Shown: one piece after another, positions 1 through 64,000 of the stretch | How positions within the stretch are numbered: the stretch's first letter is position 1 | Layout: every line of letters starts with the position of its first letter | Source of the DNA: a virus | IMG/VR virus record: IMGVR_UViG_3300033804_000029 | Span: 1,237 to 65,236 of that record | Reading direction: 5' to 3' (one strand) | Length of the DNA stretch: 64,000 bases | Notes under the pieces: generated by a model | What the model was told of the DNA's origin: nothing | The model's input: the letters and a program-made list of their open reading frames with translations, nothing else | The model's database searches: none | Translations under genes and position numbers: made by a program

Positions 1-2
1 CG

Positions 3-3000
3 CCCCCCGGCGTTTCCCCCCTTCCGCCGGGTGCCGCCGCTCCGGGGGCCGGGATGGTTTCCAAGGGCCTGCCCGCCGCGGCCCCAGCCGGTCGGCAGAA
101 TGAAATAATCCGGGGGGCCTTGCCGCCGGAACCGGCTCCGGCACCGCCCCGGGTACCCCCGGCGATGCCGGAACCGCCCGCCGGAGCCCCGGCCTTGCCG
201 GGTGGTCAGACCGTGGCGGTATCCCCTATTCCAGGGGAAGCCGAGAGGCCGCGCCGGGGTCCTCTGGCTCCGCCTCCCGGAGCCGAACAGCCCATGGGAA
301 CCGCCGGGGCCGGAGCGGCAAGGGTAGTGGAGGCGGCGGAGGCCGCCCCTGCACCCCCTGCCCCTACCCTTGCCCCGGGGGAAATCGCCCCGCCTGAGCC
401 GCCTGGTGCAGCCGTAGAGAGCAGACCCGCACCTCCAGGACGGTTATTCAGCTTGGAGGACGAAGCGACCCTGGCCCGGGGCCTCACTACCGCGGATATC
501 AGGAAGCGGGTGGGGGATTTTGGCACGGTTTCGGAAATCCCGGCGGAGCGGCTGCACGGCGGGAACCAGCGCGCCTGGCGCATTGACACCAAGGGCGGCC
601 AGATGATCGGCGTCTTCGAGTCCCGGGACGGTAGCTTGGAAATGCGGGTGGGGGAAACCCTGGGGCCGGAATACGAAGAACTGGGAATGAGGCCGGAAGC
701 GGGCCGCATTCGGGGCGCCTATCGACCGATGAGTTTCGGGGGTCTGGTGGAACTGGCCCGGGACGTTGGCCCCCGGACGGTGGATCACGAACTCTGGCAC
801 CACATCGAGCAATGGCTGCTGACTGACAAGGAGCGGGCCGCTCTGGCCCGGGACTTCGGCCCCAATGAGGAGGTCCGGGCCCGGGCTTATTCCGAATGGA
901 GTCCCAAAGAGGCTCCCAATACTATCTTCCAGAAAATTAAAGATTTCTTCCAGAGAATCTTGAAGTCCATCACCGGGTATATGAGCGGGGAAGACGTTTT
1001 CGCCAAGGCTCGGACCGGGGAACTCTTTGGCCGGGAGCCGCGGGAACGGGTTCTGGAGCCGGAGCGCCGCTTCGAGGTCGCCGGGGCGGAGGAGGAAAGG
1101 CGGCCCTGGGATATGGTGGGCGGGATCACCGGCAAGGTCACCGGCAACCTGGAGCAGGCCCAGGCCCACTACCGTGGGGTGAAAGATTGGCTGAGTGCCA
1201 TGTTCTGGCCTACCAGGCGCACTGAGGAAGGCCGCTGGACCCACGAGAAGATCGCGGGCCGCCAAGCGGAGACCGCCAAAGAGCAAATCCGCATGAACCG
1301 GGAGTTCCAGCAATATATCCCCCAAACCAACTTCGCCGATCCCCGGACTATTGAATTTCTGCGGCTTTATGAGAGTCCAGACTTTAAGCCAGAAGATATC
1401 ACCGATCCCACCTTCAAAGCCTTTGGGGAATTCTACCGGGCGGAAGAGCGCCGGCAGATGGCCAATATTCACGAACTGGGGATCGACCTCAATGATTTGA
1501 GCAACTACATCGACCACCTGTGGATGTCCAGCGAGAAATTGAATCAGATCAAGCAAGCCCTTGTCTCCGAAAGAGGAAAGTCCATCCAGGGCCCGCAGTA
1601 TTTCCGGCTTCTTCGCACAGTTTCCAGCATCCCGGCGGGGATTGAGGCAGGATTGCAGCCGCGTTATAACTCCCTGGCGGAAACCGTCATGGCGGGCCGG
1701 GCGGCGCATGAGAGTTTCATCGGAGCCCAGCGGGCCATCAAGGACGTGAAGGACGCCGGACGGTTGAAGGTGGTCACCAGCTTGGACAAAGCCCCGGAAG
1801 GCTGGAGGAAGCTGCCGGGGGCCTACGGGGAGGTCTGGACTAAGGTGGATCGCCGGGCCATGCAGGCTATCCCCGAGATCGCCGATACCGAGACCATGCC
1901 CCTGGGCGGCGGGCCGGAACGGGCCGGTTATGAAGATATCCCGGCTCTGAAAGGCTGGATGCGGGTAGGTTACCGGGTGGCCCCGGAAGATGTCGTAACG
2001 CAGTTCGAGAACTTCGCCAGCCGGGGCTGGTCCGGCAAGGCGCCCTTTGAAGTATATCAGAACGCCCTTTTCGGGGTGCGGCATTTGCAGATGGCCCTGT
2101 CCGCCTGGCACTTAACTTTTGAGGGAATTAACGCCATGGCCAGCCGGGCCTGGATGGGCTTGGCTGACACCGTAGGAGGAATATTTCAGGGCGATGTCCG
2201 GCGCCTGGGAGCCGGTTTAGGTAAATTGGTTACGGCACCGGCGGCTCTGCCCCTTTATATCCGTAAAGGCTTGGAATTTGACCGGGCCTTGATGAATCCC
2301 AAATATGCCGATCCCGATGTGGTGGATATCGCCAATATTTTGGCGGGCGGAGCCCGGGTTGCCTCTGAAACCAATCTGAAAAATCTTCTAGGTGGGCATT
2401 TAAGAGAGGCCGGGGAAGCTTTTCGGGCGGCGCAGCCTTTCCGGGCGGCAGGCGGTCTATTAAGGACGGCCTCCTCTGGTCTGATGGATTTCATTGTGCC
2501 ACAGGGGAAGAACGGCCAGATTTATAATGAATATTTCCGCGAGATGGAGCGGTTCACCCGGCAAATGGGGCGCGAAGCCACTCAAGAAGAGGCCCGGCGG
2601 ATTGCCTACGAGGTCCGGGAACACGCCGATAACGTCTGGGGGGCGGTGGCCCGGGATAACGTCAATGTCGGGGCCACGGCCCGGAGCCTGTTCAGCTTTT
2701 GGCTGCAGTTTCCCCGGTTCAACATCGGCTCCGCCAAGCTCTTGGCCCGGGACATCTCCGGGGCCAAGGGAGTACTGCGCCAGGCAGTGCAGTTCGCCCG
2801 GGGGATGCCGGTGGAGTCTCTTAAGATTGAGGACCGGCTGGCCCTGCAATACACTACGGGTCTGCTCTTTTCGGTGGGCCTCATGGGGGGCCTGATGCAC
2901 TGGGCCTTCACCGGCAAGCCGCCGGAGAAAATGAAGGACTTCTATTATCCGGCGACCGGGGAAACTCTGCCAAACGGAGCGGAGGAGCGTCTGCAACTGC

Positions 3001-3947
3001 CCTCTTATCTCAAGGACGCCTATGGTCTGGTGAAGCATCCCGTCCGGGTAATCACCGCCAAGGAAGCCACTTTTATTCACGTCCTGGATGACTTTATCGC
3101 CAACAAAGACTATTGGGGGGAACAGATTTACGATCCCTACGGCTCCTGGCGGGAATTTGCCCAAAATATCGGGAAATATCTGGGCCGGCAGGCGACGCCG
3201 TTCATCGTCCAGACTTATCTGCGGGGAGCGGAGCAGACCCCGGGGCGGGCAGGTCTGAGCTTTATGGGAATCCGGCCGGTGCCCCGGGAGATCGCCAACA
3301 CCCCGGCGATGGGGGTCATGGATCATTATAACGAACTCATGCGGGCCTCCACCACCACCAAAGAAGGAGCTGAACTAAAACGCCTCAAGGCCGACCTGAT
3401 GAAGCTGGCCCGGGCCGGGGATGAGGCGGGGTTCCTGGACATGGCGAATACTGCCAGGGAGGAAGGCCGGATCACTCAGCGGCAGATTGAGGAAGTGGCC
3501 AAGGAGAGCCAGGAGCCCGCCGGCCTGTCCCGCTTCCGCCGACTGCCCCTGGAGTGGAAGCTGCGGACCCTGGCGGTGGCCTCTGATTTTGAGAAGGAGC
3601 AATGGCTGCCCTATTTCCTCAAATCAATCATCACCGAGTCTGAACAAAGGCCGGAAAATCTGGTGAAGAACCGGGAACTTCTGATGAACGCCCTGGACGC
3701 CCTGGGATTCCCGGAAAGCGCCGCGTTCGTGCAGGCGTTGGAGATTCCCGAGGAAGGCGGTCGGCGGCCTTTGGGAGAGTTGGGGATACCGCGGCCCGCC
3801 CCGGAAATTCCTGATTTGGAACGGGCGGATACGGAAGTGGCCCGGGCCATGGCGGCCAATCTGGCGAAGCTAACCGGGGAACCCCGACGGCGGAGAGGCC
3901 CCCTGCCCTCGCCGCCCCGGCACCGTTTGGAGTTTTTGGGCTTATAA
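3..3947 (+). CDS. Giant virion/DNA-ejection (polyvalent-like) protein, 5'-partial, with HExxH metallopeptidase-like motif
   Basis: >1297 aa; frame open to the window edge; Pro/Ala-rich linker, HELWH motif followed by 'EEVRARAY..IFQKIKDFF', helical C-terminal region; lies at the end of the structural operon. Confidence 0.6.
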   Translation, partial: PPGVSPLPPGAAAPGAGMVSKGLPAAAPAGRQNEIIRGALPPEPAPAPPRVPPAMPEPPAGAPALPGGQTVAVSPIPGEAERPRRGPLAPPPGAEQPMGTAGAGAARVVEAAEAAPAPPAPTLAPGEIAPPEPPGAAVESRPAPPGRLFSLEDEATLARGLTTADIRKRVGDFGTVSEIPAERLHGGNQRAWRIDTKGGQMIGVFESRDGSLEMRVGETLGPEYEELGMRPEAGRIRGAYRPMSFGGLVELARDVGPRTVDHELWHHIEQWLLTDKERAALARDFGPNEEVRARAYSEWSPKEAPNTIFQKIKDFFQRILKSITGYMSGEDVFAKARTGELFGREPRERVLEPERRFEVAGAEEERRPWDMVGGITGKVTGNLEQAQAHYRGVKDWLSAMFWPTRRTEEGRWTHEKIAGRQAETAKEQIRMNREFQQYIPQTNFADPRTIEFLRLYESPDFKPEDITDPTFKAFGEFYRAEERRQMANIHELGIDLNDLSNYIDHLWMSSEKLNQIKQALVSERGKSIQGPQYFRLLRTVSSIPAGIEAGLQPRYNSLAETVMAGRAAHESFIGAQRAIKDVKDAGRLKVVTSLDKAPEGWRKLPGAYGEVWTKVDRRAMQAIPEIADTETMPLGGGPERAGYEDIPALKGWMRVGYRVAPEDVVTQFENFASRGWSGKAPFEVYQNALFGVRHLQMALSAWHLTFEGINAMASRAWMGLADTVGGIFQGDVRRLGAGLGKLVTAPAALPLYIRKGLEFDRALMNPKYADPDVVDIANILAGGARVASETNLKNLLGGHLREAGEAFRAAQPFRAAGGLLRTASSGLMDFIVPQGKNGQIYNEYFREMERFTRQMGREATQEEARRIAYEVREHADNVWGAVARDNVNVGATARSLFSFWLQFPRFNIGSAKLLARDISGAKGVLRQAVQFARGMPVESLKIEDRLALQYTTGLLFSVGLMGGLMHWAFTGKPPEKMKDFYYPATGETLPNGAEERLQLPSYLKDAYGLVKHPVRVITAKEATFIHVLDDFIANKDYWGEQIYDPYGSWREFAQNIGKYLGRQATPFIVQTYLRGAEQTPGRAGLSFMGIRPVPREIANTPAMGVMDHYNELMRASTTTKEGAELKRLKADLMKLARAGDEAGFLDMANTAREEGRITQRQIEEVAKESQEPAGLSRFRRLPLEWKLRTLAVASDFEKEQWLPYFLKSIITESEQRPENLVKNRELLMNALDALGFPESAAFVQALEIPEEGGRRPLGELGIPRPAPEIPDLERADTEVARAMAANLAKLTGEPRRRRGPLPSPPRHRLEFLGL

Positions 3948-3980
3948 ATTTAAGAAATTTCACTGAAAAGGAGAACGGTC

Positions 3981-4439
3981 ATGGGCGGATGGTTGATTGA
4001 ACTCAGGGATAAAACCACTAATGTATGCGGGGATTTGCTGGCGGACCCCGGAGACTTTCTGGCCGCGGTCAATCCGGCTGGGCTTACCGGGATCACAAAT
4101 GGCTGGTGGCAGCATATTCCTTCCTGGGACAAGGTTGAATTGAGCCTGATCTGTTCGGCAGCCGCCACCTTCCTGGTCTGCGTCAGCGGGGTCAATCCGC
4201 AGTCCGACCCAAATGTGCCAGGAAATGCCCCGGACAATAATAACTGGGATGGCTACCCGCTGTTTTACGGGCAAAACACCGTGTTTTCGCCGGTGGCCAG
4301 CGTTGATCCGACGACTGGACAAATAGCCTTTTCCGCCGGTGGCGAAGTGGCCTTGCCCATCCGCATCCAGAACGCCTGGATAAAGGTCAAGGTCATCAGC
4401 AACAATGGGCGGGTTTCGGCACCGATAAGGGGAGTCTAA
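3981..4439 (+). CDS. Hypothetical virion protein
   Basis: 152 aa ORF, strong AAGGAG RBS, between ejection protein and tail fibres. Confidence 0.5.
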   Translation: MGGWLIELRDKTTNVCGDLLADPGDFLAAVNPAGLTGITNGWWQHIPSWDKVELSLICSAAATFLVCVSGVNPQSDPNVPGNAPDNNNWDGYPLFYGQNTVFSPVASVDPTTGQIAFSAGGEVALPIRIQNAWIKVKVISNNGRVSAPIRGV

Positions 4440-4451
4440 AGGAGAACGGTC

Positions 4452-6071
4452 ATGCTCACTTTTCCGCCGCCGGGGTACAATCCATTTGCGATTGGTCAAT
4501 TTAGTCTTGTCTATCCGGCCCCCTTGAAGGATGCCTATTTAATCAACGATTCCTTTCTGGATAGCCGCGCTCCGGGCACAGTCAACGGGACTCCGTTGAC
4601 TCCGGGGCCGGGACCAGGGGGACGTTTCAGCACCGATGTAACGCAACCGCCCCGGTGGACCGCAAATACTCCCGTGGCTTATGGGGCTTTTTGTCGAGAC
4701 GCGGCGGGAAATTATTATCAATGCGGGCAGGCCGGAATCACCGGTGTTTCCGAGCCTTCCTGGATCACCAGTATTGGCTGGCAAACTATAGATAATACCG
4801 TCCACTGGCGGCGATTTTGTAATCCCTATATTCTAAATCGCTGTCTGCGGGTTTATCCTACTTTTGCACAAAATATGAAAATTATTTGGTCGGAAATTCC
4901 TATTGCCAAAATTCCGGGTATATGGATGTTGGCGCAATTTTCATTTTATTATGGTGGTTGGCAATTGGGCCTTCACCTAAATTTAGCTGAATCAATTCCC
5001 TTTTTATATTTAGGAGGAGCAGATGACGGATATTTGGATGTGCCATTTAAGGATAGTTCTTTTGTGCCAGTTCTGACTGCTCCAGATAATTCCCAAGCCA
5101 TTCATTATCAAGTCGCCTTGGTTTGCCGCAAATTCGGTGGGTTATATTTCTGTAATAAAAATAGCGCCGGGTTGCGGTTGCTTTATACTACTACTTGGTC
5201 AAACGACCGTTACGGTCAAAGTCCGATTTTGCCTTTACTTAATTGGGGGAGTAGTTATGGCGATGACCGTTACGCTCAGATTGAAAACTATTTGCGGATG
5301 CCGACCCAATTCTGGCCTTTAACTATTGGGATAATCGCCGCAGATACTTTTGTGAGATCTAATGGCACTCTGGGCCTCACCGATGGGAAAGGCCACCAGT
5401 TAGCTTTGCTAGTTCCTAAAGACAATTCTGGAGATGACCCGCAAGCCGGTCAGGGCAACATGAATGAGGCCGTGGCCGGCAATGGCCTCCCCTGGACCAA
5501 CTTGGCGGGCACGGTCCAAATAGTCGGCAACACCGCCCAATCTACGGCCCTGAGTGGCGGGCGGGCGGTTTGCGTGGTGCCGGTGGGGACCAACAATGTT
5601 TTTATGACTATGGCTTTGGCGGCCCTCTCCACCGGCGGCGCAGGCTTAGTCTTTGATTGCGTGGACGCCAATAACTATTGGTACTGGTTCTTCGATGGCT
5701 CCAACCTGAAGTTGATTCAACGGGTTAACGGAGTGGACCAAGCTCCAGCTAGCACGGTTGCCGCGAGTTTCACCGCTAAGGAGGAAATGCGGCTGCGGTT
5801 GGATGGCACCAATTTCTGGTCCTGGTACAAGAATATCATGCGGGTAGCTGATCTGACCATCAGCAAAATCGGCGGCAATTACGCCGGACTGATTTTCTTC
5901 GACACCGGGACTCAGGTGAATGAGTTCGTCTGCCGGGCGACCGGCAATGAAGGACAATATAATTATATAAGCAATTTCAATCAAATAGATAATTCTTATT
6001 TATTAAATGAAGATGGATCATATATTCTGATGGAGGATGGATCATCTGAAATAGTATTAGAAACTTTCTAG
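4452..6071 (+). CDS. Tail fibre / receptor-binding protein with lectin-like domains
   Basis: WTANTPVAYG..YYQC..G.T..SEPSW..DNTVHW motif, beta-rich C-terminal domain, terminal LLNEDGSYILMEDG motif, AT-rich middle segment. Confidence 0.6.
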   Translation: MLTFPPPGYNPFAIGQFSLVYPAPLKDAYLINDSFLDSRAPGTVNGTPLTPGPGPGGRFSTDVTQPPRWTANTPVAYGAFCRDAAGNYYQCGQAGITGVSEPSWITSIGWQTIDNTVHWRRFCNPYILNRCLRVYPTFAQNMKIIWSEIPIAKIPGIWMLAQFSFYYGGWQLGLHLNLAESIPFLYLGGADDGYLDVPFKDSSFVPVLTAPDNSQAIHYQVALVCRKFGGLYFCNKNSAGLRLLYTTTWSNDRYGQSPILPLLNWGSSYGDDRYAQIENYLRMPTQFWPLTIGIIAADTFVRSNGTLGLTDGKGHQLALLVPKDNSGDDPQAGQGNMNEAVAGNGLPWTNLAGTVQIVGNTAQSTALSGGRAVCVVPVGTNNVFMTMALAALSTGGAGLVFDCVDANNYWYWFFDGSNLKLIQRVNGVDQAPASTVAASFTAKEEMRLRLDGTNFWSWYKNIMRVADLTISKIGGNYAGLIFFDTGTQVNEFVCRATGNEGQYNYISNFNQIDNSYLLNEDGSYILMEDGSSEIVLETF

Positions 6072-6073
6072 AG

Positions 6074-7087
6074 GTGGATAATATGACAAATTATAAGATT
6101 TCTCAACTTCAGGCAAAGACTATCCCTGTCGATGCTGATCTAACGATCATTGCAGATTCGGCGGGTCCGCCAAACAAGAGCCTTTCCTGGGCCAATCTCA
6201 AGGCGACCCTGAAAAGTTATTTCGATACGCTTTATCAGGCGATTTTGGGATTCACTCCAGAAAATGTGACGAATAAGTCAACAGACGGCACTCTGGGCGG
6301 TGCTTCGCCATCGGACACGAAATATCCTTCCCAAAAAGCGGCGAAAACCTATGCGGATGGTTTGGTTTTGCCCGGTTATATGAGCCGCTTAAAGGTTTAT
6401 AATGATTCCGGGAACCCGGCCAGCAAGATTGACATCACCGCGGACGCGATAATCATGGCCAGCGGTACTGCCTATAAACTGCTCACCGGAGTGAGCCTAG
6501 CGGTGGATTGCACCACTAATGGCGCCAACGGATTGGACACCGGCAGCCTGAGCAACGGCAACTGGTACTTTTTTTATGTGATTTATAACCCCACTACTGC
6601 GACCATCGCGGGACTGGCATCCTTGTCGGCGACCTCCCCAGCCCTGCCCAGCGGTTATACTTATAGCCGATTGGTGAGTGCTATTTATTACACTTCCAGC
6701 GCCTTCCGTAATGTGAAGCAGGCAGGCAACCGGGTCAATGTCACTACTGCAGGCATATCAATGTATGCTTGTAGCGTAAACTCATACACTTCTACAGACA
6801 TTTCCGCTTATGTACCAGCAAATGCTCTATCGGTTCAAATTCAGCCCACACATACAAACGCAACTCAAACCGCCATGATGCATGAAATAGCCTGGGATGC
6901 CAGCGGTACTAATAGAGTGCAATTTATCGTGGGAGCTCCGGGAGCTACCTTGGATGGAACTGAAGTTTCTCTTGGGGCGCAAACTTATCGTCTCAACCCG
7001 GCGGCGCCGCAGACCATCTATATCAAAGGCTATGATACCAACGACCGGGGCCATAGTTATCTGCTGGGGTATGAGTTGGATATCTAA
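6074..7087 (+). CDS. Tail fibre protein
   Basis: N-terminal KISQL..D.D; GANGLDTGSL..WY.Y.I; PALPSGYTYSRLV tail-fibre motifs. Confidence 0.7.
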   Translation: MDNMTNYKISQLQAKTIPVDADLTIIADSAGPPNKSLSWANLKATLKSYFDTLYQAILGFTPENVTNKSTDGTLGGASPSDTKYPSQKAAKTYADGLVLPGYMSRLKVYNDSGNPASKIDITADAIIMASGTAYKLLTGVSLAVDCTTNGANGLDTGSLSNGNWYFFYVIYNPTTATIAGLASLSATSPALPSGYTYSRLVSAIYYTSSAFRNVKQAGNRVNVTTAGISMYACSVNSYTSTDISAYVPANALSVQIQPTHTNATQTAMMHEIAWDASGTNRVQFIVGAPGATLDGTEVSLGAQTYRLNPAAPQTIYIKGYDTNDRGHSYLLGYELDI

Positions 7088-7099
7088 CGAGATTAAGTC

Positions 7100-7507
7100 A
7101 TGGACCTGGAATCAATCCTTAAGGGCACGAAGCTCTGTGATCATCTGAATTTCAACACTGTTCTCTTGGTGCTTGTCCTGATTTTTATCATCGGTCCCAA
7201 GCGCATAGCCGAGATTTTGAAACGCTGGGCCGGGAAGTCGGAAGTCAGCGTGACGATCCATGAGCCGAATCCGACACCACCTAGCACGACAGTCCTGGTT
7301 ACGGAAAAAGAGTGCGACGCCAAGCACAAAGCCATAGATAAAGATTTGGATGAAGGCAAAAAAGCTGACCAAAGAATCTGGGATTTTATCGGGCCAATGC
7401 AAACCGATGTAGTGGAGACAAAAACTACCGTGGGCCATATCAAGGAAGATGTGAGCTACATCAGAGGTCAGATCGAAAGAGCTCCTGGGCGCAAAAAAAC
7501 TTCTTGA
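7100..7507 (+). CDS. Single-TM membrane protein with coiled-coil tail (lysis-adjacent)
   Basis: Hydrophobic VLLVLVLIFII segment, directly upstream of the endolysin. Confidence 0.45.
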   Translation: MDLESILKGTKLCDHLNFNTVLLVLVLIFIIGPKRIAEILKRWAGKSEVSVTIHEPNPTPPSTTVLVTEKECDAKHKAIDKDLDEGKKADQRIWDFIGPMQTDVVETKTTVGHIKEDVSYIRGQIERAPGRKKTS

Positions 7508-7532
7508 CAGGTCTTTCCCCTTGATAGTATAA
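7504..7532 (+). promoter_or_regulatory. Sigma70-like promoter for the lysis cassette
   Basis: TTGACA-N17-TATAAG upstream of the GGAGG RBS of the endolysin. Confidence 0.55.
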
Positions 7533-7556
7533 GGCGGGGGAAAGGAGGGAGACAAG

Positions 7557-8024
7557 ATGCCCCAATCGCAGCCAGATTATGATCAATTAATGCTAAGAGT
7601 CCTGGCTACCATCAAGAGTTACGCTGGGGTTTCCGAACTGACCAATATGCAGCAGATCCTTGAGTGGATCGAGGAGGCGGACGGCAACACCCGGCGGGAG
7701 GCCTGGTGCAGCGATTTTATGATGGATATGCTCCGGGAGGCCGGAATCGACATCACCGGCGTCACCCCGGCGGCGGCAAGCTGGCTGGATTGGGGAGTGG
7801 ACATCGGCGACCAAGCGGTAGGCGGCTGCATCGCCGTCTTTCACTGGTCCAGCGGGCCGGATGAAGGCGGCCACCATGTTACTATGGTGGATGACAACCA
7901 GGATGGAGTCGCTGACGGCCTCATCGCCTGCTGGGGCGGGAACCAGGGCCGGGCGGTGAAACGGTGCCTGTTCTCTCTGAGCGATGTGCAGAGCTTCCGG
8001 ATGCCGGAAGGCTATCAGGTATAA
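7557..8024 (+). CDS. Endolysin, CHAP/NlpC-P60-like (TIGR02594-like)
   Basis: AWCSDFM..AAASWLDWG..GCIAVF..GHHVT..GGNQG motif set with Cys/His dyad. Confidence 0.8.
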   Translation: MPQSQPDYDQLMLRVLATIKSYAGVSELTNMQQILEWIEEADGNTRREAWCSDFMMDMLREAGIDITGVTPAAASWLDWGVDIGDQAVGGCIAVFHWSSGPDEGGHHVTMVDDNQDGVADGLIACWGGNQGRAVKRCLFSLSDVQSFRMPEGYQV

Positions 8025-8042
8025 AATTAATTCTTCTAACCG

Positions 8043-8354
8043 ATGAATTTCTGGCAAGAATTTCTCAAACTGGACAACAGCCAAGTCCATACGCCTTACG
8101 CCGCCATGGCCATTGCCTTTATTCTGGCGGCCCCGATCATCTGTCTGTCCTGCGCCGGGGTAATTTACCATGTTTTCTGGCTTCGCAAGGGTCTGGACGG
8201 CCCCACGGTGGAACTGTTGAAGGTGATGCTGGGAGCGGCGACCGGCGGGGTGATCGGCAGCGGGGCCACAATGTTCAGCCGTTATCCCGTTCTTGGAGAG
8301 AAAAGCAGACCGCCGGACCGGGATACTGAAATCATTAAGGGAGAGAACCCATGA
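8043..8354 (+). CDS. Putative holin (2 TM)
   Basis: Two hydrophobic segments and a charged C-terminus; follows the endolysin. Confidence 0.55.
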   Translation: MNFWQEFLKLDNSQVHTPYAAMAIAFILAAPIICLSCAGVIYHVFWLRKGLDGPTVELLKVMLGAATGGVIGSGATMFSRYPVLGEKSRPPDRDTEIIKGENP

Positions 8355-8458
8355 AAGGAAGTAGCATGGCCCTGAGCTTGATAGCCTGTGCCTTGTTGGC
8401 CCTGGCGTGGTTTGGAGGACTGGCCCTGTTAATTTCTAAAATTAATCCCCGTTTTTGA
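8351..8458 (+). CDS. 35-aa hydrophobic peptide
   Basis: ATGA-coupled to the holin; MKGSSMALSLIACALLALAWFGGLALLISKINPRF. Confidence 0.35.
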   Translation: MKGSSMALSLIACALLALAWFGGLALLISKINPRF

Positions 8459-8487
8459 AAACGGGAGAAAAGAAAGGAGTCAAGATA

Positions 8488-8826
8488 ATGATGAGCGCCG
8501 ATTTTTCCAATGAGATGAATATTGTGGTGCCGGCCAATACCGATCCCAATCCGGCGGAGATCACCGCCATTAGCCGGACCGGGAACGTGGTCCACCTCCA
8601 GGTGCAGTTGCCCGGCACCAGCGAGGACGGCCAGCCCTTGCAACAACTCAGCGGCCTCAAGGTATTCGCCGACACCGATACCTTGATGGGCAAGCTGGAA
8701 AAACTGCTGGGCATGGACGCGGTGCTGACCGTGCCTCTGGATGCCAGCAAAATCGGGCAGGTGATCAGCGTGGATGTGCCGGACCGGGCGGCGGGTCGCT
8801 GGCATTTCCGGGTCCAGCCCTTTTAA
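8488..8826 (+). CDS. Fibronectin type III-like small protein (apparently permuted)
   Basis: PGTSEDGQPLQQLSGLKVF and GRWHFRVQPF resemble FN3 strands; AAGGAG RBS. Confidence 0.5.
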   Translation: MMSADFSNEMNIVVPANTDPNPAEITAISRTGNVVHLQVQLPGTSEDGQPLQQLSGLKVFADTDTLMGKLEKLLGMDAVLTVPLDASKIGQVISVDVPDRAAGRWHFRVQPF

Positions 8827-8897
8827 TCTTGCCGGCCGACTTTTCCAATGAGAAGTGGATAGACATTCCGCCCACTTCTCCATCCGGGAGATTTAAT

Positions 8898-9302
8898 GTG
8901 CCTATACTTGCCCTGCTTCGGCTTATCGGCGTTCGAGGCTTTCTGGCTCTGGCTCTGGCCGCGGCCCTGGGAGTCTGCTACCTGGGATACAAAGTGGAAA
9001 AAGCCGCCAAAGAAAAGGCGCAGGCTGCCTTAGCTACGGCCAAGTTGGCGGCGGAAATCTCGCAGCAACAGGTTCTGCTCTATCAGGAACGGGAGGCCAT
9101 TCAGGCCAAGGCGGCCAAAAGAAGGGGAAAACTCAATGAGCTTAGGGCGAAAGGCGATCTGGACGGCCTGTCTAATGATTTTAATACTGCTGGCGGGGTG
9201 CTGCGGCCCGGAGGCCCAAATCCCCCGGGAGGCGCTAAACCCGCTACCCGATATCACCCTGCCCAAGGAGCCGGTCCTACATACCACGAAGCTCCTCGAT
9301 GA
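8898..9302 (+). CDS. Inner-membrane spanin (Rz-like)
   Basis: N-terminal TM helix followed by Ala/Lys coiled coil; overlaps a lipoprotein gene. Confidence 0.7.
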   Translation: MPILALLRLIGVRGFLALALAAALGVCYLGYKVEKAAKEKAQAALATAKLAAEISQQQVLLYQEREAIQAKAAKRRGKLNELRAKGDLDGLSNDFNTAGGVLRPGGPNPPGGAKPATRYHPAQGAGPTYHEAPR

Positions 9303-9504
9303 CCAGGGGAAACCGGCGGGCCTGCTTTTCCCGACAAATGACGCCTTCACTGAGGCGCAGTACCGCAACGATCTACGGGAGGCGGCGGAATTGGGAGCCG
9401 CTAATACCCGAGCCGCCAATAAAATTTTCGGGATTTTGCGGGAGCCGCCTAAGAAATGGTGGCAGTTCTGGCGAAGAAAAACGGAAGCGGAAGTCTCAAA
9501 ATAA
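9136..9504 (+). CDS. Outer-membrane spanin lipoprotein (Rz1-like)
   Basis: Signal peptide MSLGRKAIWTACLMILILLAGC with LAGC lipobox, Pro-rich, overlapping the i-spanin in another frame. Confidence 0.75.
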   Translation: MSLGRKAIWTACLMILILLAGCCGPEAQIPREALNPLPDITLPKEPVLHTTKLLDDQGKPAGLLFPTNDAFTEAQYRNDLREAAELGAANTRAANKIFGILREPPKKWWQFWRRKTEAEVSK

Positions 9505-9552
9505 GGAGTAATCTATGATTAACCACCAGGGACCGATGATCTTTGATTCTGG

Positions 9553-9933
9553 ATGAGGGCCTTGCCCCTCATCCTGCTTTTGCTCTTAACCCCCAACCCA
9601 GGCGCCGGTCAACCAATCGGTCCCGAAGCTCCAGCATCAGTTGTAAAGGTGAGAGCCGTAGCAACCGCATACTGTCTCCGGGGGAGGCGCACCGCATCCG
9701 ACAAGATCGTTTATCCCGGGTGCATCGCATTAAGCCGGGGCTTGGTCAAACGCCTAAAGGCTAAATTCGGGGATATCATCGTGGTAGAAGGAATCGGGGT
9801 TTTTATCTTTGATGACCTGATGCCCCCCAGGTGGCGGCATCCCCGGGTTGATATCCATTATCCCACGCTGCGCCAATGCCATACTTTCCCCAATGGCCAG
9901 CGGTTTTTGTGCTACAATGCATCCACTCGCTGA
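9553..9933 (+). CDS. Secreted 3D-domain (lytic transglycosylase-like) protein
   Basis: Signal peptide; ATAYC..TAS..GCIALS..FGD..DD..RVDI pattern. Confidence 0.7.
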   Translation: MRALPLILLLLLTPNPGAGQPIGPEAPASVVKVRAVATAYCLRGRRTASDKIVYPGCIALSRGLVKRLKAKFGDIIVVEGIGVFIFDDLMPPRWRHPRVDIHYPTLRQCHTFPNGQRFLCYNASTR

Positions 9934-10159
9934 GATAATCGCCCGGGCCCTGCTGGCTAATCGCAGGGCCCGTTTTGAGGCGACCACTCCGAAGACCCTG
10001 GATCGGTCCATCATCCGCCGGAAAATCAACAAAGAGCAGGAGTGCCTCCGCCGCCAGACCCAGATAATCCAGATGAAACAGAAGGGGAAGAAGTGGTGGG
10101 GGCCGCCGGAGTGGAAGGGGAGCTATGAGGAGACATTTCGACGTTTCAAAAATGAATGA
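9917..10159 (+). CDS. Hypothetical basic protein
   Basis: Short ORF overlapping both neighbours. Confidence 0.4.
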   Translation: MHPLAEIIARALLANRRARFEATTPKTLDRSIIRRKINKEQECLRRQTQIIQMKQKGKKWWGPPEWKGSYEETFRRFKNE

Positions 10160-10478
10160 TTTGGATCAGTTAATATTAGGTTATGGTCCATCTTATAAAA
10201 TTCACAATTATAAGGGATGGGAAGATACAAGCCAACGAAGTCCTCTTATACGAGAATTACAACTTGGACCAGATGGAATCCTTCATATTATATTCATGGT
10301 TTATAAATTTAATAAAACACCTATAAAATGTGGCAAAAAGAATTTCCATCCATTAGATATGGTAACACACATATTTAATAATTATTATACTGGAGTTCAA
10401 TCTTATTATTTACATGAACAATTAAAATCAAAGGGACAACATATAAGTCAATTTATAACTATTAATTTAGAGGACTAA
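10152..10478 (+). CDS. AT-rich hypothetical protein, paralogue of 35651-35980
   Basis: Shares KIHNYK.W and NYYTGVQSYYL motifs with the 35651 ORF. Confidence 0.6.
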   Translation: MNDLDQLILGYGPSYKIHNYKGWEDTSQRSPLIRELQLGPDGILHIIFMVYKFNKTPIKCGKKNFHPLDMVTHIFNNYYTGVQSYYLHEQLKSKGQHISQFITINLED

Positions 10479-10479
10479 A

Positions 10480-11058
10480 ATGACTTGGGATTTTCGCCGA
10501 GCTAAATACCGGGTGCTGGAGCGGATGCGCTATGACACGCCCGGGGACTGGCATGATGACTTCATTGACGCCTGGGCCGGTCTGCCGGAGCCCTCCCAGG
10601 AGGCGGTGCAGTTCCACGAACTGATCGAGTTCGCCATCATCCGCAAAGCTGGGATTACCCAGGAAGTCATTGATATTATCGACAATTACCGGCTGGCCAG
10701 CCAGCAGTACGCCAAGGACGAGATCGGAATGGAGGCTTTTGCGGAGGCCGCCATCTTGTATGAGGCAATCCCCAAAGCAATTAGGAACCTTTATGACCAG
10801 GCGCACTTCATCGCCCTGCTGGCGGAGCGGGCCTTGATCGAAGCCGGCGGATACACTTGGAAGGACCACGACGATTTCATTGAGGCGACGAGGGGGAAGA
10901 TTCCTGTTGAGAAAGGAGACATTTGCGAAAAATGTGGCCAAGTCATTCATTTTTTTGCTGCAATCGGTGTTACAGAAGGTGAGACTGATTATAAAGATGG
11001 ACCACGAAAGATTTGTGGCTGTCCAGGAAAAAGAATAACTGATTACCATGACTCCTAA
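10480..11058 (+). CDS. Hypothetical protein with C-terminal Zn-ribbon-like motif
   Basis: GAGGA RBS; CEKC...CGC. Confidence 0.55.
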   Translation: MTWDFRRAKYRVLERMRYDTPGDWHDDFIDAWAGLPEPSQEAVQFHELIEFAIIRKAGITQEVIDIIDNYRLASQQYAKDEIGMEAFAEAAILYEAIPKAIRNLYDQAHFIALLAERALIEAGGYTWKDHDDFIEATRGKIPVEKGDICEKCGQVIHFFAAIGVTEGETDYKDGPRKICGCPGKRITDYHDS

Positions 11059-12427
11059 TTCTGAAAGCATCGTCTTCATCTCTGAACACGGCAATTCCTT
11101 GCCCATTGCCCTGGATCTGCAAAGTGAAGGCGTTCCCTGCGGAGTCTATGTCCATGAGCCGGTTTACCGCTCCCTGTACTCGAACATGATGCCCCGGATC
11201 AGCCTGGAGGACCTGCCGGGCCGGATCAAGGCGGCGACCCATGTGGTCATCGACATGGTGCGGCCCAATAATGAGGAGCCGGAGGACCTGGACTTCTTCA
11301 AGATGTTCGGCCTTAATCCCCGGGCCCTGGGAGTCTTTGGGGCTTTCAGCGACAAACTTCGGCGGCAGTACCCCGATAAGACCATCATCAACGGTGGCCG
11401 CTTCCCGGAGCGGGTGGAACTGAACCGGGAGGAAGGGTTCGCCCTGGCCCGGCGCCTGGGCTTTAAGATTCCCGAGTACCACAAATTTAATTCGCTCAAG
11501 GAAGGGGCCAAGTTCCTCCACTCCGGGCCGGGGAAGGGTCGGCGGTGGGTGATCAAGCCCAACGGCAACGTCCCCCTGGACTTGACCTATACCTCTACCT
11601 TCAAGAACGGCGAAGATATCCTGGACCTGCTGACCCATGTTTATCCGGCCCGGTTCGGGACCGATGAAGTGGAATACCTTCTGCAAATCTTCATCGAAGA
11701 GGGGGTGGAGCTTTCCAGCGCCATTATCTTTGATAAGGGTCGGATCGTCAGCGCCAACCGGACCTTTGAGAGCAAGAAGTTCATCGAGGGGGACAAGGGG
11801 CCTAACGTCGGCAGCGCCAGTAACACCGTCTGGCAGTGCAAGGATGCTGAGGGGATAGTCCACAAGGAAATGCAGGGGCTACTGCCGTACATCGGCGACC
11901 TCCGAGGGGAGGCGGACGCCAATTGCATCATCACCAAGAACGGCGACTTAAACTTCCTTGAATGGACCATGTTTCGCATGGGGCTGGACGCCATTTATTG
12001 CCAAATGGCCCAGATAAAGCCCGGCCAGCGGGCTCTATGGTGGATCCGGGGCTTCAAGGCGAAATACCGGCCAGGCTTTGCCGCTTCCCAGCGCCTCACG
12101 TTGTGGCCGGCGCCCCGGGTGAAAACCGAGTCCGACCGCAAGGAGATTCGGGGCAACCTGATCAATCATCCTCTAAAAGACCTGAAAGGCTGGTGGCTGG
12201 AGGATGTGCAGGTGGACGCCCAGGGGAAGCTGCGGGTCGCCGGGGCTGACGGCCTGGTGGGAGTGGTGACTGCGGTGGGCGACACCATGGAGGAGGCCAT
12301 TGCCGCAGTCCAGAAAGAATGTGAGCAGATCGAGGTGGTAGGCAATCGCCAATGGCGCACGGATCACGCGGAGAAGCACTTAGAAAGGATGGAAAAGCTC
12401 AGGAAGTGGGGGATTCAGGTTTTTTAA
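11048..12427 (+). CDS. PurD-like ATP-grasp ligase
   Basis: ELNREEG..GFKIPEY..WVIKPNG..LLQIFIEEGVELS..FESKKF.EGDKGPNVG..FLEWT.R; lacks the PurD GGREHA motif. Confidence 0.75.
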   Translation: MTPNSESIVFISEHGNSLPIALDLQSEGVPCGVYVHEPVYRSLYSNMMPRISLEDLPGRIKAATHVVIDMVRPNNEEPEDLDFFKMFGLNPRALGVFGAFSDKLRRQYPDKTIINGGRFPERVELNREEGFALARRLGFKIPEYHKFNSLKEGAKFLHSGPGKGRRWVIKPNGNVPLDLTYTSTFKNGEDILDLLTHVYPARFGTDEVEYLLQIFIEEGVELSSAIIFDKGRIVSANRTFESKKFIEGDKGPNVGSASNTVWQCKDAEGIVHKEMQGLLPYIGDLRGEADANCIITKNGDLNFLEWTMFRMGLDAIYCQMAQIKPGQRALWWIRGFKAKYRPGFAASQRLTLWPAPRVKTESDRKEIRGNLINHPLKDLKGWWLEDVQVDAQGKLRVAGADGLVGVVTAVGDTMEEAIAAVQKECEQIEVVGNRQWRTDHAEKHLERMEKLRKWGIQVF

Positions 12428-12860
12428 GATGGCCGAGATCACATTCATCGCAACGAAAATCTAACCATAATCCCTTTCCATCTATTATCCATTCTGCCTC
12501 AACCCATTTATCACAAGCAGGACAGCGGGTTTTCCCTTTCATGCCAGCTTGGGGATTGGCAACTTCATTAAGATCAACAATAAGAGGAGCTATTTGTCTT
12601 CGTTTCTTGCGCTTTAATTCTTTCGGCGATGCTTCTCTTTCAGCAACTTCAATTTGAAAAATTGAGTCATCAAAAACCGGTTCTTCCGGTTCCCGCCAGA
12701 TCAGTTTGGCTCCCTGCCCAAAACACCACATAACCCGGCCCGGATTTTCCGCCTCATATTTTTCACAGATCATATTAACGAGAGCATCCAGAGTTTGGAG
12801 AAATCCCGGAGGAAATTCTACTGGAATCGGGAAAACAACTTCGATCTTTGAAACTTTCAT
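12399..12860 (-). CDS. Hypothetical protein with C-terminal Zn ribbon
   Basis: CPAC...CDEC; ATGA-coupled to the upstream ORF. Confidence 0.55.
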   Translation of the reverse strand: MKVSKIEVVFPIPVEFPPGFLQTLDALVNMICEKYEAENPGRVMWCFGQGAKLIWREPEEPVFDDSIFQIEVAEREASPKELKRKKRRQIAPLIVDLNEVANPQAGMKGKTRCPACDKWVEAEWIIDGKGLWLDFRCDECDLGHLKKPESPTS

Positions 12861-13027
12861 CTCAGGATTCTCCACGCGGTTGCAATTACCATGAGCAGGA
12901 TGATCCCCAGCACAAAGACCATGATCTTGGTGATAATCACCAAGTTCTTGGTTTTGCGGTTTAATTCAGTTATTGTTGTTTTTAGATAGGTCATGTCAGC
13001 AAGAATCTGGTCACCAATCCACTCCAT
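12857..13027 (-). CDS. Small membrane protein (56 aa)
   Basis: GGAGG RBS; C-terminal TM segment IMVFVLGIILLMVIATAW. Confidence 0.5.
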   Translation of the reverse strand: MEWIGDQILADMTYLKTTITELNRKTKNLVIITKIMVFVLGIILLMVIATAWRILR

Positions 13028-13043
13028 CTTTCCCTCCAGGGAT

Positions 13044-13068
13044 GCCCCGCCAGTTTCCCGGCGGGGCG
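13044..13068. terminator. GC-rich hairpin downstream of bet
   Basis: GCCCCGCC...GGCGGGGC inverted repeat. Confidence 0.4.
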
Positions 13069-13084
13069 GTTTAATTGTCTTGGA

Positions 13085-14329
13085 TTAAGCCTCCGCCAGC
13101 TTCGCCTCGATCTCGGCGATGTTCTCGGCGGTGAGGTCTTTCTTTCCGGCGATGCCCAGGGCGGCCTTCATGTCTTTCAGCTTGGGATATTTATCGACTG
13201 CCATCTGCCAGACTCGATCAATCCTCTGTTGCAAGCTTTCTTCTTCTGCCGGTTCGGGCCTACCCGTAGCAGCGGCTCCGGGCGGCGGCGCCTCCGCGCC
13301 AGCCGGTCCTTCCGCTGATTCATCTTTTAGCGGCAATTTCTTTTCATTCCAGGGATGCTCCGGCAGCGTCTCCCAATTAAGAAAGCGTTTCCAGAAACCG
13401 GGCTGCTCCACCGCCAATTTATCTTTTTTGGCTTGCTCTTCGGGGATGGTATAAGGCTCGAAATATGGTGCCGCTTCGGCCATTATCCTTTCGGGAGTCC
13501 AAGTTTCCTTTTTGCTGTACTTGGCTTTCCTCTCGGCACTTTCTTGGAGATAGACCAGCAAGTGCGCGGCGCAAATCTTTTGCCGGTCGGCGTCCATCTC
13601 CCTGAGCTTGGCGTCCACCAACTCGTGGAATTTAGTGGTGTCGTAGGTCGGCGGCGGGGCCGGAGGCTCTTCAGCAAGGGGCTCTAACTGAGAAGCCGCG
13701 GTTAGGAGTTCGCTGATCTCCCCCAATTCTTCGGCGGCCACTGTGCCCCGGAATTCATCAGGCCACAATTCCCGGAGGCCCTGGCTCTCGGCAACCTTGC
13801 GAATCATGGTGGGCTGCATTTCCTTCCGCCAGAACCGGGTAATAGCACCGGAGGAGGTCTTTTTGATATAGCCCTCCAGGGAGACTTCCAAATCGAACTC
13901 CACTTCCCATTTTTTGGGCTGGGCGGTAAACCAGCCCCCCACCAACTCTTCGTCAGAGAGAACCAAGCCGCTGGTCCGGCGGATATTGCCGTCTTTCCCC
14001 CGGACGATCACCCCTGATTTCCAGCCGACGCAATCCTCCTGGGCCCGGGCCCGGCTGCGGTAGAAATCAATGGAAGTGATGATGGCGGCGGGATCGTCCT
14101 GGGTATATTTGATCAGGTAGCATTCCCGGGCAAAGGGGTTGAGGCCCCGGGCCTTGCAGACGCCCATGAAAAAGATGAGTTCCTGGAGGCTCACCAGTTC
14201 CTTCTTGCCGGTCACTAGGTAATTGCGGACCACTTCCAGGGTCAGGGTGATCTCCAGGCCGCTTCGACTTTTGTAGGCCACAAACTCGTGGTCCCGAGTG
14301 GCCGGGACGGATGCAGTAGGTTTAGCCAT
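13085..14329 (-). CDS. bet: Phage single-strand annealing recombinase Bet/RecT family
   Basis: CKARGLNPFARECYLIKY, MIRKVAESQGLRELWP motifs. Confidence 0.9.
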   Translation of the reverse strand: MAKPTASVPATRDHEFVAYKSRSGLEITLTLEVVRNYLVTGKKELVSLQELIFFMGVCKARGLNPFARECYLIKYTQDDPAAIITSIDFYRSRARAQEDCVGWKSGVIVRGKDGNIRRTSGLVLSDEELVGGWFTAQPKKWEVEFDLEVSLEGYIKKTSSGAITRFWRKEMQPTMIRKVAESQGLRELWPDEFRGTVAAEELGEISELLTAASQLEPLAEEPPAPPPTYDTTKFHELVDAKLREMDADRQKICAAHLLVYLQESAERKAKYSKKETWTPERIMAEAAPYFEPYTIPEEQAKKDKLAVEQPGFWKRFLNWETLPEHPWNEKKLPLKDESAEGPAGAEAPPPGAAATGRPEPAEEESLQQRIDRVWQMAVDKYPKLKDMKAALGIAGKKDLTAENIAEIEAKLAEA

Positions 14330-14396
14330 GATGACACCTCGCTATGGTTTGGGGCAGGTCGCCCTCAACGATGTGATCGGTGAGTTCTCGCATCGG

Positions 14397-14909
14397 TTAT
14401 TCCTCCTCTCCCAGGTCCAGCCCGCGCTGGCGTTCCTCCGGGGTCATGTCCCGCTTGCGGACTTCCTCGTTGGTGTCCAGGCGGATCACGGTGATGGTGT
14501 TCGCCTGGTAATCCTTAATCAACTGGCACTCCACGGGCCGCCATTCGTGACCGGCGTTGATCTTCTCGGAGATCTCATTGACAATGGCCTGCTCCTTGTC
14601 GATCTCGGCTCCTAACTGCGACTTCACCGATTTAAGCTGGTCCTGCAGCCGGCCAATGGCCGCTAAGGAGCGGGCCAGTTCCTTGGAGAGTTCGACGATC
14701 TTTGCCGAACTTAACGGGGCTTCCAGGGTTTCGGTGACGGTGATTACCTCCAAGGTAGGCACCGCCTCAGCAGCTAAGTCCTGCAAGGTCGGGTCGCCGG
14801 TGCCTGGCTGGCCTTCCCCCGTGTAGCCGGGAACGGTGCCTTCTGGCTCCTGTCCCGGCTCCATGAACGGATCAGGCTGTTGTTTTGGTAAATTCTTTTT
14901 TTTGCTCAT
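14397..14909 (-). CDS. Hypothetical coiled-coil phage protein
   Basis: GGAGG RBS; G.E.R.VEC..RLDTNEEVR.R.MT.EERQ motif. Confidence 0.6.
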   Translation of the reverse strand: MSKKKNLPKQQPDPFMEPGQEPEGTVPGYTGEGQPGTGDPTLQDLAAEAVPTLEVITVTETLEAPLSSAKIVELSKELARSLAAIGRLQDQLKSVKSQLGAEIDKEQAIVNEISEKINAGHEWRPVECQLIKDYQANTITVIRLDTNEEVRKRDMTPEERQRGLDLGEEE

Positions 14910-14918
14910 GTCGCCTCC

Positions 14919-15107
14919 TTATAGATATTTGTTCAAGTAATCATTACGATGATATTTTAATATTGCCCGCCGAATAATTTTCATCCTGTTTCTATCTGGC
15001 CAAGCTGGATGGATAATAAGAAATTCCAACATAATGAGATTGGCCATAACTCCTCGGAAATGAGGCAAAATATTTTTAAGTTTAGAGTTTTTAAATTTAA
15101 CTTTCAT
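14919..15107 (-). CDS. AT-rich hypothetical protein
   Basis: 62-aa ORF filling the gap in the leftward operon. Confidence 0.35.
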   Translation of the reverse strand: MKVKFKNSKLKNILPHFRGVMANLIMLEFLIIHPAWPDRNRMKIIRRAILKYHRNDYLNKYL

Positions 15108-15120
15108 GGTAATTTCATTA

Positions 15121-15429
15121 CTACCTTCTTAAAAGTTCCGCCCTTTTAGCCATTAGGCCCTGGGCCAGCCTCAAGGCCTCTTCATCAGTAAATGCGACCC
15201 AGGAAAGCAAGGTGCCGAAATCAAGAAGAATCCGGCCTTCAACAATGCCGAGCCGCATCCTCAGTTCGCCCTTATCGTCTGGATGAAGCTGGCCTTTGGG
15301 GAATTGGCCGGTGGGACCAAGGCCGGGGCCGGTCTGCGGTCGTAGCTCCGGATGCTTTTCAGCAAGCCTGGCGAGCACATCAGGATCGTCAATCATAAAC
15401 CCCTTGGGGCCATCGCCGTGGTGGGCCAT
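15121..15429 (-). CDS. Hypothetical phage protein
   Basis: LGPTGQFPKGQL..DD.GEL..LDFG..SWV motif. Confidence 0.6.
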   Translation of the reverse strand: MAHHGDGPKGFMIDDPDVLARLAEKHPELRPQTGPGLGPTGQFPKGQLHPDDKGELRMRLGIVEGRILLDFGTLLSWVAFTDEEALRLAQGLMAKRAELLRR

Positions 15430-15728
15430 CAGTCAATCCTTGTGTAACCTTCCTCAAAGGCCTTGGCCGGGCTCCATGACTCAAAGCCATCTTTGTAGCG
15501 CACATAGTAGCCGCCTACCGGAGAAGGACCGCCCCGATGCTTTAGTTCATTAGAGACTTGAATCCAACCTATGGTTTCGAGACACCAATCAACTCCGCTG
15601 TAATTTTGAATGATCTCCGTATCCCGATCCGGTGGGCTGCTTCTTTCTCCGACAACTTTGTCAGCCCAAACTTCCTTATAGCAGCGATAATTCGGGGACC
15701 ATTTTGCCGGTGCGTCCTCTGAGATCAT
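15429..15728 (-). CDS. Hypothetical phage protein (ESWSPAKAFEEGY family)
   Basis: Y.C.K.V.A and GGYYVRYKDGFESWSPAKAFEEGY motifs. Confidence 0.65.
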   Translation of the reverse strand: MISEDAPAKWSPNYRCYKEVWADKVVGERSSPPDRDTEIIQNYSGVDWCLETIGWIQVSNELKHRGGPSPVGGYYVRYKDGFESWSPAKAFEEGYTRID

Positions 15729-15736
15729 AATGCCTC

Positions 15737-16501
15737 CTAAACGCGAAATTTAGTTTCAAAATCTTCTGTGACCTTGAGGCCGGGGAAATCTCGGATGCCG
15801 GCCTTGAAGTCTTCCTTCACCTTTTTCTCATCCAAGGTGCGGATGAGGTACTTGGATTCCACCAAGTCCAGATTCAGGACTTCGATGTTGATCTCTTTTT
15901 TCTGGGAAACCGTGCCTTCGGCGACTCGGGTTTTTTGGGGCACAGGGGCCACCACCACCGGCGGCGCCTCGACCGGAGTATAAACCACGCCTTGCTTCGC
16001 CGCAGCTTCGGCCTCCGCCTTCTGCCGGGCCTGGAGTTCCTCCTGCTCTTTTTTCAGGGCGGCTTCCCGGGCCCGGCGCTCGGTTTCCAAAACCTGGGCG
16101 TCATAGACCTTAATGACCCGCCCCAACCGTTTCTCTTCCACTTCCGCCGGGCTACTGAACTGGTTGGCACAGGAGCGAATCTCCGCCACGGCGTTCAGCA
16201 GGGGCCGCTTATAGTGCTCCTCCAGGCGGTTAAGGTGCTTGCCGAATTTTTTCAACCGCAGCCCGACATTGGCGGCAGTGATCTTTCCGGCCTCATCGGT
16301 GATGGTGGTGATTGCCTTGGCTTCATTGAGGAGCAGACGGAATTCCGTTTCGGCCCGGACGATGGCGGCCACGGCTGGCTGGGTGGAGATGGCGGGGAGG
16401 GGAGCCAGGGGGCTTTCCACTACCCGGGGCTCCTGGACCGGAATTTCTTCTTCCGGTTCGGGAGCCGCACCTTCAACATAATCGGCGAAAGGGTCGGGCA
16501 T
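15737..16501 (-). CDS. Coiled-coil recombination-module protein (Gp157/Gam-like)
   Basis: Long helix ending LDEKKVKE..GIRDFPGLKV; adjacent to exonuclease. Confidence 0.55.
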   Translation of the reverse strand: MPDPFADYVEGAAPEPEEEIPVQEPRVVESPLAPLPAISTQPAVAAIVRAETEFRLLLNEAKAITTITDEAGKITAANVGLRLKKFGKHLNRLEEHYKRPLLNAVAEIRSCANQFSSPAEVEEKRLGRVIKVYDAQVLETERRAREAALKKEQEELQARQKAEAEAAAKQGVVYTPVEAPPVVVAPVPQKTRVAEGTVSQKKEINIEVLNLDLVESKYLIRTLDEKKVKEDFKAGIRDFPGLKVTEDFETKFRV

Positions 16502-17074
16502 TTATTTCTCCTTGAAAAACTTGTGAACTGTCAGGCATGCGTGGAAGACCATTAACAGATAATTCAGGCGGTCGGTCATTTCCGCCACCTTGGGGAGTTT
16601 GCCGTCGGGTTGCAGGCGCAGGCAGCCGGCCCGGCGAATATCAATATTATTTTTAAGAGTCAAGCCATAATAGCCGCCGATCTGGGCCTCCCAAGTGGGA
16701 AGGATGATTTGGCCGCTTTTGAAATCCCATAAACTAAGGTCTTTGTCCCTTTTTAGGATGCAGATTATATCCGGGGTGCCTTGATACCCCCGGTCCTTAT
16801 CCACCAGTTTCTTCTCCGCTAGGTGAACCTTTACCACATAGCGGTCCAGCCAGCGGCGGCCGGAGTCGAAGTAGCCCTGGAATTTTTCCGGGACCTCCTC
16901 CGGGGCGATCCACAGGCCCAGGGCGTGGCGGGCCAGGACGGAGTGGAGCAGCAAGCCCCGGTCCGCCGCGGCCTCCAGGGTCTCCGGGGCTATGCGGGAG
17001 AAGTCTTCATAGGGCTTCAAGACCTCTGTAACCGAGGGAAAACCCCTTTCCCCTTCTTTGCTGCCGCAGGTCAT
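16502..17074 (-). CDS. PD-(D/E)XK exonuclease (Cas4/RecE-like)
   Basis: PSVTEVL, RGLLLH, GYQGTPDII, LWDFKSG, QIGGY motifs. Confidence 0.85.
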   Translation of the reverse strand: MTCGSKEGERGFPSVTEVLKPYEDFSRIAPETLEAAADRGLLLHSVLARHALGLWIAPEEVPEKFQGYFDSGRRWLDRYVVKVHLAEKKLVDKDRGYQGTPDIICILKRDKDLSLWDFKSGQIILPTWEAQIGGYYGLTLKNNIDIRRAGCLRLQPDGKLPKVAEMTDRLNYLLMVFHACLTVHKFFKEK

Positions 17075-17077
17075 AAA

Positions 17078-17282
17078 ACCTCACGAACCCTGGGGGCCGG
17101 ATTCTTAGTATCCGGCTATGGGGTTTTCTTTCCCGCTACTTTGCCTTGCGCTAGGCGTTTCGCAGTACGTCGGATAGTCGGACCAACTTACGGGCTGCGC
17201 GATTCGCGGTTACCGTTTGTTCTTTTCCGCCCCATTACCACCTATAGGCTCCCGGTTCCCTCCGGGCCGCCCCAGGGTTTTC
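17078..17282 (-). ncRNA. Candidate structured RNA / leader
   Basis: 10-bp closing helix AACCCTGGGG/CCCCAGGGTT enclosing several nested helices, downstream of a TTGCAA-N17-TATGGT promoter. Confidence 0.4.
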
Positions 17283-17285
17283 CTC

Positions 17286-17396
17286 ACCATAAATGGTTTT
17301 GGAGAGGATTGCAAGAATTTTTTTAATTTCCCATAAAAAATTATTTCGGCTTTTCTCAAAAAAATTCTTGACCTGAATTTCAGTTTATTTTAAAGT
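17286..17396. promoter_or_regulatory. Divergent sigma70-like promoters
   Basis: Leftward TTGCAA-N17-TATGGT; rightward TTGACC-N17-TAAAGT; AT-rich spacer. Confidence 0.55.
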
Positions 17397-17402
17397 GGCG
17401 AC

Positions 17403-17609
17403 ATGAAGCTCAGCGAGTGGCTCCAGAAGTCCGGCATCAAACCTTCCCGATTCGCCAAGGAAATCGGCATCAGTCCCGCCACCATTTGCGCATTTCTCCA
17501 AGGGAAAAGCGGATTAAGTTTAGAAACCGCCAAAACTATATCCAAAGGAACTTATGGAGCCGTAAGCTTAGAGGATTTGACTAAAGAACATGAAGTGCAA
17601 AGTCACTAG
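17403..17609 (+). CDS. Cro-like XRE HTH regulator
   Basis: MKLSEWL..FAKEIGISPATI..G..SLETAKTI..T.GAV. Confidence 0.85.
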   Translation: MKLSEWLQKSGIKPSRFAKEIGISPATICAFLQGKSGLSLETAKTISKGTYGAVSLEDLTKEHEVQSH

Positions 17610-17796
17610 GCGGGAGGATGAGAAGGCCCGGAAGGTCTGCCCTATATCCCGGAAGCTATCTTATCGGACCCAGGGAGCGGCGGAGCGGGCTCTGAAAACC
17701 GCGCAGGAGAGAGGGCGGCCGGAAAATCGTTTTTACATCTGCCCGCTCTGCGGGTTTTACCACCTGTCCAGCCAGGAGAAGAAGGCTAAAAAATGA
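17590..17796 (+). CDS. Small Zn-finger protein
   Basis: C..K.SY....A...Y.CPLCGFYHLS. Confidence 0.65.
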   Translation: MKCKVTRREDEKARKVCPISRKLSYRTQGAAERALKTAQERGRPENRFYICPLCGFYHLSSQEKKAKK

Positions 17797-18260
17797 GCCC
17801 CAAAGGTAAACGCGACCCAGAAACCACCTTCCTAAGCAGAACCAATGTCTCTCCCGAGAAGACCGCAGCCGAAATTCAGGAGCTTTTGGGGGCTCGGGGC
17901 GCCCGGCGGGTGATGACAGAGTACCAAAACAATGAAATCTCTGGCCTTTCTTTCTCTTTACTGATTCAGAATCGAGAAGTGCTTTTTCGGCTGCCAGTGC
18001 GCTGGCGGGAGCACTTTAAGGTTCTCCAGGAGACCTCCCGGAAGAAAAAGCGGGGAAAGTATTTCGTGGATCAGGCTCAGGCCCGGCGGACAGCTTGGCG
18101 GGTCGCCAAGGCTTGGCTTGAGGCGCAACTGGCCCTGATTGCTTCGGGGATGGCGGACTTGGAAGAAGTGATGCTGCCTTATTCAGTACAGGGAATCGAA
18201 GGCCAGACGCTTTACGAAAAATTGAAAGAAACCGGGTTTTTACTGGAGTACAAAGAATGA
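17793..18260 (+). CDS. Conserved hypothetical phage protein
   Basis: KT..EIQ.LL..GA; QA.R.AWR..K.WLEAQLA; EVMLPY. Confidence 0.65.
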   Translation: MSPKGKRDPETTFLSRTNVSPEKTAAEIQELLGARGARRVMTEYQNNEISGLSFSLLIQNREVLFRLPVRWREHFKVLQETSRKKKRGKYFVDQAQARRTAWRVAKAWLEAQLALIASGMADLEEVMLPYSVQGIEGQTLYEKLKETGFLLEYKE

Positions 18261-19006
18261 GCCCCACTAAAATCGAATACGCCAACGAAACTCTGAACCC
18301 CCAAGGGTGGGGATGTTGGGGACCCGGAGGGACCCCGGACAATCCGCAGCGGTGCTGGTACTGCTACGCCTGGCGCATGGCCCGGCGGCACCTGCGAAAA
18401 TGTGAATCCTGCTACCAATTCATCCCCCACTGGCACGAAGGCGTGATTGGCAGAGCCCTCAGTTGGAAGAAGCCCCGACGAATATTCTGGCAGGACATGG
18501 GCGACCTCTTCCATCCCTGCACCCCCCGGGAAGAAATTGATCTGGTCTTAACCACGATCAAATATACCGCGCAGCACACCCATATCTTCCTCACCAAAAA
18601 CCCGGCCCGCTACCAGGAGTTCAACCCATGGCCCGAAAACTGCTGGCTGGGGGCAACGATCACGAATCAGGAAGACGCTGATAGCCGAACCCAAGAATTA
18701 TTTAAAGCTGATGCCCGGATTAAATTTTTGTCCGCTGAACCTCTATTGGGGGAAATTTATCTGGGAAGGGCTGCCGGTCTTTATGTTCGGATTGATCAAA
18801 GCAGGGGACCAGGAAATCTCGATATAAGCATTCCTTCTTTACGTTGGCTCATCATCGGCGCCACGACCGGCCCCGGCTCCAAAGATCACAAACCGAAGCC
18901 CGAGTGGGTGCAATCACTCATTGACCAGGCCCGCGCCGCCGGAGTAGCACTATTCCTTAAAGACAATCTTAACTGGCCGGAAAAGATTCAGGAGTATCCC
19001 CATTAG
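18257..19006 (+). CDS. DUF5131 / Gp37Gp68 radical-SAM-like protein
   Basis: TKIEY..T.NP..GC, CWYCYA, DMGDLFH, FLTKNP, FLSAEPLLG, WLIIG. Confidence 0.9.
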   Translation: MSPTKIEYANETLNPQGWGCWGPGGTPDNPQRCWYCYAWRMARRHLRKCESCYQFIPHWHEGVIGRALSWKKPRRIFWQDMGDLFHPCTPREEIDLVLTTIKYTAQHTHIFLTKNPARYQEFNPWPENCWLGATITNQEDADSRTQELFKADARIKFLSAEPLLGEIYLGRAAGLYVRIDQSRGPGNLDISIPSLRWLIIGATTGPGSKDHKPKPEWVQSLIDQARAAGVALFLKDNLNWPEKIQEYPH

Positions 19007-19380
19007 TGCCTTACAAGTCGTTCAACGAGGTTATACTCCTGGGCGGTCTGGGCCGGGACCCGGATCTAAAGGCCACTCCCAAGGGGAAATCCTATTGTGT
19101 CCTGGCCCTGGCCACCACGGACGGGAGCAAGGATTATCAGCAGACCAACTGGCATAAGGTGATCCTGTGGGGCACCCAGGCGGAGAACGCCGCCAAGTAT
19201 CTCAAGAAGGGCTCCCAGGTTTTGGTGAAGGGCAACCTGACCTACAACGACTGGACCGACAAAAACGGCCAGAAACACCGGGACGCCGAGATCCAGGGAT
19301 TCAAGATCATATATCTGAGTTCGCCTAGCGCCAGCGAAGAGCGGCAGCCAGTGGAAGATGAACGGGATATTTTGTATTGA
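19006..19380 (+). CDS. ssb: Single-stranded DNA-binding protein
   Basis: NEVILLG.LGRDPDL, TNWHKVILWG.QAE, YLKKGSQVLV.G. Confidence 0.95.
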   Translation: MPYKSFNEVILLGGLGRDPDLKATPKGKSYCVLALATTDGSKDYQQTNWHKVILWGTQAENAAKYLKKGSQVLVKGNLTYNDWTDKNGQKHRDAEIQGFKIIYLSSPSASEERQPVEDERDILY

Positions 19381-19423
19381 TTTGCGGTTCTTAGAGAAAT
19401 TACATCCTTCCTCGAAAAAACCC

Positions 19424-19572
19424 TTGACAGCCAGTTTCCCTTGAGGCAGTATGGCTCCGGGGGAGTTTTTATGGGCAACCCGCGTCAAAACTCACGGCCT
19501 TACGGCACGCCTTCCGGGACCACCTAGCCGGTTTGCCCCGTCTATCCCCCAGGTCCCGGAGGGTGTTTTTTC
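19424..19572 (+). promoter_or_regulatory. Promoter and terminator-containing leader upstream of the replication initiator
   Basis: TTGACA at 19424; 15-bp stem 19507-19521/19552-19566 followed by a T-run. Confidence 0.5.
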
Positions 19573-19588
19573 TTGAAAGGATTTTCCC

Positions 19589-20449
19589 TTGGCCAGGTTC
19601 AGAAAAATTGATATCGGCATTCACAGCGACGAGAAGTATAGAAGGCTCTCAGACCGGGCAAAATTATTATGGTTTACTCTCCTCACTTTTACCGAAATGA
19701 CTCCTCTCGGGGCCATGCGCTTTACGGAGTCCGGTATGGCGGAATATATGGGCTGGGACTTGAAAGGGTTCCAGAAACCCTTTGGGGAACTGTTAGGGGA
19801 GGGTATGGCGAAGTACGATCCAGATGCTCATTTTTTATACCTTCCTAACTTCTTAAGATATAACCCTCCTGACAACCCGAATGTGGTTAAGTCCTGGGCA
19901 AAACTTGACGGACTGCTTCCAGAGTGTAGTTTAAGAGATGAATATATTCAAATAGTTAAAGGGTTTCTGGAAGGGTATGGAAAAGGGTTTGTTGAAGCGT
20001 TCCCAGAGGGTATCTGGAAGGGTATATCAAAGGGTAGCCGAAAACAGGAGCAGGAGCAGGAGTTAATACCTAGAGAGCAGGAGAGACTAGAACCCCCCCC
20101 TATATCCCCCCCCAAAACCCTTCCCAAAGGCAAAAAATTAAAAAAAGAGAAAACTCCTTTATCTTCTGATTTCGCCATTTCAGAAGAAGTTAAAAAGTGG
20201 GCAGAGCAAAAGGGCTATAAAAATCTGGAACTTCATTTGGAAACCTTTAAAGACCTGGCCCTCTCCAGGGGATATGAATATGTCGATTGGGACCGAGCTT
20301 TTATGCGGGCCATCCGGGAGAACTGGGGAAAAATCAGTCCGGAAGTCATTGATCACCAAAAGGGGGTTCGGCCACCACTCAGCGAACCTAAAGGATTGGC
20401 TGGCCTAAGAGAATGGGATAGGAGGAAGCGAGATGCTGGACAGGGATAG
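19589..20449 (+). CDS. Phage replication initiator
   Basis: ARFRKID..DEKYRRLSD.AKLLWFTLLT HTH-type N-terminus, QEQEQE linker, C-terminal YVDWDRAF; upstream of loader and DnaB. Confidence 0.8.
   Translation: MARFRKIDIGIHSDEKYRRLSDRAKLLWFTLLTFTEMTPLGAMRFTESGMAEYMGWDLKGFQKPFGELLGEGMAKYDPDAHFLYLPNFLRYNPPDNPNVVKSWAKLDGLLPECSLRDEYIQIVKGFLEGYGKGFVEAFPEGIWKGISKGSRKQEQEQELIPREQERLEPPPISPPKTLPKGKKLKKEKTPLSSDFAISEEVKKWAEQKGYKNLELHLETFKDLALSRGYEYVDWDRAFMRAIRENWGKISPEVIDHQKGVRPPLSEPKGLAGLREWDRRKRDAGQG
19958..20041 (+). repeat. Iteron-like ~12-bp tandem repeats (probable replication origin)
   Basis: AGGGT cores at 19960, 19972, 19984, (19996), 20007, 20019, 20031 inside the initiator gene, followed by A tracts. 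Confidence 0.6.
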
Positions 20450-20900
20450 TTTTTTGAAGGGCATGGCCTATTTGGCTGCGGCTTATCCAGATTATGAGAT
20501 TAAGCCGGAAACTACTGAGGTTTATTGGGAAAGGTTAAAAGATCAACTTACCCCGCCCGAATGGGAATGGTCGATTAATAGGCACATTGAAACCCATAAA
20601 TGGTTTCCGAAAATTTCTGAAATCCTGGAAATGGTGAGGGCGTCAAAGAGGCCCCCAGCGACCTTAATCTGGGAAAAGCTCAAAAAGGCGGCGGAGTCCG
20701 GGGTTAAGCCGGAGATGGACCAGCCGACTCAGGTTGCCTTGGCCGCCATCGGCGGCTGGGAAGTCTTTCAGTACACCAGCTACGACGAACTGCGGTTCCG
20801 GTTTGCTATTTTTCGAGACGCCTATAATTTTTATGTGGAGCATCGGGGCCTGCCGGAGCTTCCTATTGACCTGCCGCCGAAGGAGATTGAGGAAGGATGA
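20433..20900 (+). CDS. Helicase loader/inhibitor (G39P-like)
   Basis: F.KGM..LAAAYP..T.VYW..L..KWFPKISEI; AIGGW; between initiator and DnaB. Confidence 0.65.
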   Translation: MLDRDSFLKGMAYLAAAYPDYEIKPETTEVYWERLKDQLTPPEWEWSINRHIETHKWFPKISEILEMVRASKRPPATLIWEKLKKAAESGVKPEMDQPTQVALAAIGGWEVFQYTSYDELRFRFAIFRDAYNFYVEHRGLPELPIDLPPKEIEEG

Positions 20901-20906
20901 CCAAAA

Positions 20907-21128
20907 ATGACTGATCGAGCCAAGTTAGAAAATGTTGCTAGAAATATTGGGGAATTAATTGGTCAGGCACTTTCTAAATTTGAAAAAGTGGGATTTGCTT
21001 TACTAATTTTCGATTTTGGCGAGGGCGGTAATCTTGCTTGAATTTCTAATGCCCAAAGACAAGACATGCTCAGAGCTTTGCAAGAATTTATCGAAAAAGG
21101 AGGTGGAACGAGCGTTTCCGTTCATTAA
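20907..21128 (+). pseudogene. Small phage gene with in-frame TGA at 21039-21041
   Basis: GFALLIFDFGEGGNLA*ISNAQRQDMLRALQEFIE reads as one continuous motif across the stop. Confidence 0.55.
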
Positions 21129-21171
21129 CCAATGCCTCGCTTCAGCCGTCAACTGCAAAAAAGAGTCGAGA

Positions 21172-21390
21172 ATGGGTAAGTTAAAGGAATTTAGACCCAA
21201 GCGATTAAGTAAGAAAATTAGTCGTCTTGCTAAAGAACTAAATGAGGCAGTTGCGGCAATGTACCGCGGTGGAATAAATGTGGAAATTAATATTGAAAAT
21301 AAGGTGCTTCCATTTCCAGTTATAGCTGTGCGGCTTTTTAAAGAAATTGTCTATGAAGAAAACTCGCCAACTTCAAAAAACCCCAGATGA
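21172..21390 (+). CDS. Hypothetical protein
   Basis: ORF overlapping the dnaB start. Confidence 0.4.
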   Translation: MGKLKEFRPKRLSKKISRLAKELNEAVAAMYRGGINVEINIENKVLPFPVIAVRLFKEIVYEENSPTSKNPR

Positions 21391-22747
21391 TCCTCCGGGG
21401 GGCTATGTCCCTCCGGCCAGCCTGGAGGCGGAGCAGGCAGTGCTGGGCGCGGTGCTGGTCCGCCCGGAAATGCTGGACGTGGTTTCGGAGATTTTGGCGG
21501 CGGCGGATTTTTACCGGGAGGCCCATGGCCGGATTTTTCAGGCGATGCTGGACCTGCAGGAAGCCTCTGAGCCGGTGGATCTGGTGACCGTCACCGCCTA
21601 CCTCAAGGACCGGGGCCAGTTAGAGGCGGTAGGGGGGCCGGTCTTTTTGGCTGAGCTAAGCGAAAGGGTAGGTTTTGCAACAAACGCCGAATACTATGCG
21701 GGGCTCGTCCGAGACAAAGCCATCCTCCGGCGGTTGCTGGACGCCAGCCAGGAGATCGCCGGGGCCTGTTTCGCCCCAGTGGAGAATGTGAAGGAGTTTG
21801 TCTCAGAGGCGGAAAACAAAATCTTTTGCATCGGTGAAGGCCGCCAAGCGGCGGAAGCCCGGTCTTTTGCGGCGGTGATTCCCGAGCGCCTGCGGCATCT
21901 GGAACAGATTTGGGAGAGCCGGCACCGGGGGGAGGTCTTGGGGGTGCCCAGCGGCTTTCTCGACCTGGACCAGTTGACTGGCGGCTGGCAGCCGGGCGAC
22001 CTGATCCTGGTGGCGGGTCGGCCGTCAATGGGCAAAACCGCCCTGGCCCTCAACTTTGCCACTCACGCTGGCCTAAAGGGCTATCCCGGCGGGTTCTTCT
22101 CCCTGGAGATGTCTGAAGGCCAGTTGACCGACCGGGAACTGGGAGGGGAGGCCCGGGTAAGCGTCAGCCGGATGCGCACCGGATTGATGAGCAGCGATGA
22201 CTGGGCGAAGGTGCATAGTGCCGCGGGCCAGCTTTTTGAATTGCCGATTTTCTTGGTGGATAAGGCCACGCTGACGCCACTGGAAATCCGGGCCCAGGCC
22301 CGGCGGCTGAAACGGCGCCACGAAATCAAATGGATCGTGGTGGATTATTTGCAGTTGATCCGGGACTCCCGGTTTAGAAGCCGGGAGCAGGAAGTCTCCT
22401 ATGTCTCGGCGTCGCTCAAGGCCCTGGCCAAAGAATTACAGGTCCCGGTGATCGCCCTGTCGCAGTTGAACCGGCAGGTGGAAAGCCGACCCAACAAACG
22501 GCCCACTCTTTCGGACTTGCGCGAATCCGGAGCCCTCGAACAGGACGCCGACGTGATCATTTTCATCTACCGGGATGAGGTTTATGACGAAAACACCAAG
22601 GAACCGGGGATTGCCGAAATCATCGTGGCGAAACAGCGCAACGGGCCGATAGGAAAACTTAAACTGTTTTACCGGGCGGAATATACCCGGTTCGAGAATT
22701 ATTCCGACCGGGAGGCACCGGCGGGGTCATGGCAGGATGGATATTAA
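21353..22747 (+). CDS. dnaB: Replicative DNA helicase
   Basis: EAEQAVLG, AGRPSMGKT Walker A, FSLEM, VDYLQL, LSQLNR, LSDLRESGALEQDAD, KQRNGP. Confidence 0.98.
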   Translation: MKKTRQLQKTPDDPPGGYVPPASLEAEQAVLGAVLVRPEMLDVVSEILAAADFYREAHGRIFQAMLDLQEASEPVDLVTVTAYLKDRGQLEAVGGPVFLAELSERVGFATNAEYYAGLVRDKAILRRLLDASQEIAGACFAPVENVKEFVSEAENKIFCIGEGRQAAEARSFAAVIPERLRHLEQIWESRHRGEVLGVPSGFLDLDQLTGGWQPGDLILVAGRPSMGKTALALNFATHAGLKGYPGGFFSLEMSEGQLTDRELGGEARVSVSRMRTGLMSSDDWAKVHSAAGQLFELPIFLVDKATLTPLEIRAQARRLKRRHEIKWIVVDYLQLIRDSRFRSREQEVSYVSASLKALAKELQVPVIALSQLNRQVESRPNKRPTLSDLRESGALEQDADVIIFIYRDEVYDENTKEPGIAEIIVAKQRNGPIGKLKLFYRAEYTRFENYSDREAPAGSWQDGY

Positions 22748-22752
22748 ATTAG

Positions 22753-23376
22753 ATGAACTATCTTGAAGTTATTATAAATGAACAAAAATATAAGATGATT
22801 CCTGTAGGAGAATGCGCTTGTGGTTGTGGTAATAAGACAAGAATATCTAAATATACTCGTAAAAAGAAAGGATGGATAAAGGGTCGTCACCGTAAATATG
22901 TTAGTGGTCATAATCCCTTTGTGAGTGATATTAGCGGCCCAAAAAGTTATAGATGGAAAGGCGGAAAAACAAGGGGCCGTAATAATTATACATTAATCAA
23001 AATAGAACACCCCAAAGCGAAGCCATATGTTTTTGAATATATATTAAAGGCTGAAAAAGCATTAGGAAAACCATTGCCAGAAAAAGCCCATGTGCATCAT
23101 CATAATGAAAATCAACTAGTTATTTGTGAAGATGCTGCATATCATAATTTAATTCACCAAAGGCAAAGAGCTTATAAGGCATGTGGTCATGCTTCATGGC
23201 GGAAATGTTGGATATGTAAAGAATATGATAATCCGCAAAACCTAAATTCCGCAGCACCAAGACATGATACGTTTTATCATAAGTCATGCAAACGAATAAT
23301 TGATAGAAAATATAAAGAAAAGAAAAGGCAACAACGTCACGGCGATGTGGCGACCAATCTTAATAAGGGGGTCTGA
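22753..23376 (+). CDS. HNH homing endonuclease
   Basis: CACGCG, WKGG, AEKALGKPL..VHHHN..LVIC..YH..IH; AT-rich. Confidence 0.85.
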   Translation: MNYLEVIINEQKYKMIPVGECACGCGNKTRISKYTRKKKGWIKGRHRKYVSGHNPFVSDISGPKSYRWKGGKTRGRNNYTLIKIEHPKAKPYVFEYILKAEKALGKPLPEKAHVHHHNENQLVICEDAAYHNLIHQRQRAYKACGHASWRKCWICKEYDNPQNLNSAAPRHDTFYHKSCKRIIDRKYKEKKRQQRHGDVATNLNKGV

Positions 23377-23379
23377 AAA

Positions 23380-23652
23380 ATGACCAAGGCAGAATTAGTA
23401 AGTACGTTGGCGGCAGAGGTGGACGTGAACAAAACCACCGCGGCGGTGATCCTGGACAGCATCAAGGCGATTCTTACCCGGGATCTCAAGAAAACCGGGG
23501 AGACGGTGCTGCACGGCATCGGGATCTTCAAGGTCAAAAAGCGGGCGGCGCGCACTGGACGGAACCCGCAGACTGGGGCGCCGGTGAAAATCCCGGCGCA
23601 CCGCAGCGTGGCCTTCAAAGCCCACAAGGCCCTGAAAGACGCCCTAGCTTAG
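23380..23652 (+). CDS. hup: HU family DNA-binding protein
   Basis: MTKAELV, GIGIFKV..RAARTGRNPQTG..IPA..FKA.KALKD. Confidence 0.95.
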   Translation: MTKAELVSTLAAEVDVNKTTAAVILDSIKAILTRDLKKTGETVLHGIGIFKVKKRAARTGRNPQTGAPVKIPAHRSVAFKAHKALKDALA

Positions 23653-23726
23653 GTATAGGTTTCCCCTCTTTCTAAATCCAATGAGGGGATAGCTAGGGGT
23701 TTTTGACGAAATCGGGGCAATTTAAG

Positions 23727-23758
23727 AAAGGGGCCAGGATGGTTTCTGGCCCCTTTTA
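23727..23758. terminator. Bidirectional terminator-like hairpin between convergent genes
   Basis: AAAGGGGCCAG...CTGGCCCCTTTT. Confidence 0.6.
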
Positions 23759-24361
23759 TCTCCAGAGTTCTTTGGCGGCGGCTTCCAATTCCGGGTTTTC
23801 CACCTTGGTATAGACTTGCGTGGTCGCCAGGTCCTCATGCCCCAGAGCCTCCTGGATAAGCCGCAGGTTTTTCCCATGGCGCAGGTAATGGGTGGCGAAG
23901 CTGTGGCGCAACAGGTGGGGGTGCAGCCTTTTGGCGAGTCCTGACCAGCGACCGAGTTTCTGCAAATAGCGGCGAAACCAGCGGTCATTCAGGCGTTTCT
24001 TGCCGTCCAAGGTGGTGAAGATCAGATTACCGTTACCGGACGGATTCGGCTTAACCGCCAGCCAAGTCTTGAGTAGTTCCAAACCAGGAGGCGGCAGGTA
24101 AAAAACCCGATCCTTGCCGCCCTTGCCGTGGCGCACGAAGCCCTGGCCGGTGTGCCAGTCCAGATCGGTGATCTTGAGATTAAGGGCCTCGGCGCAGCGC
24201 AGGCCAGTGTTTAAGAGCAGCCGAATCAGGGCCAAGATGCGCAGCCGTTCCGGGGTGTCGGCCGGCTCCAGCCGGGCCAGCAGGCGACCCCACTCCTCGG
24301 CAGTCAAGACCTGGGGAATCTTGCGGGGCTGGCGGCGGCCATTGCCGTTTTTTCCTTTCAT
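23756..24361 (-). CDS. Tyrosine recombinase (Xer-like, catalytic domain only)
   Basis: TGLRCAE, GKGGKDR, HPHLLRHSFAT, LGHEDLATTQVY; only ~201 aa. Confidence 0.92.
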   Translation of the reverse strand: MKGKNGNGRRQPRKIPQVLTAEEWGRLLARLEPADTPERLRILALIRLLLNTGLRCAEALNLKITDLDWHTGQGFVRHGKGGKDRVFYLPPPGLELLKTWLAVKPNPSGNGNLIFTTLDGKKRLNDRWFRRYLQKLGRWSGLAKRLHPHLLRHSFATHYLRHGKNLRLIQEALGHEDLATTQVYTKVENPELEAAAKELWR

Positions 24362-24564
24362 GGCATCCCCAAGCTGGACCAAATCAAGTAAATCAGGCCA
24401 GCCAAAAATGCCAGCAAACAGCCCAATGTGAGCCAACCTACAAACAGGCCGCTTTTTGTGTCAGCACCATCCTCAGCGAGTTTCCGGTAAGTTTCCATCC
24501 GCCGACGGAAAGCCTCGATCTCCTCCGGGGTATATTCACGGTGAAGTTGTGGAGTGATTTTCAT
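24358..24564 (-). CDS. Small membrane protein
   Basis: C-terminal TM helix; ATGA overlap with the recombinase. Confidence 0.5.
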   Translation of the reverse strand: MKITPQLHREYTPEEIEAFRRRMETYRKLAEDGADTKSGLFVGWLTLGCLLAFLAGLIYLIWSSLGMP

Positions 24565-24577
24565 GGTGCGGTTCCCC

Positions 24578-24850
24578 TTAAGCAGTAAGGTTCTCAATGA
24601 TCACCGCGGCTTCCGCCGGATGAAACAGCCGCTTCACCTTTTCCACCACGGCGTCATAATCCGAGCCCCAAACTGGGACAAAGGGATAAAGGAGATCGCC
24701 GGATTGATGGGGGCCCTTGCTAAAGTAATCCGCACAGGCGGGCTCATAATCCCGCATTTCGGCGGAGATCAGCAAGGCCACGTCTTTGCACTGATCATCG
24801 TTCAGATGTCGGCGGCGCTCTCTTGGAGCACTTGACGATTTTTTAGCCAT
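24578..24850 (-). CDS. Hypothetical protein
   Basis: AAGGAG RBS, 90 aa. Confidence 0.55.
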   Translation of the reverse strand: MAKKSSSAPRERRRHLNDDQCKDVALLISAEMRDYEPACADYFSKGPHQSGDLLYPFVPVWGSDYDAVVEKVKRLFHPAEAAVIIENLTA

Positions 24851-24869
24851 GAGATTTTCTCCTTGTATA

Positions 24870-25316
24870 TTAAGATATTAGTTGTTCTGCTGATACTTCA
24901 ACTTCAAAAAGACCTTGACGACCCTTGATCGGAAAAGGATTTTTAAAGGGACGATAATTCCAGAAATCCCATCCGAAGCGATGGTCTCCAAAATCACCTA
25001 CGGCCAATTCAAAAGGCGTAACTCTATCCCGCAGTTCCTCAGTAGGGTATATTCCCGTTAATTCGGGGATGATCCCGACAGCCTTACCATAGGGAAGCGG
25101 ATTGTACCGCTCTACCAATTTAAGCAATTCCTCTTTTTGAAATGTTACCCACCAACGCTCAATTTGCCATAAAGCCTCTATCGATCGAGGTCCGCCTTTA
25201 GAGGCACAGATAAGCAGCGGCCCCCGGTAATTCGTGGTCCACGATCTGGTTTCAAAGGTTTTTATTGGGAAAAGAATAGCCCAGGGCAGCCAGATGGAAA
25301 TGGCCTTAATTTTCAT
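24870..25316 (-). CDS. ASCH domain protein
   Basis: KAISIW.PWA..KTFETRSW.T.YRGPLLICAS..KGRQGLF. Confidence 0.9.
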   Translation of the reverse strand: MKIKAISIWLPWAILFPIKTFETRSWTTNYRGPLLICASKGGPRSIEALWQIERWWVTFQKEELLKLVERYNPLPYGKAVGIIPELTGIYPTEELRDRVTPFELAVGDFGDHRFGWDFWNYRPFKNPFPIKGRQGLFEVEVSAEQLIS

Positions 25317-25491
25317 AAGACCTCCTGTTTATGGTTTCGAGATCAATTTGCGCCAGGATCGCTTGGGTCATAAATTCAAAGGGACCGATCCATCTGCCAT
25401 CGAACCAAAACCACCAACCGTCTTGCCGCAGTTCCAGCATGATTTTTTCCCCGCTTACTGGATGGATTGCCTCAAATTGAATTGGGTCCAT
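25306..25491 (-). CDS. Hypothetical protein
   Basis: Tightly coupled ORF in the leftward operon. Confidence 0.45.
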   Translation of the reverse strand: MDPIQFEAIHPVSGEKIMLELRQDGWWFWFDGRWIGPFEFMTQAILAQIDLETINRRSYEN

Positions 25492-25688
25492 TAGCCCGAA
25501 TCGTCAAGACCGAGTTCTTTAAACAGATTAGCTAAGGGTTCATAGAAGTGGCTAAGTCGGTGCGCCCGGATATTTAGCATAAACAGCTTGTGAATATACT
25601 GGGCCACGTTCAGGCCCCGCTTATGCGCCTCTTCTTTGATCCAGACGACCTCGCCGGGGACCATTCCCCGGATGAACAGGTTAGCCAT
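25491..25688 (-). CDS. Ribbon-helix-helix (Arc/FitA-like) regulator
   Basis: MANLFIRGM...IKEEAHKRGLNVAQYI; GGAGG RBS. Confidence 0.6.
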   Translation of the reverse strand: MANLFIRGMVPGEVVWIKEEAHKRGLNVAQYIHKLFMLNIRAHRLSHFYEPLANLFKELGLDDSG

Positions 25689-25847
25689 TACCCCTCCTGA
25701 CCTCACCAGACGCCCCAGGAGAGGCGATCTCCTCTGGGGCAAGGGTTTACCATAGGCCGGAATCGGCCCAAATCGCCAGCAGAGCCAGGACCACGGCCCC
25801 GCCCAGGATAAACCAGAGGTTAGTTAAGAGTTTGTGCAGGGTGTTCA

Positions 25848-26225
25848 TTATTCACCTTTGGCTTTGGAGATGGCAGCCACGCATTTTTCGCAGATTACTT
25901 TAAAGGGTTGCACGGAAGATGGAGCAAAAGCGGCCTGGACAGAGACCCATGCACCTTGGGCCGATTCTGCATCTTCAAGAATTTCTTCCAATGGCCTCAC
26001 TATTTCACTCATTGCCCGGTTCCATCCCCAGGTAAAGGCGTCCAATTCATCGGATCCGAATTCCCCGCCTTTCTGAGCAATTCCTAAATGCCACTGAAAA
26101 GACCCTTCCGGGTATTGGCGACAGACATAGCAAAGACCGTCTTTTAAGGCGTCCGGGTCTTCATCATAGCCGCAAATCCGGCACTGCGGGGAATCATCGG
26201 AGGAATCTGGGTGCGTTTTGCCCAT
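25848..26225 (-). CDS. Hypothetical protein with N-terminal Zn motif
   Basis: CRICG..GLCYVC; GAGGAG RBS. Confidence 0.55.
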   Translation of the reverse strand: MGKTHPDSSDDSPQCRICGYDEDPDALKDGLCYVCRQYPEGSFQWHLGIAQKGGEFGSDELDAFTWGWNRAMSEIVRPLEEILEDAESAQGAWVSVQAAFAPSSVQPFKVICEKCVAAISKAKGE

Positions 26226-26308
26226 ATAGACTCAACTCCTCTTTTTTTGACTTAACCGCTCCGAGCGAGACAGATCCGCCAAGCAGACCCGCCCCGGCCC
26301 CGCAGGGG

Positions 26309-26917
26309 TTAAGCCGCTTGCTCAATTCCCTTTTTAGCCATTTCCTCAACTTGGCGATAAGGGTCAAGTTCTCTTATGCTGTTATCAAGTTCGACAATGC
26401 GGTTAAGCAGTTTCAATTTTTCGGCCACCATTTCAGAAACTTGTTTAAGTTGGTTTTCATCTTCTTCTTTAATCCGGTTTTTATAGTCTAAAAACCAGAT
26501 TTCCGGTTCCCATTTAGATTTATAAAATGGGGTTATAAAGGTTTGATAACCAATTTTCTCCCGATGCTCACTTTTTTCTAAATCGAAATAAGCTGCGGGA
26601 ATGTATAAGACACATTTATAAGTTGTCCGATTTTCAAACCTTTCGGATTGTTTTCTAATGATAAAAGATTTTCCATCATATACTGGTTTATTCCTAACAA
26701 TTACTAAAGGAATATCCAGCCTTTCAAGTTGATTGTTGTTCCCAAACCAACCCCTTCCTATCTCAAGGGGTTCATCGCCATTACGGTAGAGAAATATATT
26801 TTGAATCTCATACCAACGGTTATTTACAAAGACATGAAAAGGATTATACCACGCAGCAGCCTTGCAAAGAGTTTGGGTATGAACTACTACTTGCCGCTCT
26901 TTCTCTTTGGCGTTCAT
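26309..26917 (-). CDS. Hypothetical early protein
   Basis: 202 aa, GGAGG RBS, AT-rich. Confidence 0.6.
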   Translation of the reverse strand: MNAKEKERQVVVHTQTLCKAAAWYNPFHVFVNNRWYEIQNIFLYRNGDEPLEIGRGWFGNNNQLERLDIPLVIVRNKPVYDGKSFIIRKQSERFENRTTYKCVLYIPAAYFDLEKSEHREKIGYQTFITPFYKSKWEPEIWFLDYKNRIKEEDENQLKQVSEMVAEKLKLLNRIVELDNSIRELDPYRQVEEMAKKGIEQAA

Positions 26918-26988
26918 GGGATGCTGCCTCCTTTATGGATTTAACCGCTCAAGGTGGGCCAGGGCCAGCCCCGGCCTGCCCAAAGGGG

Positions 26989-27255
26989 TTAAGCATAAGG
27001 ATTAGTCGATTGTTGTCGGCCCGTTCTTACCGCTTCATTATACTTGGCGATTTCGGCCCGCAATTCTTTTCCAAAATCATCATCACCGCGCATAGCATGA
27101 AGAGCAGGCGATTTTTGGTTGAGCACAGCTACATAGCCGGGTTCCTCAAAAACCACGGCCACATACTCAATTTTTTGGTAAACAAACTCCACCACATTGA
27201 AACCGGCACCGCCAACGCCGTTGCGATGAAAAGCGATGCACTTAACTTTAATCAT
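26989..27255 (-). CDS. Hypothetical early protein
   Basis: HRNGVGG.GF.V..RGD.F motif; GGAGG RBS. Confidence 0.6.
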   Translation of the reverse strand: MIKVKCIAFHRNGVGGAGFNVVEFVYQKIEYVAVVFEEPGYVAVLNQKSPALHAMRGDDDFGKELRAEIAKYNEAVRTGRQQSTNPYA

Positions 27256-27260
27256 TTTCT

Positions 27261-27434
27261 TTACCTCCTTTCCTCCAAAAATCGGTTAAGCAGTTTAACC
27301 GCCATTTCCGGGATTTTGCGCTTCCCGTTCTCCCACCGGGAGATGGTGATGTAATGGACGCCCAGGGCCGCGGCAGCCTCAGTCTGATTTTTCCACAGCC
27401 GCCGACGGATCGCCGCAAATTCGGAGGGGGTCAT
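27261..27434 (-). CDS. XRE-family HTH regulator (57 aa)
   Basis: MTPSEFAAIRRRLWKNQTEAAAALGVHYITISRWENGKRKIP; below the ORF-track size cut-off. Confidence 0.85.
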   Translation of the reverse strand: MTPSEFAAIRRRLWKNQTEAAAALGVHYITISRWENGKRKIPEMAVKLLNRFLEERR

Positions 27435-27438
27435 TTAT

Positions 27439-27819
27439 TTATACCTCAATTCCATTTCTGTCTGCTAGCTTCCGGGCGGTCTCCTCAAAACCGAACCAAG
27501 CTAAAAGGTTTTGATTTGAGGTATCCAAAGCTAAGGGGTCTTCTTTGTCCCAATCCCTGAAAAGCTGTTCAGGGCCATAGCCGGTGCCGTCAATTAATTC
27601 TTTGAGCAAAGAATTGATCTCTTGACGGTGTTTTTTGAAAAAGGCCAGGGTGTCTTTATAATATATCAAATGACCGACAAACCCGGATTGACAACCGCAG
27701 CGAAGAAGATCGTCTATAACTCCCGCCGCGCCATTTTCATAATCTGCTACTTCGCCGTTAATCCATTTCTGGACATGACGCTCAAGAAGGGTTTCAGCCC
27801 CTTTGATTTTAACTTTCAT
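27439..27819 (-). CDS. Conserved hypothetical early phage protein
   Basis: GCQSG.V..LIYY.DT..FF..H..EI; N.LAWFGFEE.A. Confidence 0.7.
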   Translation of the reverse strand: MKVKIKGAETLLERHVQKWINGEVADYENGAAGVIDDLLRCGCQSGFVGHLIYYKDTLAFFKKHRQEINSLLKELIDGTGYGPEQLFRDWDKEDPLALDTSNQNLLAWFGFEETARKLADRNGIEV

Positions 27820-28049
27820 TTCTCTACCCTCCTCGCCCATTTAACCTGCAACCATCATGCCAATGGCTAAGATTGAGGAAATAGTCAGATATAATCAATA
27901 GTTGCCATTTGCCTAAACTAAGCCATAGGTTAAAATAATTGAACCGATTTTGATCCGAAAATAGCCAATGGATTGAAAATGGTAATATAACCGATGGTTT
28001 AGACCGTGTTTCAAAATATTGCCAATGGTTAAAATTATTGGCCCCAGCC

Positions 28050-28078
28050 TTGACTAATCAAGAAACCTGTGCTATGAG
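28050..28078 (+). promoter_or_regulatory. Sigma70-like promoter for the original RuvC-like gene
   Basis: TTGACT-N17-TATGAG with extended TG. Confidence 0.45.
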
Positions 28079-28085
28079 GCAAAAT

Positions 28086-28223
28086 ATGGACCGCAAACTT
28101 TTCGGCGGTATCGACCCGGGCCAGTATGGGGGAATCGGCATCTTGGACCAGGCCGGCCAGTTTGTCGAGGCCCATAGATGGGATCTTAAGCGGCCAGCTG
28201 ATCTCTTCTCTATATTATTAAAA
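28086..28223 (+). pseudogene. Original 5' fragment of the RuvC-like resolvase gene, cut by IS1595
   Basis: MDRKLFGGIDPGQYGGIGIL; rejoins 30868 onward in frame when the IS and one TSD are removed. Confidence 0.85.
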
Positions 28224-28280
28224 GGCGATTATGCACTTCACAACGTACTTTTTGGCTTGCTTTTTTGTGTGATAATTGGT

Positions 28281-29282
28281 TTAGTCAGCATAACTATCCC
28301 ATATTTTTTCAAAACTCAATTTATCGATACCAATACTACGCATATCGGTAGGCATACCATTAGCATTTTTAATAAAAGAATCATCTTCTTGGGCGGGGGA
28401 TATTGGGGTAAAATCTTTTCTAGTCAACTGATAAGGCATTCCTGTTATATGAACGGTATTATCAAAAGTAGATTTATAGAGAACATATACAACAATCAGA
28501 AGAGTTTTAACGGATTCAATTTTCTGTCCTATATCTTTTTCAAAACTGGCAGGGGTGAAATTTGTAGAAATAGAATGCTCAATAGATGTTTCATTGGGAA
28601 AGAGATATCCAGTGATGTCCGCTTGCGAAGAGAAACCCATATCTCTGCTTTTTGCTTCCTCACATATGTTTCTAACTTTTTCGGGAATATACATATGGGG
28701 ATCAAAATCCATAAGGATTACTTCAACAGCAAATTTAACATCTGCGGCTGGAGTTGCACCGATGTTCTGAAATTGAAAACCAATATGAATACTAATCCCC
28801 CCGCCACTCATAAGGGTAATTGGAGCTACCCCGACAACCCTTGTATTTACAATTTTTATCCAGGGTCTTTGAGTGGAAGCCAATGTTTTATCAGCAACTT
28901 CCGCACTTTTTTTAGCTGCGTCGGCAGCTTTTTGCGCAACGTCAATAGATTCTTTCATGTGCCTGGAATGTTCTTGCGAAGTTTTATACAACGTATAAGT
29001 AAACAAAGCGATTACTATGGTAGCCAAAGCCATAACTACATCACTATAAATATCAATCCATTCAATGATACAATGAATTCCTTGTTTAGCATTAAGCAAA
29101 AGCGGCATGAAAAAAGGGAGAGATATTTCAGATCCAGAACCATAATTTTCTTGCTTGGTCTTATCTTGATTTATCTGATGTGGCGTCAGGGGCGGAGAAC
29201 AAAATGAGCCAATGGTTTCAATAGTTGCAATTATTACCAATACAAATAATATTTTATTTAATGATAGTTTATTATTTAGCAT
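28281..29282 (-). CDS. IS passenger: membrane-anchored hypothetical protein
   Basis: Two N-terminal hydrophobic segments, AQKAADAAKKSAEVA..QRPW, NIGATPA; AT-rich. Confidence 0.7.
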   Translation of the reverse strand: MLNNKLSLNKILFVLVIIATIETIGSFCSPPLTPHQINQDKTKQENYGSGSEISLPFFMPLLLNAKQGIHCIIEWIDIYSDVVMALATIVIALFTYTLYKTSQEHSRHMKESIDVAQKAADAAKKSAEVADKTLASTQRPWIKIVNTRVVGVAPITLMSGGGISIHIGFQFQNIGATPAADVKFAVEVILMDFDPHMYIPEKVRNICEEAKSRDMGFSSQADITGYLFPNETSIEHSISTNFTPASFEKDIGQKIESVKTLLIVVYVLYKSTFDNTVHITGMPYQLTRKDFTPISPAQEDDSFIKNANGMPTDMRSIGIDKLSFEKIWDSYAD

Positions 29283-29311
29283 AACCTTATTGCCACAAAG
29301 GAGACCAAAAA

Positions 29312-29530
29312 ATGAGCGATCAAGAGCAAAGCAAAAGGGAAATCCTTAAAGAGAAAGTGGTTTCTCTGGTTAAGGATTTTGTGAAAACTGAGGGCGGCAT
29401 AACTCAGGATGATTTACAAGTTTTGTTTGGGAATCCCAACGATCCCCGCAAAACAAAGGAATTTATGACCGACGGTGTGTCTGCCGCCCTTGGAGAATTA
29501 CCTATCTTCTTTAGTGAAGATTCCACCTAG
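29312..29530 (+). CDS. IS passenger: hypothetical protein
   Basis: AAGGAG RBS, 72 aa. Confidence 0.55.
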   Translation: MSDQEQSKREILKEKVVSLVKDFVKTEGGITQDDLQVLFGNPNDPRKTKEFMTDGVSAALGELPIFFSEDST

Positions 29531-29666
29531 CGATGTGCTTAATGGCGCATTCTGGGGTTTTTCCTTTCTCCATAAACCAAGCACAATCCGGATTACAGGT
29601 CGTGTCTTCGGGCTTTTTGGAGTTGGAACAGGCAACTTTTAAAGGACATTGTTTTTGTTCAAACAT
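29511..29666 (-). CDS. IS passenger: 51-aa Cys-rich protein
   Basis: AAGGAG RBS; KQCPL..C..C...CAWF...CAI. Confidence 0.5.
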   Translation of the reverse strand: MFEQKQCPLKVACSNSKKPEDTTCNPDCAWFMEKGKTPECAIKHIARWNLH

Positions 29667-29768
29667 GGCTTCTCACTCCTTTGTTTATGGTCATTCTCGC
29701 AAAATTACCATAACACAAAAACGGGTGAGAAGCCATGGGGTATTTAGTGGGGCAAGCATCCTTTGCCC

Positions 29769-30656
29769 TTAGAAACTCGTTTTTAGAACCTTATCCATCA
29801 TATTGAATTGTTTACGGTTGTTGAGCCGGAAAGAGAACTCGCTAAGGTAAAGGGGTAAATACTTGGCCGAAACCTTATGGAAAACGCCGGTGATGGCCCG
29901 CTTAAACAGAGACCAGACATTTTCGATCCCATTAGTATGGATATTCCCGGCCTTCACATAGGTTTTTGCTCCATGATTCACTGTATTATGGATAAACTCA
30001 GAGCTATCAAGCCAGAGATAAGACCGAAATTCATCGGTATGGATTTCAGCGCCAGGCATAGCGTGCTTGCGGATGAACACCCGCAAAGTACTGGCCTTGA
30101 CATTATCAACCGCTTTCATGAGGATTTTACCTGATGTCCGCTCTTTTATGGCGATTACGGGAATTTTATTGGCGGCTCCGCGCCCGCGTGGACCTCTGGC
30201 TTTGCCACCGATATAAGTCTCGTCAACTTCGCAGATACCGGCGAACTTCTGACAAAAATCCTCATCTTCCTGCATAGCCAGGCGGATGCGCTGGGCCATA
30301 TACCAGGCAGTGCGATAGCTTCCGATTGCCAGTTCTCTTTGAAGTTGGGTAGCAGGAACCCCTTTTTTAGCGGAGCAAATCAGATAGATTGCCAGAAACC
30401 ACTTAGTCAAAGGCAAATGAGAATCGTGAAAGACGGTGCCAGCAGTAATCGAGTATTGATAATGGCATTCTTTGCACTCGTAAAGGTGGCGAATTTTCTT
30501 GGTTTTCCCCAGGGTATTATATCGGAAGACTCTTTTGCTTCCGCACTTGATACAAGTCAAGCCGTCAGGCCAGCGAATGCGCTCAAAGTGCTCAATGCAC
30601 TTTTCCTCAGTGTCAAAACGCTTGATAACCTCAAAGATAGAAGGCTGTTTGTCCAT
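29769..30656 (-). CDS. IS1595-family (ISXO2-like) DDE transposase
   Basis: RWP.G..C.KCG Zn ribbon, GTVFHDSHLPL.KW, EVDETYIGG, HTDE, HTN.IE..WS.FKR, YL.EF.FR.N. Confidence 0.97.
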   Translation of the reverse strand: MDKQPSIFEVIKRFDTEEKCIEHFERIRWPDGLTCIKCGSKRVFRYNTLGKTKKIRHLYECKECHYQYSITAGTVFHDSHLPLTKWFLAIYLICSAKKGVPATQLQRELAIGSYRTAWYMAQRIRLAMQEDEDFCQKFAGICEVDETYIGGKARGPRGRGAANKIPVIAIKERTSGKILMKAVDNVKASTLRVFIRKHAMPGAEIHTDEFRSYLWLDSSEFIHNTVNHGAKTYVKAGNIHTNGIENVWSLFKRAITGVFHKVSAKYLPLYLSEFSFRLNNRKQFNMMDKVLKTSF

Positions 30657-31320
30657 GAGTGATTCTCCTGTTAAAAAGCTGTTTGCGGGAATTGATCCCG
30701 GTCAATTTGGCGGTTTGGGGATCGTAGATCAAGATGGTCAGTTTGTCGCCGCCTATCGCTGGGATATTCGAGAACCCCGTCGCCTATATCAGATATTGGA
30801 AACCTTATCTAAACCTAAAGATAGCACAGAAGAATCACGTTGTCAAGTGAATAATCGCCTATTAAAATATAGTGGTTTATTGGTTAAAGTTTATATCGAA
30901 GACGTGAATGTCTATCGGAAGCCGGAAGCTGGCATTGAGCTAAAACTAGGCGTCCCCGGCAATATGTTAATCAACTTCGGCATCTGGCAGGGCTGGCTCA
31001 TGGCCCTGGATATTGCCTATTCAGTTATCCCGATCAACACCTGGCAGGCTGCCCAAAAGCTCCTTTTCTGGAAAAAGAAAAAATCGAAAAATCCTGATCA
31101 CCATTCGCCCCTCAGCTTGGCCCGGGAGAAATGGCCTGAAGCATCACTTGAATTTAAAAGGGATGACGGAAAGGCCGCAGGTCTATTATTAGCAGACTGC
31201 GCCCGGAGGGACCACGAAAGGGGAATTGACCAAACCGCGGTCCGGCAGGTGAGAAAAGAAAAGGCGAAAAAGAAAAAGACTAACCAGAAACAGGCCCAGG
31301 CCCAAAGCATTTTATGGTAG
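30655..31320 (+). CDS. Reconstituted RuvC-like Holliday junction resolvase (IS-encoded N-terminus + phage C-terminus)
   Basis: AGIDPGQFGGLG, VYIE, NFGIWQG.L, P.TWQ, DDGKA.GLLLA; the frame runs through the IS TIR. Confidence 0.75.
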   Translation: MSDSPVKKLFAGIDPGQFGGLGIVDQDGQFVAAYRWDIREPRRLYQILETLSKPKDSTEESRCQVNNRLLKYSGLLVKVYIEDVNVYRKPEAGIELKLGVPGNMLINFGIWQGWLMALDIAYSVIPINTWQAAQKLLFWKKKKSKNPDHHSPLSLAREKWPEASLEFKRDDGKAAGLLLADCARRDHERGIDQTAVRQVRKEKAKKKKTNQKQAQAQSILW

Positions 31321-31331
31321 GAGACCTAGCC

Positions 31332-32096
31332 ATGTCACCTAAAAAATCCGACAGACCCGATCCCGGTGCCGATCCGCTAGCCGACCCGGCCCCCCGGCGC
31401 CGACCTGGCCGTCCCTACCGACAGGCCAAGCCCGCCACAGTGGCCTTACCAGAATCCATCGCCCGCCAAGACCTATATAATATATATAATATACTTAATA
31501 TGGATAAGATAAGTGGTGATAATCAAATATTAATTGATTGTAATATAGAAGCCATTATGAAAGAAGTAGATCAATGTCTTGAAAGAATTGGTGAAAAAGG
31601 CGTTTTATCTACCAAAGAGATGAAATTCCTCTATTTCTCCCTTACAGAAAAAATGCCTATTATGAAATCTTTAAAATTGTCAGGAATATTAGATGATTAT
31701 AAAAGAGAAATCCCTGAACGTACAGCTTATTGGATTGCAAAACAAATAGTGAAAAAATATGAAGCGCACGAGGCGGATCACAGAAAGATTTTTCGGGCAA
31801 TCGGGTTAGGTGAGGTTCGGACCGCGCTGGGTATCCTGGCCCTCTGTGATGATCCCGAAAGGCGATGGCAGGCCAAAGGATTAGAGCTTGCCTCTAAGAA
31901 TTTGGGCCTACAAAAAGAATATATCGAAGGAAGTCAAGGATTTACGGTTATTATCCAAGGCCCTGACGCTGCGGTACAGATTAACCAGGGCATAGCTGGG
32001 CAGCCGCCACTGCCTCATCAGGCACCACAAGATGTTGATACCTATCGCCATCCCAAGCCTGCGATCCCAGGCAAACCTATTAAAATCATTGACTAA
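31332..32096 (+). CDS. Hypothetical protein, possible terminase small subunit
   Basis: RRPGRP N-terminus, helical core, low-complexity tail; start of the rightward late arm (positional inference). Confidence 0.4.
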   Translation: MSPKKSDRPDPGADPLADPAPRRRPGRPYRQAKPATVALPESIARQDLYNIYNILNMDKISGDNQILIDCNIEAIMKEVDQCLERIGEKGVLSTKEMKFLYFSLTEKMPIMKSLKLSGILDDYKREIPERTAYWIAKQIVKKYEAHEADHRKIFRAIGLGEVRTALGILALCDDPERRWQAKGLELASKNLGLQKEYIEGSQGFTVIIQGPDAAVQINQGIAGQPPLPHQAPQDVDTYRHPKPAIPGKPIKIID

Positions 32097-32306
32097 TCAG
32101 ATATGAGTACCACTTTTACTCAAAAATGGTACTGGCCGGGGCGGTCTGACCCGCTCCGATCCCGGCGGTCGCCGGCGGCCAGGCGGCGCCATCCCTGCCT
32201 GCGCATTTTCTCGGCCTAGAAGTGAAACCCCTAGGCCGGAGTCCCGTCCCCCCCATGACTTGATAACCTACGCAAGAAATTTTTGATTTTTAAAATTAGG
32301 TATATT

Positions 32307-33464
32307 ATGATGCTGGCCATGGGATTAAGGGTTGGCTCACTTTTTACAGGGATAGGCGGCTTTGATTTGGGGTTAGAGATGGATGTTGCTTGGCAGGTGG
32401 AGATTGACCGGGACTGCAACTGGGTTCTATCCCACCATTTTCCAGAGACGGAGAGGTTTGGTGATGTCAGAGAAACCGGGAAAGGAAATCTCAGGTCAGT
32501 TGACCTTATTTGTGGGGGGTTTCCCTGCCAGGACTTGTCCGTTGCCGGGAAGAGGGCGGGTCTGGATGGAGAGCGATCCGGCCTCTGGTTTGAGTTCCAT
32601 CGAGTTATTCGGGAGCTTTCGCCTGAATGGGTGCTTATCGAGAACGTCCCCGGTCTGTTGTCCTCTAACGGAGGGCGGGATTTTGCCGTCATCCTTTCCG
32701 GGCTGGCAGAACTCGGGTATTATGCGGCTTGGCGAATCCTGGACGCTCAGTATTTCGGAGTGGCCCAACGACGCCGCCGCGTGTTCGTTGTCGGAAGTCT
32801 TGGAGACGGACGTTGCGCCGAGGTACTTTTTGAGTCCGCGTGCGGCTGCGGGCATCCTCCGCCGGGCCGAGAGAAGGGGGAAGGAATTGCCAGAGACTTT
32901 GCGCCGAGCCTTAGCGCATCTGGCCGGGGGACAAGCAGAACCGGAGAAAGCCGCGGGCAAGACCCCTTAGTTGTGACCCCTACCCTGCGGGGCGGCTCTC
33001 CTGGCGGCAGCACACATGGAAAACCGTCAGGGACGGATCAGGGGCCATTGACCGTTAGAAACAGTGGCCAAGGGTTCTGGCAGGAAGATGATAAGGCGGC
33101 GACTATGCGAAAAGAGGCTGCTGGGGTTCACGAATCAACTTTGGTAGCCCAGCAGGTCCAGTGGGCCTCCGGTGGGGGTAACGAGGCGGAGCATAATTAT
33201 CAGTTTGTGGCTTATACCCTCAATGCCAAAGGTGGAAGCGGCAGACTTGATGGAGAGAGCGAAACTTTTATTCCTTCAACTATGCTTGTCCGCCGCCTGA
33301 CCCCGAAGGAGTGCCTGCGGTTGCAGGGGTTCCCGGATGATTGGCTGGACCTGGACCCGCCGCTATCTGACTCCGCCAAGTACCGGATGATCGGGAATGC
33401 CGTGGCGGTGCCGGTGGTCAGGTGGATTGGGGAAAGGATAAAAAGAATTTCAAAAACTTCTTGA
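32307..33464 (+). CDS. dcm: C5 cytosine DNA methyltransferase
   Basis: LFTGIGG, GGFPCQD, ENVPG, QRRRRVF, RRLTPKEC.RLQGFP, GNAV. Confidence 0.97.
   Translation: MMLAMGLRVGSLFTGIGGFDLGLEMDVAWQVEIDRDCNWVLSHHFPETERFGDVRETGKGNLRSVDLICGGFPCQDLSVAGKRAGLDGERSGLWFEFHRVIRELSPEWVLIENVPGLLSSNGGRDFAVILSGLAELGYYAAWRILDAQYFGVAQRRRRVFVVGSLGDGRCAEVLFESACGCGHPPPGREKGEGIARDFAPSLSASGRGTSRTGESRGQDPLVVTPTLRGGSPGGSTHGKPSGTDQGPLTVRNSGQGFWQEDDKAATMRKEAAGVHESTLVAQQVQWASGGGNEAEHNYQFVAYTLNAKGGSGRLDGESETFIPSTMLVRRLTPKECLRLQGFPDDWLDLDPPLSDSAKYRMIGNAVAVPVVRWIGERIKRISKTS
32464..32970 (+). CDS. Nested alternative-frame ORF within dcm (M.EcoHK31I beta-like)
   Basis: Own GGAGAGG RBS; CSLSEVLE..RYFLSPRAAAGILRRAERRGKELP motif. 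Confidence 0.6.
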   Translation: MSEKPGKEISGQLTLFVGGFPARTCPLPGRGRVWMESDPASGLSSIELFGSFRLNGCLSRTSPVCCPLTEGGILPSSFPGWQNSGIMRLGESWTLSISEWPNDAAACSLSEVLETDVAPRYFLSPRAAAGILRRAERRGKELPETLRRALAHLAGGQAEPEKAAGKTP

Positions 33465-33577
33465 CACGGCGATTTTTGCTGTGGTAGAAGGGGGGCATCC
33501 ACGGATGGAAAGGTTGGATGGCCAAGGAGGGCCAGCGGCAATGTGAGGAGCATAGGTGGGAGGTTGCATCAGGTGGG

Positions 33578-33624
33578 ATGGGGAGGAGCGAACCCGGGAC
33601 AGGTAGATGCTCCTCCCCATTTTT
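33578..33624 (+). terminator. Intrinsic terminator / attenuator
   Basis: ATGGGGAGGAGC...GCTCCTCCCCAT followed by TTTT. Confidence 0.6.
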
Positions 33625-33677
33625 GTCTTGACAGGCGGGGGATAGTAGGGCAGATTGTTGGGCAAAGGAGCAATCCG

Positions 33678-33869
33678 ATGGAAGGACAGACCGCAAAATC
33701 TTTGAATACCATGATCATCCGGTATGACGGTCCCGCCGATGAAGAGTTCGAGGCCAAGGTCAGGGGTCTCTTTGAAGAGCACGGTTGGAAGTGGAGCGGG
33801 TCCGGGAGGGATGTTAACCCGCCTTTTTGCCGGGAGTTGGTCTTCACCAAGGCGCAGCCGGAAAGATAA
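33678..33869 (+). CDS. Hypothetical protein
   Basis: AAGGAG RBS; W.GSG...RELVF. Confidence 0.5.
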   Translation: MEGQTAKSLNTMIIRYDGPADEEFEAKVRGLFEEHGWKWSGSGRDVNPPFCRELVFTKAQPER

Positions 33870-33876
33870 ACCCGCC

Positions 33877-34074
33877 ATGAGTAAATGCACCGGCTACCTC
33901 TCCCACTATCACGCGGAGGAGAGCCCATTTTGCCGGGCTGAGTGCTTCTTTTGGCTGAATGAGGTCTGTGATAGCGATGAGAGCCCTTACCGCGGGCAAG
34001 CTTGCCCCTGGGAAGGACGTCCACAGCAGGCTGAGACCGTGGCCAGGATGATCGGGGAAAGGTGCGAAGTATGA
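33877..34074 (+). CDS. Small Cys-rich protein
   Basis: Coupled ORF with several Cys. Confidence 0.4.
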   Translation: MSKCTGYLSHYHAEESPFCRAECFFWLNEVCDSDESPYRGQACPWEGRPQQAETVARMIGERCEV

Positions 34075-34376
34075 AGTGTAAATACGGGATCGGGGAAACT
34101 GACCTCGAAAACTGCCGGATGGCCTATATTCACGTTGAAGGTTATTATCCCAGCATGGAAATCGCCCTCAGTCTCCTCTGTTCCAACCGGATACCCTGTA
34201 AATTGTGTAGGCTCCGAACCCACCCTTTCAAACTCGATGAATTTGGTCATTGCGGTGGTTGCGCCAGGCGATGGTCCGAGATCCTCCATGCGGGGGAACC
34301 CGACTATCTCCAGCTTAACCCGGATGAATACCCTCACGTTTGGAGGGCAAAACAAGGAGTAAGGTTTGAGCCATGA
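34071..34376 (+). CDS. Small Cys-rich protein
   Basis: CKLC...CGGC; ATGA coupling on both sides. Confidence 0.5.
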   Translation: MKCKYGIGETDLENCRMAYIHVEGYYPSMEIALSLLCSNRIPCKLCRLRTHPFKLDEFGHCGGCARRWSEILHAGEPDYLQLNPDEYPHVWRAKQGVRFEP

Positions 34377-35305
34377 GCAATAAAGAAAAAGGCGCAAATA
34401 AAATTGGCCGATTGGTTGACTCCAAAGGGGAAACCTTAGTGGAGTTTTTTGGGCCTCCCAGCGCCTTAAGCAAAGATGCGGACATTCTCTCTCAGGGACT
34501 ATATGCCCTTTCTGAGTTTATTATTCGAGGTCTGCCTGATACCCCCCATGGTTGTGGTTGTCTGGGGGGTACTTACGGTTATGGACCGAAGTATGAAAAT
34601 GATATTTTCGCAATGCGTCCCGATTATATGGATGCTAAATGCACTTGTGGCTTTAGAGAAATAGCCGAAGCGTGGCACGAAGCCCATCCTCATTCAGATT
34701 CATGCTATCATACAGAAGTTTATCGAATTGACTTTGATGACCACGAAGCAAGACGGAAATGTGATGAATCATGTGTCAAGCGTGATAAATTTCCTTGGCT
34801 TAGTAAAGAAGCTGATGAAGTTCAAAAAGAAGTAGAATATTGGAGTAATAAACATAGAAAATGGCAAGATTCAGTTCTTAAAAAACTATGTAAAAAACAT
34901 AGTATTCCTTGGAATAAGGGATATGGTTGCATGGTTCATTGCGATTGTGGGCAAGAGGAATTGCGTGAAAAGTTTTTTGAAGAAAACAATCATATCCCCA
35001 CTTGCGAATTGGTCCTGCCAAATTTCTATCATAAAAAGAGCGGATTGGAGGTTCGTTGGTACAAATGGATTGGCCGGGACATGGAAATAAACCGAGATAA
35101 AATTACCGTTGGAGAAGTAATTCCCATCTTAAAAGAATGTTTTGATTCTCTTCCTGCAGAAGCCATTGAAAAGGCCAAGGCAGAGATCGAATATGAGAAT
35201 ACCCCAGAGTATAAAGCCGAACAGGAAGAAATGATGCGGCGAGTGTTTTCGGCTATTAATGAAATGGTATTCAACGAAGGAGATCCATCATGTCCATCGA
35301 CATGA
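34373..35305 (+). CDS. Cys/His-rich hypothetical phage protein
   Basis: YEND.F.MRP, CTCG, CDCG, PNF.HK.SGLEVRWYKWIGRDME. Confidence 0.7.
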   Translation: MSNKEKGANKIGRLVDSKGETLVEFFGPPSALSKDADILSQGLYALSEFIIRGLPDTPHGCGCLGGTYGYGPKYENDIFAMRPDYMDAKCTCGFREIAEAWHEAHPHSDSCYHTEVYRIDFDDHEARRKCDESCVKRDKFPWLSKEADEVQKEVEYWSNKHRKWQDSVLKKLCKKHSIPWNKGYGCMVHCDCGQEELREKFFEENNHIPTCELVLPNFYHKKSGLEVRWYKWIGRDMEINRDKITVGEVIPILKECFDSLPAEAIEKAKAEIEYENTPEYKAEQEEMMRRVFSAINEMVFNEGDPSCPST

Positions 35306-35508
35306 TTCCGGTTGAGTCCGGGCACATTGAGGCCATCGGCTACGATCCCTACTCTGAGGAGATGCGGATCAGATTTGTGGGGAATCACCTTTATGTCTAT
35401 CGAGGGGTCCCCCAGGAAATTTGGGATCAGTTCAGGGTTGCCCAATCAAAAGGACAGTTCTTCGCCGCCCATATTAAGAAGCAGTATGTAGGGTTGAGGC
35501 TTTCTTGA
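35290..35508 (+). CDS. KTSC domain protein
   Basis: PVES..I.AIGYD..Y.Y.GVP..SKGQFF..HIK. Confidence 0.9.
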   Translation: MSIDMIPVESGHIEAIGYDPYSEEMRIRFVGNHLYVYRGVPQEIWDQFRVAQSKGQFFAAHIKKQYVGLRLS

Positions 35509-35650
35509 GCAGATTTTGCGAAGTCTGTCTTTCTGCTATCCCTTATCCTCTGGGGCGGCAGAAGACCTGCGTTTTGGGACCATGCCGGGTAATTTACCGG
35601 CGGCGTTACAACCGGGAATATCAACGGCGATATTATAGAAGGAACTTTAA

Positions 35651-35980
35651 ATGCAAATAAAAAGCGCGGGACTACCAAAGCGTCTTCCTTATATATCGAT
35701 AGAAGGCTATAGAATAAAAATACATAATTATAAGTCTTGGGATTATTCAAAAGATTATTTAAGGAATATGACGCCAAGTGGAGTTTGTCATATAGTTTAT
35801 TGGGTATATAGATTTACAAAAAACCCAGTAAACAAAAAAGGCCAACATGCATTAATAATGGTTACATATATAATGATTAATTATTATACGGGTGTTCAAT
35901 CATACTATTTAAGAGAAAAGCATTATTCCCAATATTGGAGAGAAAGGTTAAAGCATGATTCGCAAAGCAAAAATAAATGA
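35651..35980 (+). CDS. AT-rich hypothetical protein, paralogue of 10152-10478
   Basis: KIHNYKSW...NYYTGVQSYYL. Confidence 0.6.
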   Translation: MQIKSAGLPKRLPYISIEGYRIKIHNYKSWDYSKDYLRNMTPSGVCHIVYWVYRFTKNPVNKKGQHALIMVTYIMINYYTGVQSYYLREKHYSQYWRERLKHDSQSKNK

Positions 35981-36395
35981 AGTTCCCGCTATTAGGGAGT
36001 TCTTACTTTATTTCAACGAAGAATTACTTCCTCGGTCTTTAGCGTATCTTTATGAGCATCTTCGGGATTATTTTATTGCAGAAGCTTATTCTAATATAGT
36101 AGGAGTATCGGCCCTTCATATTTGCTGGGACGGCTGGGGGGAAATTCGGTCTTTGGCAGTTGCCCCCGCCCATCAAGATCAAGGAATAGGTTCTCGATTG
36201 GTTGAGAATTGCTTAGAAGAGGCTAAAGTGCTTGGTATTAAACAGGTCTTTGTGCTTTGCCGGGTTGCAGAATTTTTTTATAAACTTGGATTTAAGGAAA
36301 TAAAAAAGGAAGAATTGCCGGTGAGAATTTGGGCAGACTGTGTACCTTGCCATAAATTCCCTTGCGATGAGATTCCCATGCTACTAATGCTTTAA
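35955..36395 (+). CDS. GNAT acetyltransferase, short ArgA-like
   Basis: IRKA, LLPRSL..LYEHLRDY, ALHICW..EIRSLAV, QGIG..LV, FF.KLGF, IWADC..C.KF. Confidence 0.85.
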   Translation: MIRKAKINEVPAIREFLLYFNEELLPRSLAYLYEHLRDYFIAEAYSNIVGVSALHICWDGWGEIRSLAVAPAHQDQGIGSRLVENCLEEAKVLGIKQVFVLCRVAEFFYKLGFKEIKKEELPVRIWADCVPCHKFPCDEIPMLLML

Positions 36396-36589
36396 TCTTC
36401 CTCTACCTTACTAATTTTCAACTCTTTTCCCTTCATAAAAACTATTAAATCCCCCACTTTGATTTTCATTTCCTCGGCAATTGGCTTGGGAAAGGGAATA
36501 TAAAGTGCCGCGCCAATTTTCCTGATCCTCCTGGTAACCACATTCCGAAATTTTTCCGGTCCCCGCACATTTTTTTTCTTTAAAACCAT
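36392..36589 (-). CDS. AbrB/MazE-like DNA-binding protein
   Basis: RRIRKIGAALYIPFPK.IAEEMKIKVGD. Confidence 0.75.
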   Translation of the reverse strand: MVLKKKNVRGPEKFRNVVTRRIRKIGAALYIPFPKPIAEEMKIKVGDLIVFMKGKELKISKVEED

Positions 36590-36713
36590 AATCCATTCCT
36601 CAGAAGTTTTTACACAAATACCGCAAGATTTGCTAGGTGTCAAGAACTATTGTAATTTTTTTATCGGTGTGCTTAACCTGAGCCAAATGCCCAGGAAGCC
36701 CTGAGAAATTTTT

Positions 36714-38246
36714 ATGCCTCCGGTTCAATGGATATTCGGCCCCACCATCAACGCCTATATTCACTCCACCGCCCAAATTGTGGCCCTGTTCGGGAAACCG
36801 GGGACCCATAAGACTTTTGCAAGCATTCAGGCGCTCTTAAACTTCGGGAGACGCTGTGGCCAGCGCATCCGCGGTTTTATTGTCCGGGATACCTTAAAAA
36901 ATATCAGCATCAGTCTCGTTCCCGCCTTCCACGAATTTTTCCGAAATGCTCCAGGCGCCATCAAATTTTCTGATGAAGACCGCAAATTAATCATCAACAT
37001 TGACTACGGCTTCGAACTTGACCTCTTCGGGGTTAATGATCCGGCCGATATGCAGCGCCTACAGGGGGCTTCGGCATGGTCATTCGGCTGGATCAATGAC
37101 CCGGCGCCTATGGTGGAGAGGGCCAACGCCGGCGTCCCGGAAGACGCCTATGAGCACGCGGCCTACCGCGCTACCCGGGCGGACGGCACTCCGAGCCGGC
37201 TCCAGATCGACCTGAACTATGTCGAGGAAAACCACTGGACCTTCCGGCGGCTGGTGATGGAGCCGGACATCGACCCGGCGGCCCCGGACATCCGCAAGGA
37301 AGTCTTTCATGTGGGCGATGAAGAAGACGCCACCATGAACGAGGAATCCAAGCAGATGGCCCGGCGGGTCTTCAAGAGCGAGGCGGCCCGGGCCCGCTAT
37401 GTGGAAGGCCGCTATGCCGAATTTCGGCCTGGTATTAACGTCACTCCGGCCTATGAGAGGGAAAAGCATCTGTGCCCCTCGGAAATCTGGCCGGAAGACG
37501 GGCTCACCTGCTTCGCCTTTTTTGACGGCTGGCACAATCCTTCCTGCGTCCTGGGCCAGATCAGCAAATCTAATCGGCTGATCTATCTGGACACCCTGCG
37601 CCTGGAAGGGGCGGCCATAGATACTCTTCTTACCACGCAACTTGGACCTTTACTTCGCAGCCCCAAGTGGAAGGACATCAAGAATAGCTCCTGGCGCATC
37701 GGGGGGGACTGGTCCATGGCTATCCCCGATCAAGGGACCAGGACCAATAGCGCCGCCCAAAGAGTAGAGGAGTTTTTCAGGCGCTTCGTCCGTGGATTCC
37801 CGCCGAGTTTTGAAAAAGGCCCCAAAGCCTGGCACGAGCGGGAGACTGCGGCCAATTACTGGCTGATCCAGAACAACGCCAAAGGCGCCCCGATGATCTA
37901 TCTGTCGAACAGCAATCACTTACTGGATAAGGGATTGAGCGGCGCCTGGCATTTCAAGGTGGACAACTCCAATAACCGGCTGGGTACTGAGCCGGTGAAC
38001 GACTCCATCTCGCACGTCTGCGAGGCCTGGGTCAACTCGGTTTATGTTTTGCTGGGTGAGGTCAGCACCAAAGTAAACAAAGGGAGCGTGCGGCGCCAGG
38101 CCGAACTAATGAGGCGCCGGGCCGAAAGTTACGGCTATGGGCCGGTGCGGGGCAGGCAACCCTGGGAGAAACCGAAAAGAGATGGCAATCAAGATAGAAA
38201 CCTCCGGCTACAAGCGCTGGGCAGAGGTAATGATTTTCGACGGTAA
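36714..38246 (+). CDS. terL: Terminase large subunit
   Basis: ALFGKPGTHKT Walker A-like, IVRDTL, ARYVEG.Y, FFDG..PS.V.GQ nuclease start, SHVCEA. Confidence 0.8.
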   Translation: MPPVQWIFGPTINAYIHSTAQIVALFGKPGTHKTFASIQALLNFGRRCGQRIRGFIVRDTLKNISISLVPAFHEFFRNAPGAIKFSDEDRKLIINIDYGFELDLFGVNDPADMQRLQGASAWSFGWINDPAPMVERANAGVPEDAYEHAAYRATRADGTPSRLQIDLNYVEENHWTFRRLVMEPDIDPAAPDIRKEVFHVGDEEDATMNEESKQMARRVFKSEAARARYVEGRYAEFRPGINVTPAYEREKHLCPSEIWPEDGLTCFAFFDGWHNPSCVLGQISKSNRLIYLDTLRLEGAAIDTLLTTQLGPLLRSPKWKDIKNSSWRIGGDWSMAIPDQGTRTNSAAQRVEEFFRRFVRGFPPSFEKGPKAWHERETAANYWLIQNNAKGAPMIYLSNSNHLLDKGLSGAWHFKVDNSNNRLGTEPVNDSISHVCEAWVNSVYVLLGEVSTKVNKGSVRRQAELMRRRAESYGYGPVRGRQPWEKPKRDGNQDRNLRLQALGRGNDFRR

Positions 38247-38466
38247 GGACCGGGAGGGCAAGAAATTTGGCCGCCAGGGCTTCCGAAACACCCTTACCGG
38301 CCAGATGGTGGCTCCAGAGGAAGGTTGGGACGGGGAGCCCCCAGAGAAGGACCACGGCGATCTGGCCTGCGTTATCAGCGCCTCGGAAAAGTATAGACAA
38401 AATTATGACAAGATAAATTGGGAACGTCCATGCTCGGAATCGGCCAACCTACAGAAAGGGAATTGA
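38182..38466 (+). CDS. Hypothetical protein
   Basis: SEKYRQNYDKINW motif. Confidence 0.5.
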   Translation: MAIKIETSGYKRWAEVMIFDGKDREGKKFGRQGFRNTLTGQMVAPEEGWDGEPPEKDHGDLACVISASEKYRQNYDKINWERPCSESANLQKGN

Positions 38467-38625
38467 ATTGCGAGGCTAGGGCGAAGCTATGGGAAAGCAT
38501 GATCCCCTTTTTTGAACAGGATTTCGATAAGTTGGAAGCAAAATTATTCCCCAAAAAGAAGATTCCCAAATGGCTCAGAAATGCCTCCCCGCCAGTGCTG
38601 CGGGCTTACGGATTTTAGGCTGAAT

Positions 38626-39684
38626 ATGCAACGCCGCTGTAATGAACATCGCTTGCCGGAACCCTGCTTTTACTGTGAAAGGGGTATGGGACCATTCCAA
38701 GGTTATACCGAAAGAATCGAGGCTCTGGAATATCGGATGCGGTCCCTGGAGATGGGCAATCACACTTTATTGAATTTTAATCCTCGCCGGACCAATATGG
38801 TCATCCGTATGGGGGGGATAGGTGATCTTGTTATACTATCCGCCAGTTTGCGGGCTCTAAAAGAGAAGGAACCCTGGCGGCCCCTAGTGCTAGCTACCCT
38901 TCATCAAAACCTGGAGGTGCTGGCGGGGGCAGATTATCTGGACGCAATCATCCCTATCACTAACTGGAACGGTGCCAGTTTCCATCGGCTCTATGATCTG
39001 CGCTGGAAAGTGGAGCCGCCTGGGATCGGGGAGGGGAAACTGCCTTGGCTGGATTACTGTACCCGTGACCGCTCGGATGTCTTCGATGATCTTATGGAGA
39101 TCAAGAGAGACAGCAAGGCCAAAACCTTCGGTTTGTCTGTAAACCACGAATCTCTTCAGGCAGCCTATAAGCTGATGAAAGAGTTTAAGCATCCCTGGAT
39201 CGCCCTTGCCCCTACTTGCAAGTCGGCGGCTCGTAGCTTGCCCTTGAAGTATATCCGGCCTCTAATGGCTGGTCTGAAGAAAAAATATGAGGGAACCTTA
39301 ATCGTCCTGGGGAAGGCCGAGGTGCTTTTTGGTCCCCTTAAGAATCTTGGTGGTCGCAATGTGGTCAATCTGCTGGACCAACTGACTATCCCGGAGATGA
39401 TGGCTCTTATCTCCATCATGGATGCGGTAATCAGCGTGGACAGCGCGCCTGTACATATCGCCGGCGCCTTGGGAGTCAAGTGCCTAGCCTTATTTGGCAA
39501 CATCGATCCCAAAACCAGAGTAAGCTACTACCCCACTGTTAAACCGCTCTGGTTTCAAAATCTTCCTTGCATCCCCTGTTGGGATAAGACTGATAAATGC
39601 GAGCGCAAAATAGAAGAGGTCGGGGCTCCCTGTATGAAACAGTTTACTCCGCAACGGATTATCGAGGCCTTCGAATGTGCGTAG
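38626..39684 (+). CDS. Glycosyltransferase family 9 (heptosyltransferase-like)
   Basis: IRMGGIGDLV, ISVDSAPVHIAGALG..LALFG, C.PCW..CM. Confidence 0.9.
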   Translation: MQRRCNEHRLPEPCFYCERGMGPFQGYTERIEALEYRMRSLEMGNHTLLNFNPRRTNMVIRMGGIGDLVILSASLRALKEKEPWRPLVLATLHQNLEVLAGADYLDAIIPITNWNGASFHRLYDLRWKVEPPGIGEGKLPWLDYCTRDRSDVFDDLMEIKRDSKAKTFGLSVNHESLQAAYKLMKEFKHPWIALAPTCKSAARSLPLKYIRPLMAGLKKKYEGTLIVLGKAEVLFGPLKNLGGRNVVNLLDQLTIPEMMALISIMDAVISVDSAPVHIAGALGVKCLALFGNIDPKTRVSYYPTVKPLWFQNLPCIPCWDKTDKCERKIEEVGAPCMKQFTPQRIIEAFECA

Positions 39685-39692
39685 AGGAAAAG

Positions 39693-40394
39693 ATGAGCCT
39701 GGAGAATAAGATAACCGCCATATTGGTGAGCTACAATAGTGAGGATTTGTTGGCGAACACCCTTTTATCACTCAGGCGTCATTATCCTGAGGTTCCCCTG
39801 ATTATCGTAGATGGGTCAGCACCGGATAATTCCTGCCGTAAATTTTTGGAGACTATGAAAGACTCCTTTATTACAAAGGTTTTTGCTGACCATAACATCG
39901 GCCATGGACGAGGGATGTGTTTAGGATTGGAACGATGCTTCACCCCTTTTGCCCTCTTACTTGACTCTGATGTTACAGTCCATGAACCCATCCTGGAAGG
40001 AATGCTTGAAATGATGGAGCCGGACACCTTTGGAGTAGGTTGTCTTCATAATATCGGTCTTGATGGGCACATATTTGGAATACATGAAGGACACCGAAGC
40101 CAGCAACCCATCCCCTATCTGCACCCCTTTTTTGCCTTGATAAATTTAGAGAACTACCGACATTACCATCCTTTTGTTCATCACGGAGCCCCCTGCTACA
40201 AAACTATGATCGACATTTACAACCGGGGGCTTTCTAAGAAAATCTTGAAGCAATTCCCTGGCCTCCATCATTCCGGCGGGGAACTTAACGGCGGTAACGG
40301 TCCGGGGCCGGTAGAGCATCGGATGAAGGGCACCCGCAAGATCATAGTTGAGGAATCGCAGGGCAGGATGGATATTCTGGGAGGATGGCAATAA
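39693..40394 (+). CDS. Glycosyltransferase family 2
   Basis: ILVSYNS, IIVDGS, NIGHGRGM, LLDSD. Confidence 0.85.
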   Translation: MSLENKITAILVSYNSEDLLANTLLSLRRHYPEVPLIIVDGSAPDNSCRKFLETMKDSFITKVFADHNIGHGRGMCLGLERCFTPFALLLDSDVTVHEPILEGMLEMMEPDTFGVGCLHNIGLDGHIFGIHEGHRSQQPIPYLHPFFALINLENYRHYHPFVHHGAPCYKTMIDIYNRGLSKKILKQFPGLHHSGGELNGGNGPGPVEHRMKGTRKIIVEESQGRMDILGGWQ

Positions 40395-41125
40395 TGATCA
40401 TCCATCTCTACACCTTCTGCTGGAATGAAGCCTTTATGATCCCCTTCTTTTTGAGGCATTATCAGAAGGTCGTAGATAAGATCGTGGTTTACGACAACGA
40501 ATCAAATGACAATTCAGTCGAACTTCTTTCCAAGCATGAAAAAGTATTAATGCGATCTTACAGTACCAATGGCGAATTTATTGATGGGACGCAACGCATG
40601 ATGCGTAATCAAGAGTGGAAAAAATCAAGGGGCAAAGCCGATTGGGTTATGCTGCCTGATATGGATGAGTTTCTTTATTATCCACAGGGATTGCAAGTGT
40701 TGCTAGACATGGCAGAGGCACAGGGTATCACCGCACTTGTCCCGGAAGGCTTTGAAATGATTTCCGAAACCCTGCCGGATTCACGGCTTCCTATGCTGGA
40801 GCAAGTCCGGTTTGGGGTGAAATCTACCTTGTACGATAAACCCGTGGTCTTCAAACCGGATTCAATTCAAGAGATGAATTTCCACGCCGGAGCCCACGGA
40901 GCAGACCCCATTGGAAATGTTAAGAGAGCCTACATCCCAGGCTTTCAGCTTCGGCATTTTAAATATCTCTCTTATGAACGCTACTCATCCCGAGCTAAAG
41001 TGCTTTTGGCAAGAGCTAATCAGAGCGAAAAAGATCAGGGATGCCATTGTCATCATTATAGTGATGATCAGAAATTGAGTTCCCACTTTAATTTGATGTT
41101 GTCCCAGGCTCAGGAGTTGTTGTGA
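40385..41125 (+). CDS. Glycosyltransferase (GT-A, family 2-like)
   Basis: WNEA.MIPFFLRHY, VYDNES.D, DWVM..DMDEF, L.HFKY. Confidence 0.85.
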   Translation: MAIMIIHLYTFCWNEAFMIPFFLRHYQKVVDKIVVYDNESNDNSVELLSKHEKVLMRSYSTNGEFIDGTQRMMRNQEWKKSRGKADWVMLPDMDEFLYYPQGLQVLLDMAEAQGITALVPEGFEMISETLPDSRLPMLEQVRFGVKSTLYDKPVVFKPDSIQEMNFHAGAHGADPIGNVKRAYIPGFQLRHFKYLSYERYSSRAKVLLARANQSEKDQGCHCHHYSDDQKLSSHFNLMLSQAQELL

Positions 41126-41694
41126 TGGAAAGATGTGATGTAATTAACTATTTGATCAATAAATACAATTATAAATCATTTCTGGAAATAGGAACAGGAC
41201 CGGGGACTTTTCCTAGAATAATCTGTGAGGAGAAGTTTGGAGTGGACCCCGACCCGGCTACGAATCCAACCTATCTTATGACAAGCGATCAGTTTTTTGC
41301 AGAAAACCATCGTAAATTTGACATTATTTTTATTGATGGACTTCATCACGAGGAGCAGGTAACAAGAGATATTTTAAACAGTTTGCAATGCCTGAATCGT
41401 AACGGAACCATCGTAGTCCATGATTGTTTTCCTAAATCTGAAATAGCGCAAAGAGTTCCGAGAGAAGTAGAATGGTGGAACGGCGATGTCTGGAAAGCCT
41501 GGATGAAGTTCCGGATCTACCCTTACAAAATGTTCGTGGTCAACGAAGACGAAGGCTGCGGTATCATCCGCAACGATGGAAACAGCCAAAAGACTTTTAA
41601 ACCATTACTGCCTTTAACATATAATAACTTAGTTATTAATGCTAAAGAATGGCTCAACCTGATTTCTTGGGAAGAGTTTAAGGAATTATTGTGA
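41122..41694 (+). CDS. Class I SAM methyltransferase (Methyltransf_24-like)
   Basis: FLEIG, GVDP, FDIIFIDGLH, GTIVVHD, WNGDVWKA. Confidence 0.9.
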   Translation: MMERCDVINYLINKYNYKSFLEIGTGPGTFPRIICEEKFGVDPDPATNPTYLMTSDQFFAENHRKFDIIFIDGLHHEEQVTRDILNSLQCLNRNGTIVVHDCFPKSEIAQRVPREVEWWNGDVWKAWMKFRIYPYKMFVVNEDEGCGIIRNDGNSQKTFKPLLPLTYNNLVINAKEWLNLISWEEFKELL

Positions 41695-42338
41695 AAACAT
41701 TGCTTTTCGCTACGATGTATTTACAGAAAAACACTTGTTGGCTGCGGTACTCCATTTGGCTGGAATATTCCAGGAAAGATTACCAGAACATGGGCATTTC
41801 CCATATTTTGCTACTGGATGACGGCAGCGATGAAAAACAGTTAAAGAAGTTAGACCTCCCGATTTATCGGGAATTGCCGGAAGAGTTACCAAAGGCTTCC
41901 ATTTTTACTTTCAGCACCCATCTAGGCCGCCCGGAACACCACAACTTTCTGGGCTGGTGGCGGAGTTTCCTCTTGACTCCAGTTTTGGCTGAACGGTACG
42001 GCTTCGATAAGCTCTTACACATCGAGTCCGACGCCTATGTGCTTTCCCAGCAACTACGCGACTACCTAGCCAAAGTTTCTTCCGGCTGGACTGCCCTTTG
42101 GTGTCCTCATTATGAAATGCCTGAGACTGCCATTCAGGTGATTTGCCGAGACCAGTTCAATAAAATGAAAGATTTTGTCCCACCGCCTAACACAGATCCG
42201 GAGATGTGCTTGCCGTTTACCTGCGTCAACAAGGATTTCATCGGGGATCGATACGGGGAATATGGCCCAAATTCACCTCTTAATATTGATTATTATTGTC
42301 AAAGAGGAGGTCACGATGCCTGCCGGGGAGTTGCATGA
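41691..42338 (+). CDS. Putative GT-A glycosyltransferase-like protein
   Basis: LLDDGS, GWWRSF, HIESDA (DxD-like). Confidence 0.55.
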   Translation: MKTLLFATMYLQKNTCWLRYSIWLEYSRKDYQNMGISHILLLDDGSDEKQLKKLDLPIYRELPEELPKASIFTFSTHLGRPEHHNFLGWWRSFLLTPVLAERYGFDKLLHIESDAYVLSQQLRDYLAKVSSGWTALWCPHYEMPETAIQVICRDQFNKMKDFVPPPNTDPEMCLPFTCVNKDFIGDRYGEYGPNSPLNIDYYCQRGGHDACRGVA

Positions 42339-43099
42339 AAAACCCGATAGACATAACCCAACTTCTTTCATTTGAAATTAGTACCGAATGTAATCTAAAG
42401 GAAATCCACAAAAATATATGTCCCATCGGCAAAAGAGAAAAAACCGGCAGAAGGCGACTTAATGGAAATAAAATACTATCTGTTCTGAAAGATGCTTATG
42501 ATCTTGGTTTTGGCGGATATATCACCTTTCATTATTATAATGAACCAATGGTGACAGCTTATAAGATGTTCAAGTTAATGGACAGCATAAGAAACCAGCA
42601 TCCCCAAAGCCGCTTCTTCCTGTGGACTAACGGGACCATCTTAATAAAGGACCGGCATTTACAATGGTTCGAGAAAACCTATGTGAGCAATTATTTTCAC
42701 ATACCGGCGGAAGTACTGGGGCAGTTTTTCAGTGGTTTGATCGTGGGTCAGGGAAATGACCACTTAGACAGCCGCCTCTTCAGAAGCGACGGAGAGATAA
42801 CCGATGATCCCTGCCAGATGGTTTTGCACGAATTGCCTATCAACAATCAGGGCGATGCCCATCTTTGCTGCTATGATTGGCGAAACGAGGTCAAGCTAGG
42901 GAACGTCTTTGATGATTCCCTGGAACAGATAGCAGAACGGAAATGGAAAATTGCCAAGACCATAATCCACCGGATGGATGATACTTCTCCTGCGGTGTGC
43001 AGGTCATGCAAGTTTAAGCGTCCAATGTTCAACTTTGATTCGGATATTTATTCTAAGGCATTGGAAAGAATAAGCAGGGGAAATGATGGAGCCTCCTGA
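42335..43099 (+). CDS. Radical SAM / SPASM domain protein with atypical cluster motif
   Basis: EISTECNL..H...CP, FHYYNEP, TNG, G...LCC.DW..LGNV, CRSC. Confidence 0.75.
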   Translation: MKNPIDITQLLSFEISTECNLKEIHKNICPIGKREKTGRRRLNGNKILSVLKDAYDLGFGGYITFHYYNEPMVTAYKMFKLMDSIRNQHPQSRFFLWTNGTILIKDRHLQWFEKTYVSNYFHIPAEVLGQFFSGLIVGQGNDHLDSRLFRSDGEITDDPCQMVLHELPINNQGDAHLCCYDWRNEVKLGNVFDDSLEQIAERKWKIAKTIIHRMDDTSPAVCRSCKFKRPMFNFDSDIYSKALERISRGNDGAS

Positions 43100-43262
43100 C
43101 CCCATGCGCTGTCCCCGGTGCGGCGGGAAAAAGCAGTTTCCCGGAGCCAAGCTCTGCCAATTATGCAACGAGAGCCAGGGGGTTCTGGGCTGTTGGTATC
43201 CTAAAAGGCTGCTGCGAAGATTCGGCGGGACGGAGCAGCGGCGTCAAGATTTTGCGGAGTAA
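43083..43262 (+). CDS. Small Zn-finger protein
   Basis: CPRCG...LCQLC. Confidence 0.45.
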   Translation: MMEPPDPMRCPRCGGKKQFPGAKLCQLCNESQGVLGCWYPKRLLRRFGGTEQRRQDFAE

Positions 43263-43274
43263 AAGGAGAAGACC

Positions 43275-43481
43275 ATGCCAGCGGAAAGCAAGAAACAACG
43301 GAAGTTCATGGGGATGGTCCACGCGGTTCAGACCGGACAGATAGCCGCTCCCAGCCGGGAAGTGGCAAAGGTGGCCCGGACCATGAAAAAGTCGGATGCG
43401 GCGGAATTTGCCAGGACTAAGGAAAAAGGTCTGCCGGTCAAGAAGACCCATACCGGTCATCTGACCAAGAAGAATTTTTAG
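43275..43481 (+). CDS. DUF3008-like small basic protein
   Basis: MPAESKKQRKFMG..EFARTK.KGLP. Confidence 0.75.
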   Translation: MPAESKKQRKFMGMVHAVQTGQIAAPSREVAKVARTMKKSDAAEFARTKEKGLPVKKTHTGHLTKKNF

Positions 43482-43489
43482 GAGGGCTT

Positions 43490-43747
43490 ATGCCCAACGG
43501 GGTTGGCGAATGGCTCCGGGGAAAACTCACCCCGAATTTTGTCAAGCGGGTTCAACACACACTGGAGGGTCGGCCTGATGTAAAGGGCGCGCCAACCGGG
43601 ACGCCAAGAGGACAGACTAAAGTTCCGACTCCGCCGACCAAGGCGGCCCAGCCCCAAATGGGCTATGGCCGGGACGCCGCCGGGAATCTGGTGCGGGTGC
43701 CGATTAAGCAGACTCCCACGGGAGATTTGTCCATTAAGAAATTTTAG
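43490..43747 (+). CDS. Small basic protein with TPTGDLSIKKF C-terminus
   Basis: GGAGG RBS; shared terminal motif. Confidence 0.65.
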   Translation: MPNGVGEWLRGKLTPNFVKRVQHTLEGRPDVKGAPTGTPRGQTKVPTPPTKAAQPQMGYGRDAAGNLVRVPIKQTPTGDLSIKKF

Positions 43748-43760
43748 TGAGAAGAAGATT

Positions 43761-43958
43761 ATGGCTAATGAAAGAGCAAGTTATGGTCCTGGGGGCAAGG
43801 CCGCTTTTGAAGAACGCCATGCCAAAGCAATTAAGCGTCAGGAAGCCCGAATGGCTGCAAAAAAGACGGCAACTAGTGCTGTGACAGGAGCTGCCGTAGG
43901 AGCAACAGTACCCCTACTGAAAACTCCTACTGGAGATTTATCCATCAAGAAATTTTAG
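43761..43958 (+). CDS. Small basic protein with TPTGDLSIKKF C-terminus
   Basis: Shared terminal motif. Confidence 0.65.
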   Translation: MANERASYGPGGKAAFEERHAKAIKRQEARMAAKKTATSAVTGAAVGATVPLLKTPTGDLSIKKF

Positions 43959-43966
43959 AGGAAGCA

Positions 43967-45952
43967 ATGGCCGTTAACGCTCCTACAGACCCGACTGAAG
44001 AAATCCGCCGTTTGCGCACCCGGCTGGAGGTGGATAGTGCCAAGCCTCCAGAGATGGACGAAAAGGAACTGGCGGAGCGGGAGGAGGCGACCCAGGCTTA
44101 CGCCGGGGAGGATGAGCAGCACTTCGTCAACTTCCTCAACGACTGCGTGAAGATGTCCCGGGATTCCATGACCGATATCCGCTATGAGCAGGCGGAGTGC
44201 TGGGATGTCTTCAACGAAAAGGAGCCGATCAACTACCAGTGGAAGGAAGCCTGGCAGGCCCGGGTGGTTTTGCCCAAGCCTTATATCTACGGGCTTACTT
44301 TCGTGGCGGTGATCCGCAAGGCCTACGACCCGCAATTTCTCTCCATCGAGAACGAGCAGGATCAAGAGTCGGCCGATTTTATCCGCCGGTTTATGACCCT
44401 GATGCTCTCCAAGTCCATGAGCAATTTCCCCATAAACTTCACCGACGCCACCTGCATGGGCATGGCGGTGGGCCAGAGCATGGAGATGATCCCCATGTGG
44501 CGCCCCGGTGTCGGGCCTTACTGGGAATTGATCGAGCCGTGGAAGATCCACCGGGACCCGGACTCCCTCAGTCGGCAATCGCAGTCCGGGATGTACTGGA
44601 TCCATGAGGAATGGCTGGACTATTACGATCTCAAGGAGATGGAGGGAAAGGGGATCCTTAGCAATCTCCAGGATTGCGGCCCCGGCGGGCAATGGGGCAA
44701 TCCCAAAAGCGATATAAATATTGATCCCAGTGAATTGAAACGGCGCCGGGACATGCTTTATCAGCAATCATCCTATCGCACCAAGGTCCTGACTTCGGAA
44801 TTCTTCGGCACCGTCCTGGACCGCCGGGGCCACCTGCTGCTTCCCAGCGCCACTTATTGGGTGGTGGCCGACCGGGTGGTGCGTTTGCCGAAAAGAACTC
44901 AATATCCCAGTCTGCGCTGGCCCGGGACGGGTTTCGCTCCCCTGCCGCATCTGTTGCGGTTTGATGGCCGCTCACTGCTCACCGGCTTAAAAAGCCTGTG
45001 GTACGCCATGTGTAACCTTTTTTCCCTGCACCTGGACGATCTCAACTGGACGGTGAATCCCCAGAAGGAAATGTCCATCCGGCGCTTGGTGGACCAGGAG
45101 GACCTGGACGATTACCCCGGCAAAATCTGGCTGGTCCTGGAAACGGAGCAGGGCCAGCAGGTTATCCGCACCATAGATCGCAAGAGCACCACCGGCGATA
45201 TTCTGGCGAACTTGAAGTACGGCGACCAGACCTTCCAGTTAGGGGGCGGGGTAACTTACGCCCTCCAAGGCTTGCCAGATTTCCGGGCCATGGTGACCGC
45301 CCGGGAATCGGCGCAAAACCTGGAGCAATCCAATACGGTCATGTCACTGGCGGCGGAAAATCTGGATGACGGCGCTCTGGCCGCCATCAATACCCTTTAT
45401 GAAGTCTGCCAGGTCAATATTACCTATTGGGAATTGGCGAGGTGGATGGGTAAAGAGGTCGCCGACCGCTACCGGGCCAAGACCCCCACGGGCTTGCAGC
45501 TTCCTATTCTCAGCAGCGGCTCCTTCAAGGTCAGCGGCGCCTCCAGCCTGCTACGCAACCAGGAAGTCATTAGTAATATTGCGAAACTCGTATTACCGCT
45601 ATGCGAAACCAATCGCATGGGCAAGCTCTTCACTCCTTATCTGGAACCCAAAGGCATCATTAAGGCCATTATCAAACGCACTAATCTGGAAGATGAAGGG
45701 ATCATGGTGAGCGACGAAAAGGCGGAAGAGATTGCCAAAACCCAGCAGGAACAGCAGGACGCCGAAATTTTGGCCCAACAGGAAAAAGACGCGCAAGAAG
45801 CAAGATTGGCGGGGGCCCAAGCGCATGAAGTGGGGGCGGAAGGCGACCGGCATATCGCTCAGGCTGAAGATTATGCGGCTTCCGCGGCGGCAACTACCGT
45901 CGGGGCCGGGGCACCAGCCCCAGAAGCCGCGCCTCCAGGAGGGGCGCAGTAA
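43967..45952 (+). CDS. Portal protein
   Basis: 661 aa, between terL and scaffold/capsid, helical with Gln/Ala-rich C-terminal barrel-like tail. Confidence 0.8.
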   Translation: MAVNAPTDPTEEIRRLRTRLEVDSAKPPEMDEKELAEREEATQAYAGEDEQHFVNFLNDCVKMSRDSMTDIRYEQAECWDVFNEKEPINYQWKEAWQARVVLPKPYIYGLTFVAVIRKAYDPQFLSIENEQDQESADFIRRFMTLMLSKSMSNFPINFTDATCMGMAVGQSMEMIPMWRPGVGPYWELIEPWKIHRDPDSLSRQSQSGMYWIHEEWLDYYDLKEMEGKGILSNLQDCGPGGQWGNPKSDINIDPSELKRRRDMLYQQSSYRTKVLTSEFFGTVLDRRGHLLLPSATYWVVADRVVRLPKRTQYPSLRWPGTGFAPLPHLLRFDGRSLLTGLKSLWYAMCNLFSLHLDDLNWTVNPQKEMSIRRLVDQEDLDDYPGKIWLVLETEQGQQVIRTIDRKSTTGDILANLKYGDQTFQLGGGVTYALQGLPDFRAMVTARESAQNLEQSNTVMSLAAENLDDGALAAINTLYEVCQVNITYWELARWMGKEVADRYRAKTPTGLQLPILSSGSFKVSGASSLLRNQEVISNIAKLVLPLCETNRMGKLFTPYLEPKGIIKAIIKRTNLEDEGIMVSDEKAEEIAKTQQEQQDAEILAQQEKDAQEARLAGAQAHEVGAEGDRHIAQAEDYAASAAATTVGAGAPAPEAAPPGGAQ

Positions 45953-46305
45953 TGGCATTGCTTCGTTCCAGCGGGGTAGAGACGGACATTCGCACCGGCC
46001 GGCCAATGGAGAGAAAGCCAGTGTCCCGGCAGGCAGTGGCGCAGGAACGCCTGAAACGGGCTATCCTGAACGCCTCGGAGATGGCCGCGGACCTGCATCA
46101 GAATAACGCGCTTTTGAAGAAATTGATCGAGCAATATGCCGAGCGCATCCAGGAATTAACCAAGGCTGATCCGGTCTGTCAAACCCTGGGAGCGTTTATT
46201 GATGAAATTATCGCCACCATCGAATGGCGGCCAATATTAGCAGAAAGAGAGGCCCTGCGAGTGGCGGGGCCGCAGTTAGCCAACCTTTATGAAAAAGAGA
46301 CTTAG
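45952..46305 (+). CDS. Hypothetical head-module protein
   Basis: Coupled to the portal stop. Confidence 0.55.
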   Translation: MALLRSSGVETDIRTGRPMERKPVSRQAVAQERLKRAILNASEMAADLHQNNALLKKLIEQYAERIQELTKADPVCQTLGAFIDEIIATIEWRPILAEREALRVAGPQLANLYEKET

Positions 46306-46480
46306 GCCGCCCCATACGGGATAACGGCTTGAGCATATAAAAATCGGGGTTCTTGCCCAAGGGTGCGCACCCGGCAGCAGGACGCAAGCATTAGAGAGAG
46401 GGCAATTCAGGTGCCTGAATCATCTGAATCACCCTCTCTTTTTTGGCCCCACGGCGGCCCGCAAGGATAACCGCCGGGGA
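46304..46480 (+). promoter_or_regulatory. Structured intergenic leader upstream of the scaffold gene
   Basis: Two same-architecture bulged hairpins (GGATAAC) flanking two further hairpins and a T-run. Confidence 0.5.
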
Positions 46481-46493
46481 ATGGAGAAAACCA

Positions 46494-47567
46494 ATGGCAG
46501 GCAAAGTTAAGCCCGGGGCAGACCCGGAAATTCAGTACGGCCCCAAGGAAGGCGAAGACAGCCTGGCGGATGATCTGGATAACCGCCGGGAAGTCACCGC
46601 CGGTATGTTGCTGGGAGGCCATCCCAACATGGAGGAGGAGGAAACCCCTCCCGGCGGCGAAGAGGAAACCCCGGAGCAGAAGGCGGCCCGGGAAGCGGCG
46701 GAAGCTGAAGCCGCGGCCAAGGGCAAACCTCCAGAGAAGAAAGAGGAGGAGCCGCCTAAACCGCGCTTCAAGTCTCAGGAGGAGGCGGAAAAGGCCCATT
46801 CTGAGGCCGAGAAGGAGATGACCAAGGCCAAGATGGAGGCCGCGGAGGAACGTCGGGCGCGGGAAAAAGTGGAGGCCGAACTAGCGGAATTGCGGACCAA
46901 GCCCCCGGTTAAGGAAGAAAAACCGCCTGCCGAGACCAAGCCGCAACTGTCTAAGGAGGAGCGGCGGACAAAAATTACCGAAATCAGTCGGGCCTACTGG
47001 CAAAAGGTGTGGGCCCTGGATAACACCAGTCCCACCTATCAGGATGACGTGACCAATCTCATGGTGGAAATGAACGAAGCCATGCTGGACCTGGGGGCGA
47101 CCCCGGCGCAGCGCACCGAAGAGATTGAGTCCCTTATAGAGGGAGTGGTCGAGAAGAAACTTAAAGCTCGGGATGAGGTCAGGGCCGCCGAGGACCGGAA
47201 GACCGCGGCGGAGAAGGCCTGGGATAAGGCAGTCGCTTACGGCCTGGAAGCCGGGCTAGAACTCAACGATCCAGAGTCGGCTGATCATGACCTTTTTATG
47301 GTGGCTGAGTCCCGTCTTCCCGAGGAATTGCGCGGCAAAGGCTTCACCAAGGAAGTGGGGGAGTGGATGGTCAACTACGTCCGCACCCGCACCGGAAAGG
47401 TGGCCATGACCGAAGCCGAGAAGGAAGCGGCCGCCAAAAAGGCCCAAGAGGAGAATCAGACTCTTGGCCGGGGTGGCCTGCCGAAACCGAAACCAAAACC
47501 TGAAGAGGAGACTGAGGGCTCCCTGAAAGAAGATTTCGAGGAAGCGCGAGGTCGCAGAATTCTTTAG
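46494..47567 (+). CDS. Capsid scaffolding protein
   Basis: Acidic Glu/Pro/Ala-rich coiled coil, FKSQEEAEKAHSEAEK, directly upstream of the capsid gene. Confidence 0.75.
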   Translation: MAGKVKPGADPEIQYGPKEGEDSLADDLDNRREVTAGMLLGGHPNMEEEETPPGGEEETPEQKAAREAAEAEAAAKGKPPEKKEEEPPKPRFKSQEEAEKAHSEAEKEMTKAKMEAAEERRAREKVEAELAELRTKPPVKEEKPPAETKPQLSKEERRTKITEISRAYWQKVWALDNTSPTYQDDVTNLMVEMNEAMLDLGATPAQRTEEIESLIEGVVEKKLKARDEVRAAEDRKTAAEKAWDKAVAYGLEAGLELNDPESADHDLFMVAESRLPEELRGKGFTKEVGEWMVNYVRTRTGKVAMTEAEKEAAAKKAQEENQTLGRGGLPKPKPKPEEETEGSLKEDFEEARGRRIL

Positions 47568-47601
47568 AGAGCCTGTCTCCCCGAAATAAAGGAGGCAAGC
47601 C

Positions 47602-48567
47602 ATGCCCTTCAACTGGGAATGGGACGCTGCCGTAGGAATTTACAAGAATTGGCAGCTATCAAAAAAACTACGGAAAGTCGCGGCGGCCGCCTGCATTGTG
47701 GCGCCTTTCGCCCGCGACTACGGCATCGGCTTCAAGGCCAATGCCGGCCAATATATCAACATCATGCACATCGAGCGGCTGCCCAACACCCCGTCCTCGG
47801 TGCTGCAGGAAAATAACCGCATTCCCATCCGCAAGCCGGCCTACGGGAACCGGCAGATCCCCGTGGTGGAATACGGCGAAGGGACCGAGTTCACCAATAT
47901 AGCCGAGCAGTTGAGCTATTTCAAGCCCTCCGAGCAGCTTCAGCAGTTGCTCAAGACCCAAATGGAGGAGCAATTGGATACCGCCACTGCCCAGGCCTTC
48001 CTGGACGCCACCGCGGTAAAGGTGGTTTTCACTCCCACCGGGCTGACCACTGGCGAATTTAACACAGGCGGCTATGCTACTCATGTGGCTTCAGCCGGCC
48101 TGACCTTCGACCACTGCACCCAGATTTCCGACTATCTGGTGGACACCCTGTATGTTCCGCCTTTCGAGGGGGAGCATTTCGTGGGAATCACCGCCAACAA
48201 GAACTACCGTTCCCTGAAAAACGACCGCTACTGGCAGGAGTGGCACAAATACCTGTCCAAGGGCGATTTCGTGTTCAAGCGGGAGATGGGAGCCACGGAA
48301 TTGATCCGCTGGGTGGTGTGCAACCGGCACCTGGCCTTCAATAACGTCGCCGGCACCTCTCCTTACCTGGGGCAGGCGGTAGTCTTCGGCGATGAGGCCG
48401 TGGCCCGTCTGGAAGCGGAGGCCCCGCACCTGCGCCTGGACAACAACTATCAGAGCGACTTTGGCCGGGCCAAGGCGGTCGCCTGGTACGGCATCCTGGG
48501 CTTCGGCTCCGTGTGGGACGTTCCCGACGCGGGGAAGGCGAAGATCATCCAGATCAACAGCTTATAA
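47602..48567 (+). CDS. Major capsid protein
   Basis: 321 aa; EYGEG..T, D....AF, AVVFG.EAVA, DFGR.K.VAWYGILGF; strong RBS. Confidence 0.85.
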   Translation: MPFNWEWDAAVGIYKNWQLSKKLRKVAAAACIVAPFARDYGIGFKANAGQYINIMHIERLPNTPSSVLQENNRIPIRKPAYGNRQIPVVEYGEGTEFTNIAEQLSYFKPSEQLQQLLKTQMEEQLDTATAQAFLDATAVKVVFTPTGLTTGEFNTGGYATHVASAGLTFDHCTQISDYLVDTLYVPPFEGEHFVGITANKNYRSLKNDRYWQEWHKYLSKGDFVFKREMGATELIRWVVCNRHLAFNNVAGTSPYLGQAVVFGDEAVARLEAEAPHLRLDNNYQSDFGRAKAVAWYGILGFGSVWDVPDAGKAKIIQINSL

Positions 48568-48618
48568 ACTCGCGCCGGGCGGTGGTCTGCCGTCCGGTCC
48601 GCGCAGGAGGTACACAAA

Positions 48619-49161
48619 ATGGCTTATGGAACTTATGACCGCATGGTGGTGGATTCCGCCAATGACGACCACGGCATGGCGTCAGCGATTCTCCTGGGCT
48701 CTAGCACCGGGGCTATTCTCACCAAAACCCTGAAAGAACCCCGGGTCGCGGTCCGCTTCGGCTACTGGGTCACCACGGCATTCAATTATAATACGCCGAC
48801 CGCCATTGGCGTTCTGACCCTCTACAAATATCCGGGCGGGAACGCTAGCAATAAAGTGGCTCTGGCTACCATCAATCTGGTGGACGGGGCTCTGGCGAGC
48901 ATCGAGTATTTCTGCGACGTGGACGACAAGGCCGTGGCCGCGATAGCCCCTTATGAAGGTCTGGCCTTCAAATTCATCGCCGACCTGGAACCGATGGATC
49001 AAATTGTTGTCGAAATGACCACCAGAGCGACAGGGGGCTCCTATCTGACTGGGGCTTTTCAGCCGTTCATCTGCCTGTGGAAGCGGGCGGAGGAAACCCA
49101 GAACCAGCAATACACCGTGGACCTGACCCCGGTGAAGACCCCGGTGCAGGAGCCTTATTAA
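48619..49161 (+). CDS. Putative capsid decoration / structural protein
   Basis: Beta-rich, follows the capsid gene with a strong RBS. Confidence 0.55.
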   Translation: MAYGTYDRMVVDSANDDHGMASAILLGSSTGAILTKTLKEPRVAVRFGYWVTTAFNYNTPTAIGVLTLYKYPGGNASNKVALATINLVDGALASIEYFCDVDDKAVAAIAPYEGLAFKFIADLEPMDQIVVEMTTRATGGSYLTGAFQPFICLWKRAEETQNQQYTVDLTPVKTPVQEPY

Positions 49162-49184
49162 CCGGGATAACCTAAAAAATCGGT

Positions 49185-49212
49185 CGCCCCAGGGTTTTCG
49201 GCCCTGGGGCGC
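49185..49212 (+). terminator. GC-rich hairpin after the capsid genes
   Basis: CGCCCCAGGG-TTTTCGG-CCCTGGGGCG; no clear U-tract. Confidence 0.4.
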
Positions 49213-49224
49213 AGCTAAAGGAGT

Positions 49225-49584
49225 ATGACCATGGCTATCGCTTTAGCAGATGTGTCCGTAAATGTGGATTCCCGCCGGAATTACAACCCGCCGGGCGGTC
49301 CCAACCGGAGCTATCAGCAGATCAGTTTTGGGGATGCCACCAAGACTTACGACACCTACGGCATCCCTCTCCCAGCAGATAAGCTCGGAGTAATCAACGA
49401 AGTGATATTTGTTCACATCCGGCAATTGGTGGGGAGATACGATTATATCTATGACCCCACCGTACGCGCTGCTAACCCGGTGGCTCCGTGGGGAACAATC
49501 CGCATTGTGGATAAGGTCACAGGTCTTGAGTTCAGTGGAGCCCCGGCGGCGACTACTCTGGGGATGTGTGTGGAGTGGCGGTAA
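49225..49584 (+). CDS. Putative structural protein
   Basis: ISFGD...Y.T.GIPLP..LG pattern. Confidence 0.55.
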   Translation: MTMAIALADVSVNVDSRRNYNPPGGPNRSYQQISFGDATKTYDTYGIPLPADKLGVINEVIFVHIRQLVGRYDYIYDPTVRAANPVAPWGTIRIVDKVTGLEFSGAPAATTLGMCVEWR

Positions 49585-49616
49585 AATCAAATCTATCTGA
49601 AAAAGGACAGGAATTT

Positions 49617-50291
49617 ATGAGCCAATTTTTATTCACCCGGGAAGGGGCGATGGTTGAAGTGGACCGGATAGTGGTCGTTTCCGGGAAACAGGATGCCGAG
49701 GGGAATTGGATTCAGCAGGGCGGCAAAGTAGCCGTGCTGTCCAATAACTCTTACTGTCATGGCGACCTTTTGCCTTTCACTAGTGAGGAGGAAATCAGGC
49801 TGATTTTCACCTCACTAGATAAGAACGGCAATCCAATAATTCTTCCAGAGATGCAGGAATTCCTGGATAAGGTGCTGGCCTGGTTTGCTCGCAAAGACGA
49901 GTTTGCCTTTGAGCAAATCCCCAAGATCGAGTTCGACGAGAATGGTTGGCCGCACCTGGCAGACGGGACTCCGGTGGATGAAGCCCTGCTTTATCAATAC
50001 CCCCGGCCTACCCATGTGATAACCGCGGCGATTATCGGGATGCACGAGCGGCGCAAGGCCGAGGCCAACCAGGCGGCAGCAGCCAAGCCGGAGTTCTATA
50101 AGCAGGCTGGGCCTAAACCGCCACCGGGGATGCCCAAGGTGGCCGGGGATTTGGTGGCCAAACCAAAAGAACCGGAAAAGCCGAAATCCGGGAAAGGCTC
50201 AGGAAAACCTCTCGGCAAAAAGGCATTAAAGTCTTTCCGGGAAAAAAGAGCCACTACCCGGGCTGCTAAAGCTGCCGCCGCGGCAGGATAA
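49617..50291 (+). CDS. Hypothetical protein with Lys/Ala-rich tail
   Basis: ORF in the head operon. Confidence 0.55.
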   Translation: MSQFLFTREGAMVEVDRIVVVSGKQDAEGNWIQQGGKVAVLSNNSYCHGDLLPFTSEEEIRLIFTSLDKNGNPIILPEMQEFLDKVLAWFARKDEFAFEQIPKIEFDENGWPHLADGTPVDEALLYQYPRPTHVITAAIIGMHERRKAEANQAAAAKPEFYKQAGPKPPPGMPKVAGDLVAKPKEPEKPKSGKGSGKPLGKKALKSFREKRATTRAAKAAAAAG

Positions 50292-50294
50292 GCC

Positions 50295-50489
50295 ATGGCT
50301 GACGACGAGCCGGAAGATTCGGTAGTCCATTGCCCGAATCGCCGCTGCGGTCTGGTTTTTCGACCAGACCCGCGAATTTACCGGAACGGAGACCGGGAAT
50401 GCCCCAAGTGCGGCACCGACTTCACTAAGCCGCCCCCTTGGAAAGTAGAGGCCCAGGATTGGGAATGGGAGGAGGAGTTTTATGACTAA
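50295..50489 (+). CDS. Zn-ribbon protein
   Basis: CPNRRC...CPKCG. Confidence 0.6.
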   Translation: MADDEPEDSVVHCPNRRCGLVFRPDPRIYRNGDRECPKCGTDFTKPPPWKVEAQDWEWEEEFYD

Positions 50490-50763
50490 GGCAGCCAAAC
50501 CGGATGTTGCAAACGATTGGCAGCGGCGGGTCAGCTTCGATTTCGGCAAGGGCAAAGGGGGAATGAAGGAGCCCGAAGGCTTCAAGGACCTGACCGTGGG
50601 TTCTAAAGTGACCGTTTTAGTCACCGGCAAGGTCGTTTCCCTTCGGACCGACCAGGACTCCTCCGCATTCAGCTTGGCCATGGAAAAACTCGAATTGCAA
50701 ATCAAGGGCGAAGGCAGCCTGCATGAGGATTTTGAGGAGGCTAAGGCAGGCCGGAAGCTCTAA
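50482..50763 (+). CDS. Small beta-rich protein with scaffold-like C-terminal motif
   Basis: Ends EGSLHEDFEEAKAGRKL. Confidence 0.6.
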   Translation: MTKAAKPDVANDWQRRVSFDFGKGKGGMKEPEGFKDLTVGSKVTVLVTGKVVSLRTDQDSSAFSLAMEKLELQIKGEGSLHEDFEEAKAGRKL

Positions 50764-50772
50764 GGATTGACC

Positions 50773-51468
50773 ATGAAACTGGCACAGATGGAAGACGAAC
50801 TGTACCGGATCATCCGGAGTTCCGACTTGCGGCCTTTTCTGGCTGCCTGGATCAATACCGCCATCCTTGAGATAGCCACGGAATTTGAGTTGGCGACCCT
50901 GAAACTGGTGGACCCGGAGCCGGTGACGGTGGATACCAGCCAATGGCTCTGGCCCCTGCCCGCTGATTTTCATAAGAAACTCTTCCGGGCGGAGTGGTTT
51001 GACGGCGACGGTCATCCCCGGCATATCCGGGTCCGCAGCCACATTGATTATCTCAGCGGCCGGGACCATAACCGGATCGCCGAGCATGTCCATGAAGTGG
51101 CCGAGACCATCGAGGGCCAGAATCATCTGTTAGGCGTCTATCCCAAGGCTTCTCAAATCCTCTACCTTTGGTACTATCGGCTACCCGCCGTGCTGAAAAA
51201 GGGCGATGATCAGTGCGACTGCATTCCCCACAGCTTGCAACATCGGGTGATTTATCCCCGGGTAATCATCCGAAATTACCCGATACTCGTGGATCAGGTG
51301 GTTGATTTTCCCATTTCCGCCGGTCCCTTGCAGTATTGGGAGACCCAAAAAGAGCGAGCAGATTTGGACCTGAAAAACTTTTTGGCCAAGGTCTATAACA
51401 AACCCCGACGGCACGGGGGCCGTGACCCCATCGGCCCCACCAGAAGGTGGTTCCGTGGCTACTTCTAG
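50773..51468 (+). CDS. Head-tail adaptor protein
   Basis: L.AWIN.A..EIA, LPADF, LGVYP..LWYYRLP..L....D...IP...H. Confidence 0.7.
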   Translation: MKLAQMEDELYRIIRSSDLRPFLAAWINTAILEIATEFELATLKLVDPEPVTVDTSQWLWPLPADFHKKLFRAEWFDGDGHPRHIRVRSHIDYLSGRDHNRIAEHVHEVAETIEGQNHLLGVYPKASQILYLWYYRLPAVLKKGDDQCDCIPHSLQHRVIYPRVIIRNYPILVDQVVDFPISAGPLQYWETQKERADLDLKNFLAKVYNKPRRHGGRDPIGPTRRWFRGYF

Positions 51469-52819
51469 TGCTATTAAATCGGTGAAGGCTCGGGCTTTTC
51501 ACGGCATGAACAACCTGCCGCAGCCGCCGGACCCTCTGGTGGACCGGGAAGGGAGGATCACCCCCCATTTCCTGGTGAACTGCGACGCCCATGATACCGG
51601 AGTGCTGAAAGAGGCCCAGGGCTATAAACTGAACGCTCCCTTTGCTGACATTCACTCCATCGCCGGGGAAGAATCCGAACTGAGCGTCATGCTGGGGGTG
51701 ATCAACGGAGTCCTGACCCGGATCGAGCCGGAAAGCGGGCTTATCACGCCTCTGTGCTCCGTGGGACCGAAAAGCCGGATGAATTATGTCCAAGTAACTA
51801 ACTGGATTTACTTTTCATCCCGGTTTTTTAACGGAATTTATGACACCATTTCCGGCCAGATCAGGCCATGGGGCCTGCCGCCGCCGGGAATGCCGCCGGA
51901 CGTTTCCCTGTGCGCCGGGGATATGCCGCCGGGCAAGTATGACCTGTGCTATACCCGGATCAGCGCCGATGGCTTGAGTCAGAGCGGCAACGGCCCCATC
52001 CGGCAGATCGAGTTTGAGGACCAAGCCGCCGGCCTACAACTCAATAATCTTGAGGGGGATTTTCAAGTATGGATTACCCAAGTGAATGGCGGCCCCATGT
52101 TCCAGGCGGAGATCAATTCGCAGGGACAGGTAACCAACCAAGTCCCGGATTTCAATCCCCTGCGAACCCTGAATATCATTCCCCCTCCACAGTTCCGCCA
52201 CTTTACCTTCGACCATGGCCGGATATGGGGAGTGATGGGTCGAAATCTCTATTATTCCGAACCTAACGAGTATGGGGACTTCGGCTGGTTCAGCCGGAAG
52301 TATATCCCCTTCCTCGAGGACTTGGTGCTCGTTGCGTCTTTCACCGGCGGCCTTTACGTCAATTCCCGAAACCTCACTTGGGTTTTGCGGGGCACCGAGC
52401 CGGATAAGTTCAAGATCGAGTCAGTGGGAATCGGGGCCATTCCGGGGACCCTGTGCCTGGCGCAGATCCCGGCGAAGATGGCCAGCGGTGCCGTGCCTAC
52501 CCAGGAGTTCGCCGAATTTTCCATGATGCCGACCCCGGTATGGAGGAACCGCACCGGCTTCGTGATCGGCACCCATGGTGGCCATCTGATCCTCGTCACG
52601 GAGCGGCGCCTGAAACTCTCCGACCGGCAGTACGGCGCCTCCCTCTGGCGCTGGAATGATGGAATACCGCAAGTCATCACCACTGCCCGGGGACCCACTC
52701 AAAATCCAGATGCAGAGACGGAAGAAATCTTGGCGATGGGGGCCTTGTTTGCGGCCCCCGTAACCGTTAATGGGGCCAGTGGTTTGCTCATGGGCAGCCA
52801 GGCTAACTTAAGCGCATAG
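51455..52819 (+). CDS. Tail nozzle / stabilisation-like protein
   Basis: F.GMNN..N.D..G.L...GY N-terminus, GRIW..LYYSEP; follows the adaptor. Confidence 0.55.
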   Translation: MATSSAIKSVKARAFHGMNNLPQPPDPLVDREGRITPHFLVNCDAHDTGVLKEAQGYKLNAPFADIHSIAGEESELSVMLGVINGVLTRIEPESGLITPLCSVGPKSRMNYVQVTNWIYFSSRFFNGIYDTISGQIRPWGLPPPGMPPDVSLCAGDMPPGKYDLCYTRISADGLSQSGNGPIRQIEFEDQAAGLQLNNLEGDFQVWITQVNGGPMFQAEINSQGQVTNQVPDFNPLRTLNIIPPPQFRHFTFDHGRIWGVMGRNLYYSEPNEYGDFGWFSRKYIPFLEDLVLVASFTGGLYVNSRNLTWVLRGTEPDKFKIESVGIGAIPGTLCLAQIPAKMASGAVPTQEFAEFSMMPTPVWRNRTGFVIGTHGGHLILVTERRLKLSDRQYGASLWRWNDGIPQVITTARGPTQNPDAETEEILAMGALFAAPVTVNGASGLLMGSQANLSA

Positions 52820-52831
52820 GAGAACCAAGCC

Positions 52832-53785
52832 ATGGTGGTCAATGAAGGAGAATTTGGAAATCTGGAAATCTTTCTTTGTAAAGTGGCGCTCTATCAAGGC
52901 CTCTATAAGAACGTCATCTCTCCGAGTGGTCCGACTACTTGGGCCAATATCCAGGAAATGCCCACTGGAGGAGGCCGAAGTTATGCGCCGGTGCAAATGG
53001 CCCGCGTGGTGAATTATAACGCCCCGGCCCTGAATCAGTGGTACTTGAGCATTGGGACCAACGGCAAGGCCCAGGCACTATATTCCAGCACGCCCATTCA
53101 GTGGCTTATGTCCGCCCAGGAAGTGGCTGATGGTAACACGGTCCAGGGTTCTTTTCGGTCCTACTGGAAGTTGCCTTTCCAGAACGGCGCGATCCAGATC
53201 CGGGAAGGCGATGTGATCAAAGGGGCTGTCTCTGGAGCGACCGCTGTAGTGACTGCGGTGAATGTCCTCTCTGGCACTTGGGGTGCAGGCACCGCCGCTG
53301 GCTTCCTATATCTGGAAATCCGGAACGCCAATGCCTTCAATAACGGGGAAAATCTTACCTTAGTGGGCATCATTGGCACGGTGTCTGTGGGAGCCCAGGG
53401 TGGCGGTTATGCGGTGGGGGACATTATCTCCGTCACCCAAAGCGGCGCTTGGGGGGCTAAACTGGTAGTGACCTCCGTGGGTGGTGCCGGCGCGGTGACC
53501 GGCTTGGTGGTAGTGGACCCTGGACAGGGGTTCTCGGCGGCCTCTGGTTTAGCGACTACGCATCTGACCGGCTCCGGCAACGACGCCCTGACGGTGAACA
53601 TTCTGACCTTGGCGACCACCACTTACGCGGTGAGCAATTCCGGCACCAAGAATGCCGGCGACGCCTGGAAGATGATTTATGACGTGATCCCCATGGCCAC
53701 GCCGCAACTGGTTAACCAAGTGGGGTTGCCGTTCACCATCCAGCCGCTGCTTTCGGAAGATACGGATACCGCGGTCACGGGGTAG
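52832..53785 (+). CDS. Tail-fibre subunit-like protein with inserted Gly-rich domain; paralogue of 55567
   Basis: NEG..L..GLY..P...T.....E..G..YA motifs shared with 55567. Confidence 0.55.
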   Translation: MVVNEGEFGNLEIFLCKVALYQGLYKNVISPSGPTTWANIQEMPTGGGRSYAPVQMARVVNYNAPALNQWYLSIGTNGKAQALYSSTPIQWLMSAQEVADGNTVQGSFRSYWKLPFQNGAIQIREGDVIKGAVSGATAVVTAVNVLSGTWGAGTAAGFLYLEIRNANAFNNGENLTLVGIIGTVSVGAQGGGYAVGDIISVTQSGAWGAKLVVTSVGGAGAVTGLVVVDPGQGFSAASGLATTHLTGSGNDALTVNILTLATTTYAVSNSGTKNAGDAWKMIYDVIPMATPQLVNQVGLPFTIQPLLSEDTDTAVTG

Positions 53786-53788
53786 GCC

Positions 53789-55309
53789 GTGGACATCCAG
53801 CAGAAAAAGAACCGGCCTGGGGTTTACCGGCTGAATTATGCGGACTTCTCTGAGGTCTATGGGGGGCCTTTCGTCTCGGCGACCATCTACAATCCTGACA
53901 ATCCTCCCCAGCCCTTTAAGCAGGTTCAGGACAATCCCCTGCAAGTTCTATCCCAGCTTAAAGTGCAAATTGATAAAGGTCCTTATCAGGGGCAGGCGTC
54001 CAAGGATTACTTGCCCCTGTTCTTTTGTCCCAAGAAACAATACTGGGATACCGATAAGCACAAAGCTCAGGATTTTGATAAAGAAAATAATTGTTACTTT
54101 AACGCCAGCATGAGTTTAAGAGGGGATGATGAAGTTATCGTGGCTTGTCAGTTGGATGATAGTGGCAATTTGACCCCCAAATTTGTAATCGGGTTTGTTG
54201 ACCGGGTGCCCCGGGAGGGAGAAGATGTAATCAAAATCAAAACTCTGGCATATCCTAATGGACCTCCTAAAGATTATTATTGGCGGGTTAGCCAGATGGA
54301 CAATCAGGATACAGCCGGGACTCCTTATCCAAATGAGGACAAAGGACCGGATGGCTTGAAATTGCAGTTACTTAAACAAGCAGAGTGTATCTTAGATCAA
54401 ATTCAAGTTGTTGACGTGCCGCCGGATGATTGGCCGACTAATCCGAGCAGTCCATTACCTGACAATCTTGACCCAACTCAGGCAGTTTATGATTGGTGGT
54501 ATATCGTTCCTGAATATTGGACCGGAGTAAGTATATATAATCAGACGATCTATTGGATGAGCAGGCTTCATCATCTTTATGAATATACCAGAGGTATTAA
54601 TATAAAATGGTACGCTAATATTAAACATTTTTTAGTTCCAGTAGGAGCAATATTATATTGCGTTCAAGTTATATGGGTATCTATTTGTTATGATATAGAA
54701 GTTCTGGTAGTCGATTGGAATTATGATTGGCCGATGCAGCAAACCATCGACCCGGATTTAATGCAAGAATATTTAAGCGGCCAAATAACTATTGAGGAAT
54801 TGGCCGAACTGCAATGGCAGAGAATTGTCAATTATTATACTACTACGAATGATCATAATATGCAGGAAGTGTCGCAAAATTACTATCCCTATACTGATCC
54901 TCCGCAATACGCTTATGGCGTGCCCTTTTTATATTTAATGACCGGACCGGGAGACACAATCGTTCCTTGGGATGATACTCCCGGAGGCGAAGGTAATCCC
55001 TATGAAATGTGGTGCCAGGGGGCTCTGGCCGCCCAATATACTGATAAGTTATATGAAAACACCAAGTCAGGGGCTCAAAGTCCGCAAGCAACCAAGGACA
55101 ATTTGGATAGCTGCGGAGACGTTAACTGGCAGGGACTTGATGGAAGCATTTTTCAGCAATACGAAGGATTTACTTGGCAAGATAACTGGTGGTATGCTTT
55201 TGAGGATTCAGGAATAACAAGTTCACCAAACAATCCTTTTGATATCTTTATCAGGCCGCACAGTAAAAAAGAACTTCAAGACGCCGGAATGTGGCCGTTT
55301 AAATCATAA
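53789..55309 (+). CDS. Hypothetical virion protein (Tyr/Trp/Asp-rich)
   Basis: 506-aa ORF in the tail operon; AT-rich centre. Confidence 0.55.
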   Translation: MDIQQKKNRPGVYRLNYADFSEVYGGPFVSATIYNPDNPPQPFKQVQDNPLQVLSQLKVQIDKGPYQGQASKDYLPLFFCPKKQYWDTDKHKAQDFDKENNCYFNASMSLRGDDEVIVACQLDDSGNLTPKFVIGFVDRVPREGEDVIKIKTLAYPNGPPKDYYWRVSQMDNQDTAGTPYPNEDKGPDGLKLQLLKQAECILDQIQVVDVPPDDWPTNPSSPLPDNLDPTQAVYDWWYIVPEYWTGVSIYNQTIYWMSRLHHLYEYTRGINIKWYANIKHFLVPVGAILYCVQVIWVSICYDIEVLVVDWNYDWPMQQTIDPDLMQEYLSGQITIEELAELQWQRIVNYYTTTNDHNMQEVSQNYYPYTDPPQYAYGVPFLYLMTGPGDTIVPWDDTPGGEGNPYEMWCQGALAAQYTDKLYENTKSGAQSPQATKDNLDSCGDVNWQGLDGSIFQQYEGFTWQDNWWYAFEDSGITSSPNNPFDIFIRPHSKKELQDAGMWPFKS

Positions 55310-55320
55310 AGGAGGCTGAG

Positions 55321-55548
55321 ATGTCTTTTACCGATGTCGCCAATAAGTTAAAATTGGCGGGTTATGCGATGACCCCGATGAATTTGGTCCGTTTTAGCAA
55401 AGGGCCTAATTATTATTGGGTTACTTTTGACGATAATAATAATGTTGCCTCTTGGTCCTTTTATACTAAAGGCAATATGGCCCCAAGCAAAATAGGAACC
55501 GATGAAGCAAGTTTTGAGGCTTTTTTCACTACTCAAAATCAAGGATAA
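55321..55548 (+). CDS. Hypothetical protein
   Basis: AAGGAGG RBS, 75 aa. Confidence 0.5.
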   Translation: MSFTDVANKLKLAGYAMTPMNLVRFSKGPNYYWVTFDDNNNVASWSFYTKGNMAPSKIGTDEASFEAFFTTQNQG

Positions 55549-55566
55549 GATTAAAGGAGAACGACC

Positions 55567-55986
55567 ATGCCCAAGATGTGTAACCAAGGAATCAATGAGG
55601 TGCTGAATTATTGGTGGGCGGGCCTGCTGGGGGCTTCGGCGGTATCGCCCCGGCCCAGCATTTACATCGGGCTTTACACCGCCCCTACTTCGGAGCCGGC
55701 GGCCACCGCCACCCTGAGCAGCCTCACCGAGCCTTCGGGCTACGGCTATGCCAGGATTCAGCTTAATGATGGGGACTGGACCGTGGCCAGCCAGATCGCC
55801 ACCAACCTCCAGAAGACCTTCACGGCCTCCGGGGGCAACTGGGGCAACGTCTATGGCTACTTCATCTGCGACTGCGCCTCCGGGACCAGCGGCAACCTCA
55901 TCGCGGTGGAGAATTTCTCAGACGGGCCCTACAATGTGGTGAATGGCGGTTCGGTAAAAGTTACTCCCAAATTCACCGAGAGCTAA
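55567..55986 (+). CDS. Small tail-fibre subunit protein
   Basis: YIGLYT..P....TEPSG.GYARI..W..ATN...F...GGNWG.V.GYFI.D..GNLI. Confidence 0.7.
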   Translation: MPKMCNQGINEVLNYWWAGLLGASAVSPRPSIYIGLYTAPTSEPAATATLSSLTEPSGYGYARIQLNDGDWTVASQIATNLQKTFTASGGNWGNVYGYFICDCASGTSGNLIAVENFSDGPYNVVNGGSVKVTPKFTES

Positions 55987-56025
55987 AAGGAATTTCTGAA
56001 AATCCTGGAAGCATGGAGGTGAATT

Positions 56026-56820
56026 ATGGACTGGCCTTTCATCGGTGCAGATAGCCAGATGGATTCCGCCGCGGACCTCGTGAACAGTAATGGGGTGGAC
56101 ATTACTCCCGGTCTGAATTCCAAAGGCTCCTACGCCCAACTGCTGGCAGCGACCTCAGTGGAATACGCCGGATTGCATTGTTACATCCGGCAATATAATA
56201 ATGTGGCCCTTGATATTGCCATAGGTGCGGCGGGCTCTGAACAGATCGTTATCCCCAATCTTCTGTTTCAGGGGACGCAATACTCCAAGACCCAAGGGGT
56301 TTTTATTCCCCTCGCAATACCCCGGGGAGTGCGACTGGCCGCCAGGAGCGCCCAAAGCAATACCACCTATCATAGCCAACTAGCAGTGGTAGGGGTCGGA
56401 AGGGCTCTGCGGCAATCCTTTCAATGCTGCGATTCCTACGGGTTTTCTTCAAGCAATACCCAAGGAACCCAAGTTGATCCGGGAACGAGCGCCGGGACCA
56501 AGGGGGCCTGGGCGACAATTTGTTCCAGCCTTACCCGGGCGGCTCATGCCCTAATTATCGCCATCGGCAGTACTGTCGCCCCTTCCAATTGGTATCAATG
56601 GCTGGCGGACATTGCAATCGGTTCGGCGGGTAACGAGGTAGTGATCATTCCAAATTTATTATTAAGCTGTGGATCGCCGGGTTCCGACATAATAATGCCC
56701 AATTTCTTTGGGCCTTTTATGTGCTCCCTACCGGCAGGAACCCGAATTGCTATGCGGGCGCAAAGCAACGAAACTGACAGCAATCGCTATTTATACGCTA
56801 TGGTCTATTCTTTTATTTAG
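56026..56820 (+). CDS. Virion protein with internally duplicated domain
   Basis: DIAIG.AG.E...IPNLL and P.G.R.A.R occur twice. Confidence 0.65.
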   Translation: MDWPFIGADSQMDSAADLVNSNGVDITPGLNSKGSYAQLLAATSVEYAGLHCYIRQYNNVALDIAIGAAGSEQIVIPNLLFQGTQYSKTQGVFIPLAIPRGVRLAARSAQSNTTYHSQLAVVGVGRALRQSFQCCDSYGFSSSNTQGTQVDPGTSAGTKGAWATICSSLTRAAHALIIAIGSTVAPSNWYQWLADIAIGSAGNEVVIIPNLLLSCGSPGSDIIMPNFFGPFMCSLPAGTRIAMRAQSNETDSNRYLYAMVYSFI

Positions 56821-56829
56821 GAGGTTCCT

Positions 56830-57156
56830 ATGTCCGTAACTTCTTCTGCTTCGGGAAACCAGAGCGCCACCATTGGAACTGAACACGTCTTAGCGGATAA
56901 GACGGCAGCCGGGGTTTATACTCTCGCGGTGGACCTCTCCAACATGGCCAATGGGGACATCACCGAATTGCGGCTTTATACCAAGGCGAATAGCAACGGC
57001 TCTTTGAATCTGGCTTACATCTGCGTCTTCTGCAACGCCCAGAACGAGCCGAATGTTTATTCCATCCCAGTGCCAGTGGACACGGAGATCAAGGCGACTC
57101 TCAAGCAGACAGCGGGGACCGGCCGGAGCTATCAGTGGAATCTATTGGTCATGTAA
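56830..57156 (+). CDS. Small beta-rich virion protein
   Basis: GGAGG RBS; VDLSNM.NGD..ELR, TLKQTAGTGRSY.W. Confidence 0.6.
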   Translation: MSVTSSASGNQSATIGTEHVLADKTAAGVYTLAVDLSNMANGDITELRLYTKANSNGSLNLAYICVFCNAQNEPNVYSIPVPVDTEIKATLKQTAGTGRSYQWNLLVM

Positions 57157-57166
57157 GGGGTTCGTC

Positions 57167-58504
57167 TTGAGCATTAAGCGCTTCCAGGCTATTGAAGAAA
57201 TCTCTTCGAGTATCTTTATCTACGCCGGGAACATCGCGGTTTCCCAGGTGCCGGAGGCGACTGACTTTGCTATTTATGTGCATCAGGGCAATATCCCGGT
57301 TACGCAGGTCCCGGAGGCAGTCTATCAAAATGTCCCGGTGGAACACATTTATGCGGGCAATATTTCGATTAGCCAAGTCCCGGAGGCCATCTATTTTTGC
57401 GCCGTCCGAGTTTATCACGGCAATATTCCGGTCAGTCAAGTCCCAGAAGCCTCTTATGAACTGGTCTATTTTCAGTACCAAGGCAACATTCCCGTCTCCA
57501 TGCGGCCTTTTGCCATCACCAGCCGCACCATCTATATTTACTCGGGCAGCATCGCGACCAGCATGATCCCCAAAGGGATTTGCCAAGACCCTTATTCCAA
57601 GTATTATACCGGCAATATTCATGTGACAATGGTGCCGGAGGCTCTTTATATTCCCATAGTGGTGCCGGGAAAATCGGGATTGCTGCTGGGCAGCAAGGCG
57701 ACTCTCACCGCCTTCCCGATAGTCCGAGTACCCGGCGCCTCCGGTCTGCTCCTGGGCAGCAAAGCTAATTTAACTACTCAGCCTTTAACCGTGGTAGTCC
57801 TGCCCGGCAAATCAGGGCTACTTCTTGGAAGTGGCGGAGAACCCAGATTAGCAACGTTGCCCGCGGTGCTGGTGCCAGGCAAATCAGGATTGCTGCTAGG
57901 TAGCCAAGCTAACTTGATTGCCGCAATACCTCTTCTGGCGGTTATCGTTCCCGGAGCCTCGGGTTTGCGCCTGGGGAGTCAGGCGGGTTTGGTGGCCAAT
58001 CCGATCCCGGCGGTGGTGGTCCCCGGAGCTAGCGGCCTGCTTTTGGGCAGCCAAGCCTGGATATTGCCAGAAGTTGAAGATATCGAATGCTGGGTTCTGA
58101 CCGGGAACACTTACAATCCCAGCGCCTATACCGGCTGGCCCTTTAATTCCTTTGCCAAGCGCAACGGGAAATATTACGCGGCCGGGCCTGGGGGTCTGTA
58201 CCTGTTGGAGGGGCCGGACCAGAATGGCAATAAAATCCATCCTGGGGCGCGGATCGGCTTGATAAATTTCAGCACTGAGCGTCAGAAACGCATTAGATCC
58301 ATGCGTCTCGGGGCTACCGGGGAGGAGGTGCAGGTCCGGGTAGCCACCCCGGAGAACGGCAAGGAAGGCTGCTTTTCGCTGAACGGCGGGGACCAGATCG
58401 TGGTTTCCAGTGATATTCAGGGGCATGAGTTTTTGGTGGATATTCAGGATTTTGAGGAACTTAGTTTTCTGGAAATGGTTCCTTTGGTGTTGGTGACCAG
58501 ATGA
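57167..58504 (+). CDS. Repeat-containing fibre scaffold protein
   Basis: 7 x YxGNIxVSQVPEA then 6 x VPGxSGLLLGSxA, C-terminal domain with YTGWPFNSFA. Confidence 0.7.
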   Translation: MSIKRFQAIEEISSSIFIYAGNIAVSQVPEATDFAIYVHQGNIPVTQVPEAVYQNVPVEHIYAGNISISQVPEAIYFCAVRVYHGNIPVSQVPEASYELVYFQYQGNIPVSMRPFAITSRTIYIYSGSIATSMIPKGICQDPYSKYYTGNIHVTMVPEALYIPIVVPGKSGLLLGSKATLTAFPIVRVPGASGLLLGSKANLTTQPLTVVVLPGKSGLLLGSGGEPRLATLPAVLVPGKSGLLLGSQANLIAAIPLLAVIVPGASGLRLGSQAGLVANPIPAVVVPGASGLLLGSQAWILPEVEDIECWVLTGNTYNPSAYTGWPFNSFAKRNGKYYAAGPGGLYLLEGPDQNGNKIHPGARIGLINFSTERQKRIRSMRLGATGEEVQVRVATPENGKEGCFSLNGGDQIVVSSDIQGHEFLVDIQDFEELSFLEMVPLVLVTR

Positions 58505-58625
58505 GCGAATTTTTATTTTTCATGGCAAATATCTTTTTTCTTCAAGCTCTTGAAGTAAAATTAATAGTTATTTTACTTATTTGCGATGCTATTATTTTGG
58601 GATTGAAGTTAACAGGGTGCATCAA

Positions 58626-59351
58626 ATGAGCACTTACGATAAACACGAAGCGAATCGCTTCGCCGAAGCCGCCGCCGCCGCCGGCCAGGAGTTCCTGGAG
58701 GCGCGGCAGAAAATCCTCGCCGACGCCGCGGCCCGGGGCCTGCCTTATGTGGATGGCGAGGGCCTGGCCGCCCTGCTTGAGGCTGGCCAGAAGGTCCGGC
58801 TCAAGCTGACGATGGAACACGGCAAAATATATCAGGAAGAGCGGGGACGCATCTACGAACTCCAGGACTTCGACCTCAAGGCCCTCGTGGAGCAGAAGCG
58901 GATCGTCAACCTCTTGCTGCGCAATTCCTACCGGCGGTATGAGGAGGCGGTGCAGCACCAACTCCGGGAGAAGGAGATCAGCCACGAGGAACTGGTGGCC
59001 GAGTGGACCGGAGTGCTGGCCTCCGTGGAACTCCTGCACCTGCAAATGCGGGTCAGCTTGCAGCAATATAGCAACTATATCCGCTCCCAAGTCCTGGCTT
59101 TGAAGCTGCTCCTGGATGAGCAGAAAATTGATCTGGGTCTGCTGGTCCATCTGACCCGGGTGACCATCAATGAGCAGGCGCAGATCGCGGTGGATCAGTA
59201 TGAGACCTCCCTGGCCTACCAGGTCTTGCAGGTGGAGATGGCCAATCTGCGGGAAGTCACTTCCAGCCATATCACCACAGTTTTGACGGAAATGGTGCAG
59301 AAATTCATTAATTACGCCACCAGGATCGTCACTCGACTCTATGGAGAATAA
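58626..59351 (+). CDS. Helical putative internal virion protein
   Basis: Coiled-coil composition. Confidence 0.5.
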   Translation: MSTYDKHEANRFAEAAAAAGQEFLEARQKILADAAARGLPYVDGEGLAALLEAGQKVRLKLTMEHGKIYQEERGRIYELQDFDLKALVEQKRIVNLLLRNSYRRYEEAVQHQLREKEISHEELVAEWTGVLASVELLHLQMRVSLQQYSNYIRSQVLALKLLLDEQKIDLGLLVHLTRVTINEQAQIAVDQYETSLAYQVLQVEMANLREVTSSHITTVLTEMVQKFINYATRIVTRLYGE

Positions 59352-59354
59352 CCA

Positions 59355-60056
59355 ATGTCTTTGGATACTTCGCCTGGCAGTGTTTCCCGGTTAAGAGCTC
59401 GCACCCGGGACCGGAACAGCCGCATCTGGGGTGCCGGGATGCTGGCCGGCACTCCCCTGGCCCAGGATGAGACGATTCTGAATGGCCTTTCTCTTCCCGG
59501 CATTGAGGCGCCTATCGTCATCGCTGATGAAGTTTTCTGGGAGAAAAACCATGAAATGTACCGCTCCCACGACCTGGCCTTGCAACGGGTCACCGCGGAT
59601 TACCAGGAAATCCTGGACGGCTTCGGCTTCGTGCAGTCGAAGCTAGCGGACCTGACCATTATCTGGCAACTCAAGGACCAGGAAGAAGCCATTAAGATTA
59701 AGAACCTCCACGATCAGTTCGCCGAACTCCTGGTGCTGCTGACGGCGCAGAAGGCCGGGGAAGACCTGCACCTGACCGCCATCCAGAACGATATGACCGT
59801 GGAGGCTTACGACAAGACCCAAAGCCTGACGGAACTCCAGAAGGAGGCGAGCTTGAAGGCGCAGGTGGTGGCGGCCAAAGAGGCCCTGCAATACGCCCAT
59901 GCCTATGCCCGGGAGCAGATGAGCACTCTCAGGATGCAGATGGAGGAATTGCTGAACAACGCCAAGCAGACTGTGATCAGGGGTCCCAAGACCAAGGCAA
60001 TTTCGGACTTCGCCACCGAAGAACTTTATCAGCGCAAGATTGGCGGCGGTGAATAA
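59355..60056 (+). CDS. Helical putative internal virion protein
   Basis: Coiled-coil composition, coupled ORF. Confidence 0.5.
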   Translation: MSLDTSPGSVSRLRARTRDRNSRIWGAGMLAGTPLAQDETILNGLSLPGIEAPIVIADEVFWEKNHEMYRSHDLALQRVTADYQEILDGFGFVQSKLADLTIIWQLKDQEEAIKIKNLHDQFAELLVLLTAQKAGEDLHLTAIQNDMTVEAYDKTQSLTELQKEASLKAQVVAAKEALQYAHAYAREQMSTLRMQMEELLNNAKQTVIRGPKTKAISDFATEELYQRKIGGGE

Positions 60057-60057
60057 G

Positions 60058-60348
60058 ATGTTTGAAGAATTTGACGAACCGGCGGCTTGGGAGGGAATGG
60101 CGATAGAAGTGCCGCACGAAAGCCCTGACCCGGAGACGGTGCCGGAATTTGAAGATCCGACCAGCCCGAAATGGCGGGTTTCCCTGGAACCGCCTTATGT
60201 GGATGAATCACAGGGAATTGAAGCGACCTATGTTATGTTTAAAAAGGAAGAAGGCATGGACGGCATGTACCAGGCCGCCCAGGATTGGCTGGAGCGGGAA
60301 GGCGGGATGCTGGATACGTTTCAGATTTTCCCGGTGAACATTCAATGA
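60058..60348 (+). CDS. Acidic hypothetical protein
   Basis: Coupled ORF. Confidence 0.45.
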   Translation: MFEEFDEPAAWEGMAIEVPHESPDPETVPEFEDPTSPKWRVSLEPPYVDESQGIEATYVMFKKEEGMDGMYQAAQDWLEREGGMLDTFQIFPVNIQ

Positions 60349-60893
60349 ATATTGAACAATATTTAAATCTTAAAGATTTCATTATTAATGCAGGATATGA
60401 AGATGAAATATTTTGGGCTGAAACAGTACGGTTCCCCAAAGATGCTCTAAGCTTTTTTTGTGAATATGCTTGGGTGGTTATCAATTCCGGTATGAAAAAT
60501 CAAATTGCTCATAAAATATGGCATAGAGTAACAGGAGCTCTTTATTCCGGTATCCCGGTCTTTTCAGTTTTCCGGCATCCAGGAAAAGCTGCGGCCATTC
60601 AAAAAGTATGGGACAAAAGGGAAGATTATTTTCAATCTCTTATTCTTTGTCCTTCCAAAGAAATGTTGAGTTGGCTCCATAATTTGCCCTGGATAGGCCC
60701 AATTACCAAATTTCATCTAGCCAAAAATCTTGGCTTGGATGTTTGTAAACCAGATCGCCATTTAATTAGAATTGCTAATAAATTTGGGAAAACCCCGGAA
60801 AAACTCTGCGAAGAATTAGCAAAAGCTACCGGAGATCGAATTGGGACAGTAGATTTAGTAATCTGGCGGGCCGCAAATTTGGGGTACATCTAA
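60345..60893 (+). CDS. HhH-GPD-like DNA glycosylase family protein
   Basis: LPWIGPITKFHLAKNLG HhH motif, KPDRHL.R, VDLVIW. Confidence 0.7.
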   Translation: MNIEQYLNLKDFIINAGYEDEIFWAETVRFPKDALSFFCEYAWVVINSGMKNQIAHKIWHRVTGALYSGIPVFSVFRHPGKAAAIQKVWDKREDYFQSLILCPSKEMLSWLHNLPWIGPITKFHLAKNLGLDVCKPDRHLIRIANKFGKTPEKLCEELAKATGDRIGTVDLVIWRAANLGYI

Positions 60894-61774
60894 TGAGCAA
60901 CAGCAGCCAAAACCGCGTCCTCTATGTGGCCCGATTCGAGATGGGGCAAGCAGGCCAGCCTTTTCAGTACCAGGAGGCCATCTTGAATAAGTCCCAGCAA
61001 AAGGGGACCGTGGCGGCTTGGATGGATTTCCTGGTGGGTTTCCCGGTGGATACTGTCGAACTGCAAGCTATTGTAGGGGAGGTTTCTTCCCTGCCTGATC
61101 TCGAAGCGAAGTTGGTGGAGGAGGTGCCGGGAGGGGGCAGACTGACCCCGGCTTTCCCCAAGACTTTTTTCGGCGGCTATAAAGACGAAAAGATCATGCT
61201 GAATTTGACCGCCATTGAAAGCGATTATTCCGAGTTTATGGCTCCTGATTTACATGGAGTACCGAAACCAAAGAATTTACATTGGTTTTTGCGTTGTAAT
61301 ATTATGAGTGTCGTAAATGGTAATCCACGAACTTGGCCTTATGTTTCTGAATTTATGGCCTTGGCTGTTCGTTTAATGCTGGATCGCTTTTGGGTCAAGC
61401 AGGAAAGCAACCCATTTTTATTTAGTGGTAATTTTTTTGATAGTAAATTTCTTACTTCTGGTTTTATAAAAGAAATAATAGAACCTACTGATGATCAACC
61501 TTGGCCGAGTTATCGCATAACTTGGAGAAAGAATCCTGATGATCCTAATAGTAACGGAGAATTTATTGTCTTTCCAACTGATTTCGTAGATTATCAAGTC
61601 GGAGATAGAGTTTTAATTATAAAAGATATTACTAATCCTAAAATAAGTCAACTTTGGTCCGATGACGACATGAAGGTTTTAGGTGGAACTAATAATGATC
61701 CAAGCAAGCCAATACCAAATTGTAGTGTAGCACCGATAATGCTTTATTATATAGACCCAGATAAAACGAGTTAA
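60893..61774 (+). CDS. Hypothetical virion-operon protein
   Basis: 293 aa; PTDF.DY.VGDRV.I.K OB-like C-terminus. Confidence 0.5.
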   Translation: MSNSSQNRVLYVARFEMGQAGQPFQYQEAILNKSQQKGTVAAWMDFLVGFPVDTVELQAIVGEVSSLPDLEAKLVEEVPGGGRLTPAFPKTFFGGYKDEKIMLNLTAIESDYSEFMAPDLHGVPKPKNLHWFLRCNIMSVVNGNPRTWPYVSEFMALAVRLMLDRFWVKQESNPFLFSGNFFDSKFLTSGFIKEIIEPTDDQPWPSYRITWRKNPDDPNSNGEFIVFPTDFVDYQVGDRVLIIKDITNPKISQLWSDDDMKVLGGTNNDPSKPIPNCSVAPIMLYYIDPDKTS

Positions 61775-62337
61775 ATATGTTTCCAAGATTTGTAATTAAC
61801 AATATTACAAATAGTAGAACGAGATACAGAATAAATTCTGGCAAGATCGGCTTGGCGAAAACCATGGGCAATCAATTCTCGCATATTTTTAACTTGATTT
61901 TCTGTAAGTTCTGCCATGGTATTATTTTCGCCTCTGCCATCTGTGCCATGTTTTTTCTTGTCAGCATGGTTATTGGCACGACTATCCCAGCGCAAATTGC
62001 TCAAAAAATTATTATCGGTTTTTCCATCATCGTGGCAGCCTTCCATTCCTGGAGGGCAAGGACCGACAAAAGCCAAAAGAACAAGTTGATGAATTTTCAA
62101 GTAAATAGGCTTTCTATCTTTCCACAAACATACTTTGGAATAACCATCTTTGTCTGGATATGGTTTAAGAATTATTTGGGGTTCATCAGCCAACATACAT
62201 TTAGAGCCGGTAAATCCCTTGATATAAACTCGCTTTTTGTAAGACCTCACGCGTCCATGATTCGAGACTTCATAACCTGGAAATCCAGGAATGGGTTTCC
62301 AAATTTCCCAGGGGATGGTAAGCTGTTTTCCAGCCAT
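61771..62337 (-). CDS. NUMOD4-HNH homing endonuclease
   Basis: EIWKPIPGF.GYEVSN.GRVRS, HQLVL.AFVG.CP..E.CH.DG...NN.L.NLRW...NN, C-terminal HTH. Confidence 0.95.
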   Translation of the reverse strand: MAGKQLTIPWEIWKPIPGFPGYEVSNHGRVRSYKKRVYIKGFTGSKCMLADEPQIILKPYPDKDGYSKVCLWKDRKPIYLKIHQLVLLAFVGPCPPGMEGCHDDGKTDNNFLSNLRWDSRANNHADKKKHGTDGRGENNTMAELTENQVKNMRELIAHGFRQADLARIYSVSRSTICNIVNYKSWKHI

Positions 62338-62410
62338 GTGCCGAACCTCCCTGAAGGTTGGTATGTGGTCAGGGCCGGGGCGGGGCAAGCACTCCGCGTC
62401 GGCTCGTCTT

Positions 62411-62439
62411 TTTATAACACGATTTCTGGTGCTTGGCAA
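62411..62439 (-). promoter_or_regulatory. Sigma70-like promoter of the HNH gene
   Basis: TTGCCA-N17-TATAAA with extended TG. Confidence 0.6.
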
Positions 62440-62455
62440 GCAGGAGGATAGAACA

Positions 62456-63514
62456 ATGCCTCGTGATGATGTGGCCTTTTATGGCGGGACTACCAGAATC
62501 CCAGGAACGGCTTTTGGGAATCCGACCCGCAGGGAACTTATGAGCATGAAAGAACCGCGGGGGACCCGGATGGTCCGTCCCCGGGAAGCTGAAGAAGATG
62601 TCCGGGGGACTGGCCTGCTGACCCATTACCGGCCAACTCTCGGCTGGTCCGGGGAAAGGGAAGAACGGGCACGCCTGCGCGGTGAAACTCTTATGCGGGA
62701 AGGATTGGCCCGGGGGGTCCAGGAAGAGGCGGAATTGGGAGAACCTACTTCCTTCCGGGGCGGGGCCGGGGCTCCAACCCCACAGAGAACCGCCCTGACG
62801 ACCCAAGCCGGAGGGCCAGCTTACTTCACCATCCCCGGGGTTGAGGGACAGTTTTCCTCCCCTCTGCGGGCGCAGCAGGCTTGGACCAGGCAGCAGCGGG
62901 GTCAATTCCTGGTAGAGCATCCCACCCGGGAAGGTTTGACTTATCCAGAAGGGACCAGTCCAGAGGAACAGGCCACGGCAAGATTCGGAACCTATCGCGC
63001 CCCTGGAATGGGGATGCTGGAAAGGCGGGGCGAATTGATGCGCCAAGCTTACGCCGCCGAAACCCGGGCGCCGGAAAGAGTGGAAGAGGCGGAAACCCGG
63101 AGAGTGACCCGGGAAAGAGCCTTACAAGCAGAGGAAGGTAAGAGATTTGATGAATGGCTCCACGGTAGCCAATATGCAAAATTCGATCCAAGTCAGAAAA
63201 GGATGACTTTTGCGCCGGTTGACGAAAATCAAGCCCGGGATCAGATTGCCGCCAGGAATATCGCCATCGCTCAGGGATCAGATGCCGGGAGGCAGCATTT
63301 TGAGGATCGACAAATGCTCCGCCGCTGGCTGGTGACCCAGCCGCTTCCCCGGGACACCAATGTCAACGCCATCCTGGATGACGCCATGCGCAACCCCGAA
63401 CATTGGCAGAGGCTGGTGGAACGGGCTACCAGAGAAATAGGAGTCAGCAGACCCGCAACTCCGGGGCTGGAACGTCCGGCTCAGTTATTTGAAGTTCCAG
63501 GATTCGCTCCTTAA
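62456..63514 (+). CDS. Putative internal virion / ejection protein
   Basis: Arg/Glu/Gly-rich, GGAGG RBS, precedes the last gene. Confidence 0.5.
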   Translation: MPRDDVAFYGGTTRIPGTAFGNPTRRELMSMKEPRGTRMVRPREAEEDVRGTGLLTHYRPTLGWSGEREERARLRGETLMREGLARGVQEEAELGEPTSFRGGAGAPTPQRTALTTQAGGPAYFTIPGVEGQFSSPLRAQQAWTRQQRGQFLVEHPTREGLTYPEGTSPEEQATARFGTYRAPGMGMLERRGELMRQAYAAETRAPERVEEAETRRVTRERALQAEEGKRFDEWLHGSQYAKFDPSQKRMTFAPVDENQARDQIAARNIAIAQGSDAGRQHFEDRQMLRRWLVTQPLPRDTNVNAILDDAMRNPEHWQRLVERATREIGVSRPATPGLERPAQLFEVPGFAP

Positions 63515-63528
63515 AAAGAGAACAGCTA

Positions 63529-64000
63529 ATGCCTAACGGGCAGACAGACTCTTACGAAGATTTCGAGAAACGGTGGGGGATACCGCCCGCCACCGTTCCC
63601 GAACCGGGGAAACCCGTTCCCGAAGGGCCGAAACTCGTTCCCGAATCTCCTAAACCCGTTCCCGCCGAGGCAAAAGCCGTTCCCGGATCCTACGAAGAAT
63701 TTGAACGGAAGTGGGGCTTGGCCCCGGAAAAACCTGCGGCTGCTGCTCCACCGACAGATTTCACGGGGCATCTTCAAGAGAACCGCCATCTGGATTTTGT
63801 GGATCGGGTGCTGCGGCCTGAGAAATATCCGGTTATCCAGAATGAAGATGGCTCCACTTCTACTCATCTAATGGCGTCCGCGGATAATCTGGCCTATCCC
63901 ACTATTGTCAGAAAGCCGGGAGAAGATAAGCTAACCAAGTTATCGCCGGAGGAAGCCCATAAATATGCTTTGGAAAGCGGGGAGCACATCAGATTCTCCA
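63529..64000 (+). CDS. 3'-partial large virion protein, possibly the N-terminus of the 3-3947 gene
   Basis: MPNGQTDSYEDFEKRWG..GSYEEFERKWG, Pro-rich, open to the window end. Confidence 0.6.
   Translation, partial: MPNGQTDSYEDFEKRWGIPPATVPEPGKPVPEGPKLVPESPKPVPAEAKAVPGSYEEFERKWGLAPEKPAAAAPPTDFTGHLQENRHLDFVDRVLRPEKYPVIQNEDGSTSTHLMASADNLAYPTIVRKPGEDKLTKLSPEEAHKYALESGEHIRFS

Follow-up and report, generated by a model that had tools for sequence, protein, structure and literature searches.

An insertion sequence (IS) of the IS1595 family lies within a RuvC-like Holliday junction resolvase (DNA-repair) gene of a phage and carries a diverged copy of the start of that gene, an arrangement that is real and probably represents a new kind of self-repairing DDE insertion. 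It was found in the window analysed here, 64,000 nt of IMG/VR record IMGVR_UViG_3300033804_000029 (record positions 1,237 to 65,236). Because the IS supplies its own copy of the gene start, the interrupted gene still reads as one intact protein, a chimeric resolvase of 221 aa (30655-31320, plus strand).

Structure of the IS1595-family element

The element occupies 2,636 bp on the minus strand (28224-30859). It is bounded by terminal inverted repeats (TIRs) at 28224-28246, distant from the transposase, and at 30837-30859, on the transposase-promoter side; GGCGATTATGCACTTCACAACGT and the reverse complement of the latter stretch agree at 21 of 23 positions. These are flanked by an 8-bp target site duplication (TSD), TATTAAAA, at 28216-28223 and 30860-30867. 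Coordinates, repeats and duplication were all as an earlier note had reported them, and its other observations were likewise borne out on checking. The G+C content is 41.5% in the IS versus 52.4% in the phage.

The sole recombinase in the element is a DDE transposase of 295 aa (29769-30656, minus strand), which has 4,826 homologues (E ≤ 0.001), the nearest of them 79-83% identical. It matches Pfam DDE_Tnp_IS1595 (PF12762) over profile positions 3-153 of 153 with E = 9.9e-40 and has an N-terminal zinc ribbon (Zn_ribbon_IS1595, PF12760; E = 1.5e-12). A promoter-like site for the transposase, TTGACA-17-TATCTT with TG, lies at 30818-30846 (minus strand) with its -35 inside the TIR, and this TIR/-10 arrangement is common to the window IS and its relatives. 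The element also holds two passengers with no family match, a membrane-protein-like gene of 333 aa (28281-29282, minus strand), which has a homologue in the related IS copy L007, and an ORF of 72 aa (29312-29530, plus strand). IS relatives were delimited likewise at 13 other loci, 12 of which have a matching 8-bp TSD (the exception being L009). The intact transposase ORF, together with a 93.6%-identical copy elsewhere, suggests indirectly that the window copy is able to transpose. A scan of positions 27800-31500 on both strands against the 4,227 families of Rfam detected no ribozyme (best E = 0.13). The only two matches, to miRNA models at chance level (E 0.13 and 0.34), fall on a hairpin at 29663-29738.

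Elements of the IS1595 family end in inverted repeats and duplicate 8 bp of their target, and the family as reportedly described by Siguier, Gagnevin and Chandler (2009) includes members with passenger genes. The window IS is like them in its DDE_Tnp_IS1595 and Zn-ribbon domains, TIRs of ~23 bp, AT-rich 8-bp TSD and variable passengers. It departs from that description in its transposase leader, which contains, in antisense, a fragment of the target gene that is under selection and is read outward across the TIR. A full-text literature search found no description of an antisense target-gene fragment in an IS leader.

Soundness of the assembly

IS elements are repeats and a frequent cause of misjoins, and relatives of this IS occur in the same peat runs, so an assembler might have joined the IS into the phage contig. 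However, both joints lie in a single gene, the 8-bp duplication is perfect and taking the IS out restores the reading frame. A circular Logan contig of 65,146 bp, assembled independently and probably from the source run, has the same arrangement of IS and gene at an even depth of 14.6. Identical pieces of the IS and of both phage flanks are also present in a second sample, where the piece corresponding to 28207-28363 crosses the left joint, its phage side being 17 nt only. The probability that the assembly is chimeric is negligible.

The interrupted gene and the chimeric resolvase

The IS splits the resolvase gene after codon 46, as the earlier note had stated: in-silico removal of the IS and one TSD copy gives a single open frame over the joint and a gene of 196 codons, in agreement with homologues of ~200 aa. 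The orphaned native 5' end (46 codons; 28086-28223, plus strand) is preceded, 6 nt upstream, by a GAGG ribosome-binding site of its own. In an alignment to the N-termini of 24 family members it retains all 12 of the positions that are at least 90% conserved. The native 3' part (150 codons; 30868-31320, plus strand) contains the invariant residues E82, D170 and D171 in chimera numbering.

The IS-borne segment, which makes up chimera codons 1-48 (30655-30798, plus strand), lies antisense in the transposase leader, where its ATG and the transposase start overlap in one CATG. It is placed between the TIR/-10 and the ribosome-binding site/ATG, which are adjacent in short-leader relatives; close relatives without the segment have transposase leaders of 61-125 nt. 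From there the frame continues into a linker of 21 codons (E49-L69; 30799-30861, plus strand) encoded by the transposase -10, -35 and TIR, and the last TIR base with the right TSD copy encodes L-L-K. The chimeric ORF thus bears out the claims that the segment reads stop-free through promoter and TIR into the 3' half and that the first catalytic Asp is restored, D14 being supplied by the IS-borne part. Two of the three frames of the window TIR are open regardless, so openness through the TIR is in itself weak evidence of design.

The chimera matches phrog_1770 (Holliday junction resolvase; 6.5e-12, residues 8-188). Pfam returned nothing at E ≤ 0.1 beyond chance-level matches, and no match was found in 50,697 deposited phage records. 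The AlphaFold2 model has a pLDDT of 86.7 and a pTM of 0.82, with the N-terminal residues 11-50 at 93-97. In a Foldseek search with this model MOC1 resolvases take the first 11 places (E 2e-6 to 2e-5) and bacterial RuvC comes next; the predicted structure of the chimera is that of a RuvC/MOC1-like resolvase, an RNase H-like fold of the RuvC type. D14, E82, D170 and D171 are invariant in 15 of 15 aligned sequences, and the roles of these four acidic residues would be those known from RuvC. The linker, missing from all 16 of 16 homologues, is modelled as a loop (pLDDT 67-74) that connects helix 42-52 to strand 76-83. A search for a promoter of the chimera gave 8 promoter-like sites against 8.0 expected, none of them conspicuous. 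We infer that the chimera is expressed and active.

Inheritance of the IS-borne segment

A recount of the orphan and IS-borne N-termini gave exactly the figures of the earlier note, with 27 of 41 residues identical and 19 of these 27 encoded by different codons; nucleotide identity is 74/123. Synonymous sites are saturated and the two copies have different codon usage, with opposite bias. The earlier conclusion that this is not a recent local duplication holds; the segment is inherited and occurs in nine further copies. The segment is now known from 10 distinct IS copies, eight with DNA context and two as proteins only: the window, three of the 27 genome loci examined, four metagenome-contig copies and the two proteins. 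These carriers are from Thermodesulfobacteriota MAGs and metagenome contigs, some of them lying in bacterial chromosomes (contigs of 1.7 and 2.2 Mb). The frame through the TIR is open in seven of the eight DNA copies, leaving the ORF without a stop of its own, and L090 retains the original MDRKLF start within the ORF.

The earlier note had offered a one-off repair as its alternative, in which recombination with a related phage put a foreign N-terminus into the IS in this phage only. While the mostly synonymous differences between the N-termini are as expected from a foreign donor, the same segment sits at the same place in the leader in nine other copies at other sites, including bacterial chromosomes, and one of them, 93.6% identical in DNA to the window IS, occupies a different site. 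The segment is inherited, and a one-off repair in the window phage is refuted unless all copies derive from this phage; its probability is very small.

Derivation of all copies from this phage would make the window locus the descendant of the original capture insertion, and every other carrier its derivative; the coincidence of segment end and point of insertion would then be a trace of that event rather than of a later re-insertion. The segment does end within 2-3 codons of the insertion site, and in the transposase tree the eight carriers fall within one 10-row group, which is compatible with a single origin. Nonetheless, the window copy is not basal but nested, as sister of L089, which has 96% transposase identity and lies at another site. 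The TSD is intact at 8/8 positions and the orphan is undecayed, with 12/12 invariants, start and ribosome-binding site preserved, whereas dS between the segment of the window and those of the seven other DNA copies is 0.62-1.34 for six and 0.20 for L089. On these comparisons the insertion is younger than the segment. The saturated synonymous sites and opposite codon bias of orphan and segment likewise speak against an origin at this locus, which we consider improbable.

The dN/dS check suggested in the earlier note points to purifying selection on the segment, with values of 0-0.45 in 28 of 28 pairs and a third-position excess, over 40 codons and with pairs that are related and non-independent. 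L008 and L012, for example, differ by 8 synonymous changes versus 1 non-synonymous change. The 12 positions conserved at 90% or above in the 24 family members, including the first catalytic Asp, are invariant in the 10 IS-borne copies, and none of the 23 positions that vary falls among them (hypergeometric p = 1.4e-5). Judged by these alignments, the segment is a heritable part of an IS sub-lineage and is under purifying selection.

Target choice

Only the window copy, one of the 10 carriers, is inserted in a resolvase gene. The seven other carriers with DNA context occupy unrelated AT-rich 8-mers, in most cases between genes or in another frame, and neither protein-only copy is in a resolvase gene; after the TIR, these carriers have arbitrary tails of 2 to ~120 codons. 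All carriers, like the IS relatives, insert at AT-rich 8-mers. The insertion site in the window is a 17-nt A/T run of the resolvase gene, and two resolvase homologues have A/T runs of 13 and 17 nt; in this family the long A/T run of the gene encodes the stretch that connects helix 1 to strand 4. The window without the IS contains 604 all-A/T 8-mers, so that, if insertion were random among AT targets, the odds of one given site and orientation would be about 1 in 1,200. Searches for a second phage or prophage that carries the fusion gave none in IMG/VR, in 83 class-level and 401 phylum-level genomes, among the 16 matches from a search of 5.8 billion proteins or among the 36 matches from 1.84 billion representatives.

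A target-adapted IS, as the earlier note had envisaged, is supported in part, by the inherited, selected segment and the predicted fold of the chimera, but not by resolvase-specific targeting, as seven of eight DNA copies and both protein copies are elsewhere. We infer target adaptation, and with it a preference for the resolvase target, from the improbable geometry and the selection pattern rather than from repeated observation.

The IS-borne ORF may instead encode an independent small protein that arose by domestication of a resolvase N-terminus and might regulate transposition or interfere with phage resolvases, in which case the in-frame landing would be a by-product of an A/T hot spot and the survival of only the viable insertion, and would not explain why the ORF persists. 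This would account for a dN/dS that is still low although nine of the 10 copies sit elsewhere than in a resolvase gene and run into arbitrary tails. It would also suit the two host MAGs with three of the copies, in which no full-length resolvase of the family was found with the query used and the ORF is still conserved, and a family that generally inserts into AT-rich 8-mers. Against it, the ~48 residues (three strands and one helix) amount to a third of an RNase H-like fold, and such a peptide would not be expected to retain all catalytic and structural invariants, including the Asp of GIDPG. The ORF also has no stop codon of its own in seven of eight copies, and the exact cognate site, orientation and frame have a chance of ~1 in 1,200 by site count. 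We regard a domesticated small protein as credible yet unlikely.

A prophage homologue of the resolvase gene (G056 contig 42, locus L152:492-1470) contains a different IS1595-family element ~10 codons away from the position used in the window. The two insertions are alike in gene family, in the A/T-rich helix-1/strand-4 region and in that both elements are of the IS1595 family and have an AT-rich duplication. The prophage element differs in being of another sub-family, 979 bp long, with another TIR, no passenger genes and no spare gene part. It lies on the strand of the gene, and the 3' part of that resolvase has decayed, with a frameshift and a TAG.

Proposed mechanism and comparison with known systems

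Capture of the segment, its inheritance and an in-frame landing, combined with repeated phage passage, form the best explanation, which we hold to be somewhat better than an even bet. An IS1595-family sub-lineage of peat and wetland Thermodesulfobacteriota would have captured the 5' end of a phage RuvC-family resolvase gene, beginning a few bases before the start codon and reaching about codon 48. The piece lies antisense in the leader, flanked by the -10 and the ribosome-binding site, as a stop-less ORF that begins at the shared CATG and reads outward via promoter and TIR. Inserting into AT-rich 8-mers as its relatives do, the window IS hit the resolvase A/T run in the joining orientation and frame, with 21 codons of promoter, TIR and TSD bridging the halves. 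The native 5' end is orphaned, while the phage would retain a chimeric resolvase of full length that has every conserved acidic residue, so the IS could ride at little cost in a phage genome that does not otherwise tolerate insertions. Selection on the spare part would be maintained by repeated passages through phages of this kind. According to PMC3429520, phages tolerate IS elements only poorly and seldom shuttle them.

The chances are about equal for and against the fuller reading that a DDE IS lineage evolved the stop-less spare part, inserts into the resolvase A/T hot spot and rebuilds the gene in one step, with phages as vehicles between hosts and periodic phage passage as the reason why the spare part, chromosomal copies included, is under purifying selection of the enzyme type. 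If true, self-repair would offer a cut-and-paste element a new mode of life in a compact genome, the repair consisting of its own end translated as linker and the displaced gene start supplied. Gene-fragment capture by a prokaryotic IS could then be adaptive for the element, and a protein-coding segment could overprint a transposase leader. A RuvC-type resolvase would, moreover, accept 21 extra residues between its helix 1 and its strand 4.

Pack-MULEs are eukaryotic DNA transposons that capture gene fragments. Like them, the window IS is of the cut-and-paste type and has a cellular or viral gene fragment between its TIRs, but its fragment is under purifying selection as an enzyme N-terminus and is placed to fuse with the cognate target. 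Group I introns, inteins and IStrons are self-removing elements in phage genes. They too are mobile elements in an important phage gene whose function is kept; the window IS differs in that there is no RNA or protein splicing, the insert staying as a protein loop and the native 5' end being discarded.

Integrase-based prophages and islands, among them e14 (icd 3' end) and Rac (ttcA 5' end), replace the end of the gene they enter (PMC6379469). As proposed for the window, a diverged copy of the displaced gene end keeps the target functional and the displaced end becomes a pseudo-fragment. Those elements use site-specific recombinases with the att site inside the duplicated segment, whereas in the window a DDE transposase makes a TSD, and the joints are TIR plus TSD with no shared att core, which sets them apart from those of integrase elements. 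Nor is there a homology-based choice of site, and the join consists of 21 translated codons of promoter and TIR. The window IS would be a DDE-transposon counterpart of the gene-end replacement at integrase att sites.

The element and the gene it interrupts

The virus record is 65,236 bp long and rated 96% complete, the window being nearly all of it, and the same sequence was present as a circular 65,146-bp contig when the probable source run was assembled independently by Logan. The insertion sequence (IS) occupies 28224-30859, with terminal 23-nt inverted repeats (TIRs) matching at 21 positions and a perfect 8-bp target duplication (TATTAAAA), and has a G+C content of 41.5%, versus 52.4% for the phage. 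Its minus strand holds the gene for a 295-aa transposase (29769-30656) that has an IS1595-type zinc ribbon and DDE domain, and two passenger ORFs without family matches are also present. By all features tested it is a member of the IS1595 family.

Upstream of the element lies the displaced 5' end of the resolvase gene (the orphan), 46 codons with their own ribosome-binding site (28086-28223), and downstream the native 3' part of 150 codons (30868-31320). Deleting the element and one duplication copy restored a single open frame, giving a gene of 196 codons. The IS ends, the duplication and the gene split described in the earlier note were all borne out. The gene matches PHROG 1770, ‘Holliday junction resolvase’; the family consists of phage proteins of ∼200 aa, represented by 15 database homologues and an intact 198-aa gene in L003, a 69-kb contig of a related phage. 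The hand count comparing the IS-borne copy of the 5' end (the spare segment) with the orphan proved exact, with 27 of 41 residues identical and 19 of these using different codons.

Several other features were seen around the gene. The orphan's frame stays open for ∼330 further codons into the IS (28038-29207, plus strand), antisense to a 333-aa passenger gene; a similar antisense frame of 299 aa begins at the far TIR of L007, a related element, and such long frames may merely reflect passenger codon usage. Directly upstream of the resolvase gene, the intergenic region between divergent genes of families D1 and D2 holds three copies of a GCCAATGG...TTAAAAT(A/T)ATTG-like motif (27922-28040), which are possible operator sites. 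On the 3' side, the following gene (31314-32096; L003:4559-5263) is syntenic in both phages, and in the window the resolvase stop and the ATG of this gene overlap (ATGGTAG), suggesting translational coupling.

The spare segment in related elements

A total of 80 loci with transposase relatives were fetched from genomes, and for the 27 closest (L007-L033) 300 nt of sequence ahead of the transposase were read. Most fit the TIR (with the TTGACA -35 inside it), -10, ribosome-binding site and ATG within 61-125 nt. L007, L008 and L012, the only three with the segment, share this arrangement of TIR/-10 and ribosome-binding site/ATG, with ∼140 extra nt in between that encode, on the opposite strand, the N-terminus of the resolvase. 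The first two come from the same deltaproteobacterial MAG, on contigs of 2.2 and 1.7 Mb, and the third from a Desulfobaccales MAG. A metagenome scan with carrier peptides yielded four further carriers (L089-L092) and an all-against-library HMMER search another two as short proteins (P0137, P0138). L089 has 93.6% DNA identity to the window's element and occupies a different site, its flank recurring in another peat run.

A CATG shared with the transposase start opens the ORF in all carriers. The original ‘MDRKLF’ start is still visible a few codons into the ORF of L090, and the captured piece therefore began slightly ahead of the start codon and extended to around codon 48. For a transposase tree, 33 loci were considered (the window's copy, L007-L034 and L089-L092); motif-based ORF picking did not recognise 13 of these and L089 was added by hand, leaving L016, L020-L023, L026, L028-L031, L033 and L034 absent from the 21 rows. 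Eight carriers and two non-carriers made up a single unresolved group of 10 rows, a tree compatible with one origin of the carriers. In the non-carrier L010, a different insert of ∼60 nt forms a hairpin between the -10 and ribosome-binding site of a 125-nt leader (3876-4000); judging from this insert and the carriers' segment, that spot in the leader seems to accept foreign DNA.

Selection on the spare segment

The dN/dS check proposed in the earlier note revealed a purifying pattern: values were 0-0.45 in all 28 pairs among eight carriers (40-codon core), with a clear excess of third-position changes. L007 and L008 differ by 16 synonymous and six non-synonymous changes, and the window and L089 by five and none. 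Coding on the opposite strand does not explain these ratios, because the transposase ORF does not overlap the segment. All 12 positions conserved at a level of at least 90% in 24 full-length family members, including the GIDPG aspartate, are invariant in the 10 carriers, and none of the 12 is among the 23 positions at which carriers vary (p = 1.4e-5). The segment thus evolves in the manner of a functional resolvase's N-terminus.

The main rival to self-repair, which we regard as rather unlikely, is an independent role for the IS-borne peptide. This would be the simpler account of conservation in chromosomal copies; however, it leaves the retained catalytic invariants and the missing stop codon unexplained. 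Under self-repair, episodic passage through phages would account for the enzyme-type purifying selection in chromosomal copies.

Age of the insertion and the target site

The orphan still has its ribosome-binding site, its start codon and all 12 invariant residues, and the duplication matches at 8 of 8 positions, which marks the insertion as recent. The segment itself is old: synonymous sites are saturated between orphan and spare, codon bias differs, and dS between the window's segment and those of other carriers is 0.62-1.34 for six of seven, the exception being L089 (0.20). The combination of recent insertion and old, diverged segment led us to reject the alternative offered in the earlier note, namely one-off repair by recombination. 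The same evidence speaks against an original capture of the segment at the window locus.

The target duplications of all delimited relatives are AT-rich 8-mers without a fixed sequence. The IS-free window contains 604 all-A/T 8-mers, 13 of them in the resolvase gene and 10 of these in a single 17-nt run at the insertion site; the stretch encoding helix 1 to strand 4 has A/T runs of 13 nt in L003 and 17 nt in the prophage homologue L132. Among 83 genomes from the class of the L007 MAG, an independent insertion in this stretch was identified, a different IS1595-family element ∼10 codons downstream of the window's site in another prophage homologue (G056, L152). It is 979 bp long, with confirmed Pfam domains, other TIRs, no passengers and no spare part, and the resolvase 3' part beside it is frameshifted and contains a TAG, so that here an unrepaired insertion goes with a dead gene. 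Given this second, independent insertion, the helix-1/strand-4 region is a recurrent target.

Under random AT-targeted insertion, the window's site and orientation would arise with a chance of ∼1 in 1,200, only eight carriers having context. This geometry is likewise left unexplained by an independent function of the peptide. It would be best explained by capture of the segment at the hot spot, rebuilding of the gene and survival of the phage.

Three further observations were made. In the G056 element, the frame shifts by one base near AAAATGG (L152:1155-1170), separating the zinc ribbon of the transposase from its DDE domain; the shift is either mutational or programmed. L009 (3936-6303), unlike 12 other delimited copies, has a non-matching target duplication (TTAAATTT vs AAAAATTA), suggestive of recombination between two copies. 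P0149, a 140-aa protein of the resolvase family, ends in ‘...KKIWNL’ at the helix-1 position of the window's insertion site and could be another interrupted gene or a contig end.

The predicted chimera

The chimeric ORF of 221 aa (30655-31320, plus strand) comprises IS-borne codons 1-48, 21 linker codons and then the native L-L-K-Y-S-G. As the earlier note had it, the frame is open through the TIR into the phage C-terminal half, the linker being encoded by the -10, the -35/TIR and the first bases of the duplication. None of 16 homologues has a comparable insert. AlphaFold2 (15 sequences) modelled the chimera with a pLDDT of 86.7 and pTM of 0.82, with strands predicted for residues 9-14, 19-25, 30-35 and 76-83, a helix for 42-52 and, between this helix and the last strand, a lower-confidence loop for the linker; the closest structural matches were MOC1 and RuvC resolvases. 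The alignment shows no variation at D14, E82, D170 and D171, and D14, the first catalytic aspartate, is supplied by the IS part, again as the earlier note had proposed. A promoter scan revealed no obvious candidate for driving the chimera, its yield being at chance level (eight promoter-like sites found, 8.0 ± 3.2 expected).

Proposed self-repair and known systems

We favour self-repair, if only by a little. The segment would have been captured during an earlier insertion at the A/T hot spot of the resolvase gene, and therefore a later insertion there in the same orientation would rebuild the gene; such insertions would be those that the phage survives. Several points count against design. Of the 10 carriers of the replacement segment, only the window's lies in a resolvase gene. 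No full-length family member was found with the query used in the MAGs holding three carriers, two of three frames through the TIR are open regardless (read by eye), and self-repair gives no account of how part of a gene's 5' end entered the leader between -10 and ribosome-binding site.

No other fusion was found in IMG/VR, 83 + 401 genomes or two protein libraries, one of which was clustered at 50%, so that fusions could hide within clusters. The empty-site phages suggested in the earlier note were not recovered either, contigs of four runs yielding no such joint. Of 24 IMG/VR contigs with the TIR pattern, 11 had transposase matches (31-43% identity) and none the resolvase segment, while an alignment-based transposase scan of IMG/VR returned eight loci, all at 32-36% identity, and a single-sequence scan none. 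Two candidates were dismissed. The flanks of L090 and L091, where chimera tblastn alignments seemed to pass the TIR, showed scattered identities only. L107/L127, a distant IS1595 relative in viral contigs with a 329-nt leader, has a terminase-small-subunit-like ORF nearby that falls outside the IS.

Integrase-borne elements that replace a gene end include e14, which enters icd, and Rac, which enters the 5' end of ttcA (PMC6379469). The window's element works like these but lacks both a site-specific recombinase and an att core. Full-text literature searches returned no description of a DDE IS carrying a replacement gene end, in agreement with the earlier note. Nor is it a splicing element: an Rfam scan of both strands of 27800-31500 gave only chance-level matches. 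These fall on a hairpin directly downstream of the transposase stop (29663-29738; 19-bp inverted repeat, 89% complementary), which matches itself on the opposite strand in an own-genome search.

Passenger genes of related elements

Passenger genes differ among related elements (L008:5450-6367, L012:5742-6623, L014:3144-4064, L015:5171-6022 and L033, IS 3922-8197). Pfam matches among their proteins were DUF3800 in three and a weak HEPN match in one, and PADLOC gave nothing except one weak match for L007. A membrane protein passenger is common to the window and L007. The L033 transposase is cut short at 254 aa, and two more ORFs (504 and 243 aa) lie within this IS.
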